A stretch of DNA of 64,000 nt, taken from assembly GCA_031265445.1 (NCBI GenBank), contig JAISCQ010000196.1, forward strand, positions 1,663-65,662. The letters run 5' to 3'. Position 1 is the stretch's first letter. Each line of letters begins with the position of its first letter. The notes beneath the pieces are model-generated. The model had not been told where the DNA came from, ran no database searches, and saw only the letters and a program-made list of their open reading frames with translations. The stretch comes from Bacteroidales bacterium. GTDB lineage: Bacteria > Bacteroidota > Bacteroidia > Bacteroidales > UBA4181. This document shows positions 1-64,000 of this stretch, piece after piece. The position numbers were made by a program, and so were the translations under genes.

Positions 1-1976
1 GGATGAAACTGTCCGTCGCCGTCAGGCCCGATGCCTACCATAAAACTGCCGCCCTTGGCAACAGCATCGGCAAGGTTGGCGATGATCCACGAAGCGCCTT
101 TGTATTTGGAACCGTCCTTATCGTATGAAAATGATGAAGCCAGCGGATAGATCACCATCCAGGGCATATTGGTATTTTCCTTGCTGCCCGGGACAAATCC
201 TTCGGGAGTGTAATAGTCGCCGTAGTTACCGATTCCGCGGCAGCGAATCAGGATATCAGGCTGTAATTGCCGGATCATTTTGATGGTCGCTTTTGTTTCC
301 GGCCAGACGTCGGCGCCCAGCCACTGGTCGAGGCAGAGCATGTCTATTTTCCCGTAATTCGTGAGCAGTTCCCTCAGTTGTTCGCGGTGGCGCGCTACCA
401 AACGATTCGTTTCTTCCGGCGTGCGTTCGGGCGTCATTATTTTGGTGGAGTCGAAATGGATGTCGTTGCCGTACATGACGGTATTGGTCTTGACGCTCAG
501 CGTGGTCAGCGGATGACCGTTGTACGGCCTGAAATCGGCATCGTACCAGTCGGGATGCGAAAAGTAAAGGTCTGTTTTGATGCCGTTTTTCTGCGCAGCA
601 TCGGTAAGTTCCCTGACCACATCCCGTTTGAAAGGCGTTTCCATGATGCTGTACGCCACGTCGCAATCTTCAATGGGATTGTCCCTGTCGAGGTAGTTGG
701 CGCGCCTTTTGACGCGCGTTTTCGTGTCGAACATGGAGAAGCCTTCGTGATGCTTGGTGGTAAAAGCAAATGCCTGCAATCCGGAACGTTTAAAAAAGCT
801 CATCCATTCATCAGCGTCAAAGGCGGCGGGATGGAACGTTTTGTAGAGCTGGTTGTATTCCTGCTTCTTTTCGTCGGGCAGGTTAAGGAAGCCCCACGAT
901 TCGCCGTTCATTTGCCGGATGGAATATATTCCCCAGTGTATGCGAACCGAGAACTTGGTATCGCGGAACGCTTCGTGCGCCGCTTCCGAAGCATGGAGAT
1001 AATCCGGATCGGGTTCCCGTTCGACAAAAGGAGTTACTACCTTTAAATGGTAATCCGTTTCCGGCAAACAGATGTTGCGGTTCCGGTCGTGCACGACGGC
1101 TTCGGTCTGTTTTTTCGCTTCGTGGAACACAAACGGCGCTTTGCCTGTGAAATCGCTCGACGTAACGGTAGGACAGACGTATTTTTCGATATATTCGACC
1201 ATCAGCGCCAGTCCGCCCAAATGCGTCGTATAGGGATAGCGCCGGGGGTTGTACATCAAATCCGTCATATCGCGCATCAGTACAACGTTCATTCCCATTT
1301 TTTTCATGGCGCGGAGTCCGAAAGAGCGGCCGATGACGCACATATTGGTATGTACGCCCATCAGGATGACGTTTTTGATTTTTTTATTTTTGAAATAAGC
1401 GCCTATTTCAGCCCCGGAATCGCTGATCAAATCCCCGCCGGCAATGGTGAGCAGATCGGTTTGCCGGCTCCACACCCTGTGGGGCTGACATTCCGCATTC
1501 TCGCATCCTTCGTCGGACTGATCGATCGGCCATGCGGCGTTTTCTTCCGAAGGAAGTCTGTCTCCGTTTGCCAGTTTGGCTGTCTTTTTGTCTTTATATT
1601 GACTGATTTCTTTTCTGCCGGGATTATCTGTATAATGATCCATACAGTCGCTGGGCGCGTGGATGATTTTGATTCCCTGACGGCGTGCTGTCGCCAGCAG
1701 TTCGTTCATCGCCGGAGCCATTTCGGCAACACGCGCAGTGGCGCCGTCGCACCAGTGCCTGTCCCACATATCGCATATAATGATCGCCGTTTCATGCGGG
1801 TTCCAGTTTTCAATACGATTGCCGGTGATAAAACCGCCTTCACCCGATTCGGAAGGGATTCTGCTCTGCATGGAGATCCGCATGGACGGTACGGTTTTTT
1901 CCTGCGCCGTGACCATATTCTCCGGAGAGATACAGGCAACAGCAACGAATAACATCAATTTCAACAACTTTTCCAT
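1..1976 (-). CDS. Secreted two-domain enzyme whose C-terminus is cut by the window edge: an N-terminal isochorismatase-like cysteine-hydrolase domain fused to a GH29 alpha-L-fucosidase domain
   Basis: Absent from the ORF track because the frame runs off base 1. Manual minus-strand translation from ATG 1976..1974 gives MEKLLKLMLFVAVACISPENMVTAQE (signal peptide), then AIIICDMWDRHWCDGATARV and NVILMGVHTNMCVIGRSFGLRAM (isochorismatase-like), then FDADEWMSFFKRSGLQAFAFTTKHHEGFSMFDTKT (GH29 signature). The frame stays open to base 3. The long + ORFs 267..1046 and 1047..1952 are its antisense shadows. Confidence 0.8.
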   Translation of the reverse strand, partial: MEKLLKLMLFVAVACISPENMVTAQEKTVPSMRISMQSRIPSESGEGGFITGNRIENWNPHETAIIICDMWDRHWCDGATARVAEMAPAMNELLATARRQGIKIIHAPSDCMDHYTDNPGRKEISQYKDKKTAKLANGDRLPSEENAAWPIDQSDEGCENAECQPHRVWSRQTDLLTIAGGDLISDSGAEIGAYFKNKKIKNVILMGVHTNMCVIGRSFGLRAMKKMGMNVVLMRDMTDLMYNPRRYPYTTHLGGLALMVEYIEKYVCPTVTSSDFTGKAPFVFHEAKKQTEAVVHDRNRNICLPETDYHLKVVTPFVEREPDPDYLHASEAAHEAFRDTKFSVRIHWGIYSIRQMNGESWGFLNLPDEKKQEYNQLYKTFHPAAFDADEWMSFFKRSGLQAFAFTTKHHEGFSMFDTKTRVKRRANYLDRDNPIEDCDVAYSIMETPFKRDVVRELTDAAQKNGIKTDLYFSHPDWYDADFRPYNGHPLTTLSVKTNTVMYGNDIHFDSTKIMTPERTPEETNRLVARHREQLRELLTNYGKIDMLCLDQWLGADVWPETKATIKMIRQLQPDILIRCRGIGNYGDYYTPEGFVPGSKENTNMPWMVIYPLASSFSYDKDGSKYKGASWIIANLADAVAKGGSFMVGIGPDGDGQFH

Positions 1977-2185
1977 ATTATTTATCATTATTTATATTAT
2001 TTATCATTATTTACCGTTGAACAGGGTACGACAAAAATCCCTGCAAAACCGGAACAAAATTAATCAAAAAATAAACCGTAAAAACAATATTTAGCCTTAA
2101 AAACGGCTCATCCTTCCTGATCGCATCTCAAAGAATGAACCGTCGACAAAAACATTTTTTCAAGAACAATTATCTGATACGAAAT

Positions 2186-2286
2186 TTCCCATTTGGAGAA
2201 GGCAAATCCTCGCCCGGAGTGAAGACGTCTCCGCTTTTGGTGAAGACATCTCCGCCCGGAGTGAAGAATTTCCCGCTTTTAGCGAC
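2186..2286. repeat. Short element TTTGGAGAAGGCAAATCCTCGCCCGGAGTGAAGA followed by two tandem units of about 41 bp (CTC(C)GCCCGGAGTGAAGA...TCCCGCTTTT)
   Basis: Direct reading. A related copy lies at 4388..4430, in the equivalent position downstream of the duplicated gene. Confidence 0.7.
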
Positions 2287-2358
2287 AAAATATCAGTACC
2301 GAATCCGACGCCGGATTTGTCTGATTGATTTTGCCGCTTTACGGGATTTTTGCCAAAC

Positions 2359-4116
2359 TTATTTCACATTGTACCCTTTATCCTTATCAAATTCCAGAAA
2401 GCTCTCAAAAGAATAGGGCACATCTCCTACTTCGTGAATCCTTTTATAGATCAGCCACCGCGACTGCGCATTATAATAAACCCCCTCGCTTCCAAGGCTT
2501 ACCATGACCGAATGGTCTTCGGGACGCCATATACCTTTGGGTTCATAAAAACCGCCTTCGTAGGCTCCCACCTCTTCGTAACCCGGCAGCCCGATAAAAT
2601 CCTTCCAGGGAACCTGAGTCAGGTCGCTGGTAACGGAAACGTTCCAGCACTGATCGTTTCGCTGATGATCCCGCAGCCCCTCAACGCCTCCCATATAACC
2701 GGGAGTGGAAACATATTCGTCGGCCAGTGACGCAAATGCGTGACCGGTAAATTCATGCGCCATCCAATACGTGCTCACGCCTTCGTCGGTAGAGTATATG
2801 CCTATCCCGCCGCCTACCGCGCTGCCGAAATATGCATAACCGCCGATCATCCCATGACCTACAAAAATCCAGCAAGTGGTGGCGGGCAAACCACCCGGTA
2901 TCGCTTCCCGCGAAACCCGTTTCGCCGCATCAAAATCAGGCCCTACTCCCGAATTAAAAGCGGTTTTCGATCCCCTCACACACACCGACTCTTCCGATTC
3001 GACCACAACCGCATAAACATCGAACATATTCACAAGATCCTTGACAAGAGGGTTTGTTTTCAGAAAACAGTCCGCCAGTTCCCGGCTTACTCTGTCAAAT
3101 ATGCCGTCTCCCTTTTTATTGTCTACCCTGTCAAAGCCGTCTCCGATGATGACCACGGGAACTCCGCTGCCTACGGTATGTTCACTCAGCAGGATATACT
3201 CCTTATGATTCCAATAGTTGCCGGCACAGCCCTGAACAACCGGTATTTCTCTTGTATCGCCGCCCGTAGAAAACGTCAGGGCGCCGGTGCGATCTGAGGT
3301 TCCGGTATTTTCCGACGCGGAAACTTTGATCACCTGGGAGCCTATGCCGGTAGTTTGATCAACCTGTATCCAGTCGTTGCCGGCAACCGTCCACTGTGTG
3401 GACGAAATCACCCGTAATGAGCGGTAATTGCCTTTGTCCGACAAGTCAACCTGTTCGGAACCGAAGGAAAACCGGTTGGCTCCCTTGAGCTGCCTGACCG
3501 AACATGTAGCGCTGCGGGTTGCGGTTTTGAACACAATCTCTCCGTCCCGTATCCCCGAAGTAGTATTCATGCCGGCCGCAACGGTTATTGCAACGCTTCG
3601 TCCTCCGCCTCCTCTCGCAGGAGTTACCGTCAACCAGTCCGACGCTGATTCTAAAGTCCAGTCCGCATCGGATGAAACCGTAAATTTCACCTGATCGCCA
3701 TTATCCAAATCTTTCAGCTCCACTTCTTTTGAGGTGAGCGACAAATTTACCGTTTTCGATTGGGAGACGCTCACGCTTTGCTTGATGCTGCCGGCGATTA
3801 CTACCGCTTCGCCGGTGCGCGCGTCGCCGTCGTTGTTCTGGTCCACCGTTACGGTAACAACCGATTTACCGCTCCCGGTTTCGGGAGATACATGCAGCCA
3901 GCCCTGGTAACTCTGCACTTTCCAGTCGACATTGCTGTTGATCTCAAATGTCACAATTGCAGAGGTGTCGCCTTCAATGACAATCGCTTCCCTGTTGAGC
4001 TTCAGGGAAGGCTGCACGGTATCCTTGTCCTCACAGGCGGTAAAAACACAGAAATTCACTATTCCGGTGAACATAACCAGCGCTAATTTCGCTGCGATCC
4101 TTGACTTCATTTTCAT
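2359..4116 (-). CDS. Surface lipoprotein with three BACON domains and a C-terminal peptidase-M64-like (IgA-peptidase-like) metallohydrolase domain, paralog 1
   Basis: Track ORF 2359..4215, trimmed to ATG 4116 (MKMKSRIAAKLALVMFTGIVNFCVFTAC, lipobox). It has three repeats of the W..Q..WL.V.P..G.G...V.V.V type (BACON-like). The C-terminal domain carries VVIIGDGFDR and WMAHEFTGHAFASLADEY. Confidence 0.8.
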   Translation of the reverse strand: MKMKSRIAAKLALVMFTGIVNFCVFTACEDKDTVQPSLKLNREAIVIEGDTSAIVTFEINSNVDWKVQSYQGWLHVSPETGSGKSVVTVTVDQNNDGDARTGEAVVIAGSIKQSVSVSQSKTVNLSLTSKEVELKDLDNGDQVKFTVSSDADWTLESASDWLTVTPARGGGGRSVAITVAAGMNTTSGIRDGEIVFKTATRSATCSVRQLKGANRFSFGSEQVDLSDKGNYRSLRVISSTQWTVAGNDWIQVDQTTGIGSQVIKVSASENTGTSDRTGALTFSTGGDTREIPVVQGCAGNYWNHKEYILLSEHTVGSGVPVVIIGDGFDRVDNKKGDGIFDRVSRELADCFLKTNPLVKDLVNMFDVYAVVVESEESVCVRGSKTAFNSGVGPDFDAAKRVSREAIPGGLPATTCWIFVGHGMIGGYAYFGSAVGGGIGIYSTDEGVSTYWMAHEFTGHAFASLADEYVSTPGYMGGVEGLRDHQRNDQCWNVSVTSDLTQVPWKDFIGLPGYEEVGAYEGGFYEPKGIWRPEDHSVMVSLGSEGVYYNAQSRWLIYKRIHEVGDVPYSFESFLEFDKDKGYNVK

Positions 4117-4195
4117 TTTCTTCTTCTTGTTATTACTATTAATTATTATTATTATTATTATACTGCGCACGGCGTAATTTTGTGCGATGATTTTT

Positions 4196-4223
4196 GTAGA
4201 GACGTGGCATGCCACGTCTCTAC
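4196..4223. repeat. Perfect 28-bp palindrome GTAGAGACGTGGCATGCCACGTCTCTAC (hairpin, possibly a terminator or REP-like element)
   Basis: Read directly; the sequence equals its own reverse complement. It lies between the stop of the gene at 4474 and the start of the gene at 4116. Confidence 0.85.
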
Positions 4224-4387
4224 TATATCACAATTTTAGCCCGCGCATGGTATAATTTAATTACTATTATTATTAATTATTTACTTTAATGCGTTTAATA
4301 TTTAGCCCAAAACCGGTTCATTCTCTTTGAGATTGAGAACATCTCTCAGAAAAATGAACCGGAAAATCTTTACTCGAAAAAGGCAAT

Positions 4388-4430
4388 TCCCCCTCCTTTG
4401 GAGAAGGAAAAGCCTCGCTCGGAGTGAAAA
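4388..4430. repeat. Copy of the GGAGAAGG..CCTCGC.CGGAGTGAA element
   Basis: CCCCCTCCTTTGGAGAAGGAAAAGCCTCGCTCGGAGTGAAAA, compared with 2186..2225. Confidence 0.65.
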
Positions 4431-4473
4431 CAGTCATTGAAACTGAATACGACTTGCCTTTTTTGTATCAAAC

Positions 4474-6231
4474 CTATTTCGATTTCGTATTGTACGGCTT
4501 ATCGAATTCCAGAAAGCTCTCAAAAGTATAGGGTATACCTGCTACTTTGTGAATTCTTTCATAGATAAGCCACCGCGACTGCGCGTTATAATAAATCTCC
4601 CCGTTTCCCGGAAGTCCTACCATGATCGAATGTTCTTCGGGACGCCATATATCTTTGGGTTCATAAAAACCGCCTTCGTAGAAGCCTACCTCTTCGTAAC
4701 CCGGCCGCCCGATAAACCTCCCCCAGGGAGCCTGCTCCGGGTCTGTGGTAACAGAACAGTTCATGCACTGATAACTGTTCTGATACCCTATCAGTGTCGG
4801 AATGCCTCCCATATAACCGGCGTTTACATACTCGTCGGCCAGAGACGCAAATGCGTGACCGGTATATTCATGAGCCATCCAATACGTGCTCACGCCTTCG
4901 TCGGTAGAGTATACGCCTATTCCGCCGCCGTCCCGGTCGCCGAAATATGCATAACCGCCGATCATCCCATGACCTACAAAAATCCATGAAGTGGTGGCCG
5001 GCAAACCCGGTATCGCTTCCTTCGAAAACCGTTTCGCGGCATCGAAATCAACTCCTGTCGGCGCGTTAAAAACAGTCTTCGTTCCCCGCAATACGCCCGT
5101 CTCCGGCGATTCTGCCACAACCGCATAAACATCGAACATATCCGCAAGATCCTTGACAATAGGATTTGTTTTCAGAAAACAGTCCGCCAGTTCCCGGCTT
5201 ACTCTGTCAAATATGCCGTCTACTTTTTTATTGTCCACCCTGTCAAAGCCGTCTCCGATGATGACCAGGGGTACTCCGTTGCCCACGGTATGTTCACTCA
5301 GCCGGATATATTCCTTATTGTTCCAATAATTGCCGGCATAGCCCTGAACAACCGGTATTTCTCTTGTACTGCCGCCCACAGAAAACGTCAGGGCGCCTGT
5401 GCGATCTGAGGTTCCGGTATTTTCCGACAAGGCGGAAACTTTGATCACCTGGGAGCCTATGCCGGTAGCCGGATCAACCTGTATCCAGTCGTTGCCGGTA
5501 ACCGTCCACGGCGTGGACGAAATAACCCGTAAAAAGCGGTAATTGCCTTTGTCCGACAAATCAACCTGTGCGGAACCGAAGGAAAAGCGGTCTGCTCCCT
5601 TGAGCTGCCTGACCGAACACGTAGCGGTGCGGGTTGCGGTTTTGACCACAATCTCTCCGTTTCGTATCCCCGAAGTAGTATTCATGCCGGCCGTAGCAGT
5701 TACTACAACGGTTCTTCCGCCACTCCCTTTCGAAGGAGTCACCGTCAACCAGTCCGCCGTCGATGCTAAGGTCCATTCTACATCGGATGAAACCGTAAGC
5801 GTCACTTGGTCGCCATTATCCAAGTCATTCAGTTCCACTTCTTTTTTGGAAAGCGCCAAATTGATCGTTTTCGATTGGGAAACGCTCACGCTTTGCTTGA
5901 TACTTCCGGCGATCACTACCGCTTCGCCGGTGCGCGCATCGCCGGCGTTGTTCTCGTCCACCGTTACGGTAACAACCGATTTACCGCTCCCGGTTTCGGG
6001 AGATACATGCAGCCAGCCCTGATAACTCTGCACTTTCCAGTCGACATTGCTGTTGATCTCAAATGTCACAACTGCAGAGGTGTCGCCCTCAATGACAATC
6101 GTTTCCCTGTTTAACTTCAGGGAAGGCTGCACGGAATCTTTTTCCTTACAGGCGGTAAAAACACAAAAATTCACTACTCCGGTGAACATGACCAGCGCTA
6201 ACTTCGCTGCGATTTTTGACTTCATTTTCAT
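4474..6231 (-). CDS. Surface lipoprotein with three BACON domains and a C-terminal peptidase-M64-like domain, paralog 2 (tandem duplicate of 2359..4116)
   Basis: 585-aa ORF beginning MKMKSKIAAKLALVMFTGVVNFCVFTAC. It is collinear with paralog 1 and highly similar over the full length. Motifs LVIIGDGFDR and WMAHEYTGHAFASLADEY. Confidence 0.85.
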   Translation of the reverse strand: MKMKSKIAAKLALVMFTGVVNFCVFTACKEKDSVQPSLKLNRETIVIEGDTSAVVTFEINSNVDWKVQSYQGWLHVSPETGSGKSVVTVTVDENNAGDARTGEAVVIAGSIKQSVSVSQSKTINLALSKKEVELNDLDNGDQVTLTVSSDVEWTLASTADWLTVTPSKGSGGRTVVVTATAGMNTTSGIRNGEIVVKTATRTATCSVRQLKGADRFSFGSAQVDLSDKGNYRFLRVISSTPWTVTGNDWIQVDPATGIGSQVIKVSALSENTGTSDRTGALTFSVGGSTREIPVVQGYAGNYWNNKEYIRLSEHTVGNGVPLVIIGDGFDRVDNKKVDGIFDRVSRELADCFLKTNPIVKDLADMFDVYAVVAESPETGVLRGTKTVFNAPTGVDFDAAKRFSKEAIPGLPATTSWIFVGHGMIGGYAYFGDRDGGGIGVYSTDEGVSTYWMAHEYTGHAFASLADEYVNAGYMGGIPTLIGYQNSYQCMNCSVTTDPEQAPWGRFIGRPGYEEVGFYEGGFYEPKDIWRPEEHSIMVGLPGNGEIYYNAQSRWLIYERIHKVAGIPYTFESFLEFDKPYNTKSK

Positions 6232-6413
6232 TTTCTTCTGATTATTGATTGATGTATTAAATTGATATATATAAAGTTATTGACAACTCTGTTTTTGGTT
6301 TCGGATTTGCGGGACGTCTTCGTTCCACATCCTGTGGCGCCACCGTACCACGACCCGTGATAGCATGGGACCATGAGGTATGGTACTTCGCAGGTTCTAT
6401 CCTGCTTCGTATT

Positions 6414-6485
6414 GGAGACGCGATGCATCCATTCTGTTTAGAGACGCGATGCATCGTATTAGAGACGCGATGCATCGCGTCTCTA
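6414..6485. repeat. Three direct copies of (T)AGAGACGCGATGCATC, the last completed into a 26-bp palindrome TAGAGACGCGATGCATCGCGTCTCTA (6460..6485)
   Basis: Read directly. It shares the arms TAGAGACG / CGTCTCTA with the palindrome at 4196..4223. It lies just downstream of the stop at 6540 of the minus-strand gene. Confidence 0.85.
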
Positions 6486-6539
6486 CAGACCATCATGCCT
6501 GAAATATTTTTCACGTGAATGATCAACTTGATGCTGAAT

Positions 6540-8384
6540 CTATGGGATGATCCCCTGGTGTAACAAGCCGAAATAAACCAAACCGAAAAGACCGGCATTC
6601 CATCCCTGTAAGCGGAATCCCAAATTTTCGCCGGTCAGGCTGTTGATATGCTCGTTGGGCGACCAATCACCCGAAGCTACCAAATCGGCATTTGCTACTC
6701 TTTTGATCAAATCGACGGCTTCTTTTTCTTTTCCGATACGGATCCGCGCCCAGCAATCCATGAAACTCAGCCAGGGCCACACCGCACCGTTGTGGTACGT
6801 TGCCGGAGGATAACCGAATTCTGCCGGATAATACGGATAGGTTTCGCAAATCCCGTAAGGCGTCAGGCTCATTTCGTTTAACGCCGCGATCACGCTTCCG
6901 GCTTTTTCACGGGGAACGACATCAAACAAAATACCGATCGTCTGGTCTTGCAGGAGCTTTTCATTGACCTCTCCGTTTTTCCATATCTGGCAATAATACC
7001 GGCCATTCCAAAGACCGCCTTTTTCCACCGGCCGATTGATGAAGTCGAATCCCTTTTCGAATGCCGCTTCATATTTCCGGCGGCTTTCGTCATCATCGCA
7101 TTCCTTACTCAGGAATACCATCTGCCGAAGCGCCGCCAGATAGATCAGGCCCGAAAAAGGCGAATACTTGCGCTCTTCCACTCCTCTTACATCCTTCCAG
7201 TCGCCCCAGAAAGAAACCTGCACCGGCAATCCGTTCCCGTCAGTATCGCGCGAGACGAGCCAGTCCGTCGCTTTTTTCAGGGAGGGCCAGTAAGCAGACA
7301 GATCGCTTCTGTTGTGATATAACTGATAGAAACGGGCAATCCGTAAAATGAAAAAGGCATTGATATCGATATCGTCTTCCCGCTCAATCAGGGGAAGAAT
7401 GGTGGTTGGTATCTTACCGGACGGCTGCTGGGCGGCGATGCTTTCTTCGATCATCTTCTTTTCCGCATCCCGGAACAGCACCAAATGCAGCCAGGACGTC
7501 CAGTAACTGTCGCGCTGGTTTAACTCGCAGTATCCCATGGTCAGTATTTCGTTATTTTTGGTGCATTTGGTCAGGGATATCCCCGGAATCATGTACCAGC
7601 GCAGACAGGTATCCAGTTCCCGATCGCCGGTTTCCGGAACGGCACGGTCGAACAGTCGGGTTTTTGCTTTCAGCGCCGGCCAGGTACGGTACGCATAGGC
7701 CGTGATCTCCTCCACGTTCCGAAAGCGGTTTGCCGCGATCCAGTCCGGATCATAAAACGCCAGGAGAACGCGTATCTTTTTCTGTTGGCGCGGCTCCAAA
7801 ACAACCGGTATGGCCAGCTCCCCGTTTTCCCATACGGCGTCGGCGTCGCTTGTCAGCTGGAACACATCGTTCCCGACGCCCCGGTAATTCCCGACGCCGC
7901 ATGCCTGCGCTCCGTTCGCCGGGGACAGATCCGGCTTCAGCCTGATCCTGAAATCTTCCCGCTTGCCGGCGCCGGCGCAGTCTATCTCAAGAAGCAGGAC
8001 AGGCAGCGAAGACGTTTCCATGTCGTTCACCCCTAACGGGCAAAAAGCCTCTGTGGAGATACGGGCGGATATCGCCGGCGACTTCCGGTACGAACCTTTC
8101 ACAAAAGGGAAAACCCGGCTGATTTGTTTTTCTTTAAATTCGGAAAACAAATGTCGCCGGTTTTCTTTTTCGATATAGAAGGTCACGGCGCCCTGATCAT
8201 CCAGCCATTTGCCTAACTGACCTGGATTCCGGAGTATCTTCCCGAAGAAATCGCCGTTTGCCGAAGCATTGACCGTCAAAGCAAAATTGGCAAGCGGATA
8301 ACCGTCCGTGCGTTGTTCCGTATTTCCGGACAGGACGCCGCCCGCGCCCGTACACAATAGTAAAAAGATGATGATTCTGTTCAT
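6540..8384 (-). CDS. Secreted (alpha/alpha)6-barrel glycoside-hydrolase-like protein (GH116/DUF608-like or GDE_C-like)
   Basis: 614-aa ORF with signal peptide MNRIIIFLLLCTGAGG. The C-terminal half has FWGDWKDVRGVEERKYSPFSGLIYLAALRQM and YHNGAVWPWLSFMDCW, which are typical of six-hairpin glycosidases. The family assignment is by recall only. Confidence 0.6.
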   Translation of the reverse strand: MNRIIIFLLLCTGAGGVLSGNTEQRTDGYPLANFALTVNASANGDFFGKILRNPGQLGKWLDDQGAVTFYIEKENRRHLFSEFKEKQISRVFPFVKGSYRKSPAISARISTEAFCPLGVNDMETSSLPVLLLEIDCAGAGKREDFRIRLKPDLSPANGAQACGVGNYRGVGNDVFQLTSDADAVWENGELAIPVVLEPRQQKKIRVLLAFYDPDWIAANRFRNVEEITAYAYRTWPALKAKTRLFDRAVPETGDRELDTCLRWYMIPGISLTKCTKNNEILTMGYCELNQRDSYWTSWLHLVLFRDAEKKMIEESIAAQQPSGKIPTTILPLIEREDDIDINAFFILRIARFYQLYHNRSDLSAYWPSLKKATDWLVSRDTDGNGLPVQVSFWGDWKDVRGVEERKYSPFSGLIYLAALRQMVFLSKECDDDESRRKYEAAFEKGFDFINRPVEKGGLWNGRYYCQIWKNGEVNEKLLQDQTIGILFDVVPREKAGSVIAALNEMSLTPYGICETYPYYPAEFGYPPATYHNGAVWPWLSFMDCWARIRIGKEKEAVDLIKRVANADLVASGDWSPNEHINSLTGENLGFRLQGWNAGLFGLVYFGLLHQGIIP

Positions 8385-8405
8385 TTTGATGAAAGGTTTT
8401 AAGGG

Positions 8406-11400
8406 TTACCGCAGTTTGATGATTTTCGTGACTTCCGTTTTCCCGTCCATATTCACGACACCGATATACAATCCGCTTGGGAAATCGCCGGTATTGATCC
8501 GGTTTTCACCCGGCAGGCAGGATACCGATATGACTTTCCGTCCGTCGATGGCGTAGAGGGAGAAGGATATCCGGCGATAGCCTTCCGGCGCGTCTATGAT
8601 AACGTAATCATTTGCCGGATTCGGATAGATTCGCGCCGAGTTGGTCGCCGTCTGCGACGGATGGATTTGCGACGGATCTTCTGTTCCCGTCGGGAGGCCG
8701 CCCGTTTGACTTACCGCTTTGTTGTAGCTGCTGTAGAAATTACTTGCGGCAATCGACGGGCGGTTGAAGAGGTAAACCGAATCGGCGCCGTCGGGATAAC
8801 GCCCTACGGACACATCGCCGCCGTGGCCTGCATAATAAAGCGAATCGCTCCATTGCAGATTGCTTGCCGTCAGTAAAACCACTCCGCCTTCGGAGGCCAG
8901 CTTGAAGGTCGCGTGCAGCTGGCTTTCCGCAGCCAAATCGTCGCACCAGACAATTTTATAGCCATACGCAGGAATTTGCGTCAGGTCGGGACGCCCTGCA
9001 GGAAATTGATATTTGGTCGGTCTGGCTTTGCTGTCGCTGAGATACATCCCGGCAATATCAACCGTCGAACGGGTCGTATTGTAGAGTTCTATCCAATCGT
9101 CCCGCTTGAAATACTCGTTCACATAAATGGAGTTGTCCGCGCTGACTTCATTGATCCGCACCGGAACAGATTTTCCCGGGTCTTCGATGAAAACGGCGCG
9201 TAAATTGAAACTTCCCGACGACGGGAGCTGTATTTCCGGAGCATTGGAATACGCCTGCGCGTCGCTAACATCCATACAGGAAAGCTGGGCGTCCAGATAA
9301 ATGTCGGACGACTCCGGCCTGTCCTGATGCACTTCAATGGCGATGACGTTATTGCCTTGCCGGAACAGCGAAGAAGGAAGCGAGATGCTTGTTTGATCGG
9401 GATTGCTGTATGCGTACTGCGTCGCGTAAGTCTGGTAGGTTACGGTTCCGCCGGGCATCTGGTAGCGGGCTGCTTCCGTGCCGTTGATATAAATGACCGC
9501 TCCATCGTCGATGGCAAGGTCCAACCTGAAATCGTCTCCGCTTGCAGGGGCTTTATCCAGCTGAAAGCTCCGGCGGAAATAAGCGGCGGGGTTCTTGCTG
9601 TTGGGGTTGCTCCCATAACTCACGGTGGTATTAAAGTCGTGGTTGCCGTATCCTAACGGGGCCTGTCCGCTTTTCCACGATGCGTGATCATTCGAGGCAT
9701 GCCATCCGGTACCGTCGAGCGAGCCCTCGTCGTAATAAGACCAGGACGACGCTGCATACGGCAATATAACCGTCCGGCCGGAAGTGAGCGTTTCCCATTT
9801 TGAAAATTTATACCCGGAAGGCGCCGTCGCCTTCACGGTTACAGGAGAGAAGACCCTTCCTTCAAACTTTCCCAAAGGAACGGGCTGTCCGTTGACCCGA
9901 ATCGTTGCGGCGGGATGGTTTGACGACAGGGAAAGGTTTTGAGGGGCGCCTAAACCCATAAAGCTGCGCAGGTGGCTGATCGCGTACGCAGGGCGTTGCT
10001 GCGCAAAAGTCCTCATCCTGTTTATGTTCGCGTCAAACGCATAGTTTCCCCATCGCTGTGAGTGGTATGTGGTTACTTCGGTACGCACTTTGCCGGCGAT
10101 GCTGTCCAGTATATGCTCGACGCGGGCAGGGGCGAAAATAGAGCCAGCCAGCAGGCAAAACCGCTCGCTGAACTGCTTTTTGAAATCGGGATATTTGAAC
10201 AGGTTTTGAATGAGGATCCCCATTTCAGAGTCTCCCCCGCCCCACTCGTTGAAAGTGTCGGTAAAACTGTTTTCGCCGGCGGAACCGAACAGGCCGAATG
10301 TCAAATCCAAATCATAGATCACAAAACGGAACTTCCCATCTTTGGTTTTGCGAAAGCCCTTGATGTTATTTTGCGGCCAGTCCCAATTATTAATGTAGAA
10401 TTGAGCGGCCAGATAATCGATACACGCATCGATATCGAGAAGCGCTTTCAGCTTTTCGTAATTGGCGGCGGCAGGCGCTCCGTCGGCCAGGGACTGAAGC
10501 TGCCTGAACGCGGCGTCCGTCCCGTTGAGCTGGGAATAGCCTATCCCGTTGGGCGCTATTTCAAACAGGTCGATTTCGGTATCGTCATATCCGTAGTTTT
10601 CATCGGCATACTGCTTGTTATTGCGTTCGCGCATATTGATGACGCCATAGTATTCGCCGTTGATATAATGAATAACGGGCTGGTATGCCTGACATTCCAC
10701 GTCCATCGTCGTACGGATCATGATCGACTGTATAAAAGCGTCTCCCATCATCGTCTGGTAGGAAGAGCCGTCGGTTCCGGAGTTTCTCAGAAGAACATGC
10801 TTCAGCCGGATATTCGGTTTCGATGGAAAGAAAGGGTAATTGAAGCGGTTTTTACCTTCATATTTCTTTTCGGCGCTGAGGTCGATCGATTTTTCGATAT
10901 GGTTGCGCGACGCGCCGCCGTTGATGGAGATATCACATTCCTGCTCAAACAGCTTTTCGCCGTCCGGAGAGAAGTATTCGATATTTGCCGGGCGCGCCCA
11001 GTCGCGATTCCAGTTTTTGGGGTATGGCATGTTGACGCCGGGTTTCCCGTTTGTTCCCTCGACATATATGCCGATTGTGTTGTCGTTAAGATATTTCGGG
11101 TTGGTCGTAATCGAAACGACCGGCAAGTTATATTCCCTGTTTTCGATGAAATAGCTGTGCGTGACGGTCGGACCTGGAATACGTCCCGCGGCGAACAGTC
11201 GCGTCCTCAATACGGTGGTTTGCGTGATGGAAAATGTTCCGGTCGAACTTGCGGGACTGTCTTCCGCCGGCTCGCTGCCGTCCGTCGTATAACGCAGGGT
11301 CATTCCCGCAGGGATGTTCGCCCTCACGGTTTTGCTCCCGGAATATATTCCGCCCGGAGCGTCAAACACCGGTTCCGGACACCGGACATCGGTAAATACC

Positions 11401-11903
11401 GAGCCGCTGTTCGTTTTGCCCGGTGACGGCGTAGCGCAGTGTTGCCATGCGCCGCCTCCGTCGACGGTGCGGGCATAGGACGCTCCTTTGATCTGTCCGG
11501 GAAAGGATACGGTCGAAACAGAGTTGCCGCTGTTGTCCGATAACGAGAGGGAGCCTCCTTCGCAGTCGAGCTTGAAATTGGTTTGAAGGCCGTTCAGGTC
11601 TTCGTCATTGCGTTCGCACCAGACGACGATGTAGCCGTTTGCCGGAACCGTGAATGAGCTGTGGTTGGGCATTCGAAACTTGCGGGGATTGTCAGCGTCG
11701 TCGCTTAGATACCATCCACTGACGGAAACCGCTTGCGCGCCGTTATTGTACAACTCGATCCATCCGCTAAAATTCCACGTAGGGCTTATGTACGAGGTAT
11801 TGGAAGGCATGATCTCGTTGATTGTCACAGCCGCTTTGATCCGGCTTGTACTGCATAAAAAAACGCCTATGCTTAATGCGATGAAAAATTTTCTGAACAA
11901 CAT
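8406..11903 (-). CDS. Secreted multidomain protein: lamin-tail domain (LTD), CotH kinase-like domain, beta-sandwich (CBM-like) domain, second LTD, and a T9SS C-terminal sorting domain
   Basis: Track ORF 8406..12536, trimmed to ATG 11903 (MLFRKFFIALSIGVFLCSTSRIKA, signal peptide). LTD: INEIMPSN...GWIELYNNG...GWYLSDD. CotH: LLRNSGTDGS, IHYINGEYYGVINMRERNNKQY, NNWDWPQNNIKGFR, FVIYDLDLTFG. T9SS CTD: ARIYPNPANDYVIID...GLYIGVVNMDGKTEVTKIIKLR. Confidence 0.85.
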   Translation of the reverse strand: MLFRKFFIALSIGVFLCSTSRIKAAVTINEIMPSNTSYISPTWNFSGWIELYNNGAQAVSVSGWYLSDDADNPRKFRMPNHSSFTVPANGYIVVWCERNDEDLNGLQTNFKLDCEGGSLSLSDNSGNSVSTVSFPGQIKGASYARTVDGGGAWQHCATPSPGKTNSGSVFTDVRCPEPVFDAPGGIYSGSKTVRANIPAGMTLRYTTDGSEPAEDSPASSTGTFSITQTTVLRTRLFAAGRIPGPTVTHSYFIENREYNLPVVSITTNPKYLNDNTIGIYVEGTNGKPGVNMPYPKNWNRDWARPANIEYFSPDGEKLFEQECDISINGGASRNHIEKSIDLSAEKKYEGKNRFNYPFFPSKPNIRLKHVLLRNSGTDGSSYQTMMGDAFIQSIMIRTTMDVECQAYQPVIHYINGEYYGVINMRERNNKQYADENYGYDDTEIDLFEIAPNGIGYSQLNGTDAAFRQLQSLADGAPAAANYEKLKALLDIDACIDYLAAQFYINNWDWPQNNIKGFRKTKDGKFRFVIYDLDLTFGLFGSAGENSFTDTFNEWGGGDSEMGILIQNLFKYPDFKKQFSERFCLLAGSIFAPARVEHILDSIAGKVRTEVTTYHSQRWGNYAFDANINRMRTFAQQRPAYAISHLRSFMGLGAPQNLSLSSNHPAATIRVNGQPVPLGKFEGRVFSPVTVKATAPSGYKFSKWETLTSGRTVILPYAASSWSYYDEGSLDGTGWHASNDHASWKSGQAPLGYGNHDFNTTVSYGSNPNSKNPAAYFRRSFQLDKAPASGDDFRLDLAIDDGAVIYINGTEAARYQMPGGTVTYQTYATQYAYSNPDQTSISLPSSLFRQGNNVIAIEVHQDRPESSDIYLDAQLSCMDVSDAQAYSNAPEIQLPSSGSFNLRAVFIEDPGKSVPVRINEVSADNSIYVNEYFKRDDWIELYNTTRSTVDIAGMYLSDSKARPTKYQFPAGRPDLTQIPAYGYKIVWCDDLAAESQLHATFKLASEGGVVLLTASNLQWSDSLYYAGHGGDVSVGRYPDGADSVYLFNRPSIAASNFYSSYNKAVSQTGGLPTGTEDPSQIHPSQTATNSARIYPNPANDYVIIDAPEGYRRISFSLYAIDGRKVISVSCLPGENRINTGDFPSGLYIGVVNMDGKTEVTKIIKLR

Positions 11904-11969
11904 GATACTGATTACTTGATTATTTTTATTTGGATGTAATGGATTCATTTCGAAAGAGGCCCCGAACAT

Positions 11970-12011
11970 GCTTCCCCGACGGGGGAAAGTCCCGGCGAGA
12001 CCTCGCGCATA
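11970..12011 (-). repeat. Single dispersed copy of the 42-bp double-hairpin unit, in inverted orientation relative to the array at 52031..52220
   Basis: The reverse complement GTATGCGCGAGGTCTCGCCGGGACTTTCCCCCGTCGGGGAAGC matches the array unit GTATGCTCGAGGTCTCGTTGGGACTTTCCCCACGAGGGGAAAG. In the protein shadow this reads YARGLAGTFPRRG versus YARGLVGTFPTRG. Confidence 0.8.
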
Positions 12012-12578
12012 CTGGCCGGTTGGCGGCAGGGTATAGCGGATAACGGTCGACTGATGGAACGGGTTGGGGATGTTTTGTTGCAGGGAAGTGCCGCTGTATG
12101 CCGCGTCCTGCAATCCGGGCGACGGTTCTACGGCGTTTTTGCTTCGCAACGCGCCCGACTCGGATCCTTCCCCCAACAGGCCGGAAAGCCGTTCGGTCAA
12201 TTCATCGATCTGTGCCTGCATCTGATCGTTCTGAGCTTGCATCTGCACCTGCAGCCGGTCGTTTTGCTCGCTAAGTTCCTGCACGGCTTTCACCAAAGGA
12301 ACGACAAACTCCGCATACCGCAATCCGTAGATGCCGGTTTCGTCCACATCCACGCTGAAATCGTAATTGGCGCTTTTGGCCGCCTCTTCCACGTCCTGTG
12401 CTATAAAGCCGGTCTGTCCCACTTTTTCTTTAGTTTCCCTTCCTTTTTTCTCGATGTCGATCAATTCCTGAGGTAACGCCTCCTCGCCGGGCCTTTTCTT
12501 TCGGTCGATTTTCAACAGGCCGTCTATGACGTCCAAATCGAGGTGATAGGTAACCGGTTGCAGGCGGTTAGTTTCGTG
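12012..12578 (-). pseudogene. Remnant of the C-terminal part of a protein with a peptidase-S74-like intramolecular-chaperone domain, a coiled coil and the start of a T9SS-type CTD. It has no N-terminus and is truncated at its 3' end by the repeat
   Basis: The frame opens just after TGA at 12581..12579 and has no plausible start. It encodes LQPVTYHLD...GFIAQDVEEAAKS...YGLRYAEFVVPLVKAVQELSEQNDRLQ (S74-like), then LQQNIPNPFHQSTVIRYTLP (CTD-like), interrupted at 12012. It is fused in frame to the next gene only through repeat sequence. Confidence 0.6.
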
Positions 12579-12611
12579 TCAACGATATCATGTCGGTTTA
12601 ACCCTAATACC

Positions 12612-13048
12612 GGTTTAGACCCTGACAGGTCGCTGCAACAACGACCTGTCAGGCTGCGAAGCTGCTGACAGGGTCATTTGAAGCGGTTGCTGCAATAACG
12701 ACCAGGGTCATTTGAAATTTGAAGACACTAAACTATGATATGTTCATTTTTATTGAATGATATTCGATGTTTGATGTCATACAGCCGCTGTCAGGGTCAA
12801 AGACCGCCGACCGGGCTGCCGCGAAACTCCCCGACAGTGGTCGACAGACCCTGTTCGTAGAGGGCCGACCATGAATTCTCCCGCTACTGCCAAGGGTCAA
12901 GACCGCTACCACTATCAGGGAGGGATGACCGTAAATCTTTCGCTACTGTCGGGGTTAACTGTGTTAACCCTGTCAGCAGCTTCGCAGCCTGACAGGTTCA
13001 GCCTTACACCGACCTGTCAGGGTCGTTAGACCTGACAGGGTCTAAACC
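12612..13048. repeat. Nested inverted-repeat structure. The outer arms are 12612..12631 and 13029..13048 (19/20). The inner arms are 12644..12674 and 12967..12997 (31/31 perfect). They flank 292 bp
   Basis: The arms were checked base by base. ACCTGTCAGGCTGCGAAGCTGCTGACAGGGT is the exact reverse complement of ACCCTGTCAGCAGCTTCGCAGCCTGACAGGT. The centre contains two degenerate units of about 98 bp of the CTGTCAGGGTCAAGACC family (12784..12955). Confidence 0.85.
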
Positions 13049-13152
13049 CTTAAACTGCTGTCAAGACTTTCTTTATTTTAGGATAACGATTAAATCCCGC
13101 CGTGAAAAAATATCACGGCAGGAAATAATAATCGCTAATTTCTCAATATCTT

Positions 13153-14697
13153 TTACTCTTCAATGGCTACTATATTTGCAAATTTTACTAATTCACCCCA
13201 GGACGAATTCTTGTAAGCATCCACTGATCCTGCCGGTACCCTTAATATACAGAATGGTTCGTCGGGATCCGGCACATCGTCTGCTCCGAATCTAAAATGA
13301 CCGCTTCCGTTGAGCGTCGGCGGCGCTGGGTTAAGACAGGTGACAGTCGTCAAGTTGTAGCAATCCGCAAAGGCCGCCTCACCGAGAGATTGAACCGAAC
13401 TGGGAATGGTCACAGAGGTCAACGCGGAGACCCATCCTAAAAACCCATAGCCCAAAGTTTCTACATTGAGAATGGTCATGGAAACTATGCCGCCGCTGCG
13501 GGTTAAAAACCCATCGCCCAGAGATGTTACCGACTCGGGGAGAGTAACGGAAGTCAAGTTTTGGAAACTGGAAAAAACCCAGTCGCTGAGAGCAGTTACC
13601 CCATTCTCTACGATTACGGCTTTTATACCGCTATAGTCCCCTTCCGGCCACTCATCATCAGGGTTATAGCCAAAGAAATACTTCCACTCATTGTCTCCCA
13701 TAGCTCCGTTACCGCTGATCGTGAGGAAGTAGTTACCTTCTTCACCGGAAAGCACCCATGTACACTCTCCGGTAGTACCGGAGAGGACTGCTGGGCCTAG
13801 TACAGTCGTTTTGACCGTGTATTCTTTTGTCGTTGTCTCGTCTCCTGCCGTAACCGTGTAAGTCACGCCCTGCTCCGTAAAGAAATTCTGCGCGGCATCC
13901 GAAGCCGGATTCACCGTTGCTCCCGCCGACAGGGTGATCGTAGGCGTGAGGTTGGTTATCGGCGTCCCATTCGGAAAAAATTTGATAATGTTCGTGCCGT
14001 TAATGGTCCAGGCCTCGCCGTTCACGGTGAACGACAGGATTTCAGCTCCAGTGCCGACACTCGGCTCGACCGTCGCTTTGGCGGTGTACGTTTTTTTCGT
14101 TGTGCCGTCCTGTGCCGTCACTGTGTAGGTCACGCCGTTAGCCGCAGAGAAATCCTGCGCGGCGCCGGAGGCCGGATTCACCGTTGCGTTCGCCGAGAGG
14201 GTGATCGTGGGCGCAAGGGCGGTTACGTTCGTTCCCGCCGGATAGGTATGGGTAATGTTCGTACCGTTGATGGTCCAGTTCGCTTCGCCTACGGCAAACG
14301 CTGTGATGTCGCAGTCTTTGCTGGCGTTGGGAGGCGCTACGGTAGCCTTGGCGGTGTACTGCTTTTTCGTTGAGCCGTCCTCTGCCGTCACCCAGTAGGT
14401 CACGCCTGCCGCCGCAGAGAAATCCTGCGCGGCGCCGGAGGCCGGACTCACCGTTGCTCCCGGCGACACCGTAATGGTCGGCGCGAGGGCGGTTACGTCC
14501 GCTCCGTTCGGATAGGTATGGGTAATGCTCGTACCGTCGATGGTCCAGCTTTCCCCGCTTACGGTGAACGTCACCAGGTCGCATGCATTACTTTTAGGAT
14601 CATCGTCCTTGCATGACGTAAAACAGAACATGATGCCGCCCAGCAGGGCCATCAATGCATTTCTAAAGCTAAAGCCTTTTCGTAATAAATTGGTCAT
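13153..14697 (-). CDS. Surface lipoprotein with three tandem Ig-like repeats of about 85 aa and a C-terminal BspA-type leucine-rich-repeat domain (SusE/F position in the PUL)
   Basis: 514-aa ORF with lipobox MFCFTSC. It has three repeats of the form C D(L/I)T.F.V.GE.WTI(D/N)GT(S/N)ITHTYP.G..VTALAPTIT.S..ATV.PASGAAQDFSAA.GVTY.VTA.DG(S/T)TKK.YTAKATV. LRR_5-like segment: LTSVTLPESVTSLGDGFL...LTSVTIPSSVQSLGEAAFADCYNLTTVTC. Confidence 0.75.
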   Translation of the reverse strand: MTNLLRKGFSFRNALMALLGGIMFCFTSCKDDDPKSNACDLVTFTVSGESWTIDGTSITHTYPNGADVTALAPTITVSPGATVSPASGAAQDFSAAAGVTYWVTAEDGSTKKQYTAKATVAPPNASKDCDITAFAVGEANWTINGTNITHTYPAGTNVTALAPTITLSANATVNPASGAAQDFSAANGVTYTVTAQDGTTKKTYTAKATVEPSVGTGAEILSFTVNGEAWTINGTNIIKFFPNGTPITNLTPTITLSAGATVNPASDAAQNFFTEQGVTYTVTAGDETTTKEYTVKTTVLGPAVLSGTTGECTWVLSGEEGNYFLTISGNGAMGDNEWKYFFGYNPDDEWPEGDYSGIKAVIVENGVTALSDWVFSSFQNLTSVTLPESVTSLGDGFLTRSGGIVSMTILNVETLGYGFLGWVSALTSVTIPSSVQSLGEAAFADCYNLTTVTCLNPAPPTLNGSGHFRFGADDVPDPDEPFCILRVPAGSVDAYKNSSWGELVKFANIVAIEE

Positions 14698-14972
14698 TTT
14701 AATTCAAAATTTAAGGTTAAAATTTAATTGATTGATAATTGGTTTAATTTAATTTTTGATTTTTGATTTGATTTATAATTATTTTGATTTATATATAAAT
14801 AATACTTACTTACTCTTACTCCTTGCTTACTCCTTAGGACTCGTCTAAATATAAACATATCGTATGAATATTGAAACATATTGATTTACATATAGCTAAA
14901 ATTTAATTTGATATGTTTATTCTTAGACGGCTCCTTACTTCGTTTGACCCTGTCAGGTCATTCTATTTCTAC

Positions 14973-15150
14973 CGCCACTGTCAGGGTCAAGACCGCTGAC
15001 AGGCTTCCGCGAAACTCCGCTGACAGAGACTCAGCCTTGCCAACGGAGGAGAAGCATAAATTGAATCTTTCGCCGCTGTCAGGGTCAAGACCACCGACAG
15101 CAAAAACTCCCTGACAGCGGTCAATAGACCCTGCCAGGGAGGAAAAGCAT
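14973..15150. repeat. Two tandem units of about 98 bp of the CTGTCAGGGTCAAGACC repeat family, in the SusD-lipoprotein spacer
   Basis: Unit 1 is 14973..15070 and unit 2 is 15071..15150. Each starts CCGC(CA)CTGTCAGGGTCAAGACC.C.GACAG...AAACTCC.CTGACAG and ends ...GGAGGA.AAGCATAAA.TT. They are homologous to 12784..12955. Confidence 0.8.
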
Positions 15151-15154
15151 AAAA

Positions 15155-16933
15155 TTATTTATATCCGGTTTCTTGTTCCAGGAGGGGGTTGGCCCCCACT
15201 GCTTCCTGAGGTATCGGAAAGCGGTTATAGTGCTCTTTACCAGGACCGTCCGGTTCGTGATCGAACCAGCGTCCCATGGTAAATTCACCCCAGCGTACCA
15301 GGTCGGTACGGCGGCGGTTTTCGCCGATGAACTCGATCAGCCATTCGTCGAGCATCCTGTATTTATCCAGGTTGGCTGCCGTCACCGGGTTCGGATCGTT
15401 CTCGCCTTCGAAATAACGTTTCCGCACATTGTTAATCAGCTGGGCGGCTCCCGCTAAATCCGTATTCTGTTGAAGCTTGCATTCGGCGAGCATATAGTGG
15501 ATTTCCGTCAGGCGAAGAACGGGCATGTCGGGGTTGTACCACAGGGATTTGTCCGTGGAGGTAGGTATGGGCGAAAATTTCATCAGGCGGACGCCGGAGT
15601 TTTCTTCCGCGTATGAAATACCTTCCTTGAATTCGTCTGTTCCGTGACGCGTCATATAGGCAATCTGATCCACCAGTTCGATCGGTTGATAGATAGGTTC
15701 CCTATTCTCAGTTTCCCCGATTTTATACTTATCATCTTTATACTCACGCTCCGGGTCGCAGTTTTCCTGCACGCCGAAAAGGAACATTCCGTGGTACTTG
15801 CCGTCTCCTTCGTACTTATATTGCTGTTTACGCAGATCGGTGTCTTCAAATTTCGCGAAAGGGCTGCCCAGCTTGGACGCTTTCGGGCTTGCGTTCGGTC
15901 TCCCCTCGATATACGACCGTCCGTCTCCGTCGAGCGAAGGCCTCATGCACCACCCGTTAAAAGCTTCCATTTCAAGGTTGCCCAGGGTTTTCTTGGCATT
16001 ATAGTGCAAACCATGGGCGTAATTTCCGCCATCCACCTTGCGCATGACATTGTCGCTGGGTACCGTCCATATAATTTCACCGCAGGTTTCATTGCCCCAC
16101 CCGAAAATTTTCCGGAAATCATCCGCTAACGCATAGGTTCCATACTTGCCGGCTATAAAATCCTCGCAGATTTGAGCGCACTCCGCGTACCTCTTTTCCC
16201 CGATATAGGCTTCTGCGTTGAAATAAAGACGGGCCAGCAGGGCGGCTGCACATCCCTGGTCTACGCTCCCGTTTTGGTAAGCATTCAAATCTGTCTTCAG
16301 GGGCAGTTTGGATATGTTCTCCTGCGTCAATAATGAGTCAATAAAATTGAATACTTCTTTAGCGGAAGCACGCGCTTTTACCGGTTCTTTATTGGAGCGG
16401 TAAATCGGCATGCCGCCGAAAAAATCCAGCCCCCTCAGGTAAAACGAAGCCACCAGGACATCGATCTGCATCATCATGGACGTACGCGTACCCGCCGGAT
16501 CACCGGGAAACATGGTTTCCCAATCCACGTACAGGAGCAAATCTTTTTTGGCGTCCCAAGCCCGGGCGACCCCCGTTCCGACGCCATTCCACCCGCCCTC
16601 TACAGGATAGGTGGTCGGGGTGAAATCATGAAACTGGGAACGCAGCCAGATGCCGCCATCCAGCCAGTCGGTGGCGCGCACGGGAAAACAGATTTCATCG
16701 GTGGGCATTTCCTGAAGGAGCGACCAGCTGCTTCCATTAAAGCGCGGTCCTTCGTTAGCCGACCAGTGGAGGTAAACGCTGGCCAGCCGCTGGTATACCC
16801 GTTCCGGAGAGTCGTAGAACGTGGCGGGCGCTACCTCCGAATAATACTCGGGGTCGATACCGCATCCGCCGAATACCAGCGCGGCAAGAACGGATTGAAG
16901 TATAAAGATCTTGTAAAATTTCATCTCTGTCAT
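15155..16933 (-). CDS. susD: SusD/RagB-family nutrient-binding outer-membrane lipoprotein
   Basis: 592-aa ORF directly downstream of (4 bp after) the SusC-like gene, with lipobox VFGGCG and a size and composition typical of the SusD family. The symbol denotes the family only. Confidence 0.85.
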   Translation of the reverse strand: MTEMKFYKIFILQSVLAALVFGGCGIDPEYYSEVAPATFYDSPERVYQRLASVYLHWSANEGPRFNGSSWSLLQEMPTDEICFPVRATDWLDGGIWLRSQFHDFTPTTYPVEGGWNGVGTGVARAWDAKKDLLLYVDWETMFPGDPAGTRTSMMMQIDVLVASFYLRGLDFFGGMPIYRSNKEPVKARASAKEVFNFIDSLLTQENISKLPLKTDLNAYQNGSVDQGCAAALLARLYFNAEAYIGEKRYAECAQICEDFIAGKYGTYALADDFRKIFGWGNETCGEIIWTVPSDNVMRKVDGGNYAHGLHYNAKKTLGNLEMEAFNGWCMRPSLDGDGRSYIEGRPNASPKASKLGSPFAKFEDTDLRKQQYKYEGDGKYHGMFLFGVQENCDPEREYKDDKYKIGETENREPIYQPIELVDQIAYMTRHGTDEFKEGISYAEENSGVRLMKFSPIPTSTDKSLWYNPDMPVLRLTEIHYMLAECKLQQNTDLAGAAQLINNVRKRYFEGENDPNPVTAANLDKYRMLDEWLIEFIGENRRRTDLVRWGEFTMGRWFDHEPDGPGKEHYNRFPIPQEAVGANPLLEQETGYK

Positions 16934-16936
16934 GAA

Positions 16937-19891
16937 TTAAAAGTTTAACTGGAGTCCTAACGTATAGGTTCTTGTTTGCGGATAAATCTGGTCTTCAATC
17001 CCGTGCTCCCATCCGGTAATGTCTACTTCGGGATTATGGCCGGAATATTTGGTAAAGGTATACAGATTGTTCACCGTAAGATAAAAACGTATGTTGTCTA
17101 CCACCTTTAAATACTCTTTGGTAGGCAGGGTGTAATTCAGATTGACGTTTTGTATTTTCAGGTACGTCCCGTCTTCTAAGAAATAGCTGCTGACGGGCGC
17201 ATGCGAGGCCACTCTGATGTCGCCGTTTTTGGTAAATGCGCTCCTCAGCTTGTTGGCCTGACCCGTGCCGCCCACAGGCGGGGCAAAGCCGTTGTACATC
17301 TCCACAGTATTGAGGATGTCATAATTGATCCAGCTGGTGAGCGTCATATAGAGCTGCCATCTCTTGTAACTCAGGTTGTGCGACCATCCGCAGATCAGCG
17401 TCGGGGTGTAATTGCCTATGTAGGCCTTGTCATCCTCCTTGACTCCTCCTGTTCTCACTGGTTCGCCGTCAACGCCCACCATCAGAAAATCCTTCTTCCC
17501 GTCGGCATTTGTTTCAAAACCGGCATGCCGGTGTATGAAAAATGAACCCACCGTACTTCCTTCCTGGAGCCAGTGCACATATCCTTCGGGATAAATGCCA
17601 CTATCATCTCTAATCTCGCTGGCGCTTACAATTTCGCCTACCTTGGTCGTATTATGGCTCATAATGATCGATGTTTCGTAGTTCCAGTCGGTGGTCCTGA
17701 CAATCCGTCCCCCGATTTCAATCTCATAGCCGCGGTTTTCGAGCGTACCGATGTTCTGATACATGGTCGTGGCTACGTTGGGCGGTTGCGGCACCGTCAC
17801 GTTATAAATCAGTCCTTCGATATTGCGGCGGTAAAAGTCGATTTTACCAAAAAAGCGGTTATCCAACAGCGAGTACTCCAAACCGATATTCCACTCGTGT
17901 TTTTCTTCCCATCCCAGATCGGGGTTGATGTTTTTACCACTCCCGTATGCCGGCTCCCACTTGCCCGAGGGCATGATCCAGCGCTGGTCGGCTGCATACA
18001 TGACCGCCGCGTAACTGGCGTCAAATCCTTCGTTTCCGGTTTCCCCGTATCCTGCGCGCAGCTTGAGTTCATTCACCCACGGCAGGCTTTTCATAAACTG
18101 TTCTTCGGAAAGACGCCAGCCTCCCGACAAGGACCAGAAGATACCGTACTGTTTATTGGCGGCAAACTTGGAAGAGCCTTCACGGCGAATCGAAGTCATG
18201 ACCATGTATTTTTCCTGCCAGCTGTAGTTCAGGCGGGCAAGCTGCGCCACCAGCTTCTCGGTAATTTTTCTATTCGATTCCATTTCCGCGTCGCCTTCTT
18301 TCAGCCAGGTGCCGGTACCGATGTCCCAGATATTCGTGTCAACGGAAAAATCCCTGTTGACCATTTTAAACCTGTACGAATTCTTTTCGAAATAACTGTA
18401 GCCTCCCATTACATTAATGCTATGGTCGCCAAATGAACGGACATACGATACATAAGCGTCGCTGTTGAGTAAATCCGTATTCTCGGTTTGGAATGTACCG
18501 GTACCTTTTCTTCCGGCTCTCAATTCTGCGGTAGTAAACCGCGGCTCATACTTGCGCATTTCACCCAGGCGATTTTCATAGCCGATCACTGCGTGAAGCG
18601 ATAAGCCCTTGACCGGAAGAATGTTGAGTTTCAGTTCGACATCGGGACGAAACCACTTTTCCAACAGATCATCCGTCGTCAGCGCTCTGTCGCCTATCGT
18701 ATTCGATGCATCCGACCCGGTGGTCCAGATGTTATATCCGGTCTCGCTGTTCGGATCATAAGGCGAACGGGTAGGATTCATGGCCAGAATCGTGTTGATT
18801 TCCGGCCTTGACAGATGACGGAACGCCTGACGATAATCAACGTGCGTATTCAATTCGAGCCAGCCGTCAATCAGCTTGAAATTGCCATTGATACGGCCGC
18901 CGTAATCGGTACGTTCGTCGCCTCTCAGGATCCCCCGATCGTTATTGTACATCCCGGTGACGTATATCCGCGCAGACTCGCTCCCGCCTTGAAGGGTAAT
19001 CAAATGCCTGTTCGATATCGGGCTGTCCGTAAGCGCTTCCTCCCACCAGTCTACATCCGCACCATAGTCGACCGACCTCGTGAAATATCTCCGGTATTCC
19101 TTTCTATCCAGCATTTCAGGCTTTCCGAAGGTTTGCTTGTAAGATGTTTCGGCGGTATAACTGATCCTCATTTTTCCTTCCTGCGCTTTTTTGGTGGTGA
19201 TCAAGATCACGCCGCCCGTAGCGCGCGTGCCGTAAATCGCCCCTGCCGAAGCGTCTTTCAAAATATCGATGGATTGAATGTCTTCCTGTACCACCGAACG
19301 GATATCTCCACCCGGCATGCCGTCGATGACAATCAAAGGCGCTTTGGAAGTGTTGACCGAAGCCATTCCGCGCAACTGAAACTCATTGGTTGCATTGGGA
19401 CTGTCGCTGCCCGACATGACCAGGCCGCTCACCTTACCCTTCATGGTATTGGCGATCGTTGCGCCCCCTATGCCCGCAATGAGGTCTTTCGAGGTAAGGG
19501 AGGTGATTGAGCTGGTGATTTGTTTCTTTTCGAGCGTTCCGTAACCGATCACGACCACCTCGTCCAGCGTCCGGGTATCTTCCGCCATCGTTACGTCAAT
19601 GCGGCGGCGGCCGTTTACGGGTATTTCCTGTGTTGTCATTCCTACGAATGAAAATACCAGCGTAGCGTCCTCCGGCGCCTGGATGGTGTACTCGCCCGCT
19701 GTGTTGGTAGCCGTTCCGGTAAGGGTTCCCTTCAGGAACACGTTAACGCCGCCTATCGGGCCTTCGCTGTCGACCACCGTACCCGAAACGCTGACAGTTT
19801 GCGCCCATACGCCGGCAGGAAATAATCCAAGCAAACTCAGCAGGCATATCACCGGGAAAATATTGATTTTGACTTTTTTTATTAAAAACAT
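16937..19891 (-). CDS. susC: SusC/RagA-family TonB-dependent outer-membrane transporter, with no N-terminal STN/anti-sigma signalling extension
   Basis: 984-aa ORF. After the signal peptide comes a CarboxypepD_reg-like domain (VSGTVVDSEGPIGGVNVFLKGT..GT.TN..G.Y), then the plug motif DEVVVIGYGT, and a C-terminal ...YTLGLQLNF. The symbol denotes the family only. Confidence 0.9.
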   Translation of the reverse strand: MFLIKKVKINIFPVICLLSLLGLFPAGVWAQTVSVSGTVVDSEGPIGGVNVFLKGTLTGTATNTAGEYTIQAPEDATLVFSFVGMTTQEIPVNGRRRIDVTMAEDTRTLDEVVVIGYGTLEKKQITSSITSLTSKDLIAGIGGATIANTMKGKVSGLVMSGSDSPNATNEFQLRGMASVNTSKAPLIVIDGMPGGDIRSVVQEDIQSIDILKDASAGAIYGTRATGGVILITTKKAQEGKMRISYTAETSYKQTFGKPEMLDRKEYRRYFTRSVDYGADVDWWEEALTDSPISNRHLITLQGGSESARIYVTGMYNNDRGILRGDERTDYGGRINGNFKLIDGWLELNTHVDYRQAFRHLSRPEINTILAMNPTRSPYDPNSETGYNIWTTGSDASNTIGDRALTTDDLLEKWFRPDVELKLNILPVKGLSLHAVIGYENRLGEMRKYEPRFTTAELRAGRKGTGTFQTENTDLLNSDAYVSYVRSFGDHSINVMGGYSYFEKNSYRFKMVNRDFSVDTNIWDIGTGTWLKEGDAEMESNRKITEKLVAQLARLNYSWQEKYMVMTSIRREGSSKFAANKQYGIFWSLSGGWRLSEEQFMKSLPWVNELKLRAGYGETGNEGFDASYAAVMYAADQRWIMPSGKWEPAYGSGKNINPDLGWEEKHEWNIGLEYSLLDNRFFGKIDFYRRNIEGLIYNVTVPQPPNVATTMYQNIGTLENRGYEIEIGGRIVRTTDWNYETSIIMSHNTTKVGEIVSASEIRDDSGIYPEGYVHWLQEGSTVGSFFIHRHAGFETNADGKKDFLMVGVDGEPVRTGGVKEDDKAYIGNYTPTLICGWSHNLSYKRWQLYMTLTSWINYDILNTVEMYNGFAPPVGGTGQANKLRSAFTKNGDIRVASHAPVSSYFLEDGTYLKIQNVNLNYTLPTKEYLKVVDNIRFYLTVNNLYTFTKYSGHNPEVDITGWEHGIEDQIYPQTRTYTLGLQLNF

Positions 19892-19951
19892 AAAATGATA
19901 GGTTTGTTTGATGTTTCTTACAAATAATTGACATTATGTACTGCCGATGTC

Positions 19952-19992
19952 GGTTTGACCCTGACAGGGTCATTTTGAAGTTTGACAAGACA
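19952..19992. repeat. Partial copy of the repeat family (GGTTTGACCCTGACAGGGTCATTTTGAAGTTTGACAAGACAC), located 61-101 nt upstream of the susC-like start
   Basis: Compare 12700..12729, GACCAGGGTCATTTGAAATTTGAAGACAC. Confidence 0.7.
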
Positions 19993-20140
19993 CGACGTCA
20001 TTGAACTGACAATTATCCTTACTTTTTTATAATAATCAGGCAGGTTCCTGTTAGATCCCCTGCCTGATTTTCAAGCAAATCGAAAAGATTTTCTCGAAAC
20101 GATCCGATCTCTCCGATTCGGCAGCATCAACGCCTCCGAA

Positions 20141-21034
20141 TTAGTCGGGGACGTCGGGCGTAAAGGTTATTGTTAACTCGAACGGTTCGCTTATCGGGAA
20201 CGAGCCATTGTCCACTTGGTTTTTTGTGCCGCAGGTCTCATCCGTTACTGTGTTTTCAAGCGTATGCGTGGTCCAGTAGTCGCCGGGCTTGTCCAGGTGG
20301 AAAGTGAAGTCCTGCGGCGTATCCCTCGGACATAAGGCATGGATATCTCCGTTTTCATTTTTGCCATCCGAGCCTGCATATCCTACGTGAGCGTAATAAG
20401 CGTCACTAATCGACGCGTCCGTAGCTACCGTTGGTGATGGTGAAAAATTCGGATTTTCCAGACCTCCTCCCAGATATTCAAAATAACCCGGTTCCTTGTC
20501 ACACAGGAAGGTGTGAATGTGGCTGTCGTCAAACTGTACCCTGAGCGTCCCGGGCTTGATCACTTTAAGTTTGTAATACAAAGCCGGAGTTGCATGTTGA
20601 TCCCAGAAGTAGTGGACTCCCACTGCCTCTTCGGAAAAAACACTTTTTACGTGAATCGTAAAAGCGGCTCGCAGTTTATCCTGCGTGATCTGAAACGTTT
20701 TTTTGACATCCGAGTCGTCAATCTTAACAGTAACATTTGCGGTACGTTCATCTTCCGCTTCATGACCCTCTACTATCATGGTAAATTCGCCGTTACCCGA
20801 ACCACGTATCGGGTCGAAACGAAGCCACGGCTGATCGGCTTCCACCGCCCAATAGCCCTCAGTCGTCACAGTAACCTTCCTGGATCCTCCGGAAAACTGG
20901 AACAGTTCCGTCGACTCCTGCGCCACGTCCAGAGTATAGGCCGGTCCAGAATTGTCGTCTCCGCCGCACGAGTTAAAGGCGAAACCAACAGCCAGCGCCA
21001 ATAGCGCTACATAAACTTTTCTAAAATAATTCAT
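20141..21034 (-). CDS. Lipoprotein with an N-terminal BACON domain and a C-terminal domain of unknown function
   Basis: 297-aa ORF with lipobox FAFNSCG. The BACON-like segment is FSGGSRKVTVTTEGYWAVEADQPWLRFDPIRGSGNGEFTMIVEGHEAEDERTANVTVK. Confidence 0.7.
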   Translation of the reverse strand: MNYFRKVYVALLALAVGFAFNSCGGDDNSGPAYTLDVAQESTELFQFSGGSRKVTVTTEGYWAVEADQPWLRFDPIRGSGNGEFTMIVEGHEAEDERTANVTVKIDDSDVKKTFQITQDKLRAAFTIHVKSVFSEEAVGVHYFWDQHATPALYYKLKVIKPGTLRVQFDDSHIHTFLCDKEPGYFEYLGGGLENPNFSPSPTVATDASISDAYYAHVGYAGSDGKNENGDIHALCPRDTPQDFTFHLDKPGDYWTTHTLENTVTDETCGTKNQVDNGSFPISEPFELTITFTPDVPD

Positions 21035-21265
21035 TTTCTTTTGTTTTTAATGATGAATAATTGATGAATAATTGATAATTAAAATTTAAAATTGATATAT
21101 CTGTAATGGTCATTACATTCACACTTCGGTTTTGGTTTGGTTATGGTTTTTTGGTACATTTACCACGGTCAGGTGATCGTGAATTTTGGTTTATCTTTTG
21201 CTGACAAAAGCATTCGCAGCCCTGCCGACAATCTTGAACCGACAGGGCGGAATACTTAGCTTACA

Positions 21266-23341
21266 CTATTGTTTTTTACATGCATTTCCTTTAGGTGGCC
21301 ACAGTCTCTGCCAGAAACTGTCGTAATCGTAATGAGCGTTGGGGTCCTTTAGCTGTCCCGTCTCAGAACAGTACTGGCTCCAGTAGAATTTCCTGTCATC
21401 GGCACCCAACATCCGGCAATCCTGACGCGTGCGGTTCCTGTCGAATTCCTTGAATGCCTCAAGACTGCGTTCCGGCGGTATCGATACGATCTCCCTCTCC
21501 TTCGTCACAGGGTCTTTCACCCGATCAATGATTTTGTACCCGGCGCGTTCGAGAATCTTATTGTATATCTGCATCCTCGATCCGAGATCGAAGCAGAGAT
21601 AATGCTCGCGCATGGTAGTTACCGGAGACGGGCCATAAAGGCCATTACAGAACATTCCTCCCCATGTGGTAGCATAAACATCAATGTTATCATTTCCGTA
21701 CCAAGGCGCTCCATCGTATTCGCCGCTATATCCGGGCGCTCCTATGAACTCTTTCCATACTACCTGATCAGGATCGTTTCTCCAGTCGATAAACCAGTTG
21801 TATCCATGCGGATGCTCCTTGGCAATCGACCATGTAATCCCTCCGTCCCCATCCCATCCCGTCGCCGGCATGGTTCCGTCGCCTAAAGTCGGCAAACCAC
21901 AGTCCGCCCGGTACATGTCGGGCAGATCGGACAGCACGTGCCCCACGAATTCGTGTATGGCCCAATATCCATAACCGTCTTCCCATATTCCCCCGCGCGC
22001 CATCGGGTTGGTGGCATTACCCGCATAGGGGCCGTTGGCAAGGAAGGCTATGCGGAGAATCTGATTCTGTGCTGTAACCTGTTGGTCTGTAACTCCCTGT
22101 GTACCGTTGACGGCCCTTCTGGCAGCCTCCTCGCACGCGCTCTGGTTTTCATCGGCGCCATAAGCCCCGAACTTCGTCCGGTTTCGCGGATAATCGGGAT
22201 AAAGGACGCCGCGTTCCGGCGATTCGTTCATCATGAGGTAAACGTCGAGATAGTCCCACATATCGACCACAACTTCCGTATGCATGATCTCGTACACCAG
22301 TTTTCCGCCCATGGTTTCCCACCAGCCGCCTTTTTTCAGGTCTTCACGGTCGTAACCGTCGCCCATTACCACGATGGGAACCCCCAATCCTATGGTATGC
22401 CGGTTGACCACAAGAAGATCCTCGTCCTCCCAATAGTTGCCGACCCAGCCTTGAATAATCGGCACTTCCAGCCTCCGGTTTCCGTCGGCGGTAAAGATGA
22501 TTTTTCCCTTACGCTCGGCTCCGGTGTTGTTTTCAGATTTCGAATACACCTTTATCAGGAGGGAACCCTCTCCGGTGGTCCGGTCCGTCTCGAAGTCGCC
22601 TTCTACCGTCGCCGTCCATGGTACGGAAGAGGTGAAACGGAAGAAGCGGTAGTGGTCAGTGCCGTCACTGCCTTTGTCCGAAAGGAAAATCGTATCGGAA
22701 CTGCCGAAGAAGCGATCATTGGCTTTCTTCTGCTTAACCGTACAAACAACTTCGCGCGTGTCCGTTTTAAGGACGAGTTCGCCGACACGTTCTCCCTGAG
22801 TAGGATTCATCTGTGTCGAAACGGTGAGTAGGACGGGCTTACTGGAAGCCAATCCTCTTGTCGGAGCCACCGTCAACCAGTCCGGCTTTGATTCTAACTT
22901 CCAGTCTACATCGGATGTGACCATGACTACGGCGGTGGCCGCCGGCATGATCGCGTCTTCCAGTTCTACTTCCATCGTGGAAAGCGTCAGTTTTACTGTT
23001 TTCGATTGAGAAACAGTAATCTTTTCTTTCAGGTTACCGGCGCGCACTTCTATGATGCCTTCCCGCGCTTTGCCATCGTTATTTACAGGCACCGTTATCG
23101 TTACCGTAACGGTGGAGCCTCCGTCTCCGCTCTCGGGAGATACCTGTAACCAGGTTTGGTTGGGGAGAATCTCCCATGCAACGTTGCTACTGACATCGAA
23201 AGTGGCAGTTGCAGCAAGATCGGACTCAAAGGCAATTGCAGCCCGATTCAGTTTCAGACTCGGCTCTATCTCGTCCTCCTTACATGACGCCAGACATAAG
23301 CCCGCTACCATGATAAAAATGATGAATTTTAATTTTGCCAT
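21266..23341 (-). CDS. Surface lipoprotein with three BACON domains and an enlarged C-terminal M64-like domain, paralog 3 (diverged)
   Basis: 691-aa ORF with lipobox LCLASC. BACON repeats are present, followed by IVVMGDGYDRED and YWAIHEFVGHVLSDLPDMY. Confidence 0.8.
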   Translation of the reverse strand: MAKLKFIIFIMVAGLCLASCKEDEIEPSLKLNRAAIAFESDLAATATFDVSSNVAWEILPNQTWLQVSPESGDGGSTVTVTITVPVNNDGKAREGIIEVRAGNLKEKITVSQSKTVKLTLSTMEVELEDAIMPAATAVVMVTSDVDWKLESKPDWLTVAPTRGLASSKPVLLTVSTQMNPTQGERVGELVLKTDTREVVCTVKQKKANDRFFGSSDTIFLSDKGSDGTDHYRFFRFTSSVPWTATVEGDFETDRTTGEGSLLIKVYSKSENNTGAERKGKIIFTADGNRRLEVPIIQGWVGNYWEDEDLLVVNRHTIGLGVPIVVMGDGYDREDLKKGGWWETMGGKLVYEIMHTEVVVDMWDYLDVYLMMNESPERGVLYPDYPRNRTKFGAYGADENQSACEEAARRAVNGTQGVTDQQVTAQNQILRIAFLANGPYAGNATNPMARGGIWEDGYGYWAIHEFVGHVLSDLPDMYRADCGLPTLGDGTMPATGWDGDGGITWSIAKEHPHGYNWFIDWRNDPDQVVWKEFIGAPGYSGEYDGAPWYGNDNIDVYATTWGGMFCNGLYGPSPVTTMREHYLCFDLGSRMQIYNKILERAGYKIIDRVKDPVTKEREIVSIPPERSLEAFKEFDRNRTRQDCRMLGADDRKFYWSQYCSETGQLKDPNAHYDYDSFWQRLWPPKGNACKKQ

Positions 23342-23595
23342 AAAATACTTAATTTAATTGTTTAATTATTTGGTCTAATTGTTTAATTATTTGGTTTGTC
23401 ACTTTGGTTTCGTTTGTGTCAAAGATTTCCTAAAACGATTTAGTAAAATTATCCAAGGCCGGCGCCAAACGACCGTATTTTACAATCGGATGATATATAC
23501 CTACATATAACGTCTGCTCTCGTTATACGTATCGGTAATACACAAAAATGCCATACCCACATATTGTGGATATGACATTTTTTATATGGGAATGA

Positions 23596-23649
<54 letters not shown>

Positions 23650-24325
23650 AAATCGTGCCGTTCGTTGATTCACAGAACATTACATGCAAGTGATTTTTCG
23701 AAGATTGCCCGAAGATTGCCACAAATTTTCCCAGTAAATCCGCCCTGCTTTTCAGCAGCAAGCCGGCGGCAATCATTCCTCCTTCCTGGGAAGAAAACAG
23801 ATAACAATCGTCGTATTTACAATTTTGGGAAAAAGAGATCATTTATATAATTTTTATTAACTGTCAATTGATTACCCCAAAAACCTTTCGATTGTTTGTA
23901 GAATACCCTCCATTATATTTATGGAGTATCCTCTATCAACCCATCCGAATCCTAATTCTTGAGGATTTACCAAGTTTCATTCTGTCATCAAGATGCTCAA
24001 CACATTCGGTTCTATTTTTCGTATCAATCGATTTGCTAAATCGTTTTAGCAAATTTACTACACACTCAATAACAAAAACAAATCACGATGCAAAGATAGA
24101 TAAAAAAAATCGAATTCCAAAAAAAAATCGAAAAAAAATGATTTTTTTTTGAACTTTTTTTCGGAACGATGTTTTGTAAATATGTCAACATTTTCATAAC
24201 AAGATACATACGTGAAATCCGTGGAGCAGATTTGTCAACGAATCATATTGATTTGACGGCTCATTTTTTGAAGCGTTCCGGAAAAAGATTACTTTTGCGA
24301 GGTAACCATTAAAAAACAGGAAGTC

Positions 24326-25201
24326 ATGGAACAGCGGCAAACAGGTGAACGGGTACTGATCTCTTTTGATTACGCTTTAAAGCGCTTATTGCGCAACAAA
24401 GCCAACTATGGTGTTCTGGAAGGTTTTTTGAGCGAACTGCTTTCGAAAAACGTTTCGGTAAAGAGTATCGGGGAAAGCGAAAGCAATAAGGAAAGTCCGG
24501 AAGACCGGCACAACCGGGTAGATATTCTGGTGGAAGACGAATCCGGCGAGATATTGCTGATCGAATTGCAGTTTACACAGCAGATAGATTTTTTGCAGCG
24601 GATGCTTTACGGAGCAAGCAAGGCGATCACCGAGCGCATGGTTCGGGGAGATGATTACCTGAAAGTACGGAAAGTCTATTCGATCAACATCGTCTATTTC
24701 GACCTTGGACAGGGCGACGATTATGTATATCACGGCAAGACGCATTTCATGGGCCTTCACAAAAACGACGAACTCCGTCTCTCCGGCGCCCAGCGCGAAG
24801 CTTTCGGAAAGGAAACGGCCGGCGAGGTCTATCCCGAATATTATATTTTGAAAATTAACAGCTTTGACGACGTCGCAAAGGATACGCTCGACGAATGGGT
24901 CTATTTTTTCAAGCATAACATCATCAGGGATGAATTTAAAGCCAAAGGGATGGACAGGGCGCGCGAGGCGCTTGTTCGAGACAATCTCACTCCGGAAGAA
25001 CAGAAATACTACGACTATCTTTTGCGTATTCGCAGTGATAATTTGAGTTACTTTGCTTCGGCAAAAGCTGTAGGCAGAGAAGAAGGCCGAGCGGAACGCG
25101 AAAAACTTGCGGCAGAACTCGAAAAAGAACGCAACGAGCGGGAAAAAGAACGGGCCGCTCTTCTTGCCGAAATTGCGCGATTAAAGCAAAATGGAGCGTA
25201 A
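24326..25201 (+). CDS. PD-(D/E)XK nuclease family protein, Rpn/YhgA-like (annotated elsewhere as putative transposase or invertase)
   Basis: 291-aa ORF. The N-terminus has ISFDYALKRLLRNKAN and the motif RVDILVEDESGEILLIELQ (D...E.Q core). The C-terminus is a charged coiled coil (EREKLAAELEKERNEREKERAALLAEIARLK). Confidence 0.7.
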   Translation: MEQRQTGERVLISFDYALKRLLRNKANYGVLEGFLSELLSKNVSVKSIGESESNKESPEDRHNRVDILVEDESGEILLIELQFTQQIDFLQRMLYGASKAITERMVRGDDYLKVRKVYSINIVYFDLGQGDDYVYHGKTHFMGLHKNDELRLSGAQREAFGKETAGEVYPEYYILKINSFDDVAKDTLDEWVYFFKHNIIRDEFKAKGMDRAREALVRDNLTPEEQKYYDYLLRIRSDNLSYFASAKAVGREEGRAEREKLAAELEKERNEREKERAALLAEIARLKQNGA

Positions 25202-25536
25202 GTGGCCGGTGGATGGATAATGATGTGGACACACCGGCACGATGTTCCAATGAAATTCGGTTGATGCAATAAATAATCATTTCTAATGAACTTGTTTTTA
25301 CGAAAAACAGGTTGTAATAAAATGATATACTGTTGCTTTCGATGATTTTTTTGCATAAAGTTCAAATGAAATTCGGTTGATATAATATAATATGTGTTTC
25401 TAATGAACTTGTACTGGATAAAAAGTGTATTTTTGCAGATCCAAATTAGATTAGATAAAAGGTGTTGTTTTTTGTTCGCAATCACAAAAGTAGCATCAAT
25501 GAAGTGGTTCATGTGTAAACAAATAATAACGGGTTC

Positions 25537-26583
25537 ATGACAAAGGAAAAATTAATAGCATTGCTCTGTGACCCAGATCAAACGGGTCAGGCGGTCGACG
25601 AGTTGAATCGTCTGATTGAAGAAAATCCGTATTTCCATACCGGACATCAGCTCTACCTGAAGGGACTACAGCAGACCGACAAGGACAAAATGGCGCTCCA
25701 GGTGGGGAAAACCGCATTAAACGTGCGTGACCGTGTAGTGTTGTACAATTATCTCAACCATCCCGAGCCATTCCGTCGGCGATCACTGCCAAACGATAAG
25801 CCGGCCGATGTTTCGGCGCCATTTATACCGGACAGTTCTTTTGTTTTGCCCGAAGTCGATATACACAACATCCAACCCGACCAGCCGTCTTCGCCGGAGA
25901 TACATTCGTTAACCGGGGATGAAGGATGGCACAGCACGGAGGAAGACAACATCCTCGAAAAAAAGAACATGAGCGACGACCAGTTGATGGACGTGATTCG
26001 TCGTCGGTTGGAGCAGATTGTACCTCAAGCGGAAGAAAACAGTCAGTCCAGCGCGCTTTCCGATGATCCCCGCGTACCCGTCGATACTGCGGCTAACGTA
26101 ACAACAGGTGATGCCGCCAGCACAGCCGAGCCGGTTGCAGAGGCAGGCGATACTGTTAATACCGGGTTGACCGTCGGGGAAAATGCAAATGTAATAACCC
26201 GGGATGAGTATTCCGAAGACCTGATGGGAATCAAGCCCGGCACAGCCGATGTGACCGAAACACCTCCACAAGATACGGTTTCGCCGGAAGAGACGCAGGG
26301 TGATGTTGCAGTAGTTGAGGAAAAGAATGCATCAACATCCGGCGACCTGATTGATTCTTTCCTGAAATCCAATCCCAAAATCATTCCAAGCGATAGCAGC
26401 TACGAACCGGACCTGTCGGAAGGCCTGCGGGAAAACCCGGATATTGCCACCGAAACCCTGGCCGACATATATGCCGTGCAAGGACATAAGGACAAGGCCA
26501 TTGAAATTTATGAACATTTAATTTTGAAATATCCGAAAAAACATATTTACTTTGCAGCCCAAATTGATCGATTAAAAGAATAA
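25537..26583 (+). CDS. Hypothetical protein with an acidic low-complexity centre and a C-terminal TPR-like motif
   Basis: 348-aa ORF with coding-like composition. C-terminus ADIYAVQGHKDKAIEIYEHLILKYPKK. It sits directly upstream of secG. Confidence 0.6.
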   Translation: MTKEKLIALLCDPDQTGQAVDELNRLIEENPYFHTGHQLYLKGLQQTDKDKMALQVGKTALNVRDRVVLYNYLNHPEPFRRRSLPNDKPADVSAPFIPDSSFVLPEVDIHNIQPDQPSSPEIHSLTGDEGWHSTEEDNILEKKNMSDDQLMDVIRRRLEQIVPQAEENSQSSALSDDPRVPVDTAANVTTGDAASTAEPVAEAGDTVNTGLTVGENANVITRDEYSEDLMGIKPGTADVTETPPQDTVSPEETQGDVAVVEEKNASTSGDLIDSFLKSNPKIIPSDSSYEPDLSEGLRENPDIATETLADIYAVQGHKDKAIEIYEHLILKYPKKHIYFAAQIDRLKE

Positions 26584-26594
26584 TATAAAATTTC

Positions 26595-26942
26595 ATGTAT
26601 ACGTTAATATCCATACTCATAGTTGCTGTTTGCGTGTTTTTAACGCTGATTGTGCTGGTACAAAATTCCAAAGGCGGTGGTTTGGCTGCTAATTTTTCAG
26701 CTTCCAACCAGATCATGGGCGTACGCAAAACAGCCGATTTCCTCGAAAAAGCAACATGGACGCTGGCCGGTTCGCTTGTGGTACTGTGCATGCTTGCCGC
26801 ATTCATTCTCCCTTCGTCCGAGGCAACCGAAGGCAAATCCATCGTGGATTCGAAAATTGAAGATCTCGCAGATCCTGCTACCGTGCCGTCGTTCCCGATA
26901 ACGGTACCGACAACGCCTCCTGCAGAAGATCCCTCCGAGTAG
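26595..26942 (+). CDS. secG: Preprotein translocase subunit SecG
   Basis: 115 aa with two TM segments and the motif LIVLVQNSKGGGLAANF, typical of SecG. Confidence 0.8.
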   Translation: MYTLISILIVAVCVFLTLIVLVQNSKGGGLAANFSASNQIMGVRKTADFLEKATWTLAGSLVVLCMLAAFILPSSEATEGKSIVDSKIEDLADPATVPSFPITVPTTPPAEDPSE

Positions 26943-26974
26943 AGTTTTGACTGTTAAATACTTTTAAATATTTG

Positions 26975-27005
26975 AAAAGCGCCGGCACGCTTGTCGGCGC
27001 TTTTT
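26975..27005 (+). terminator. Rho-independent terminator, potentially bidirectional (secG / cbpM)
   Basis: AAAAGCGCCG-loop-CGGCGCTTTTT: a GC stem flanked by an A-run and a T-run. Confidence 0.7.
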
Positions 27006-27106
27006 GTGACCATCTCATTGATGCGCATGCTTGATGCTTGATTCGCGCATACGTTGAGCCGATTTCGTGTGTCCCATTGTCCTCGAATAAAACATCCGTT
27101 ATTGTC

Positions 27107-27406
27107 TTATGAACGATTTTCCGATAGGACAGCCAGGCGTCTTTTCAAGAGGCGGATTTCCTCCTGCATGCTTTCCATCTGCGACAGTAAATGGCGGATG
27201 GCATCGATACCTGCCACGTTGATGGATAAATCGTAGTGCCAGCGGATATATCGTTCCAGGTCGGGCAACTGTGCCGGTTCAAGACACAGTACCCCTTCCA
27301 CCGACTGCACATCGATCAACCCTTCATCCGCCAACATTTCTACAAACGCAGCCTCAATATCGCATTTGTTGCAATACTCGCTCATAATGATTAATTCGGT
27401 TTGCAT
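27107..27406 (-). CDS. cbpM: Chaperone-modulator CbpM-like (MerR_2 HTH) protein
   Basis: 99 aa, immediately downstream of the CbpA-like gene. It shows the CbpM pattern: ...IRWHYDLSINVAGIDAIRHLLSQMESMQEEIRLLKRRL. Confidence 0.7.
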   Translation of the reverse strand: MQTELIIMSEYCNKCDIEAAFVEMLADEGLIDVQSVEGVLCLEPAQLPDLERYIRWHYDLSINVAGIDAIRHLLSQMESMQEEIRLLKRRLAVLSENRS

Positions 27407-27416
27407 GACCTTGGTA

Positions 27417-28337
27417 TTAAAGTTTGGATAATTGAGTGAACAACTCTTTTTGTTGGTCAGTCAGGCCGGTGGGAATCAAAACGTTGAATGTCACCATCAA
27501 GTCGCCGAACTGACCTTCTTTTTTATATACAGGAAAACCTTTTCCTTTGAGCCTGACCCTGGTACCGTTTTGTGTTTCGGGTTTCACCGTTACTTTTACC
27601 TTCCCGCCAAGGGTATCCACCGTCTGCGCCCCGCCGAGCACGGCCGTGTACAGGCTGAGAGGCTCCGTAACATACAGGTCGTCGCCCAGCCGCTTGAAGA
27701 CCATATCTTCGGCAATTCGGAAAGTGATGTACATGTCGCCGGCATGTCCGCCATTAGCGCCAAGTCCGCCCTGCCCGGCAAGCTTGATCGTTTGTCCGTC
27801 GGCAATACCTGCCGGTACGGTGATCCGTATTTTCCTGCCGTTCACATCCAGCGTCTGCTTGTGCGTTTGCGCAGCATCGCGCAGGGCAAGGTGTAATTCG
27901 GCATGGATGTCCTGCCCCCGGAACCCGTTGCTGCGACTGCCTCTTCTGTCGCCGCCCGGTCCGCCGAAAAGCGATTCGAAGAAATCCGAAAACTCCCCGG
28001 AGCCGCCTCTAAAGTTCGAAAAGTCGGCCGATGACCAAAAATCGCCGCCCGCGCCTCCTGTTCCACCATTCGGCGACTGCTGTTGCCGCCGCGCCTCTTC
28101 GTACTGGTCGGCATGCTGCCAGTGTTCGCCGTACTGGTCGTACTTTTTACGTTTTTCAGGATTGCTCAACACTTCGTTGGCTTCGTTGATCGCCTGGAAT
28201 TTCTTATGTGCCTCGGGATCGTTGGGGTTCATGTCCGGGTGATGCTTCCGGGCCAACTTCCGGTATGCTTTCTTGATGTCGGTCTCAGATGCATTTTTGT
28301 CGACGCCAAGTATCTGGTAATAATCAATAAAGGCCAT
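27417..28337 (-). CDS. cbpA: DnaJ-class co-chaperone, CbpA-like
   Basis: J-domain [33 protein letters not shown], a G-rich linker, DnaJ C-terminal domains, and no zinc-finger CxxCxGxG repeats. Confidence 0.85.
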
Positions 28338-28530
28338 ATCTGGATGGATTCAATGGTTTGCGGGCAAGCGTTTGCGCCATTGCAGGCCGTCACATACCCG
28401 ATGATGCACAAATATAGATCATATAAACGTGATAAGAAAATAAAAGGCGAGTGTTTCTTTGCATCATTGCGGCACTTAGCAAACTGATTGCAGTTACGGC
28501 TTTGTATGTCAGGGATATGATGATGAACGA

Positions 28531-28911
28531 TCAACCGGCATTTACCAACGCCGATTCTTCCTGTAGACTGGAAGTTCCTGTTTTTCCCAAATTTCCAAAA
28601 ATCATTTTCTGAAACTCCAGCCTTAATGCAGTCGAGACTTTTGAATCATCAGTTTGCATCAGTTCCTTAGCCAGCGCGTTCAACTTAGCTTGCTCACCAT
28701 TGGCTTCGTACAGCCTCATGAGAAGGAAGCGCGGATAAATGTTACTTGGCATCGCATCTATAACTTTTTTGAACGACGCTTCCGCCTTATCGTATTCCTT
28801 CACCTGCTGATACAGCAATCCCAATTCGAGGTTTGTCAGCGAGGTTTGCCCATGCAACATGCCGGCCTTGAGAAATTTGATCTTACGTCTTATTTTTCCT
28901 TGCGGACTCAT
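28531..28911 (-). CDS. Small hypothetical protein with a TPR-like motif
   Basis: 126-aa ORF containing LGLLYQQVKEYDKAEASFKKVIDAMPSN. Weak support. Confidence 0.4.
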   Translation of the reverse strand: MSPQGKIRRKIKFLKAGMLHGQTSLTNLELGLLYQQVKEYDKAEASFKKVIDAMPSNIYPRFLLMRLYEANGEQAKLNALAKELMQTDDSKVSTALRLEFQKMIFGNLGKTGTSSLQEESALVNAG

Positions 28912-29240
28912 AAATTTTAATTTTATGATAAATATGATATTTCTGACACTGCAAAATTATATAAAAACAACAAAAATACAATTCGATGCTATATGTATAT
29001 AATACCGAATTTTGTTAAAATGTTCATTTGCACTTCACAAACGTTGTATCAGTTGTGGTTTCGATCCTGTCAGCAGTTTCGCAGCCTGACACACTGATTC
29101 AGCATCAAATGGAACTTATCCTGCACATATTTTAACGCTGCTTTTTGTTGACTTACACAAATATTATGAATATTTACGAAAAAACCATAACCAATTCGCA
29201 AAAAAAACGTATTATATCATAACCAATAAAGGAGCCGAAG

Positions 29241-30377
29241 ATGAAAACTTATTTCGCATCTCCCGAACGCAACAGCGGGGAGATTATCCAAAAGGAACAT
29301 TTAATAGTAGACAAAGTTGCTTACGCTCGCCAAATCATGGATGCGATGCCATGTTTGAGCGTTATACTCGACAAAGCCCGGCAAATTATTTATGCCAATG
29401 ATGCGTTGATCTCATTGCTGGGTATTGATGGGATGGATAAGGCGCTCGGTCTTCGTCCCGGCGAGTTGGTATCGTGCATCCATTCGTGCACGATGCCGGG
29501 GGGATGCGGTACAGCGGAAGCATGCAGACATTGCGGCGCTGTAAACACGATCGTTAAATGTATGCAGACACATGAAAAGGAGTCGAGCGAATGTCGGATT
29601 ACATCAGCGATAGGCCTGGAACAGTTAGTTTCGTTTGAGTTTAAGATTACCTGTACCCCGTTTGATCTTGCTGATGACAGGTTCGTGATCATGACCCTGA
29701 CGGATATCAGTGGAGAAAAACGGCGGAAGTTGCTGGAGACGACTTTTCTGCACGACCTGTCAAATCAGACCAACAACCTGAACGGTTTGACCTATATGAT
29801 ACAGAAAGCCGATGCAACAGGCCGGTTGGGCCAGCTAACCAACATCCTGAGCACTGTAAGCAGTACCATCAATGACGAGATAATTTCATACAAGCAGTTG
29901 ATTTCAGCCGAAAATAATGCGCTCCCGGTGAACAACTCCGAGGTGAAAGCCGGCGATATTATCGAAATGGTGGTACAGTCGGTTTTATTTAACGAGGTAT
30001 CTGTGGCCAAGGATATTATACAGGATTTCCCGAAAACGAACGTAACTCTGGATACGGATGCAACTCTGCTGCAACGGGTTTTGCTCAATATGTTGAAAAA
30101 TGCCCTCGAAGCATCGGCCCCAGGCGAGACGGTACGGATAGGCTACGCGTTGCAGGACGATCAAACGGTTACTTTTTACGTGAACAACAACAGTGTGATG
30201 CCCGATCATGTGAAATCCCAAGTCTTCCAGCGTTCGTTCTCCACCAAGGGCGAAGGGCGCGGCATAGGAACTTACAGTATGAAACTCCTGGGCGAACGTT
30301 ACTTGAAAGGTCATGTGGGTTTCGAGAGCATCCCCGGAAAAGGAACACGATTTTATCTCATCTTAAAACACTTGTAA
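29241..30377 (+). CDS. Cytoplasmic orphan sensor histidine kinase with a Cys-rich PAS-like N-terminal domain
   Basis: 378 aa with no TM segment. It has the Cys cluster VSCIHSCTMPGGCGTAEACRHCGAV, the H-box-like TFLHDLSNQTNNL, and HATPase_c boxes LLNMLKNALEA, FSTKGEGRGIGTYSMKLL and GKGTRFYLIL. Confidence 0.8.
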   Translation: MKTYFASPERNSGEIIQKEHLIVDKVAYARQIMDAMPCLSVILDKARQIIYANDALISLLGIDGMDKALGLRPGELVSCIHSCTMPGGCGTAEACRHCGAVNTIVKCMQTHEKESSECRITSAIGLEQLVSFEFKITCTPFDLADDRFVIMTLTDISGEKRRKLLETTFLHDLSNQTNNLNGLTYMIQKADATGRLGQLTNILSTVSSTINDEIISYKQLISAENNALPVNNSEVKAGDIIEMVVQSVLFNEVSVAKDIIQDFPKTNVTLDTDATLLQRVLLNMLKNALEASAPGETVRIGYALQDDQTVTFYVNNNSVMPDHVKSQVFQRSFSTKGEGRGIGTYSMKLLGERYLKGHVGFESIPGKGTRFYLILKHL

Positions 30378-30592
30378 CATCCGTTTCAACCTCGTCAGTA
30401 CTCTTGATCCGATACCGGTAATTTTCAACTATTTACAATGACGTGGCTTTCGGGAGAAGGCAAGCCATTGATGAACCCCGTACAAGCGCGTTTGGCAGTG
30501 TATGAATTGCAATTTGCAAACGCATCATAACCAGTGAAATACGAAATAGTTTTATTTTTTTTCGTAAATTCTCAAAAAAATTTTCAAAACTT

Positions 30593-30623
30593 ATTGTGAA
30601 TAAAAAAAAACTACATACCTTTG
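30593..30623 (+). promoter_or_regulatory. Bacteroidetes-type promoter for the tRNA-tuf operon (-33 ATTG, -7 TACCTTTG)
   Basis: TACCTTTG at 30616..30623 matches TAnnTTTG. TTG at 30594..30596 lies 19 nt upstream. The first tRNA starts at 30666. Confidence 0.55.
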
Positions 30624-30665
30624 CGGACTCGTTTTTGAAAGCTTTTCATCGACGAAATGAGCAGC

Positions 30666-30739
30666 GCCGATGTAGCTCAGTTGGCCAGAGCAGCTGATTT
30701 GTAATCAGCTGGTCGGGGGTTCGAATCCCTCCATCGGCT
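30666..30739 (+). tRNA. tRNA-Thr (anticodon TGT)
   Basis: Manual cloverleaf: acceptor GCCGATG/CATCGGC, anticodon arm GCTGA-TTTGTAA-TCAGC, T arm GGGGG-TTCGAAT-CCCTC. Confidence 0.9.
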
Positions 30740-30907
30740 CAAAAACATTTTTGATTTTTGATGGATCACATGATAATCACCAGTGAATCGAAAATCAAAA
30801 ATAGAAGTTCTTTACTTGTTGTACCGGTTTTTGAAATCAATAGCAATTTTTGACAGATCATTTTTGATGCCTTGTTGTAATCGGCATCAAAAATCAAAAA
30901 TAATCTC

Positions 30908-30990
30908 GGGGAGATTCCAGAGCGGCCAAATGGGGCAGACTGTAAATCTGTTGTCTTACGACTTCGGAGGTTCGAATCCTCCTCTCCCCA
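30908..30990 (+). tRNA. tRNA-Tyr (anticodon GTA), long variable arm
   Basis: Acceptor GGGGAGA/TCTCCCC, anticodon loop CTGTAAA, T loop TTCGAAT. Confidence 0.9.
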
Positions 30991-31015
30991 CAACGATTTC
31001 GAAAACGCATTACAA

Positions 31016-31088
31016 GCGGGAGTAGCTCAGTTGGTAGAGCATGACCCTTCCAAGGTCAGGGTCGCGGGTTCGAGCCTCGTCTCCCGCT
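31016..31088 (+). tRNA. tRNA-Gly (anticodon TCC)
   Basis: Acceptor GCGGGAG/CTCCCGC, anticodon loop CTTCCAA, T loop TTCGAGC. Confidence 0.9.
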
Positions 31089-31098
31089 CTGTTTCACT

Positions 31099-31170
31099 GC
31101 CGATGTAGCTCAGAGGTAGAGCACTTCCTTGGTAAGGAAGGGGTCATGGGTTCAATTCCCATCATTGGCT
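31099..31170 (+). tRNA. tRNA-Thr (anticodon GGT)
   Basis: Acceptor GCCGATG/CATTGGC (one G-U pair), anticodon arm CTTCC-TTGGTAA-GGAAG, T loop TTCAATT. Confidence 0.9.
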
Positions 31171-31255
31171 CTTAGGCAGAGAAGTGTTGTATTGTAGTAA
31201 TTTTTTTTAGAATACAAATATCATCTTAAAAACCTATTTTTAATTTATTATAATC

Positions 31256-32443
31256 ATGGCAAAAGAAAAATTTGACAGGTCCAAACCGCATGTAAATATT
31301 GGAACCATTGGTCACGTTGACCACGGTAAGACTACGCTTACCGCCGCAATCACTACTGTATTAGCTTCAAAAGGGCTATCCGAAATACGCTCTTTCGACT
31401 CAATCGACAATGCCCCCGAAGAAAAAGAAAGGGGGATCACCATCAATACAGCGCACGTTGAATACCAGACCGCATCGCGCCACTATGCGCACGTTGACTG
31501 TCCGGGTCACGCCGACTATGTGAAGAACATGGTTACCGGCGCCGCTCAGATGGACGGTGCTATCATCGTGGTTGCCGCAACCGACGGCCCGATGCCTCAA
31601 ACCCGCGAGCACATTCTGTTGGCTCGCCAGGTAAACGTTCCGAAAATCGTTGTTTTCATGAACAAAGTTGACCTGGTTGACGATGAAGAAATGCTTGATC
31701 TGGTTGAAATGGAAATGCGCGAATTGTTGAGTTTCTACGAATATGACGGCGACAATGTACCCGTAATTCGTGGTTCCGCTCTTGGAGGTTTGAATGCTGA
31801 ACCCCAATGGGTTGAAAAAATCATGGAACTGATGGATGCTGTCGACACCTACATTCCTATTCCTCCGCGCGAAAACGAAAAACCGTTCCTGATGCCTGTT
31901 GAAGACGTATTCTCGATTACCGGTCGTGGTACTGTTGCCACGGGTCGTATCGAAACCGGCATTGTGAACACCGGCGAGGAAGTGGAAATCGTTGGTTTGG
32001 GCGCCGAAAAACTGAAATCGGTTGTAACGGGTGTTGAAATGTTCCGTAAGATCCTCGACCGCGGTGAAGCCGGTGACAACGTCGGTCTGTTGCTCCGAGG
32101 CATCGACAAGAAGGAAATCAAGCGCGGTCAGGTTATTGCCAAACCGGGTTCAATCACTCCGCATACCAAATTCAAAGCTGAAGTTTACGTGTTGAAGAAA
32201 GAAGAAGGTGGTCGCCACACTCCTTTCCACAACAAATACCGTCCGCAATTCTACCTCCGCACCCTTGACGTAACGGGTGAAATCACCCTGCTCGAAGGTC
32301 GCGAAATGGTAATGCCCGGCGATAACGTAACCATCACCGTTGAACTGATCTATCCCGTAGCGATCAACCAGGGTCTTCGTTTCGCTATCCGCGAAGGCGG
32401 CCGTACGGTTGGCGCAGGACAGGTTATCGAAATCATTGAATAA
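31256..32443 (+). CDS. tuf: Elongation factor Tu
   Basis: 395 aa: [33 protein letters not shown]..., [14 protein letters not shown]. Confidence 0.98.
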
Positions 32444-32472
32444 ATCATATTCAATAATTCCGGAATTCAAAC

Positions 32473-32520
32473 ATTCAAGGTTGCGCATCACGCAGGAAAA
32501 TGCATCACGCAACCTTGAAT
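32473..32520 (+). terminator. Strong hairpin with a 13-bp stem downstream of tuf (terminator or processing structure; no clear T-run)
   Basis: ATTCAAGGTTGCG (32473..32485) pairs with CGCAACCTTGAAT (32508..32520). Confidence 0.5.
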
Positions 32521-32551
32521 TGTCTTCCACAAACACCAAAGATCTGCCGAG

Positions 32552-32797
32552 ATGTTGCAGAAAGGATTTTTGAAACCACTGGAAAAAGGAAACACCCGGA
32601 CGGTAAAAACAAGCCGGACGTTTCTCTTTGCAGGAGTAATCATCATGTTATCCGCACTGGTTTACATGATGATGAACATGCAGCGGGCCGACCGGATACT
32701 GAGTGTATGGCAACCTGTGATGATTGCCGGGATTTGTTCGGTATTTATCAGCCTGTGGATGAATTTCTTTTTGCAAAACAAAAACAGGCGTCGATAA
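32552..32797 (+). CDS. Possible small membrane protein with two TM segments
   Basis: 81-aa ORF with two hydrophobic segments (FLFAGVIIMLSALVYMMM and VMIAGICSVFISLWMNFFL) and basic termini. It fills the tuf to tRNA-Trp gap. No recognisable family. Confidence 0.35.
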   Translation: MLQKGFLKPLEKGNTRTVKTSRTFLFAGVIIMLSALVYMMMNMQRADRILSVWQPVMIAGICSVFISLWMNFFLQNKNRRR

Positions 32798-32830
32798 ATT
32801 CAATCGGTTGAATCTTGAATAAAATTGATT

Positions 32831-32901
32831 AGGAGTGTAGTTCAAGGGCAGAATAGCGGTCTCCAAAACCGTTGATGGGAGTTCGAATCTCTCCACTCCT
32901 G
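32831..32901 (+). tRNA. tRNA-Trp (anticodon CCA)
   Basis: Acceptor AGGAGTG/CACTCCT, anticodon loop CTCCAAA, T loop TTCGAAT. Confidence 0.9.
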
Positions 32902-32918
32902 CTAAAGTCGTCAGAAAA

Positions 32919-33113
32919 ATGAGTAATAAAGTAACCAATTACCTGCAAGACACCTACAATGAACTTGTACACAAGGTAAGCTGGCCATCATGGGCCGACC
33001 TCCAAAGCAGTTCGATTGTAGTAATGATAGCATCCCTGATTATCGCCCTTGTCGTGTTCGCCATGGACTTCAGTTTTCAACACTTGTTCCAATTCCTTTA
33101 CGAGATTTTCTAA
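32919..33113 (+). CDS. secE: Preprotein translocase subunit SecE
   Basis: 64 aa with a single TM segment and the motif EL.KV.WPS, in the conserved position before nusG. Confidence 0.85.
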   Translation: MSNKVTNYLQDTYNELVHKVSWPSWADLQSSSIVVMIASLIIALVVFAMDFSFQHLFQFLYEIF

Positions 33114-33134
33114 TTTTTTGTCAGACAGAACAAA

Positions 33135-33701
33135 ATGAGCGAATCAGCAAAAAAATGGTATGTTCTACGTACCGTAGGAGGTAAGGAAAAGAGAGCCAAG
33201 GAATACATCGAAAGCGAAGTAGCCGCAATGGGCTGGAATAACCATGTGTCGCAGGTGCTCATCCCCACCGAAAAGGTATATCAAATCAAGAGCGGGAGGA
33301 AAGTAAGCAAAGAGCGTACGTTCTTTCCCGGTTACATCATGATCGAAGCCGAACTGCAGGGCGAAATGATACACATGCTGCGCAACGTACCGGGTGTATC
33401 GGGCTTTTTAGAAGACGAACGGGTAGTAGACGGCATACGCAAGAAGGTTCCCGTTCCCCTGCGCCAGTCCGAAGTAAACCGGATACTGGGCAAGGTGGAC
33501 GAATTGGCTGCCAGCGACGAAGAACTCGAAGTTGCATTTTACGTAGGCGAAGTAGTGAAGGTTATTGACGGGCCTTTCAACAGTTTCTCCGGAATCATTG
33601 AAGAGGTGAACAATGACCAAAAGAAACTCAAAGTCATGGTGAAGATCTTTGGTCGTCAAACACCCCTCGAACTGAACTTTACGCAGGTCGAGAAAATTTA
33701 G
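33135..33701 (+). CDS. nusG: Transcription termination/antitermination factor NusG
   Basis: 188 aa: KWYVLRTVGGKEKRAKEYIE (NGN domain) and a C-terminal KOW (GEVVKVIDGPFNSFSGIIEEV). Confidence 0.95.
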   Translation: MSESAKKWYVLRTVGGKEKRAKEYIESEVAAMGWNNHVSQVLIPTEKVYQIKSGRKVSKERTFFPGYIMIEAELQGEMIHMLRNVPGVSGFLEDERVVDGIRKKVPVPLRQSEVNRILGKVDELAASDEELEVAFYVGEVVKVIDGPFNSFSGIIEEVNNDQKKLKVMVKIFGRQTPLELNFTQVEKI

Positions 33702-33793
33702 AATGTTACGTACCTTAAACAGGACAAGCGAATAAGCTTCCAAATGATTTGTTTGTTCCATTAATCATCTTAAGTAATAATTATAAACAAAAA

Positions 33794-34237
33794 ATGGCAA
33801 AAGAAGTTGCTGCATTAATCAAATTGCAGATTAAGGGCGGAGCTGCCAATCCATCACCTCCGGTAGGGCCTGCATTGGGGTCGAAAGGCGTGAATATCAT
33901 GGATTTTTGCAAACAGTTTAACGCTCGTACGCAAACGATGGCGGGCAAAGTGATCCCTGTAGTGATTACGGTTTATGCCGACAAATCATTCGATTTCATC
34001 ACCAAGACGCCTCCCGTAGCCGTTCAACTCGTAGAAGCCTCAAAAGTAAAATCAGGTTCCGCCGAACCCAACCGTAAAAAAGTAGGTTCGGTGACATGGG
34101 ACGTGGTTGAAACTATTGCCAAGGACAAAATGCAGGATTTGAATGCATTTACCCTTGAAAAGGCGATGAGTATGGTTGCCGGAACCGCGAGAAGCATGGG
34201 AATCACCGTAACAGGCGAATCCCCGTTCACCAAATAA
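33794..34237 (+). CDS. rplK: 50S ribosomal protein L11
   Basis: Track ORF 33749..34237, trimmed to ATG 33794: [29 protein letters not shown]. Confidence 0.95.
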
Positions 34238-34255
34238 TTAAAGTTGACAGAAAAA

Positions 34256-34951
34256 ATGGCAAGACTTACAAAAAACAGGAAGTCGGTTTTAGAAAAGATT
34301 GACCCTGCCAAGGCATACCAACTGTCCGAAGCTGCCGCATTATTGAAAGACATCACCACAACGAAGTTCGACTCGTCGGTGAACATTGACGTCCGCCTGG
34401 GCGTTGACCCCCGCAAATCGAACCAGATGGTACGTGGCGTCGTATCGTTGCCCCACGGCACCGGTAAGGAAGTCCGCGTATTGGTCCTCTGTACCCCCGA
34501 CAAGGAAGCCGAAGCTCAAGAAGCCGGAGCTGACCACGTGGGCCTGGACGAATATGTCGAAAAAATCAAAGGCGGCTGGACAGATGTTGATGTCATCATC
34601 ACCATGCCTTCCGTAATGGGAAAAATCGGCGCACTGGGACGTATCCTCGGCCCCCGCGGCCTGATGCCTAACCCCAAGAGCGGCACCGTAACCATGGAAA
34701 TAGGCAAGGCTGTGACCGAAGTAAAACAGGGCAAGATCGATTTCAAGGTCGACAAGTTTGGTATCGTACATACATCGATTGGTAAAGTATCCTTTACACC
34801 CGACAAGATTATTGACAATGCAAAGGAATTCCTCAGCACGGTCAACAAACTGAAACCGTCGGCTGCCAAGGGCACTTATGTGAAGAGTATTTACCTCTCT
34901 ACCACTATGAGCCCCGGTTTGAAAGTGGACACCAAATCAGTAGAAGAGTAA
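34256..34951 (+). CDS. rplA: 50S ribosomal protein L1
   Basis: Track ORF 34244..34951 (TTG start), trimmed to ATG 34256: [16 protein letters not shown]...; [13 protein letters not shown]. Confidence 0.95.
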
Positions 34952-34983
34952 ACTGTTAAACCAAAACCATACGAAAAGTAATC

Positions 34984-35508
34984 ATGCGTAAAGAAGAAAA
35001 AGGACAGATTATTGATAGCCTGGTAGAAGAGATTAACAGTTATCCTCACATCTACATTACAGACACATCAGGCCTGAATGCAGCTAATACCAGCGCGTTA
35101 CGCCGTCTGTGCTTCGAAAAAGGCATCAAATTGGTAGTTGCCAAAAACACCCTTTTGAAGAAAGCCCTCGAACGTACCGGCGGCAATTACGAGGACCTCT
35201 ACGGGTCGTTAAAGACCCCCACTGCTGTGATGTTCTCAACCGAGGCCAGCACACCCGCCAAGCTCATCAAGGAATTCCGCAAGAAAAATAACCTCGAACG
35301 CCCTGCTCTCAAAGCCGCTTACGTGGAAGAGCTGGTATACGAAGGCGCGGAAATGCTCGATGTACTGGTAGCTATCAAGTCAAAGAACGAACTCATCGGC
35401 GACGTTATTGCATTGCTGCAATCGCCGGCTAAGAACGTTATTTCGGCGCTTCAATCCGGTAAGCATCTCCTGGCCGGTTTGGTGAAAACATTATCGGAGA
35501 AAGAATAA
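34984..35508 (+). CDS. rplJ: 50S ribosomal protein L10
   Basis: 174 aa, in the conserved position between rplA and rplL, with an L10-like sequence. Confidence 0.9.
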   Translation: MRKEEKGQIIDSLVEEINSYPHIYITDTSGLNAANTSALRRLCFEKGIKLVVAKNTLLKKALERTGGNYEDLYGSLKTPTAVMFSTEASTPAKLIKEFRKKNNLERPALKAAYVEELVYEGAEMLDVLVAIKSKNELIGDVIALLQSPAKNVISALQSGKHLLAGLVKTLSEKE

Positions 35509-35543
35509 CAAAGTAAATTCAAATTGATTAAATCATAACAAAA

Positions 35544-35915
35544 ATGGCAGACATTAAAGCGTTAGCAGAACAATTAGTAAACTTGACCGTTAAAGAAGTA
35601 AACGAGTTAGCGCAAGTGCTTAAAGACGAGTATGGTATCGAACCCGCAGCCGCAGCAGTTGCTGTAGCAGCTCCTGTAGCCGATGCTCCCGCAGTAGTCG
35701 AAAAATCAACTTTCGACGTGGTTTTGAAAGCGCCCGGCGGTGCTAAACTGCAAATCGTGAAACTGGTGAAAGAACTCACCGGCCTCGGTTTGAAGGAAGC
35801 CAAAGAATTGGTGGACGCTGCTCCGAAACCGGTCAAGGAAGGTTGCTCGAAAGAAGAAGCCGAATCTCTCAAAGCTCAATTAGAAGAAGCTGGAGCGGAA
35901 GTTGAACTTAAATAA
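35544..35915 (+). CDS. rplL: 50S ribosomal protein L7/L12
   Basis: 123 aa: an Ala-rich hinge and a C-terminus [41 protein letters not shown]. Confidence 0.97.
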
Positions 35916-35944
35916 ACCAACATACCGCTAAGGTATTTTTCAGG

Positions 35945-35990
35945 TTTAGGAAGCCATTCGGACCATCCAGCTTCCTAAGCCTTTTGTTGT
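35945..35990 (+). terminator. Hairpin plus T-rich tract between rplL and rpoB (attenuator-like)
   Basis: TTAGGAAGC-15 nt-GCTTCCTAA followed by GCCTTTTGTTGTT. Further hairpins (AAGGCC-AAC-GGCCTT; CAAAGCCC-TTGAG-GGGCTTTG) lie in the 323-bp rpoB leader. Confidence 0.55.
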
Positions 35991-36238
35991 TATTTCACTT
36001 GTGAAATTGTTCTTTGAATTTTTGTTGTACTAAACCGTTATCAAAATCAATCAATCTCAATCAGATTGATTTGCAGGATTTAAGGCCAACGGCCTTGAAG
36101 CATGAGCGTAGAGCAAAGCCCTGCGAAGCAATGGATCGTGCATCGCAAAGCCCTTGAGGGGCTTTGTCCTTAGCGATTAGTATCATTTCAAAAATATCTT
36201 CATCAAGTAGTTACAGTTCAATTTTAATCATCCCACCA

Positions 36239-39200
36239 ATGTCAGTCCTCAAAACCGAAAGGATAAATTTTTCTTCCGTACAACAGCCGTTTGATTACCC
36301 GGATTTCCTGGAAATCCAATTGAAGGCGTTCTACGATTTTTTCCAAATCGACACTACGCCCGAAAACCGGAAAGGAGAAGGCTTGTTCAAAGTCTTCCAG
36401 GAGAACTTTCCGATTACCGACACGCGAAACAACTTTGTGCTTGAGTTTATCGACTATTTCGTCGATCCGCCGCGCTACACCATCGATGAATGTATCGAAC
36501 GCGGGTTGACCTATAGCGTACCCCTCAAAGCCAAATTGAAATTATATTGCACCGACCCCGAACACGAGGATTTCGATACCGTGATACAGGACGTTTACTT
36601 GGGAACCGTTCCTTACATGACTCCCAAAGGTTCGTTCGTGATCAACGGCGCCGAACGCGTGGTGGTATCGCAGTTGCATCGTTCGCCCGGCGTATTCTTC
36701 GGGCAAAGCGTACACGCCAACGGTACAAAACTCTATTCCGCACGTATTATCCCCTTCAAGGGTTCGTGGATTGAGTTTGCCACCGACATTAATAATGTGA
36801 TGTACGCTTACATCGACCGCAAGAAGAAGCTGCCCGTGACGACGCTTCTCCGCGCCATCGGCTACGAGAACGATAAGGACATCCTTTCGATTTTCGACCT
36901 GGCCGACGAGTTAAAGGTATCAAAAGCAGTGCTTTCCAAGTCTGTAGGCCGTAAGCTGGCTGCCCGCGTGTTGAAGACCTGGGTGGAAGACTTTGTGGAC
37001 GAAGATACCGGCGAAGTGGTTTCCATCGAACGTAACGAAGTGATCATCGAACGCGAGACCATCCTCGAAAAGGAACATGTGGATATGATCGTGGAATCGG
37101 GTACCGAAACCGTCCTCCTGCATAAGGAAGGACAAAATGTTACCGATTTTGCCATCATTTACAACACATTGCAAAAAGACCCGTGTAACTCCGAAAAAGA
37201 AGCCGTATTGCACATCTACCGGCAGTTACGCAGTTCCGAGCCGCCTGATGAAGCAACTGCACGCGACGTCATCGACAAACTGTTTTTCTCCGACAAGCGT
37301 TATGACCTCGGCGACGTGGGACGTTACCGTATCAATAAAAAGCTGAATCTCGAAATCTCCGCCGAAACCAAGGTGTTGACGCGCGAAGATATTATCGAGA
37401 TCATCAAATACCTCATCCAGTTGATCAACTCGAAGGCCGACGTGGATGACATCGACCACTTGAGCAACCGCCGCGTACGTACCGTAGGCGAGCAACTGGC
37501 CGGACAGTTCAGCGTAGGGCTTGCCCGTATGGCACGCACCATCCGCGAACGCATGAACGTGCGCGACAACGAAGTGTTTACCCCAATCGACCTGATCAAC
37601 TCGAAGACCTTATCTTCGGTGATCAACTCGTTCTTCGGCACCAACCAGTTGTCGCAATTCATGGATCAAACCAATCCGTTGGCCGAAATGACGCACAAAC
37701 GCCGTATGTCGGCGCTCGGCCCCGGCGGTTTGACCCGAGAACGTGCAGGTTTTGAAGTACGCGACGTTCACTTTACCCACTACGGACGCCTTTGCCCGAT
37801 TGAAACACCCGAAGGCCCCAACATCGGTTTAATCTCGTCGTTGTGCGTCTTCGCAAAAATCAATAACCTCGGTTTCATCGAAACGCCCTACCGGAAGGTA
37901 GAAAACAGCAATGTGGAGCTTAACGATGAAGGCATTGTTTACCTGAGCGCCGAGGAAGAAGAAGGTAAAACCATCGCGCAGGCAAATGCAAAAATGGACA
38001 AGAACGGACATTTCGCAGAGCCGCGCGTGAAATCGCGTCTTGACGGCGACTTCCCTGTGCCCGATGCCGCCGAAGTGAACATGATGGACGTTGCGCCCAA
38101 CCAAATTGCTTCGATTGCCGCCTCGCTCATCCCGTTCCTCGAGCACGACGACGCTAACCGCGCCCTCATGGGATCAAACATGATGCGTCAGGCTGTGCCG
38201 CTCCTGAAACCGCAAGCCCCGATTGTGGGTACCGGTATCGAATACCAGGTGGCCAAAGACTCGCGCCTGCTGATTGTTGCCGAAAAAGACGGTACCGTAG
38301 AATTTGTGGATGCACGCAAAATCGTGATCCGCTACGACCTTACCGAAGACGAAAAATTCATGAGTTTCGACGACGATGTGAGGACTTACGAATTGTCGAA
38401 ATTCAGCAAGACCAACCAGAATACCTGCATGAACATGCGACCGATTGTGATGAAAGGCGACCGCGTGGTGAAGGACCAGATACTTACCGAAGGCTATTCG
38501 ACCGATAACGGCGAACTGGCATTGGGTAAGAACCTGAAAGTGGCCTTCATGCCATGGAAAGGTTATAACTTTGAAGATGCGATTGTGATCAGCGAAAAGG
38601 TGGTGCGCGACGACGTGTTCACCTCGCTGCATATCGATGAATACCTTCTGGAAGTGCGCGACACGAAACGCGGTTTGGAAGAGTTGACCTCCGACATCCC
38701 CAACGTGAGCGAAGAAGCTACCAGGAACCTGGACGAAAACGGCTTGATCATGATCGGTGCGCACGTGGAACCGGGCGATATCCTGATTGGTAAGATCACC
38801 CCGAAAGGCGAGTCCGATCCTTCGCCGGAAGAAAAACTCCTCCGTGCGATATTCGGCGACAAGGCCGGCGATGTGAAGGATGCTTCGCTCAAAGCGCCTC
38901 CGTCATTGTTCGGCGTAGTGGTCGACAAGAAGCTCTTCTCACGTAGCGTGAAAGACAAGAAGGCGAAAATCAGCGAAAAATCAGTCCTTCAAAAGATCGA
39001 AGACGAATTTGCCAAGAAAGACACGGAGTTGAAAGGCCGTTTGGTCGACAAACTCATGGTGATGCTCAACGGCAAGACCTCGCAAGGCGTGAAGGATTAC
39101 TATAACGTGGAAATGATTGCAAAAGGTTCGAAATTCACCGCCAAACAGTTGGCAGAGATCGATTATACGAACATCAATCCCGGAAAGTGGACTTCGGACA

Positions 39201-40048
39201 AGAACCGCAATGAACAGATCAAAGAGTTGTTGCACAACTACATGGCCAAGTACAAAGAGATCGAAGCCGTGTATAAGCGCAAGAAATATAATGTGAGCAT
39301 CGGCGACGAACTTCCTGCCGGTATCATCCAATTGGCTAAAGTATACATCGCCAAGAAACGTAAGGTGAAAGTGGGCGATAAAATGGCAGGCCGCCACGGT
39401 AACAAGGGTATCGTTTCGAAGATCGCCCGCGTGGAAGACATGCCGTTCCTCGAAGACGGAACGCCGGTAGACATCGTATTGAACCCCCTTGGCGTGCCTT
39501 CGCGTATGAACCTTGGGCAGATTTACGAAACTGTTCTCGGCTGGGCCGGACAAAAACTCGGCGTGAAATTTGCCACCCCGATCTTCGACGGCGCCGAAGT
39601 GGCCGACATCAATACCTGGACGGACAAAGCAGGCGTACCGCGCTATGGCCGCAGCTATCTATACGACGGCGGCACAGGCGAACGCTTCGATCAACCCGCA
39701 ACCGTAGGCGTGATCTATATGCTGAAACTCGGCCACATGGTCGACGACAAGATGCACGCGCGTTCTATCGGGCCATACTCGCTCATCACACAGCAACCCC
39801 TTGGCGGGAAAGCCCAGTTCGGGGGTCAGCGTTTCGGGGAAATGGAAGTTTGGGCGCTCGAAGCATTCGGCGCTGCCAATCTCCTCCAGGAGATCATCAC
39901 CGTCAAGTCCGACGACGTGGTGGGGCGTGCCAAGACCTACGAAGCCATTGTCAAAGGCGAGCCGATGCCGACGCCGGGCGTACCCGAGTCATTCAATGTG
40001 CTCCTCCATGAAATACGCGGTTTGGGATTGAGTATCAATCTCGTATAA
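36239..40048 (+). CDS. rpoB: DNA-directed RNA polymerase subunit beta
   Basis: Track ORF 36164..40048, trimmed to ATG 36239 ([13 protein letters not shown]...). Hallmark motifs: [12 protein letters not shown] and [16 protein letters not shown]. Confidence 0.97.
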
Positions 40049-40138
40049 TGCTTAATGATACATGGTTAATGATGCCTGTAAAATTCATTAACCGTTAATC
40101 ATTGATCATTAATCATTGACCATTAATCATTATTGAAG

Positions 40139-44434
<4,296 letters not shown>

Positions 44435-44558
44435 TTCATGTCGAAATCGCCGGAAAATTTGTTGCAGATAAGGTTCGGTAAATCGCCGAATGGCACGAGA
44501 GGGACTGACGTCGCATAATATATGCGCGCGTGAGTGAGGCTTAGCAAATTATTATACT

Positions 44559-44596
44559 GCCGCAATATCGTATCATCCGATGTTGCGGCTTTTTTT
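44559..44596 (+). terminator. Rho-independent terminator downstream of rpoC
   Basis: GCCGCAA-17 nt-TTGCGGC followed by TTTTTTT. Confidence 0.7.
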
Positions 44597-44647
44597 GTGT
44601 CCTTAAGATGATCAAAAGATTCATTCCATGTCGAAAATCGAAAATCG

Positions 44648-45499
44648 TTACACGATCATCTTTTCGATTGGAATTACAAGAATACCCTGTGCGCCCAACG
44701 CTTTCAGCTTTCCGATAATTTCCCAGAAACGGTCTTCGTCGATCACCGAGTGCAGCGAACTCCATCCTTCCTGTGCCAACGGTAGTATCGACGGGCTTTT
44801 TATCCCCGGAAGCACCTGTATAATCTCCCCTATTTTATGGTTTGGAGCATTCAGCAGGATATATTTCTTCCCGTAAGCCGCCTGTACTGCGTTGATGCGG
44901 AAAATCACCTCGTCGAGGATGGCCTTTTTTTCGCCGTCTATGTTGGGATGGCCGATCAGCAGCGCTTCGGACTTCATCACCACTTCCACTTCCTTTAAAC
45001 GGTTGCTTACCAGCGTGCTTCCCGAACTGACAATATCGAAAATGGCGTCGGCCAAACCAATGCCCGGAGCAATTTCCACCGAGCCGGATATAACGTGCGT
45101 TTCGGCTTTGACATTTTTCGAGACCAGAAATTCTTGAAGGATCACAGGATAAGAGGTAGCGATCGTCTTGCCGTTGAACCATTCCAACCCGTTGTATTTC
45201 TCGTCCTTGGGCATGGCCAGCGAAAGCCGGCACTTGCTGAATCCCAATCGCTTGATGATGTCCACCTTTTTCTTGCGCTCGGCATACTCGTTCTCGCCCA
45301 CCACGCCCACGTCGGCAACTCCGTCGGCTACAGCCTGCGGGATGTCGTCGTCGCGCAGGAAAAGTATTTCAACCGGGAAACCCCTGGCGGGAACCAATAA
45401 TGTGCGTTTGCCCGAATCGAGCCGGATTCCGGATTCGGCGAGCAATGCTACCGTTTCTTCATATAAGCGGCCTTTGGATTGAACTGCTATTCTTAACAT
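44648..45499 (-). CDS. hisG: ATP phosphoribosyltransferase (long form)
   Basis: 283 aa: MLRIAVQSKGRLYEETVALL..., ILFLRDDDIPQAVADGVADVGVVGEN, and a C-terminal regulatory domain. Confidence 0.9.
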   Translation of the reverse strand: MLRIAVQSKGRLYEETVALLAESGIRLDSGKRTLLVPARGFPVEILFLRDDDIPQAVADGVADVGVVGENEYAERKKKVDIIKRLGFSKCRLSLAMPKDEKYNGLEWFNGKTIATSYPVILQEFLVSKNVKAETHVISGSVEIAPGIGLADAIFDIVSSGSTLVSNRLKEVEVVMKSEALLIGHPNIDGEKKAILDEVIFRINAVQAAYGKKYILLNAPNHKIGEIIQVLPGIKSPSILPLAQEGWSSLHSVIDEDRFWEIIGKLKALGAQGILVIPIEKMIV

Positions 45500-45562
45500 G
45501 GATGGATGATCGAATATGATTCACGAGGACGCTTCGCTAAGTTGATGATGGACATGAAACGT

Positions 45563-46852
45563 CTATTTCGCAATGACAACGTAATAATTCTTTTTCCCTT
45601 TCTGCACCAGCATATACTTGCCGTTAATGAGCCTGGCGGCGGTAACATTGGCGTTCGGGCCGGCAACCTTTTCCTTATTGATGCTCAATCCGCCACCTTC
45701 CACCATGCGGCGCGCTTCGCCTTTTGAAGGGAAAATAGCGGTTTGGACGCTCAGGAAGTCAAGCAGCGGGATACCGGCCTCGAACGCCGACCGCTCCAGT
45801 TCATATTGCGGTACGCCTTCGAATACGCCCATGAACGTATCTTCGTCCAGGGCGGCCAGCGATTCGGCTGTACCTTGTCCGAACAGCATCTGCGACGCTT
45901 CTTCGGCGGCCTGTACGTCGGCTGCCGAGTGCACCATCGCGGTCACTTCCTTCGCCAGCGTTTTTTGCAGGACGCGCAGGTGCGGTTCGTTGCGCTGCTG
46001 CTCCGTAAGCTGTTCTATTTCTTCACGGGTCAGGCTGGTGAATATCCTGATGTATTTTTCAGCATCCGCATCGCTTACGTTCAGCCAGAACTGGTAGAAT
46101 TTGTACGGCGATGTGCGTTTCGGGTCAAGCCACACGTTGCCCGACTCGGTTTTGCCGAATTTGCCGCCATCGGCCTTGGTAATCAACGGCCACGTCAGTG
46201 CAAACGCTTCTCCGCCGCAGACACGGCGTATCAGTTCGCTGCCCGTGGTGATGTTGCCCCACTGGTCGGAACCGCCCATCTGCAACTTGCAGTTTTTGTT
46301 CCGGTAGAGGTACAGGAAATCGTAACCCTGCACCAACTGGTAGGTAAACTCGGTGAACGACATGCCTTCGCCTTCGCCCGACAAGCGTTTCTTCACGGAA
46401 TCCTTGCTCATCATGTAATTGACGGTGATGTGCTTCCCGATGTCGCGGATAAAATCGAGAAATGTGAACTCTTTCATCCAGTCGTAGTTGTTCACCATTT
46501 CGGCGGCATTGCGCTCTTTCGACTCGAAATCCAGAATTTTGGACAACTGTTTTTTGATCCCTTCCTGGTTGCGGCGCAATTCTTCCTCGTTGAGCAGGTT
46601 CCGTTCCTGCGACTTCATCGACGGGTCGCCGATCATGCCGGTAGCGCCGCCCACCAGCGCCAACGGCTTGTGTCCGCTGCGCTGAAGATGGCGCAAGGTC
46701 ATTACGCTCACCAGATGGCCGATGTGCAGCGAATCAGCGGTCGGGTCTATGCCCACGTACGCCGTTATCATTTCCTTTTGCAATAACTCTTCGGTGCCCG
46801 GCATCACATCGTGGATCATGCCGCGCCATTGCATTTCTTCTACAAAATTCAT
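45563..46852 (-). CDS. tyrS: Tyrosine--tRNA ligase
   Basis: 429 aa: [14 protein letters not shown] (HIGH motif), KFGKTE (KMSKS-like), and a C-terminal S4 domain. Confidence 0.95.
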
Positions 46853-47005
46853 TCTATTGTGTTATGATTCAAAGATGCAACAAATCCTTTGAAGCTACCA
46901 ACTTCTCATGATCCGGCAAGCATCCTGTCCTTTCCGGTTTTCCTCCGAAGGGGAATCGGAGAAGATGCGACGCGCCGCATCTTCCTGCCCCTTACGGTTT
47001 ACACT

Positions 47006-47575
47006 TTACGATTTTACCCTTTCGGAGTACTCGCGGGTACGGGTGTCGACCTTGATTTTTTCGCCCTGTTCGATGAACAGGGGCACGCCAATGACGGCGC
47101 CTGTTTCGAGGGTGGCCTGTTTCAACGATGAAGTGGAAGCGGTATCGCCGCGCATTCCAGGCTCCGTATAGGTTATTTCCAGTTCTACAAAAGGAGGTAA
47201 CTCGCAGGATAACACGCGTTCTTCGTCGGCCAGGAACATCATTTCCACGTATTGCCCGTCTTTCATCAAATCCGGATTATCCACCAGGTCGGCTTGAAGA
47301 TCGATCTGGTCGAAGGTCTCGTTATGCATGAAATGATAGCCGAGATCGTCCCTGTACAGGAACTGATACGGACGACGCTCCACGCGAATTTCGGTTACTT
47401 TCTCGCCGGCATTGAAGGTATTATCCAGGATACGGCCATTTTCGAGGTTACGGAGTTTGGTCTTTACAAATGCACCGCCCTTGCCGGGTTTCACATGCTG
47501 AAACCATACGATGGCGCAGGGTTTGTCATTGTATTGGATACACATCCCGTTTCTAAAGTCTGCTGTAGAAGCCAT
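47006..47575 (-). CDS. efp: Elongation factor P
   Basis: 189 aa: FQHVKPGKGGAFVKTKLRNL. Confidence 0.95.
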   Translation of the reverse strand: MASTADFRNGMCIQYNDKPCAIVWFQHVKPGKGGAFVKTKLRNLENGRILDNTFNAGEKVTEIRVERRPYQFLYRDDLGYHFMHNETFDQIDLQADLVDNPDLMKDGQYVEMMFLADEERVLSCELPPFVELEITYTEPGMRGDTASTSSLKQATLETGAVIGVPLFIEQGEKIKVDTRTREYSERVKS

Positions 47576-47737
47576 TTACTATCTTTATGTTTAGTGACAA
47601 ATAAAATTTAAAATCGGTGCAAAAGTAAATAAATGAGCGCAAACGACAAAACGGGAACATCATTTCATCCCGGAATTTGAATGATCCGTTTAGATCATTC
47701 AAAATTCAAAATTGTTAACCAAATTATATCAAAGCGT

Positions 47738-48517
47738 TTATTTGATATGATACCGGATGCCGATACCCAGGCTGATCTGTCCGAGTCCTTCGCCTTCACC
47801 GGCATCGTATGTCTGGGTTGTTTTCACGCCATTGTCATTGTACTGGAGCTCGGTGATCTCTCCGGATGTTAACTGCATATTGATCCCTATGCTCCATTGC
47901 GGGGCGATTCTGTATTCGAGGCCGGCGCCCGTTTGCATGCCAAGGGACGCGCCGCTATACTTGAAGTATTCATCCGCAAAGGTTGTGTTTTCCCTGTAGC
48001 CGATATATCCCATCCCTACATTCGCATCAAATATCCAGGATTTTTGCCGGCCAAAAGACAGCCTGAAGACAAACGCCGGGCCGATATGGGTGATCCGGTC
48101 TTTGGTGGCCAGGGTTCCCGATTTTCCGGTATTTATCTTGTAGGCCTGGTCGCTGTGTGAAGCCAGGTACTGGTAAAAAGTCATCCGGATACCGAACCTG
48201 TCGTTGAAAAAGAAGTCGAAGGAGGCATTCCAGACGAAAGCGGACTTCAGGTGTTCTACATACGCTTTCATGTCGTCTGTCAACTGATCGCTTGTTGGCG
48301 CCGTACGCCAGCCGTAACCGGCATCCAGCTTCAGCGTCGCCCGAGGCAGTTGCCTGCCCGGTTTGTAAGCCGCCCAATGAACAATTTCGGCAGGTTGAGG
48401 CCGGATAAAGACGGCCGAATCTGATGTTTGGGCTTGAACAGCAGCGCTTGCCCATGACAGGCACAGGAATACCCATGTACCCGCCCGAAAATGAGACCCG
48501 TAGAATTTGGTTTTCAT
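47738..48517 (-). CDS. Outer-membrane beta-barrel (porin-family) protein
   Basis: Track ORF trimmed to ATG 48517 (MKTKFYGSHFRAGTWVFLCLSWASAAVQAQ, signal peptide). Alternating beta-strand pattern and a C-terminal ...GIGIRYHIK. Confidence 0.65.
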   Translation of the reverse strand: MKTKFYGSHFRAGTWVFLCLSWASAAVQAQTSDSAVFIRPQPAEIVHWAAYKPGRQLPRATLKLDAGYGWRTAPTSDQLTDDMKAYVEHLKSAFVWNASFDFFFNDRFGIRMTFYQYLASHSDQAYKINTGKSGTLATKDRITHIGPAFVFRLSFGRQKSWIFDANVGMGYIGYRENTTFADEYFKYSGASLGMQTGAGLEYRIAPQWSIGINMQLTSGEITELQYNDNGVKTTQTYDAGEGEGLGQISLGIGIRYHIK

Positions 48518-48710
48518 AGCTTTTAATATTTTATTTAAAGAAAAAGATACTTGCAAAAGGATAAATGGGAACCGCCGTTCATTGTCTTGAGACAATTGCC
48601 TCTATTTTGAATCAATAACATCTCGCTTCCCATCAAGACAGTCCTGACCATCAAATTTTCAACAAAGATACAAAAAAATTTGCAGTGACCTGACAGGGTC
48701 AATAACATCC

Positions 48711-49634
48711 TTACGAAAACATGTTGTCTTTATCCACTCCGAATTTCTCTTCCGAATGCACAACCCCCGAAGGTTCCACATGTACCACAATGTCGTACAC
48801 GTTGTCGACCGATCGTTTGATGCTTTCCTCCACTGCCTGGGCTATTTCGTGCGCTTCGTAGAGGGTGAGGCTGCCGTCGGCCTCAATATCCAGGGCGATC
48901 ATGTACATGTTGCCGAGCTGGCGCGACCGTACCCGGTGCGGATGGCTTGCTCCGGGAACCTGCTCCACCGCATCGATGATCCTTTTATAAATGGACGTAT
49001 CCTTCACGCCGTCCATCAGTACCACATTGGCTTCGATAAAGATGTCGACGGACGATTTGATGATGTACAGGCTGATCAGCAAACCCGTGACGGAGTCGAG
49101 TATGGGCAGGCGGAACACAAATGTGAAAACAAGCCCCAGCAGCACGCCGCCGGAAATGATCACATCGTTGCGGAGATTCCTGGCATTGGCCATCAGCATG
49201 GAGCTGCCCGCTATTTTTCCTTGCCGGAACTGGTAATATGCCAGGAGTAGCTTTCCCGCCATCGAAAATATCGTCACATAAATGGCAACCGTTGCCGGCA
49301 TTTCGCGCGGAACGGCAAAAAGAATGTTCCTGCCGGTGGCAATGAGCATCTGTACGCCCGCAAAGAAGATGACAAACGAAAGTATCTTAGTAGCTACATG
49401 ATCCGCTTTTTCGTAGCCATAGACATATTTCGGGTTTGGACGCCGGCCGATGATGCGGGCTGTGAACAGGGTTACCAGCGAAATAACCACGTCCGTAGCC
49501 GAGTCGATGCCGTCGCCCAGCACAGCCATGCTTCCCGCGATAAGCCCTACCGAGATTTTCGATACCGACAGGATTCCGTTACCGAAAACACTGACCAGCG
49601 ACGCCCTGACTAATATTTTTTCTTTTTCGTCCAT
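48711..49634 (-). CDS. Cation diffusion facilitator (CDF) family transporter
   Basis: Six TM segments and a C-terminal dimerisation domain (HRVRSRQLGNMYMIALDIEADGSLTLYEAHEIAQAVE). The start was chosen at MDEKEK. Confidence 0.8.
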   Translation of the reverse strand: MDEKEKILVRASLVSVFGNGILSVSKISVGLIAGSMAVLGDGIDSATDVVISLVTLFTARIIGRRPNPKYVYGYEKADHVATKILSFVIFFAGVQMLIATGRNILFAVPREMPATVAIYVTIFSMAGKLLLAYYQFRQGKIAGSSMLMANARNLRNDVIISGGVLLGLVFTFVFRLPILDSVTGLLISLYIIKSSVDIFIEANVVLMDGVKDTSIYKRIIDAVEQVPGASHPHRVRSRQLGNMYMIALDIEADGSLTLYEAHEIAQAVEESIKRSVDNVYDIVVHVEPSGVVHSEEKFGVDKDNMFS

Positions 49635-49786
49635 GACACCGCAAATGTACAATTTGTGTACCTGATTACCCTCCTTTTATGTGAAAATATCGAAAAAAAT
49701 ATTTCTATATCGAAAAAAATATTTATCATTGCTTCAATTTAGTTGTTGTTGAAAAAAACGAGTGTTGAATCCTAAATGAGAATGGT

Positions 49787-50443
49787 ATGGTAACGATCAT
49801 GAATAAGAGTAATTCGCTGTTTAATACGTATTTGTCAGAAACGCGGGACGAACATATCCAGAAAGACAGTTTCCGGTTCAGGAGGAACATGGAACGTATG
49901 GGTTCCATCATTGCATACGAAATCAGCAAACAGATGGAATTCAGTGTACACGAAGTACCAACTCCTTTTGGCATTGCCGAGGAACATATCATTGCGCAGC
50001 CTCCTGTGATCATATCGGTGTTGCGTGCAGGGGTTCCGGTACACCAGGGCGTTCTCAACTTTTTCGACAGCGCCTCGGGCGGTTTTATCTCGATGCACCG
50101 CGACCACGACAAGGATGGTAATTTTCAGGTAAGCCTCGAATATATTTCGTGCCCGTCCATCAACAACAGGGAAGTGATTCTTTGCGACGCCATGATTGCA
50201 TCGGGAGCGTCCATGTCATTAGCCTACCAGTCGCTGCTCCGTCAGGGCGCTCCGAAGCATGTGTACCTCATCGCATTAATCGCCAGCAGGGAAGGTCTCG
50301 AAAATCTGCGAAAGAAACTGCCTTCGAAAGGGGTTTCGTTGTGGTTCGGCGCGCTGGACGACGAGCTTACGGCCAAGTCGTACATTGTGCCGGGCCTGGG
50401 TGATGCGGGCGATCTGGCGTTTGGGGCGAAGGATGCGGAATGA
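49787..50443 (+). CDS. upp: Uracil phosphoribosyltransferase
   Basis: 218 aa: VLRAGVPV, ILCDAMIASGAS, YIVPGLGDAGDLAFGAK. Confidence 0.9.
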   Translation: MVTIMNKSNSLFNTYLSETRDEHIQKDSFRFRRNMERMGSIIAYEISKQMEFSVHEVPTPFGIAEEHIIAQPPVIISVLRAGVPVHQGVLNFFDSASGGFISMHRDHDKDGNFQVSLEYISCPSINNREVILCDAMIASGASMSLAYQSLLRQGAPKHVYLIALIASREGLENLRKKLPSKGVSLWFGALDDELTAKSYIVPGLGDAGDLAFGAKDAE

Positions 50444-50491
50444 AGTCCCTGTTCGGCCATCAAATGGGGAGGAGACGTGCTGCGCTGACTT

Positions 50492-52003
50492 TCAGTTTCC
50501 ACTATTCAATTCTATCGCTTTTCCCTTTGCCGCTTCGGTAAACTCGTACGGTGAAACGTCCACTTTCCCGGAAATAAATTCGGGTATATTGTATGACTTG
50601 GTAGAGAAATCGTAATACATCGGATCTTTTTGAGGCAAAAGGAAAGGAGTGTAAACGTTCCCGTTCGTATCGAAATAGCAGATGTACGGACGTGTGAAGG
50701 CGCCGTCCGCGCGGCGGCTGCCAAAGACCATCCAGCGGCCGTTTGTCGACCATGAGTGATAACTGTCGCTTTGGTCGCTGTTGATTTCCGACAGGTTCCG
50801 GATCTCTTTCGTTTCCAAATTGAGGATATAAAGATCGTTTTCGCGGTGCCAGATGGGGAATGTACCATAGTTGGACATGCAGAAAACCACGTATTTGCCG
50901 TCAGGCGATACGCGTGCCAGCGCAACGCTCTTCCCTGTGCGCGCCGACGACACGAGCGTATCTATCTGCCGGCCGAAACGACTGGCGGAAGCATCGAAGG
51001 CGATGCGCAACAGATCGTAGCGCAACGAGTCATATTCCTGCGGCATGGGGCGTGCAGCGGCGCTGCAAAAGTAAAGATATCGCCCGTCGGGCGACCATTC
51101 GGGGAATGTTTCGAAATATTTTCCGGAATAAATCAGGCTGTCCGTAAAAATGGTATTGGTCTGGATATCGAACACCACGATGTCCGAAGCCTGGTCGTAC
51201 ACTTCCACTTTGTTGGTGAATGCTGTGTGGAACTCTTGCCGTGTCGTGTTGGCCGAGAAAGCCACATAACGTCCGCCGGGATGCCACCGGGGATATACGC
51301 CGGCCGAGAGCATTCCCGGAGCCCGGGTATTGACTTTGCTGATTTTCCCGTCCTTTACAAAGAGCGTTCCGGCATGTTGCTGACGCATATGAAAAAGCAT
51401 CGTTTGCGGGCTATGCCTGCAAAATGAGTGACAGTTCATGCAGTTCCTGTCGGTCAGGCTGTTCACCATGACAGGCGTTTCATCGAAATTTTCCAGGCAG
51501 CGCTGATAAATACCCATCTCGCCCCACACCTCGTAGCCCGGCTCTATCAAACGATAGGCAAGGTACGGATCGACCGGTTCGGGCGCTATGGTAAACCGCA
51601 GCGGGGAGTAACAAACCCATCCGGATGCCCCTTTTGCAAAAATACGGACGCTCATTTGTTCGCCGCGATGCTTTTCCAGCATCTTTTTCCATTTCTGCAA
51701 AGGGATCAACACCTTGCCCCTGCACGAAACATCAAACGAATCTTTTCCCGCAACGGCAAAACGGACGGTAAAGCGCGAGCCTTCCTCGCGGATCATGAAA
51801 TTCAGCGGGGCGATGTTACACGGGATCACTGTTCCCCGGTACGGCGGATAAATATTGGCCTGTTGCCCGATATTGGAGAAGTTGTTGCCCGGCTTGCCGC
51901 AAGCTGATAACAGGAGAAAAAGAAGGAGCCTCACCCCCCAGCCCCCTCTCCTAAGGAGAAGGGGAGCGTGCTTTGCAACGTAATCCGGTAAATTCTCCTT
52001 CAT
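50492..52003 (-). CDS. Lipoprotein with one CXXCH motif and a TolB-like (PD40) beta-propeller
   Basis: Track ORF 50492..52240, trimmed. The first 79 codons are the translated 42-bp repeat. The start is ATG 52003 or, better for a lipoprotein signal, GTG 51934 (MRLLLFLLLSACG). Motifs: NCMNCHSF (CXXCH) and the PD40-like WSPDGRY, VSPDGKY and WSTNGRW. Confidence 0.7.
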   Translation of the reverse strand: MKENLPDYVAKHAPLLLRRGGWGVRLLLFLLLSACGKPGNNFSNIGQQANIYPPYRGTVIPCNIAPLNFMIREEGSRFTVRFAVAGKDSFDVSCRGKVLIPLQKWKKMLEKHRGEQMSVRIFAKGASGWVCYSPLRFTIAPEPVDPYLAYRLIEPGYEVWGEMGIYQRCLENFDETPVMVNSLTDRNCMNCHSFCRHSPQTMLFHMRQQHAGTLFVKDGKISKVNTRAPGMLSAGVYPRWHPGGRYVAFSANTTRQEFHTAFTNKVEVYDQASDIVVFDIQTNTIFTDSLIYSGKYFETFPEWSPDGRYLYFCSAAARPMPQEYDSLRYDLLRIAFDASASRFGRQIDTLVSSARTGKSVALARVSPDGKYVVFCMSNYGTFPIWHRENDLYILNLETKEIRNLSEINSDQSDSYHSWSTNGRWMVFGSRRADGAFTRPYICYFDTNGNVYTPFLLPQKDPMYYDFSTKSYNIPEFISGKVDVSPYEFTEAAKGKAIELNSGN

Positions 52004-52030
52004 ATGAATGTGCTTTATGCCCGGATCACA

Positions 52031-52220
52031 GACTCCCCCGACGGGGGAAAGTGTGCCCGAGGCCTCGTTGGAACTTTCCCCACGTGGGGAAAGTATGCCC
52101 GAGACCTCGTTGGGACTTTCCCCACGAGGGGAATGTATGCTCGAGGTCTCGTTGGGACTTTCCCCACGAGGGGAAAGTATGCTTGAGGCCTCGTTGGGAC
52201 TTTCCCCCGTCGGGGATAGG
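52031..52220. repeat. Tandem array of 4.5 copies of a 42-bp double-hairpin unit (GGACTTTCCCCACGAGGGGAAAGTATGCYCGAGRCCTCGTTG)
   Basis: Units start at 52031 (degenerate), 52071, 52113, 52155 and 52197. Each contains CTTTCCCC-ACGA-GGGGAAAG and the palindrome CGAGGCCTCG. The array starts immediately after the stop at 52221..52223 of the upstream gene. Confidence 0.9.
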
Positions 52221-54098
52221 TTAATATCTGTTCTTTTCATCTTCTTCCTGTAGGATTGCCGGTTTAATGAAATGTATGTAATACCAGTAGGTATTGCCGA
52301 ATTGCTTTTTCAACTGCTCCATATTGCGTTGACTGCTTTGCGCCGCCTTGAATGCCTGTACATACCGGGCGAAACGTTCGCGCGTTGCCCGGCTGACGGG
52401 ATATTGCGCATAGAATTCATCGCCTGCCCGCATCGAATTATGGTATACGGTCAGCGCTTCCTCGTAATGGGTCGGTATGTCCGGGTAATCAAAATTCCCA
52501 TAAAACCGGTCCATGCACCATTTCACCTGTTCCACATCCTTTTGCAGCATATAATAAGCCATCAGGTATTCGAACGCTAAACGGTGCCCGGGGTTCGACT
52601 GCAAGAGCATCAGCAGCGAACGGTCGGGATACTGATAGTGGATGAAGAAATCGCTGTAGCGGCGAGGTGTTGGGATACCCGGAATATGAAAAGTCGAATC
52701 AGCCATTGCCGACGCGAGATTTGCGCGCTGCCGAGTCGCCCATTTCCGGTAAACAAGGCTACGGTCGAAATACCCGAGGTACTTATGAGCGGCTGCCGAG
52801 TCGCGGCGTTCGATGCTGGTTATTACCAGCCGGCACATGGTCTGTGCGTTCGGCTCCTTCGGGTTTGACACCAATGCCTCGAAAGCGCAGTGTTCCGCTT
52901 CGGGGATCATCCCCAGACGGTAATAAACTTCGCCGAGGCACCACAATGAAAAATAGGTCAGTTGCCTGTCCAAAAATAAACCGGCAACGCCTATCTGCCT
53001 GTATTGGAACATCCGGTAGGGCATCTGCCCCGATTCGGCCAGTGCGATATTGGTGAAATAGCAGGCCAGCCGGTTCCTGGCAGGATAGGCTTTGCCCAGC
53101 GCCATCACCGGTTTCCAGTTGCCGTGCTGCACCTCGCAAGTCATCCGGGCGAGCATCTCTTCCCTGTTGCTGTACGCCGAATGAACGGCGCAGGCAGTCG
53201 CCATAACCGCCAGGATGCAGTTGGGAACAAGAATTTTCCAGGGCGCCAACTCCCATCGTCCCGGTTTGCCTGCAACCAGCCTCCAGATAAGGTATAACGC
53301 CGGCAACGAAAGCCACAGCGCCTTACTGGCGATGGTTGGGAAAAAGAAATCCCACGGCGTCAGTGCAAAATATGCTTCGCGGAGGGGGACTGTATAAATC
53401 GTGCGCCAGGCTACCCGGGGTAACCATACGGACACGGCAATCAACGCCAGCAAATAAAGATATTTGCTCCCGACGCTCCATCTCCTGTTGCCTCGCCGAG
53501 GACAACAGGGTGGGGAGAGAGGCTGGCTTAACTCGAAAATGAACATCAGCGCCGACAGCAGCAGAGCGTTCCCTCCGGCGATCAAATACAGGATAGCGAA
53601 CAGTATCAAGCCTGCAAAATACCTTCCCGGCAAGGAGATTGAAATGTACTGTTTGAACCCGGCCAGTGCAAGCAGAAGTCCCAGCGCCGCCGACATGTTG
53701 AAATGGGCATTCGTAAAAGACCCCAAGAGTAAAACGGCAGGGATGAACGGGATGAAGAACAGCCGTCCGATGTTGCCGCAAGCCCGGCAAACAGAGTAGA
53801 AAAGCAGGCAGGCAGCTGCGGTGGCGCCCGCGATGATCATGGAGCCTGCAACGGGATAGAAATAGAACTGCGTGAGAAACGAACCCAGATAACCGGATAA
53901 GCCGCCGGGCCGACCGAGATATGAGCGGAGATACAACCCGTCGAACCGGAAAAGCTGCATCTGCTCGTGATAGAACAGGATGCAATAACGGTTGCAGCCG
54001 TAGACCCACAGCGCCGCAAACACAGCAAACAGGGCGAGCGTGAAGTATATTACCAGGGAATATAATCGGGGGTTGGACATAAAAATCACATTTTGCAC
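52221..54098 (-). CDS. Large polytopic membrane protein with a C-terminal soluble helical-repeat domain (resembles the Bacteroidetes DUF6057-type family; assignment by recall only)
   Basis: 625-aa ORF. About 10 hydrophobic segments lie in the first 330 aa. The remainder is a soluble, helical, TPR-like region (YRLGMIPEAEHCAFEALVSNPKEPNAQ). Confidence 0.7.
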   Translation of the reverse strand: MQNVIFMSNPRLYSLVIYFTLALFAVFAALWVYGCNRYCILFYHEQMQLFRFDGLYLRSYLGRPGGLSGYLGSFLTQFYFYPVAGSMIIAGATAAACLLFYSVCRACGNIGRLFFIPFIPAVLLLGSFTNAHFNMSAALGLLLALAGFKQYISISLPGRYFAGLILFAILYLIAGGNALLLSALMFIFELSQPLSPPCCPRRGNRRWSVGSKYLYLLALIAVSVWLPRVAWRTIYTVPLREAYFALTPWDFFFPTIASKALWLSLPALYLIWRLVAGKPGRWELAPWKILVPNCILAVMATACAVHSAYSNREEMLARMTCEVQHGNWKPVMALGKAYPARNRLACYFTNIALAESGQMPYRMFQYRQIGVAGLFLDRQLTYFSLWCLGEVYYRLGMIPEAEHCAFEALVSNPKEPNAQTMCRLVITSIERRDSAAAHKYLGYFDRSLVYRKWATRQRANLASAMADSTFHIPGIPTPRRYSDFFIHYQYPDRSLLMLLQSNPGHRLAFEYLMAYYMLQKDVEQVKWCMDRFYGNFDYPDIPTHYEEALTVYHNSMRAGDEFYAQYPVSRATRERFARYVQAFKAAQSSQRNMEQLKKQFGNTYWYYIHFIKPAILQEEDEKNRY

Positions 54099-54272
54099 AA
54101 AATTACAAAAAATAAGGAGTGATCATGCAATCCGCGAAATCAAACTGAGGGCTTCGTGCAAATGGTCGCAGGATTCCGCGTTCGGCGGAAAACCGCCAGG
54201 TAATGTGTAAAAAATAAGATGGCAATTATATATAACAGACATGAAAAGTCGGATTTTCATCATCACAAACGA

Positions 54273-54617
54273 CGTTACAGTAACGACGCGGGCATGGTCA
54301 CAGTAATGACGTGGGCATGGTCACAGTAATGACGTGAGCATGGTCACAGTAATGACGTGGGCATGGTCATAGTAATGACGTGGGCATGGTCATAGTAATG
54401 ACGTGAGCATGGTCATAGTAATGACGTGAGCATGGTCATAGTAATGACGCGGGCATGGTCACAGTAATGACGTGAGCATGGTCACAGTAATAACGTGGGC
54501 ATGGTCATAGTAATGACGTGAGCATGGTCAGAGTAATGACGTGAGCATGGTCATAGTTATGACGTGAGCATGGTCATAGTAATGACGTGAGCATGGTCAC
54601 AGTAATGACGTGAGCAG
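54273..54617. repeat. Tandem array of a 23-bp unit GGTCAYAGTAATGACGTGRGCAT: 14 full copies plus 1 degenerate copy, with no spacers
   Basis: Counted directly. The first full unit starts at 54296 and the period is exactly 23 bp. All frames are interrupted by stops, and the track shows no ORF here. Confidence 0.95.
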
Positions 54618-54677
54618 GGACACAAGCGTCACATTCACAGCCGTCATTCCGACGAAAGTCAGGTTGAACGTGAATCC

Positions 54678-55928
54678 TCAAATGATTTGCGGCAGTTTGA
54701 TCATCACCGTAGTGCCGTTGCCGGGAATACTGCTGATTTCCATTTCGCCGCCATGCCGGCTGACGATACCGTACGAAATAGCTAATCCCAGTCCGGTTCC
54801 GTCCTTTTTGGTGGTATAAAACGGGTTGAATACATTTTCGATATCGTTCTCCGGGATGCCTTTGCCCGTATCGGTGAAGGAGAGCAGCAGGTAACGCGAC
54901 CGATAGTCGCGTGAACGCCCGCCTTCAACTATCAGCGTCAGCCGCTTTTCTGCCGGTCTGTCCATAGCTTCCACAGCATTGAGGATTACATTGAGGAACA
55001 CCTGTTTCAACTGCGCCGGATCGGCTATCACGGTCGTTTTTTTGGTACGGATATCGATATGGACTGTTACCTGCTGCTTTACAATCGTATTCCGGAGCAG
55101 CGTCAGCGATTGACGCAGCAGCTGTACGATATTCACGGCGGCGGTTTCCAGTTCCGATGGCTTGGAGAAGGAAAGCATGCCCTGCACGATTTTATTGATG
55201 CGGTCCACTTCTTCCATCAGTTCGTTCATCATCTCCAGCTTATCGGGTTCTCGAATATCTTTACCCATGTATTGTATGGTACTCCGGATGGCTGTCAACG
55301 GATTGCGGATTTCGTGCGCCGCTCCTGCCGCCAGCTGTCCGAGTATTGCCAGCCGGTCGGCACGGTACATCTTTTTAATCCGGGAACTTTGTTCCTCGTA
55401 CAGCGCCGTGTTCTCGACGGCGAAAGCCGCCTGGTCGAACAGCAGGGTGAACAGGTCGATGTCCTGCTTCGTAAAATCGTGATCATCCGCGCGTCTTCCA
55501 AGAAACACGAGGCCGCTTAGCCGGTTCATCACCTTCAACGGATAGATCAGTTCGATCTCCGCATCGCGGATCAGGTTTTGTTCCTGATCGGAGAAGTAGG
55601 GCATAATGCTTTCCGAACGCGACAGTCGGAATACTGTTTCGTTAACCGATAGCCAGTTGACTAATTTGCTGTGGGGCGTGAATGTGACATTGCAGAACAG
55701 ATCATTATTCTGTTGCTTGTCTCCCACACGAAAATATTGTTCCGTATCGGGATTCTGGAGGAAAAAGACGATCCGCTTCACCGGTGAAATCTGCTTGATC
55801 TTAGCGATTGTATTGGCTATCAGCAATTCTTTATCGGCAATCAGCATCAACGAACGGTTGAATTCCGAAAGCATCGTACGTAAAAACACGCTGTCGGGTA
55901 TCCGGTTTTCTTTTTTCAGCAAAGTCAT
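54678..55928 (-). CDS. Cytoplasmic GAF-domain sensor histidine kinase (no adjacent response regulator)
   Basis: 416 aa: H-box AAHEIRNPLTAIRSTIQYM and HATPase_c boxes (NVILNAVEAM, FTDTGKGIP, GTGLGLAISYGIV). No TM segment. Confidence 0.85.
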   Translation of the reverse strand: MTLLKKENRIPDSVFLRTMLSEFNRSLMLIADKELLIANTIAKIKQISPVKRIVFFLQNPDTEQYFRVGDKQQNNDLFCNVTFTPHSKLVNWLSVNETVFRLSRSESIMPYFSDQEQNLIRDAEIELIYPLKVMNRLSGLVFLGRRADDHDFTKQDIDLFTLLFDQAAFAVENTALYEEQSSRIKKMYRADRLAILGQLAAGAAHEIRNPLTAIRSTIQYMGKDIREPDKLEMMNELMEEVDRINKIVQGMLSFSKPSELETAAVNIVQLLRQSLTLLRNTIVKQQVTVHIDIRTKKTTVIADPAQLKQVFLNVILNAVEAMDRPAEKRLTLIVEGGRSRDYRSRYLLLSFTDTGKGIPENDIENVFNPFYTTKKDGTGLGLAISYGIVSRHGGEMEISSIPGNGTTVMIKLPQII

Positions 55929-56118
55929 GCCGCAAATTTAGTAAAAATGAAGCATCAAAAATAAAATGACGATGGATAAACGGTTCCTTGACGCCAAATA
56001 ACCTGATTCCGGTCAGGCTATTCAAGTCGAAAATGGCAATCTGTCTGTTCTTTCGTCCAGACTCAGTTATAAATTGAAAAAGCCCTGTATTTTCTGTACA
56101 AGGCTTCATTTTTCGTTG

Positions 56119-56193
56119 TGGGAGCAGAGGGATTCGAACCCCCGACCCTCTGCTTGTAAGGCAGACGCTCTGAACCAGCTGAGCTATGCTCCC
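56119..56193 (-). tRNA. tRNA-Val (anticodon TAC)
   Basis: The reverse complement reads GGGAGCA-TA-GCTC...TCTGC-CTTACAA-GCAGA...GGGGG-TTCGAAT-CCCTC-TGCTCCC-A. Confidence 0.9.
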
Positions 56194-56213
56194 CTTTGTT
56201 TCTTTTGAGGGTG

Positions 56214-56244
56214 CAAAGATAGGCGCTTTTTTATTATCCGCAAA
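56214..56244 (-). promoter_or_regulatory. Bacteroidetes-type promoter of tRNA-Val (-33 TTTG, 19-nt spacer, -7 TATCTTTG)
   Basis: The minus strand reads GGATTTGCGGATAATAAAAAAGCGCCTATCTTTGCACCC. The -7 box lies 20 nt upstream of the mature 5' end. Confidence 0.65.
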
Positions 56245-56379
56245 TCCTTTTTGAAAAAAAACAGGAAAAATAATTTATTTTGAATGAGCCGGAAACATTT
56301 TCCAGGTTGTTGTGTTCCTCTATTGCAATAAAGCAGATCACAGGATGTTTGATTTATCAATATTTAAATTGTGCGTGAG

Positions 56380-56775
56380 ATGACAAAAGTAAGAAAAGAG
56401 AAGAAAAAGTTAACCCCTGCAGAGGAGGAAGTCATGCAGGTTTTGTGGAAAATTGAGAAGGGGATTATCAAGGACATTCTCAAAGAGTTTCCAAATCCTA
56501 AACCGGCATACAATACGATTGCTACCGTACTGCGCGTCATGGAGAATAAGGGATTCGTGGCGCATGAGGGAGTTGGGGTTTTTTACCATTTTTATCCGTT
56601 GATCACCAAGCACGCTTATGCCAAATCGCAAGCCAAGAGTTTAATCAAAGCGTATTTTGAGTCGTCGCTGCCAAAGTTAACCGCGGCTTTCGCCAAGGAA
56701 GAGAATTTGTCGCTGGCCGATGTCGAACAGATCAACCAAATTTTTGCCGCCGCCAAAGAAGCTAAAAAGGAGTAG
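56380..56775 (+). CDS. BlaI/MecI/CopY-family transcriptional repressor
   Basis: Winged-helix pattern LTPAEEEVMQVLWK...GIIKDILKEF...AYNTIATVLRVMENKGFV. The start was chosen at ATG 56380. Confidence 0.8.
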   Translation: MTKVRKEKKKLTPAEEEVMQVLWKIEKGIIKDILKEFPNPKPAYNTIATVLRVMENKGFVAHEGVGVFYHFYPLITKHAYAKSQAKSLIKAYFESSLPKLTAAFAKEENLSLADVEQINQIFAAAKEAKKE

Positions 56776-56808
56776 GGTGTTTGTAATTGGTACAAACCAA
56801 AAAGCAAA

Positions 56809-58056
56809 ATGGCCATTTTAGTATATTTGTTGAAAACGACGGCTGTTTTCGTCACGTTGTTTTCATTATATCATATTTTCCTGAAAAACGTCACTTTCCT
56901 GCGGTTAAGACGGTGGTACCTGATCAGTACACTGTTCCTGTCTTTCCTGATCCCCTGGGTGAGTCCGCTGCTTTTGCCGAAATATTACCATTCCGAACCG
57001 GGATCGGTTTTAGCCCGGATCGATGGAGCAGTGCATCGCTTCGCTGTTACGAGTCGGCTAACGGAGTCGTGGGGAAACAGTCTGGCGAATATTCTTGCGA
57101 TTTCGGCGCTGGGAACTGTATTTGTCCTGGTAACCGCCAAGTACGCCTTTATGCTGGGGTCGATGTATCGATTCCTGAAAGAAAGCCGCCTGGTGTCGAA
57201 AAACGAACGATACACGCTCCGTACCGGAAATAAGGGCGAAGGAAGTTTCTGTTTTCTGAAAACGATTTACCTGTATGGCCCTTCGCTGAACGAACAAAAT
57301 CTTCATATGATCCTCGAACATGAAAAAGCGCACATCCGCCAAAAGCATTATATTGATTTGTGGCTTTCGGCGATGTGTGATTATTTCTTTTGGTTTTGCC
57401 CGTTCGCCAAACAATTTCAGGCAGCCTGGGAAGAAGTTCTGGAATGTCTGGCTGACCGCGAAGCCATCCGGACATTGCAAATAGAACCCATTACTTACCA
57501 GTCGGTGTTGTATTCCCACGTAGAATATTCGGGCATGTCGACCACATTCAACAACGGATTCGGGCGGTCGATGATTGCCAGACGGCTGCTGTTTATCTCA
57601 CGAAAACCCGTCAGCATCAGGCGGATCCTGCCGCGTTTATGCTTCAGTTTTGTGGTAGCGGGTATTCTTACCGCAACGCTCGCATTCGTGGATGTCCGGA
57701 TTTTTCAGCTACGGAAAATCAATGAAATACGAAGCGCCGGATACGACCTGCACGAGGTAATCACAGGCTATGTACTCGACAGCGATACGGAAAAACCTGT
57801 TATCGACGCTATTGTCAGGGGAGGCGAGGCTGTTGCTGTTACCGACGGAGACGGATTCTTCTTCATCGAAAAAACATCATCCGGGTTGAGCGTCCAACAC
57901 CTCGCATACAATACGATGTGGGTAAAGGACGAAATCGAGACGGACAATCACGTCATCAAAATGCGGCTGCTTGTGAGAAAGCCGCGACCTGTCGGACTGC
58001 TTGACCCTGTCATGCCTAACGATTCCGACAGGTCTCCGGATTCTTGGGGATCGTGA
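56809..58056 (+). CDS. BlaR1-like M56 peptidase-family membrane sensor with a C-terminal CarboxypepD_reg-like domain
   Basis: 415 aa with TM segments, the motif HMILEHEKAHIRQKHYIDL (HExxH) and a C-terminal ITGYVLDSDTEKPVIDAIVRGGEAVAVTDGDGFFFIE. Confidence 0.8.
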   Translation: MAILVYLLKTTAVFVTLFSLYHIFLKNVTFLRLRRWYLISTLFLSFLIPWVSPLLLPKYYHSEPGSVLARIDGAVHRFAVTSRLTESWGNSLANILAISALGTVFVLVTAKYAFMLGSMYRFLKESRLVSKNERYTLRTGNKGEGSFCFLKTIYLYGPSLNEQNLHMILEHEKAHIRQKHYIDLWLSAMCDYFFWFCPFAKQFQAAWEEVLECLADREAIRTLQIEPITYQSVLYSHVEYSGMSTTFNNGFGRSMIARRLLFISRKPVSIRRILPRLCFSFVVAGILTATLAFVDVRIFQLRKINEIRSAGYDLHEVITGYVLDSDTEKPVIDAIVRGGEAVAVTDGDGFFFIEKTSSGLSVQHLAYNTMWVKDEIETDNHVIKMRLLVRKPRPVGLLDPVMPNDSDRSPDSWGS

Positions 58057-59833
58057 AATTCAGGACGGTTCCCTTTTCCGGGCTGCTTTCGAACCACATG
58101 GTTCCGTTGTTTTCATAAATACATTTCAGACAAATCTCATCGTTATTCTGAAGAGGCATCGCGGCCTTTGGGTTCGCCTGCAATTTCCGGATCAGGGCAA
58201 GGAGGGCGCTGCGAACCTCGTCGGACAGGACATGACTCGGCGAGGCGAGGGAAAACGTTACAAAATCGTCGCCGCTATCGCGGGTCGAAAGGATGATGAC
58301 GGACTTTGGTTCGCTCTTTTGTATCAGCCGGAATAGCATGATTTCAAATGCGATGCTGAAATAGACGCGATTGCCGAAAACACAGACGTCTTCCATGTTA
58401 TTGTGTACCGTAATCCGTTTCGAATAGAAAATTATATCGAGCATACGTACCAGCGCGTCGGTGATTTTCCGGGCTTCGAAGCGCGACGGCTCGCCGGGAC
58501 AGTAAGGTTGCTCGTCCATCCATTTTTTCAGCTGGTCGATAAAATCGCTTGCCTCGTCCATGTTCCGGTTTAGTTTTTGGTAGTCCTCCGGTTTGCCGCC
58601 ATGATGGCGAAGCTGATCCATAAAATAATCCAGCCCTTTCTTGTATTCGAACATGATGATGGAAAGGTGCTGTTTTAACTCCGGACTCGAGCCGAGTTGC
58701 TGCGTTTGTTCGGCGAGTTGCGACAGGAGGAGGTATTTTTTCCGACGCATGATCAGCGAATCGCGAAAATAATAGAGGGTTGCGATTCCGAACAGTATGA
58801 TGAGCGCCAGCAGCAGGTAAAATGTTTTATGTTCCCGGTAATTTGTCGACAGGCGCTCCTGTACATTTTCGTTCAACAGGTTCCACATCAGTAAACCGGT
58901 TAACGACCGCACCCGGTTCGATCCCAGAAGGCTGTCGAGTTGGTTGCTGTATTCCTTGAATGTCCGGAGCGATTCCATCTCGTAACCTTCGGCATGGAAT
59001 ATTTCCGACAATAGCTGCAGGTTCCTGATCGCGGTTAGTCGGTAATGGTCCCTTTTGCATATCGAGTCGCTCAGGGACAGAGCCTGCCTGGCTTTCGGCA
59101 GGTCGCCCCGGAAAAAATACAGCGTCGCTAACTCGTGCTGGTTCAGCGCGCGCATATAACCCAACTGCGGGACGGTGGAAAAGAATGCTTCGGTTTTTAG
59201 CGCGTAAGCCAGCGCCGTCTCCAGATCGCCTTCTTCCCGGGCCATCACGGCGTAGAGGTAATCAACGGTTGCTTGCTGCGAGGCGCTGAGCAGTTTGGGA
59301 TTAATGCGGCGGATTTCGTCGAATACCTGATCATTCTTTGCTCCCGGCTGGGTGGACATCATGCACTTACTGATCACGGCATGGAGGCTGTCTTCGCGAG
59401 AGGAGAGTTCAAAGCTCCTGCGATAGTACGCATCGGCCTGTTCGGGGCTTAGCAGGAGATAGAGGGTGCCCATGATGCGGTAACAATTCGCGCGTCCGTC
59501 TTTGTCGTCGTGCGCTTCAAAGTAGTGCAAAGCGCGCTGTACGTACTCGATGGCGGCGGGATAATCCGATTGCTGCAAAAAGATATACGACAATTTGTAA
59601 CAGCAGTCGGCCAGCAAAGCGTCATCTTCTGTTTTCCTTGCCAGTTGCTCCAACTGGAGATAACATTCTTTCTCCCGGTTGATATAAAGCAACTGCGACA
59701 GTTTCGAGCGGATCATGCGGATACGAACCGTGTCGGGCGCCTCGTTATTCCCGGACGATCGCTCCGCCTGAGCTTCGCCGGAGAGGGCGATCGCCAGCCA
59801 TGCCAAAGAGAAGATATGTCGAAACCTGTTCAC
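58016..59833 (-). CDS. Signal peptide, TPR repeats, one TM segment, and a degenerate histidine-kinase-like (pseudo-kinase) domain, paralog A
   Basis: 605 aa: signal peptide MNRFRHIFSLAWLAIALSGEAQA, a TPR-like region, TM FYLLLALIILFGIATLYYF, a DHp-like HLSIIMFEYKKGLDYF, and a C-terminal GTVLNFTIPK. There are no N/G1/G2 ATP-lid boxes. Confidence 0.7.
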   Translation of the reverse strand: MNRFRHIFSLAWLAIALSGEAQAERSSGNNEAPDTVRIRMIRSKLSQLLYINREKECYLQLEQLARKTEDDALLADCCYKLSYIFLQQSDYPAAIEYVQRALHYFEAHDDKDGRANCYRIMGTLYLLLSPEQADAYYRRSFELSSREDSLHAVISKCMMSTQPGAKNDQVFDEIRRINPKLLSASQQATVDYLYAVMAREEGDLETALAYALKTEAFFSTVPQLGYMRALNQHELATLYFFRGDLPKARQALSLSDSICKRDHYRLTAIRNLQLLSEIFHAEGYEMESLRTFKEYSNQLDSLLGSNRVRSLTGLLMWNLLNENVQERLSTNYREHKTFYLLLALIILFGIATLYYFRDSLIMRRKKYLLLSQLAEQTQQLGSSPELKQHLSIIMFEYKKGLDYFMDQLRHHGGKPEDYQKLNRNMDEASDFIDQLKKWMDEQPYCPGEPSRFEARKITDALVRMLDIIFYSKRITVHNNMEDVCVFGNRVYFSIAFEIMLFRLIQKSEPKSVIILSTRDSGDDFVTFSLASPSHVLSDEVRSALLALIRKLQANPKAAMPLQNNDEICLKCIYENNGTMWFESSPEKGTVLNFTIPKNPETCRNR

Positions 59834-59851
59834 CTGTTCTTCAAGTTTTAT

Positions 59852-61636
59852 TCATTTAACCGGCATGTGATACATATAAACCGTTCCTTTTGCGGGCGTA
59901 TGCTCTACGCTCGCTTTTGCGCCGTTTCGAAGGGTACATTCGGCGAAAATATTAAAATCCGGGTCGGCGGTGTAGGTCGCTTTCCCTGTCGTTTCAAGTT
60001 CTGCAATGCGCTGAGCGAATATATCCTTCTCTAAGGTCTGATCCTTATTTTCGGGATCGGCAATACGGATGGCCGCATACCTGCCGTCCCCGCCGGAGAC
60101 CGATATTTGTACGACGGCGTTTTTTGCCGCGTTCCTGACCAGACTGAAAAAAAGACGCTCCAGCGCAATGATCAGCATATACCTGTCGCCCCTGACCATT
60201 ACCGGCGAATGGGCGGATAACCGGTATGCGATGAATTCGGATGCAAACCCGATCCTGTAAAAGGCGACCAATTGTCGGACGATTCCGCTGATATCGAAAT
60301 CGGTTTTTCCGGGCGTCATCTCCGGATTCGTTTCTACCCAGTCGAGCAAATCGTCGATCAGGCGATCCACCTTTTGTATGTTTTCCTCAAACTCGGTCAA
60401 ATAGTGGGTCAATACCGGATCCTCCGCTTCAAACACCTGTTTCAGGCAATAATGCACCCCAGTCTTGTACTGGTACATAATTTTCATCAAATGGTTTTTC
60501 ATTCTCGAATGTAAACCGTTTGTCCGGTGATTCTTCATATCGGTTAGAGCGTCGCTGTTTTTTCGTTGATACCGGGCCGATTTGAAATAATAAAGCAGGC
60601 TGGCGCCTGCTAATACTACTCCCGACAGGATGCCGGCCACTAAGAAATTCTTTTTTAAAACCCGCGCCCTGTCTTCCGCAATACTGTCCATCATGGTATA
60701 AATCAGGTCATCGGGGAAATAGAGGTTGGAAGAACATTTGAAAATGCTGTCGCGCAAAGCAACGTTTTTCTTTAAAAAATCCAAAGCCAGGCTTTCTTTG
60801 TTTTCGGCCTGGGCAATCTGTGACGACAGCTCATAATTATGTGCGATACCCATTAATATTTTGTTTTTCCGGACAATCGCCAGGCTTTTTTCCACATGTC
60901 CCCATGCCTGTTCCGTATCGCCTTCGCGCAGTTTCAACTGTCCCATCCGAAATTCATACATCGCATTCAGGGGACATGCCCCGCTGTGCTGTTGCAAATA
61001 CCGGCGCGTATCCTCCAGATAAGCGGCCGCCCCGGCGGTGCGCCCAAGCGCCAGCATGCCCCGGGCGATATTATAGCCCAGCCATGCCCGGGCCAAAGGA
61101 CTCAACGGTTGCGTGTCAATCGGCAGCAATTCATTCAGGTCGACTTCCCGGTCGTTGCGGATCATATTAAAGCTGTTGAGGTTGGAAACGGCTAATTCTA
61201 CGCTGTCCGACTGTTCGCAGTACTGCCAGCACTTACGAAAGTAGTACTGCGCCTGTTCGGGACTGAAAAGATAATGCAGGCGTGCCAGCAGGTCGTATCC
61301 CACAGCCAGCATTTCCTTGTCGTTAAGCCGTTTGGCAATCGCCAGCGCTCTTTTGGTTTCGACCAGCGACATGGAGTATTGCGCCTGCCAGTAAAGGACG
61401 CGCGCCGCCTGAAACAGGCACTCGGCCTGCATCCGCTCGTCGCCCTTATCTTCCGCCAACCGGATTAGCGTCCGGTAGTGCAGGCTAACTACATCAAACG
61501 ACTCCTCGGTTTCTATCAGTTTGCGGATGGATTGGGATCGTATCCGGCTGTGGTCATGCAGGTCTCTTACCGGTTCGCCCGGATGCACAGACAGAAAAGG
61601 ATACAGCAGGATTATCAGGATTGTATACCGTCTCAT
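59852..61636 (-). CDS. Signal peptide, TPR repeats, one TM segment, and a degenerate histidine-kinase-like domain, paralog B
   Basis: Track ORF 59852..61738 (TTG start), trimmed to ATG 61636 (MRRYTILIILLYPFLSVH). It has a DHp-like HLMKIMYQYKTGVHYC, retains an N-box-like LVRNAAKNA, and lacks DxGxG and GxGxG. Confidence 0.7.
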   Translation of the reverse strand: MRRYTILIILLYPFLSVHPGEPVRDLHDHSRIRSQSIRKLIETEESFDVVSLHYRTLIRLAEDKGDERMQAECLFQAARVLYWQAQYSMSLVETKRALAIAKRLNDKEMLAVGYDLLARLHYLFSPEQAQYYFRKCWQYCEQSDSVELAVSNLNSFNMIRNDREVDLNELLPIDTQPLSPLARAWLGYNIARGMLALGRTAGAAAYLEDTRRYLQQHSGACPLNAMYEFRMGQLKLREGDTEQAWGHVEKSLAIVRKNKILMGIAHNYELSSQIAQAENKESLALDFLKKNVALRDSIFKCSSNLYFPDDLIYTMMDSIAEDRARVLKKNFLVAGILSGVVLAGASLLYYFKSARYQRKNSDALTDMKNHRTNGLHSRMKNHLMKIMYQYKTGVHYCLKQVFEAEDPVLTHYLTEFEENIQKVDRLIDDLLDWVETNPEMTPGKTDFDISGIVRQLVAFYRIGFASEFIAYRLSAHSPVMVRGDRYMLIIALERLFFSLVRNAAKNAVVQISVSGGDGRYAAIRIADPENKDQTLEKDIFAQRIAELETTGKATYTADPDFNIFAECTLRNGAKASVEHTPAKGTVYMYHMPVK

Positions 61637-61827
61637 TGAACCGAAAATTGAAAACCGCGTGAGACCGCTGCGCCGTGTTTTCATATAAAATAGCGCGGCC
61701 GATCGCCACATATCATCATCCACCTGTTTCAAAAACAAACGTAACGCGGTTTTGTTGATGTATCAATGGTAATATTTGACGGCTTTATCCTGCCTTTGAA
61801 TGAGGCGGCTTTTTTAGCCGTTCCCGG

Positions 61828-61902
61828 GGTGGAAGATGGGATTCGAACCCACGACCAACGGAACCACAATCCGCTACTCTAACCTGCTGAGCTACATCCA
61901 CC
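61828..61902 (-). tRNA. tRNA-His (anticodon GTG) with a genome-encoded G-1
   Basis: The reverse complement reads G-GTGGATG-TA-GCTC...GCGGA-TTGTGGT-TCCGT...GTGGG-TTCGAAT-CCCAT-CTTCCAC-C. There is one U-U mismatch in the acceptor stem, and G-1 lies opposite C73. Confidence 0.85.
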
Positions 61903-61919
61903 GTTTTACTTTGCGGGTG

Positions 61920-61951
61920 CAAAGGTAAAATATTATTTTTGATCTGCACAA
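61920..61951 (-). promoter_or_regulatory. Bacteroidetes-type promoter of tRNA-His (-7 TACCTTTG)
   Basis: The minus strand reads GGTTGTGCAGATCAAAAATAATATTTTACCTTTGCACCCGCAAAG. It shares TTTGCACCC with the tRNA-Val promoter. Confidence 0.6.
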
Positions 61952-62109
61952 CCTTTGATGCAAAATTCTTGCTTATATTTGCATCGTTCTTTTATATGAA
62001 CCGTAAAATGCTTTTGTGCTTGTTGCCCATAACATTCAAAATAAATAAAGTGGCATATCATCTGCTGGTATTGTGCCCGGAGCTGTTGCACATGAAAAAA
62101 TAATCTGGC

Positions 62110-63453
62110 GTGGCATTACCTTTCAAAATAAATAATGTTTCGGCGCTCCAGATGTTTCAGTTTCTGCGCTTCCTGTGCTTTTTGACGATCAGCATTTACT
62201 TCACCAAGGTACCGTTGTCTCGCGAAGACATTGGTAGTTGGGAAATGTTGATGTTCATCAGCGGCGCCCTCAGTTATTTTTGGGTGACGGGTATTCTGCA
62301 ATCATTCCTGCCGCTGTCGCAACGCAGCATGGCTTTTGTGCAGCACAAGCGTGTAGACGGCAAGTCGCCCGAACTGTTTAATGCTTTTGTTCTGCTGCTG
62401 GCTTTCAGTATTGCTTTTGCACTGCTTATCCTGCTGATGTACGGCTACGGCAAATCACACACCGAAACGCCCAAAATACCCTATCCCGGCCTGCTGATCA
62501 TCTACTTCATCCTGAGCAACACCTCGCCGCTCATCGAACATATTTTCCTCATACAGGATAAGCCCCGGCAGATCTTCCGGTATGGTATCATCTCCACGAT
62601 CGTACAGATACTTGCAGTATGTGTGCCGGTGATGTCAGGCATGGGGCTTCAATCGGCCATATGGGGGCTGATTATTGCCAATGCATTGCGTTTCTTCTTC
62701 CTGCTGTTCCTGCTGTTCCGCCATGCCGAGTTCAGGCTGTCCATGCCGTTTATCCTCAATAACCTGTACGTGGGATATCCGATCATGTTCAGCGCTTTGC
62801 TCAGCGGTTCCACACAATACGTGGACAGCCTTGTGGCAACGATCGCTTTTGATGCCAGGGATTTTGCCATTTTCCGCTACGGCTGCAAGGAACTGCCCTT
62901 TGTGGTAATGATGACTTCGGGACTGAACAATGCGCTGATCCCTGCTTTCTCCATCAAGAAAAACATACCCCGTGTTTTGGCGGAAATCAAAAAAAAGTCG
63001 CTCCGGCAGATGCACGTCCTGTATCCATTATCCATACTGTTCATGTTCTTCAGCAAGATGCTGTACGGACAGGTGCTTTTTAATCCGGAATTTAACCGCA
63101 GCGCCGACGTGTTCATGGTGTACCAATTGATGATTATCAGCCGGGTAGTGTTTCCCCAAACTATTCTTATCGGCCTGAAGAAAACGCGGATCCTGATGTG
63201 GGCTGCTGTCGTCGAAATTGCATTGAACATACCCCTTTCGCTTTTCTTTGTGCAATATTATGGCGTAGTAGGCATCGCACTGGGTTCGGGGCTTATACAT
63301 ATCCTCGAAAAGTTTATACTCATGTGGTACAATTATCGCAAGTTGGGCATTTCACCCAAAACGTATACCCCTTTGGCCTGGTACGTATTTTATTCGACGC
63401 TCATCGGCATCGTTTTCATACTGATCGACCACAAAATTGTTTACATCCCGTAA
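62110..63453 (+). CDS. Polysaccharide/oligosaccharide flippase-like membrane protein (MOP superfamily)
   Basis: 447-aa ORF (GTG start; an internal ATG is also possible) with about 12-14 TM segments. Its length and topology are typical of Wzx/polysaccharide-biosynthesis proteins. The family assignment is by recall. Confidence 0.6.
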   Translation: MALPFKINNVSALQMFQFLRFLCFLTISIYFTKVPLSREDIGSWEMLMFISGALSYFWVTGILQSFLPLSQRSMAFVQHKRVDGKSPELFNAFVLLLAFSIAFALLILLMYGYGKSHTETPKIPYPGLLIIYFILSNTSPLIEHIFLIQDKPRQIFRYGIISTIVQILAVCVPVMSGMGLQSAIWGLIIANALRFFFLLFLLFRHAEFRLSMPFILNNLYVGYPIMFSALLSGSTQYVDSLVATIAFDARDFAIFRYGCKELPFVVMMTSGLNNALIPAFSIKKNIPRVLAEIKKKSLRQMHVLYPLSILFMFFSKMLYGQVLFNPEFNRSADVFMVYQLMIISRVVFPQTILIGLKKTRILMWAAVVEIALNIPLSLFFVQYYGVVGIALGSGLIHILEKFILMWYNYRKLGISPKTYTPLAWYVFYSTLIGIVFILIDHKIVYIP

Positions 63454-63606
63454 TTGATGCAGATGGTTCATTTGTAAATAACAGGGCTTGCTCCGGGCTT
63501 GCAGGCTCAGCGGAGTTATTTTTCGATTTTCACTTCTCAAAATTCAATTCCTTATTATCTTTGCCGTTCGATTCAATCGAATATTCACCTGATTTCAAAA
63601 AATAAT

Positions 63607-64000
63607 ATGTACCGGACAAATACCTGTGGAGAACTGAATCTGAATCATGCAGGACAACGTGTTACCCTGTCGGGATGGGTACAGCGCACACGCGACCTGG
63701 GCGGGCTTACTTTCGTGGATTTGCGCGATCGCTACGGCATCACACAATTGTTTTTCAATATGGAAACCAATGCCGCTCTGTGCAATGAAGCACGGGCATT
63801 GGGACGCGAATATGTGATACAGGTCGAAGGCGTTGTTGCAGAACGCAGCAACAAAAACCTGAAAATGCCCACAGGAGAAATCGAAATTATGGTCAGCAGG
63901 ATCATCATTCTGAATAAAGCAGAGTTGCCGCCTTTTACCATCGAAGACGATACCGACGGCGGCGACGAATTGCGCATGAAGTACCGCTATCTGGATTTGC
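63607..64000 (+). CDS. aspS: Aspartate--tRNA ligase, N-terminal part (continues beyond the window)
   Basis: Not in the ORF track because it is edge-truncated. Manual translation from ATG 63607: [50 protein letters not shown]...RMKYRYLDL. This is a typical AspRS anticodon-binding OB fold followed by the start of the catalytic core. Confidence 0.9.

Follow-up and report, generated by a model that had tools for sequence, protein, structure and literature searches.

Tandem repeats of 22, 23 and 41 nt have been described in P. gingivalis within the elements BrickBuilt and MITEPgRS (PMC4596501; PMC2575886). MITEPgRS (MITE464; Naito et al. 2008, PMC2575886; Klein et al. 2015, PMC4596501) resembles the 42-bp repeat family analysed here in its Bacteroidales host, in its head-to-tail units of approximately 41 nt without spacers, and in its intergenic placement with several copies per genome and a unit number that varies between copies and strains. 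It is set apart by IS5-like TIRs and Repeat A/B flanks, whereas the 42-bp family has no TIR, TSD or shared flanks; there is no sequence similarity between the two, and cross-species stem covariation was shown for the 42-bp family. BrickBuilt (P. gingivalis and P. gulae; Klein et al. 2015, PMC4596501) is likewise a taxon-restricted, strain-variable intergenic tandem repeat, but it has a 23-nt unit, a leader and tail with TIRs and demonstrated promoter activity, in comparison to the 42-bp family with neither TIRs nor a shared leader or tail. A BrickBuilt-type 23-bp class is also abundant in the genome under study, including an array that neighbours ours at 54277-54624.

REP and BIME sequences of Proteobacteria occur in hundreds of copies, alternate in orientation within BIMEs and have a cognate Y1 transposase gene flanked by REPs. 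They share with the 42-bp family the form of short imperfect extragenic palindromes, often clustered, that build mosaics with other motifs and can sit between cistrons, and they differ from it in that the family numbers approximately 20 units at five to six loci, arranged head to tail and with no Y1 co-occurrence. BOX elements of Streptococcus pneumoniae, with the order boxA-boxB(n)-boxC, defined boxA/boxC ends and more than 100 copies, offer a hairpin-forming module of approximately 45 nt (boxB) that varies in tandem number and is dispersed in intergenic DNA, but they belong to a different phylum and have no sequence relation to our unit. Overall, the 42-bp family works like the repeat-bearing MITEs of P. 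gingivalis but without their ends, and it appears to belong to a Bacteroidales class of arrays, with periods of 21–23 or 41–43 bp, that includes BrickBuilt and MITEPgRS.

The array was studied in a window of 64,000 nucleotides, by which we mean the whole stretch of DNA that was analysed, from a 4.6-Mb MAG (G000; 309 contigs, 49.5% GC) whose DNA occurs in termite-gut metagenomes and whose nearest named relative is a Dysgonamonadaceae MAG. The features of the junction are as follows.

52031..52220, + strand: 42-bp double-hairpin minisatellite, four full units and a terminal H1 hairpin, defined by direct reading, TRF, motif scan and fold
52221..54098, - strand: DUF6057 polytopic membrane protein gene, whose stop codon abuts the array
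50492..52003, - strand: PD40/TolB-like beta-propeller lipoprotein gene, with the lipobox Cys codon at 51899-51901
52238..52240, - strand: ancestral ATG of the lipoprotein gene, which shares a 20-nt overlap with the DUF6057 stop
51973..52030, no strand assigned: unique 58-bp spacer within the inserted block, carrying ATG 52001-52003
51924..51972, + strand: REP-like hairpin element of approximately 45 bp at the left end of the inserted block, unrelated to the 42-bp unit

An earlier note on this DNA had described 4.5 head-to-tail 42-bp units at 52031-52220, and this description was borne out by TRF (match at 52037-52207, period 42, 4.1 copies, 90% matches) and by direct reading, which gave the order H1-P2-H1-P2-H1-P2-H1-P2-H1, in which four P2 palindromes are interspersed among five H1 hairpins. 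The H1 stem has 9 bp and is capped by a tetraloop, and P2, a palindrome of 10 bp, is of the CGAGGCCTCG type; the H1 motif, with up to three mismatches, was matched six times in the window against 0.01 expected from shuffling. The boundaries were also as previously placed, with the DUF6057 stop codon TAA (52221-52223) abutting the array and ATG 52001-52003 lying 27 nt from it. Units are oriented along the + strand, antisense to both flanking genes. Folding of the array, a check that the note had proposed, returned -134 to -136 kcal/mol on either strand (approximately -135 kcal/mol on both, z of about -11), and one long hairpin can be formed. The array is stop-free in five of six frames, one more than had been counted before, and all three sense frames of the 42-bp unit are stop-free. 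Rfam at gathering thresholds matched tRNAs alone in the window, with no match at the array. A CRISPR array was ruled out as the 42-bp units abut without spacers. The array is genuine and well delimited, a hairpin minisatellite from a family restricted to one genus.

Within the genome under study this family comprises three arrays and two solo copies, and the units within each array always run head to tail. In addition to the array above, its members are the following.

C3:16687-16860: family array of four units, abutting a different 42-bp array
C168:25941-26223: family array of seven units
C124: family solo unit
11950..12011 of the window, - strand: inverted family copy of approximately 1.5 units (one unit and a degenerate half), the end of a truncated array

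The inverted copy, earlier placed at 11970-12011, does exist and spans approximately 11950-12011 when its degenerate half unit is included. It had been taken as a solo copy arguing for mobility or recombination. The sister MAG G041 (L002), 95% identical to the window over 7128-12013, carries five units at the orthologous site upstream of a CotH gene; the homology stops at 12013, inside the element, beyond which lies DNA that is multicopy in G041. As five units occupy the orthologous site, the apparent solo of the window is a truncated array end and not an independent transposition, so that it loses its value as evidence for transposition. The supposed truncated gene remnant beside it (12012-12536) gave no credible Pfam match. 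DNA at 12012-12570, possibly a repeat or a mobile element, is present in at least four copies near contig ends of G041 but only once in full in G000.

A covariance model of the unit matched five of 14 congeners and none of six genomes from other genera of the family Dysgonomonadaceae; G041 was found separately by pattern scan and is additional to these five. Pattern scans of metagenome, viral and genome contigs yielded one real array, in the Dysgonamonadaceae MAG G041, and their other matches were single chance matches in coding DNA. The proposal of a structured, dispersed repeat family is upheld by the three arrays and two solos in this genome, the array in G041 and diverged versions in congeners, and the distribution of matches indicates that the family is confined to one Dysgonomonadaceae genus. 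The surroundings of two of its arrays are also of note. A second, unrelated 42-bp array of 4.8 units (C3:16867-17067) directly adjoins the C3 double-hairpin array, on whose other side lie remnants of a 23-bp family, indicating that arrays of different families pile up at shared sites. At C168:25917-26240, an ORF of 107 codons passes through all seven units and its stop lies in an ATGA overlap with the start of the downstream gene, and the start ATG of this ORF heads a 3-codon mini-ORF in G008.

Comparison between species showed that the period is 42 bp in G000 and 41–43 bp in relatives, and that the linker TTGGGAC stays the same whereas both arms of each stem vary. The H1 stem is CTTTCCCC/GGGGAAAG in G000 and G041, TTTCACC/GGTGAAA in G007, and either CTTGCCGG/CCGGCAAG or CTTGCCC/GGGCAAG in G013, and P2 takes the forms CGAG..CTCG, CCGA-GGGG-TCGG, AACCGA-GG-TCGGTT and CGGA-GT-TCCG. 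In a covariance-model alignment, itself fitted to the structure, 74% of cells pair and the covariation score was 0.195, in comparison to 0.12 for shuffles (0 of 500 reached 0.195) and at most 0.11 for slid controls. Covariation counts from a MAFFT alignment were muddied by loop-length shifts; the covariance-model alignment was better but model-fitted. Differences in register between lineages keep these covariation figures modest. The pattern of substitutions indicates that compensatory change preserves the two stems throughout the genus, which was not shown in the P. gingivalis work; a host function would also be compatible with this cross-species conservation of the two hairpins. Most units fold better as the unit strand than as its complement, and the orientation of units relative to transcription is antisense at three loci and sense at two, a mixture that argues against a single RNA-level role.

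The junction with the flanking genes was compared with the orthologous locus of three congeners (G002, G006 and G013), all of which lack the array. In each, the first residues of the lipoprotein are MK[RK]T.., its ATG lies in a 20-nt overlap with the DUF6057 stop, and the lipoprotein signal peptide follows directly. In G000, the old ATG at 52240 is kept and is followed by approximately eight codons, a block of approximately 290 bp, and then the hydrophobic core and lipobox. This block is a mosaic of the 42-bp array, the 58-bp spacer and the REP-like hairpin of approximately 45 bp, and its presence in G000 against the 20-nt stop/start overlap in the three congeners gives the polarity of the event as an insertion. 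The DUF6057/PD40 locus is unassembled in the sister MAG G041. The "intergenic spacer" at this locus is thus a recent insertion within the first codons of the lipoprotein gene, one that has physically uncoupled the DUF6057 and lipoprotein genes and would have broken their ancestral translational coupling. The earlier note had suggested that the array could decouple the two genes; this holds in the sense of physical uncoupling by insertion. An evolved mRNA-stabilising role is not supported.

An ORF of 582 aa (50492-52240) is open from ATG 52240 through the entire array into the lipoprotein gene. It had been dismissed as a misleading N-terminal extension, a label that does not suit it, as it begins at the true start codon of the three congeners. 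Three start candidates are available in G000: ATG 52003, the choice of the gene caller (P0001), which gives a 503-aa form with a 34-residue signal peptide; GTG 51934, which gives a compact signal peptide; and ATG 52240, which gives a long leader with the lipobox Cys as residue 114. An N-terminal leader made from ATG 52240 would be removed by signal peptidase II.

The hairpin at 51944-51968, formerly regarded as related to the unit, belongs to a separate dispersed element of approximately 45 bp with a different sequence. In this element a C-rich lead precedes a hairpin whose 9–10-bp GC stem pairs CCCCCTCTCC with GGAGAGGGGG around a loop, and the element shows compensatory stem variants. It is present in at least six copies in G000 (window 51924-51972, C128:13225, C91:6223, C302:704-845, C300:26300 and C70:5038), two of them directly 3' of stop codons, and also occurs in the congener G002.

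Array length was found to differ between strains, a comparison that had been proposed. In a contig from a second termite-gut sample (X2; depth 50.7, flanks 96–97% identical), 30 nt replace the 183 bp at 52035-52217, and these 30 nt represent a partial P2 and one H1, or approximately 0.7 unit in this strain, which is roughly 97% identical, in comparison to 4.5 units in G000. The alleles differ by 153 nt, a length divisible by three though not by the unit, so that the long ORF from ATG 52240 is also open in the X2 allele. A second variable locus is the inverted copy at approximately 11950-12011, with five units in G041 versus 1.5 in the window. Joints within the array from X1 (skip 92, back 164) came from short repeat contigs and were excluded as evidence. 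Upstream of DUF6057, a 23-bp array of 15 copies (54277-54624) is missing in the X2 strain, where 8 nt replace 54196-54671; with both arrays strain-variable, the DUF6057 gene is flanked by two strain-specific expansions.

The manner of dispersal was addressed at the C168 array, a filled site for which G008 provides the empty counterpart, with flanks 93–94% identical and a 301-bp insert 8 nt upstream of a start codon. At this one clean site both a TIR and a TSD of at least 3 nt were absent (ambiguity at the junction being at most 2 nt), and the ends of the insert fall within H1. The same junction in G002 carries a different repeat, and no further clean empty site came from the solo unit of G008, where synteny is broken. 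Flanks of the three family arrays matched neither each other nor any other array flank, and the IS5-type TIR found at the ends of P. gingivalis MITEs showed no excess in G000. A single IS200-like Y1 transposase gene (153 aa) was located in G000 at C242:7049-7682 (L029:1314-1947). It is bracketed by 87-nt inverted repeats, unrelated to the 42-bp unit, of which approximately 15 further copies are dispersed in G000, and the layout resembles a REP/RAYT-like or IS200-MITE arrangement. The family occurs without a Y1 match in G007 (93% complete, 10 units), G009, G004 and G008, and Y1-rich congeners are without the 42-bp family.

The earlier note had inferred a REP/BIME-like or MITE-like element and had proposed a search for a RAYT/IS200-like transposase. 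One such gene is present, but its flanking repeats are unrelated and the two do not co-occur across the genus. The family shares with REPs the short imperfect palindromes (H1 and P2) in extragenic DNA, and shares with MITEs the spacer-free internal tandem units of variable number (4.5 versus 0.7; 5 versus 1.5). Against REP/BIME membership stand the head-to-tail units, the low copy number and the lack of a cognate RAYT, and against MITE membership stands the clean empty site without TIR or TSD. The outcomes for RAYT, copy number and orientation, TIR, TSD and shared flanks together place the family outside the REP-RAYT and MITE classes.

We consider it likely that the array is a genus-specific, hairpin-forming minisatellite of the Bacteroidales class, recently inserted, and selfish or neutral to its host; it is probably selfish or neutral DNA and no purpose-built regulator. 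The mosaic block of approximately 290 bp lies after roughly codon 8 of the lipoprotein signal peptide. Unit number may since have changed by slipped-strand mispairing or unequal recombination, favoured by hairpin extrusion, as suggested by the length alleles and by the array-specific unit variants. Stems may persist as hairpin formation is part of the propagation of the element or, alternatively, as the arms correct each other by templated repair. Any effect on the host would be collateral, with coupling broken and the lipoprotein either initiated anew at ATG 52003 or GTG 51934 or, where the old ATG is used, made with a long N-terminal extension.

It is possible, though we hold this only tentatively, that the repeats are translated, with the start still at ATG 52240 and coupled to DUF6057, and with the leader removed by signal peptidase II. 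The array would then supply approximately 63 residues of a 113-residue leader ahead of the lipobox, and the n-region would serve as a tolerant landing pad in which selection keeps the insert in frame and stop-free. This would agree with the frame that is open from 52240 in both the G000 and X2 alleles despite their 153-nt difference, with the three stop-free sense frames of the unit, with the n-region of G006, which is also lengthened, and with the 107-codon ORF of C168, which bridges its array and ends in an ATGA overlap. By a rough count the frame would be preserved by chance with a probability of approximately 0.02–0.07, so the two-allele preservation is weakly suggestive of continued use of ATG 52240. 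However, an h-region preceded by more than 100 residues is unusual in Sec/SPII export, the gene caller picked the 503-aa form, no homologue in a set of 5.8 billion proteins carries the repeats, and ATG 52240 would also be conserved because it lies inside the C-terminal codons of DUF6057. An RNA-level cis element, in which the hairpins protect the 3' end of the DUF6057 mRNA or set differential expression of the cistrons as in E. coli REP/BIME, is improbable. The very stable fold, the covarying stems and the location of two arrays (window and C168) between co-oriented genes speak in its favour, but the three congeners without the array and the sister strain with a single hairpin have intact genes, the orientation is mixed (three antisense versus two sense loci), the better-folding unit strand is antisense at the window array, and no Rfam match was obtained. 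The absence of the array in congeners, the single hairpin of the sister strain and the mixed orientation equally count against the stabilisation of the upstream mRNA that had been proposed for it.

The dispersal data bear on a further explanation that we regard as unlikely, namely a non-autonomous transposable element, either a MITE mobilised, as in P. gingivalis, by an IS5-like DDE transposase or a REP/REPIN mobilised by a Y1 (RAYT/IS200-like) enzyme. Copies dispersed in both orientations, the filled and empty site pair (C168/G008), the Y1 transposase in G000 and the published relatives, which are MITEs (PMC4596501), would all be expected of such an element, but the clean site lacks a TIR as well as any TSD of at least 3 nt, the ends of the array lie inside H1, the array flanks share nothing, IS5-type TIRs are not in excess, and the Y1 gene is flanked by the unrelated 87-nt repeats and does not co-occur with the family. 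Less probable still is a DNA-level protein-binding array, with palindromes phased every four helical turns for a dimeric regulator or nucleoid protein. The 42-bp period, the two palindromes per unit and the conserved linker TTGGGAC would suit this role; stem sequences that vary between species with pairing kept, however, point to structure and not to sequence readout, the array is dispensable in relatives, and no candidate protein is linked to it.

The preferred reading of a hairpin minisatellite can be set against the repeat content of the whole genome. TRF identified 233 arrays in G000, with periods of 21 (99 arrays), 22 (20), 23 (40), 41 (29) and 42 bp (45), and almost no arrays at other periods between 15 and 60. 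As 37 of the 233 arrays lie at contig ends, in comparison to nine expected, this count is a minimum. Approximately 113 unit families make up a slightly broader set of 237 arrays, and a perfect stem of at least 6 bp is present in half of the 41–42-bp unit families. Among the sampled genomes, G013 is similarly dense and G002 has few arrays, and periods of 21 and 23 were also found in a genome of another family of the order. G000 further contains 71 long dinucleotide tracts, and approximately 61 kb of it lie in arrays with a period of 15 bp or more.

Two associations of these arrays were observed. Small REP-like palindromes lie beside arrays of 61 different unit families and form BIME-like mosaics with them; their types include a 28-bp GTAGAGACGCGATGCATCGCGTCTCTAC, GACCTGACAGGGTC and GAGCCGAATTGCAAATTCGGCTC, with examples at C80:13250-13400, C268, C274:27523-27670 and window 6438-6477. 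Genes for DUF6261 (PF19775) have a minisatellite within 1 kb in 10 of 18 cases, in comparison to a random expectation of 2.3 (0 of 2000 trials reached 10). The linked array is directly upstream in nine of the ten and mostly has a period of 41–42 bp (one 82, one 21), each array being of a different unit family (for example C79:20087-20271, C200:5211-5636, C242:13874-14053, C59:3130-3287 and C189:30342-30524). For seven of the other eight DUF6261 genes the contig breaks off on the upstream side.

The sharp periods are most simply interpreted as old common ancestry of the units with fast sequence turnover and a conserved period, as the same pattern was seen within the 42-bp family across the genus. 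A rather unlikely alternative is a hitherto undescribed Bacteroidales process that builds and spreads tandem arrays of a measured length (21–23 or 41–42 bp) independent of sequence, where this length would be about two or four helical turns. Linked to this alternative is the possibility that arrays landing at operon junctions are retained because they contain no stops and, as translated bridging peptides, would maintain the coupling of ribosomes.

For annotation, these results mean that the start codon of the lipoprotein and the apparent spacer ahead of it are both products of a recent insertion. More broadly, such arrays give rise to spurious ORFs, displace start codons and interrupt MAG assemblies, and a length-measuring mechanism, if true, would be a real discovery. 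The locus offers a dated and polarised case in which a hairpin minisatellite entered a translationally coupled junction and then came to vary in length between strains.

Follow-up and report, generated by a model that had tools for sequence, protein, structure and literature searches.

An array of spacer-less 23-bp repeats between a histidine kinase gene and a DUF6057 gene in a Bacteroidales genome is probably a lineage-specific minisatellite

Introduction

In a 64,000-nucleotide stretch of a Bacteroidales genome (assembly GCA_031265445.1, contig JAISCQ010000196.1, positions 1,663 to 65,662; hereafter the window, numbered from its first base), a run of 23-bp units, each carrying a short dyad, lies in the spacer between two genes read in the same direction. 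Does such an array serve its neighbours, as a set of binding sites for a protein or as structured RNA, was it carried in by a mobile element, was it made by the assembler, or is it a tandem repeat that grew in place? A first-pass annotation, made from the letters of the DNA, had inferred an iteron-like or multi-operator array and offered a copy-number-variable spacer as the alternative.

Results

Anatomy of the array

Tandem Repeats Finder returned one array at this locus, at 54277-54624 (period 23, 15.1 copies, 92% matches, 0% indels, score 549). Laid out in register, it comprises the following units:

54296-54617, consensus GGTCAYAGTAATGACGTGRGCAT on the plus strand: 14 abutting full 23-bp units, each with at most one mismatch and no indels
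54273-54295, in register on the DUF6057 side: degenerate edge unit, 19 of 23 matches
54618-54640, in register on the kinase side: decayed 16th unit, 12 of 23 matches
Consensus unit in the sense orientation of the two flanking genes (minus strand): ATGCYCACGTCATTACTRTGACC

With the decayed 16th unit included, the array spans 54273-54640, its 23-bp period kept exactly; the chance that a random 23-mer from the window scores at least the 12 matches of that unit is about 0.007. Matched at no more than one mismatch, the consensus gave 14 hits, all contiguous in the array, whereas 100 shuffles gave none; together with the score of 549, this places head-to-tail units in the 10-100-bp range of minisatellites beyond chance. 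The 14 full copies and one degenerate copy counted in the first-pass annotation were thus confirmed. All six frames across the array are closed (longest open stretch, 22 codons) and the array lies between two called genes, in agreement with the earlier call that it is non-coding. A coding reading was ruled out on this anatomy, as was an oriC reading. The proposal that this is not a CRISPR also held, since no spacers are present and the units abut at the exact 23-bp period.

The units differ at fixed positions, and our alignment reproduced those already listed for them. Position 6 is C in seven units, T in seven and G in one, position 19 varies between G and A, and the other changes are four singletons; most of the changes are transitions. 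Because variant units are interspersed, the longest exact repeat inside the array is just 43 nt. The earlier view of a structured array of variant units as opposed to a fresh slippage product is supported.

This internal structure also bears on whether the repeat was created or over-expanded by the assembler. Misassembly is a well-known hazard of tandem repeats, and the one further assembly for this strain (Logan, SRR14710922) fails to cross the array. The way in which it fails points in the other direction, however: a Logan contig built at k=31 (L001) stops at 54620, three bases past the last full unit, as the graph branch of a real repeat predicts, and another contig of the same run starts at 54230. 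This break at the array edge speaks for an array that exists in the reads, the run being perhaps not independent of the source of the window. Moreover, with no exact repeat longer than 43 nt, ordinary reads or larger k-mers order the units uniquely, and the variant pattern is unlike that of a collapsed or looped assembly. We therefore consider an assembly artefact extremely unlikely. In practical terms, the array is a place where short-read assemblies (k=31) break, exactly at its edge.

Flanking genes and candidate promoter

The array was placed by the first-pass annotation between a GAF histidine kinase and a polytopic membrane protein, and this setting was borne out:

54678-55928, minus strand: GAF-HisKA-HATPase_c histidine kinase gene, upstream of the array
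52221-54080, minus strand: DUF6057 polytopic membrane-protein gene (PF19529, E = 7e-123; 619 aa from ATG 54080), downstream of the array
54098-54105, minus strand: candidate -7 box TAATTTTG (TAnnTTTG), 17 nt upstream of ATG 54080

The public gene call starts the DUF6057 protein at ATG 54080 and not at GTG 54098; the latter falls within the candidate -7 box, of which 54098 is the last base. Counted from ATG 54080, the array begins 193 nt upstream of the start codon, in place of the approximately 175 bp given earlier, and 168 nt upstream of the box. TAnnTTTG is the Bacteroidetes-type -7 promoter consensus, that of Bacteroides sigma-ABfr. TAATTTTG is the sole match to this consensus in the whole 580-nt spacer, on either strand, and we infer that it would act as the promoter box of the DUF6057 gene.

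Beyond the DUF6057 gene lies a PD40/Tricorn-like lipoprotein gene, and the wider neighbours (tyrS, efp, upp, a CDF transporter gene and a BlaI/BlaR pair) form a chromosomal housekeeping context; no replication gene was found among the neighbours in the window. By its TyrRS and kinase homologues, the organism belongs with uncultured Bacteroidales. The nearest named homologues of the kinase, at approximately 65-68% identity, are from Tannerella and Tannerellaceae MAGs. In one relative of the kinase (L014, 78% identity), the homologue is followed by a sigma-54 response regulator, which prompted a reading of the spacer for sigma-54 promoter or enhancer sites. The sole GG...GC candidate, TGGCGGTTTTCCGCC, is wrongly spaced and is itself a hairpin, as judged by eye, and this reading was rejected.

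Other repeats occur in the same 64 kb. A second tandem array, of 42 bp × 4.1, lies at 52037-52207, directly downstream of the DUF6057 gene, and one copy of its unit is also found at 11973-12012. Tandem Repeats Finder further reported a (CT)24 tract. This genome therefore tolerates or generates such repeats.

A close relative without the array

A homology search with the kinase identified a JGI metagenome contig (L011, sample 3300042612), the sole close relative compared. Its kinase is 95% identical at the amino-acid level and is followed on the same strand by a DUF6057 gene whose first 245 codons are 95% identical. The order from kinase to DUF6057 is thus kept, with a spacer of merely 111 nt. 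By BLASTN, L011 3141-4465 corresponds to window 55997-54672 at 94.5% identity, and L011 4474-5306 to window 54195-53363 at 96.9% identity. The sequence between these two blocks is what differs:

54196-54671, 476 nt: segment present in the window and absent from L011, made up of the array with the unique sequence on either side; in L011, 8 nt (TGCCTTAA) occupy this position
54641-54671, minus strand: unique leader separating the decayed unit from the kinase stop, single copy in the window
54196-54272, minus strand: unique 77-nt tail, single copy in the window, ending with TTGCCATCTTATTTTTTACACATTACC (54199-54225)

The 476 nt divide into a 54-nt kinase-side flank, of which the array-adjacent 23 nt are the decayed copy, the 345-nt array and the 77-nt tail. 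Since the unique flanks are missing from L011 together with the array, the absence is genuine and not the product of repeat collapse. The promoter-proximal 96 nt, including the -7 box, are kept in L011 with seven differences (approximately 93% identity, by hand count on the alignment). Absence from close relatives with no change in the expression of flanking genes had been named at the outset as evidence against a regulatory role, and the sequence half of that observation, absence of both array and flanks, is what L011 provides.

The polymorphism seen is that of the whole 476-nt segment, present or absent in comparison with a single relative. At the segment junctions, set against the empty site of L011, neither a terminal inverted repeat nor a clean target-site duplication was seen; the junctions have 8-9 scrambled bases and, close to each end, a short direct repeat of ACCTG. 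No outgroup with kinase and DUF6057 genes adjacent was found among kinase relatives at 87%, 79% and 78% identity: the genes downstream are different ones in L012-L014 (87%, 78%) and L108 (79%). The difference may therefore be an insertion here or a deletion in L011.

Does the dyad mark a protein-binding site?

If each GTCAT-N4-ATGAC dyad bound a dimeric protein, the array would be a multi-site operator or iteron-like platform controlling DUF6057 or local DNA transactions. Consistent with such a role, every unit has a short dyad, the array stands upstream of a same-strand gene, and a gene for a BlaI-type repressor (56371-56775) lies 1.7 kb away, though nothing ties it to the site in the unit. 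The dyad itself is weak, however. Only 7 of the 15 units, the T variants, have it in perfect form, and position 6, the base at which the dyad varies, is more variable than any other in the unit, the reverse of what would be predicted for a binding site under selection. A dyad at least as good was carried by 10.7% of shuffled units, scored in tandem for perfect inverted repeats with arms of 5 bp or more and loops of no more than 12 nt. Nor do the sites share one face of the helix, as the first-pass annotation had supposed for the loading of many protein copies: at 10.5 bp per turn, 23 bp make 2.19 turns, so that each unit is rotated by approximately 69 degrees and the sites spiral round the helix, regaining the same face about every five units.

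The distribution of the array also speaks against a platform of this kind. A relative at 95-97% identity lacks it while keeping the gene and the promoter box, no single site occurs elsewhere in the 64 kb, and there were no matches in 72,556 plasmids. The neighbours are housekeeping genes (tyrS, efp, upp) with no replication-initiator gene among them, and the marks of an iteron array or origin (an adjacent initiator gene, an AT-rich unwinding region, a plasmid or phage context) were not found. Given the weak dyad, the absence from L011, and the lack of a rep gene or of any other site, the inference of an iteron-like or multi-operator array did not hold up, and we regard protein loading on the dyads as very unlikely.

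The variable-spacer alternative is closer to the evidence than an operator array. It is favoured by the presence/absence polymorphism, but the change in promoter geometry that it invoked is unlikely, because the sole recognisable box lies in conserved spacer sequence, 168 nt further downstream than the array.

Could the array act as RNA?

Read-through from the kinase gene would produce a transcript with 15 tandem minus-strand hairpins (GUCAU-UACU-RUGAC), which could attenuate, terminate or stabilise the transcript entering DUF6057. Three observations are in keeping with this: the minus strand showed no terminator-like site from the kinase stop to the array, its RNA is more stably folded than that of shuffles (z = -3.0), and the common C/T and ATAAC variants keep pairing by G-U wobble on the minus-strand RNA only. 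Yet the stems are of 5 bp, with marginal stability, and the plus strand folds more strongly (z = -4.8), which indicates no strandedness; better-than-shuffled folding on both strands is expected of any tandem unit with a dyad. The wobble pairing amounts to two or three independent transitions, and the G found at position 6 breaks the pair, so that we attach little importance to it. No Rfam family matched either strand of 53500-55500 at E ≤ 1, and the array is absent from L011. A function of the array as RNA is, on balance, highly improbable.

Search for the unit elsewhere

The first-pass annotation had called for a search of this and related genomes for other arrays or single sites. None came to light: at up to three mismatches, the unit has no match in the whole 64-kb window outside the array, and unit, leader and tail are each single-copy within it. 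For wider scans we used GTAATGACGTGNGCATGGTCA, a 21-nt pattern covering the best-conserved part of the unit. Across 185,579 species, each represented by one genome, it gave two single chance matches, one in an actinomycete and one in a gammaproteobacterial MAG, and no array; JGI metagenomes and viral contigs gave no matches. BLAST with the 476-nt segment retrieved nothing from the 72,556 plasmids or from 50,697 phages. Because the scans of species genomes, metagenomes and viral contigs returned chance matches or none, the unit is assigned, by its sequence, to no detectable dispersed family.

More distant loci gave the same picture. DUF6057 loci at 63-66% identity (L005, L006, L007) carry no 23-bp array and are too distant for their non-coding DNA to be aligned; one of them has an upstream (TC)20 tract. 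In relatives found through TyrRS (95-97% identity; L008-L010), the contigs stop short of the array locus or are non-syntenic.

Is the segment a mobile element?

A precedent for spacer-less 23-nt arrays in Bacteroidales is BrickBuilt, a minisatellite/MITE restricted to Porphyromonas gingivalis and P. gulae (Klein et al. 2015, Mobile DNA 6:18; PMC4596501). Its units are imperfect, with fixed variable positions and 0-11% mismatches, and number 1 to 22.8 per array; its arrays are always intergenic, 49-591 nt from coding sequences, and are bounded by a non-repetitive leader and tail of up to 285 and 318 nt (PMC4596501). Copy number and presence vary between strains and the arrays cause assembly gaps, stem-loops are predicted with no Rfam match, and about 19 copies occur per P. 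gingivalis genome, with terminal inverted repeats of IS5 type (PMC4596501). The same species also carries PgRS, a 41-nt minisatellite element (PMC4596501). The first-pass annotation had stated that no Bacteroidetes element with this unit was described, which stands for the sequence of the unit but misses BrickBuilt as a spacer-less 23-nt precedent.

By analogy, the 476-nt segment could be a non-autonomous mobile element of the BrickBuilt type (leader, minisatellite, tail), mobilised in trans by a transposase. Its layout has the same three parts, with unique leader and tail sequences on either side of a spacer-less 23-nt array. The ~27 nt that close the tail turn up again in L011 at an unrelated locus (676-701, 88% over 26 nt; E = 0.004 in a database of roughly 125 kb), and the tail-end motif is also present at the very start of contig L012. 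Furthermore, the 42-bp array beside the same gene parallels the pairing of 23-nt and 41-nt elements in P. gingivalis. Pure local slippage leaves 54 and 77 nt of unique flank unexplained, which an insertion would fit.

The hallmarks of transposition were, however, missing. Neither the terminal inverted repeats of BrickBuilt (GAGACCTTYGCA ... TGCAAAGGTCTC) nor any others were found at the leader and tail ends, and the best inverted pair flanking the array (70% over 27 nt) reaches outside the segment into empty-site sequence. No IS5-type end (GAGACCTTTGCA, up to two mismatches) lies within 2 kb of the array, the five matches in the window equalling the chance expectation. With the junction scrambled, the pairing of terminal inverted repeat and target-site duplication that generally marks a MITE was not seen against the empty site of L011, and neither leader nor tail has a second copy in the window. 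The units themselves do not support common descent: compared cyclically and on both strands, GGTCAYAGTAATGACGTGRGCAT and the BrickBuilt unit AGAYCATARTATCCTCTCRTRTG match at best at 11 of 23 positions (P = 0.55), and the longest word common to the units of both is the 7-mer CATAGTA (P = 0.06), so homology is not demonstrable. A metagenome scan with the tail-end motif TTGCCATNTTATTTTTTACA gave 92 matches, mostly chance ones in AT-rich DNA and none with tandem arrays beside them, and an Rfam search on them gave nothing credible. A few matches of gut origin share an extended motif, ...ACAYRTTAC. Altogether, we consider it unlikely that the segment moved as an element of this type.

Discussion

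Origin and meaning of the array

The array is probably a lineage-specific non-coding minisatellite (variable-number tandem repeat) within a dispensable 476-nt segment of the spacer between kinase and DUF6057 genes. Its origin by slippage is inferred, and would have proceeded as follows. A 23-bp sequence would first have been duplicated; slippage during replication, or unequal exchange between units on sister strands, would then have expanded the array. The GTCAT-N4-ATGAC dyad, which recurs across unit junctions as ATGAC-N9-GTCAT, may favour misaligned hairpin intermediates during these steps. Point mutations, mostly transitions, would have accumulated and been spread by further block duplications, the two processes together giving rise to the interspersed C/T and G/A variants and to the decayed edge copies.

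Judged from the sequence, the variation within the array looks neutral: the most variable position is in a dyad arm, most changes are transitions, and the edges are decayed. The array is probably likewise neutral and not needed by the neighbouring genes; the candidate DUF6057 promoter lies in the conserved gene-proximal 96 nt. At most, the segment adds approximately 470 nt to the spacer and a hairpin-prone stretch to the kinase read-through transcript, and it may modulate DUF6057 or the read-through from the kinase.

The array would be the second spacer-less 23-bp intergenic minisatellite of the Bacteroidales, with an unrelated unit, such arrays having previously been described only for Porphyromonas. 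It indicates that they can be present in one and absent from another of two genomes that are approximately 95-97% identical, with the flanking genes and the promoter undisturbed, and the array could serve as a strain marker. The scientific weight of the finding is small. If it is more than chance that periods of 23 bp and ~41-42 bp turn up in two lineages of Bacteroidales, this would suggest that the lineages share a mechanism that generates repeats. We think it quite unlikely that the segment belongs to a new family of mobile or recombinogenic elements that carry minisatellites in an uncultured Bacteroidales lineage, or that a mechanism is shared for 23- and 41-42-nt periods; if so, a common mechanism of Bacteroidales, independent of unit sequence, might be generating or selecting arrays of these periods.

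Comparison with known systems

The array resembles a CRISPR in its repeat length, which is in the range of CRISPR repeats, and in the partial dyad symmetry of its unit, and differs in its lack of spacers. Iterons are closer in form, being direct repeats of ~20 bp, each with a possible protein-binding dyad. They usually number three to seven copies, with a rep gene and a DnaA-box-bearing AT-rich region alongside. In contrast, the array has 15-16 contiguous copies in a chromosomal setting, lacks a rep gene and is not helix-phased.

With BrickBuilt, the array shares a Bacteroidales host, the 23-nt period, the lack of spacers, imperfect units that vary at fixed positions, an intergenic position, non-repetitive flanks, the breaking of assemblies, and predicted stem-loops that match no Rfam family. 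Unlike BrickBuilt, which has about 19 copies per P. gingivalis genome, it occurs once in the 64 kb examined, and its flanks are of 54 and 77 nt as against up to 285 and 318 nt. It works like a BrickBuilt array, but its membership of the BrickBuilt family, as judged from unit and ends, is not shown.

Bacterial VNTR loci consist of head-to-tail units of 10-100 bp that are polymorphic between close relatives, with no conserved function required. With such generic VNTR/MLVA loci (e.g., mycobacterial MIRU), the array has in common its head-to-tail units, non-coding position, interspersed variants and decayed edges. VNTR loci are defined by graded copy number, whereas the array was seen here just as present or absent. 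Among the known systems, it is most likely a further case of the generic intergenic minisatellites of bacteria.

Rearrangement at the 3' side of the kinase gene

By sequence comparison, the 3' side of the histidine kinase gene next to the 23-bp array is a recurrent rearrangement junction. The gene, and the features compared with it in two other contigs, are:

Window 54678-55928, minus strand: histidine kinase, orphan here
L014 6001-8764: kinase homologue (78% identical) followed, 127 nt on, by a sigma-54-dependent response regulator
L108 2215-2255: 11-bp tandem repeat AATCACAACTG, approximately 3.5 copies

Different genes again lie 3' of the kinase homologue in contigs L012 and L013, and the kinase stop codon is the exact point where homology between the window and L012 ceases. 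In L108, which encodes a kinase 79% identical to that of the window, the 11-bp repeat begins immediately after the stop codon; thus, unrelated tandem repeats occupy the same position downstream of the kinase in two lineages.

Edges of the 476-nt segment

The 476-nt segment (window 54196-54671), comprising the 23-bp array and its unique flanks, was scrutinized at its edges, where the following features were found:

Window 54184-54197, minus strand: perfect GC hairpin GGCGG-TTTT-CCGCC
Window 54199-54225, minus strand: tail-end motif TTGCCATCTTATTTTTTACACATTACC
L011 676-705, L012 1-21, L049 and L081: recurrences of the tail-end motif

The hairpin spans the segment junction, with the first two G's contributed by the segment, and in the array-less close relative its stem is only 3 bp. 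As it has no T-tract, a classical terminator was ruled out. The tail-end motif, located within the unique tail, is found again in the close relative, L011, between genes at an unrelated position (88% over 26 nt), and the contig of another relative, L012, opens with it at its very start. A few gut-metagenome contigs carry the motif with an extended consensus, TTGCCATNTTATTTTTTACAYRTTACTAA, and in both L011 and L081 its reverse complement is found 30 to 55 nt past a gene stop codon. No match to the motif was found in Rfam. Logan contig L004, a k=31 assembly product of the same strain that bears the DUF6057 gene, begins within the unique tail, at window position 54230, which is 43 nt before the 23-bp array and not at the array edge. 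This start may reflect a variant allele co-occurring in that sample, or a drop in coverage.

Other genes and repeats in the window

Divergent from the kinase gene is a gene pair:

Window 56371-58056: BlaI-type repressor (PF03965, E = 8e-26), then a BlaR1/M56-like membrane sensor

The sensor bears a CarboxypepD_reg-like domain. The repressor gene is the DNA-binding protein gene closest to the 23-bp array, and nothing ties the two together.

Near the window start, identical copies of GACACCTCTGCA (3958-3969 and 6073-6084) are spaced exactly 2,115 bp apart, as are identical copies of (TTCATT) x 2.5 (4106-4120 and 6221-6235). The equal spacing of the two pairs points to a segmental duplication spanning ~160 bp or more. 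Bacteria seldom carry long dinucleotide microsatellites; such tracts, which could be prone to slippage, were recorded at:

Window 23598-23645: perfect (CT)24
L006 5660-5700 and L007 2681-2721: perfect (TC)20.5

In both contigs, which are of termite-gut type, the latter precedes the DUF6057 orthologue by ~300 nt.

A second tandem array was found directly 3' of the DUF6057 stop codon (52221):

Window 52037-52207: 42-bp unit, 4.1 copies, 90% matches

Every unit contains a hairpin, CCCCACGAGG...CCTCGTTGGG, and the array falls within the first 95 codons of ORF 50492-52240. Those codons have no match in the PD40 orthologue (77% identical), whose own start corresponds to residue 96. In relatives the two neighbouring genes overlap, so here the array probably represents ~265 nt of inserted non-coding sequence between them. 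A further single copy of the unit at window 11973-12012 makes it a dispersed repeat. The pairing of a 23-bp with a 42-bp array has a parallel in P. gingivalis, which carries elements of 23 nt and 41 nt.
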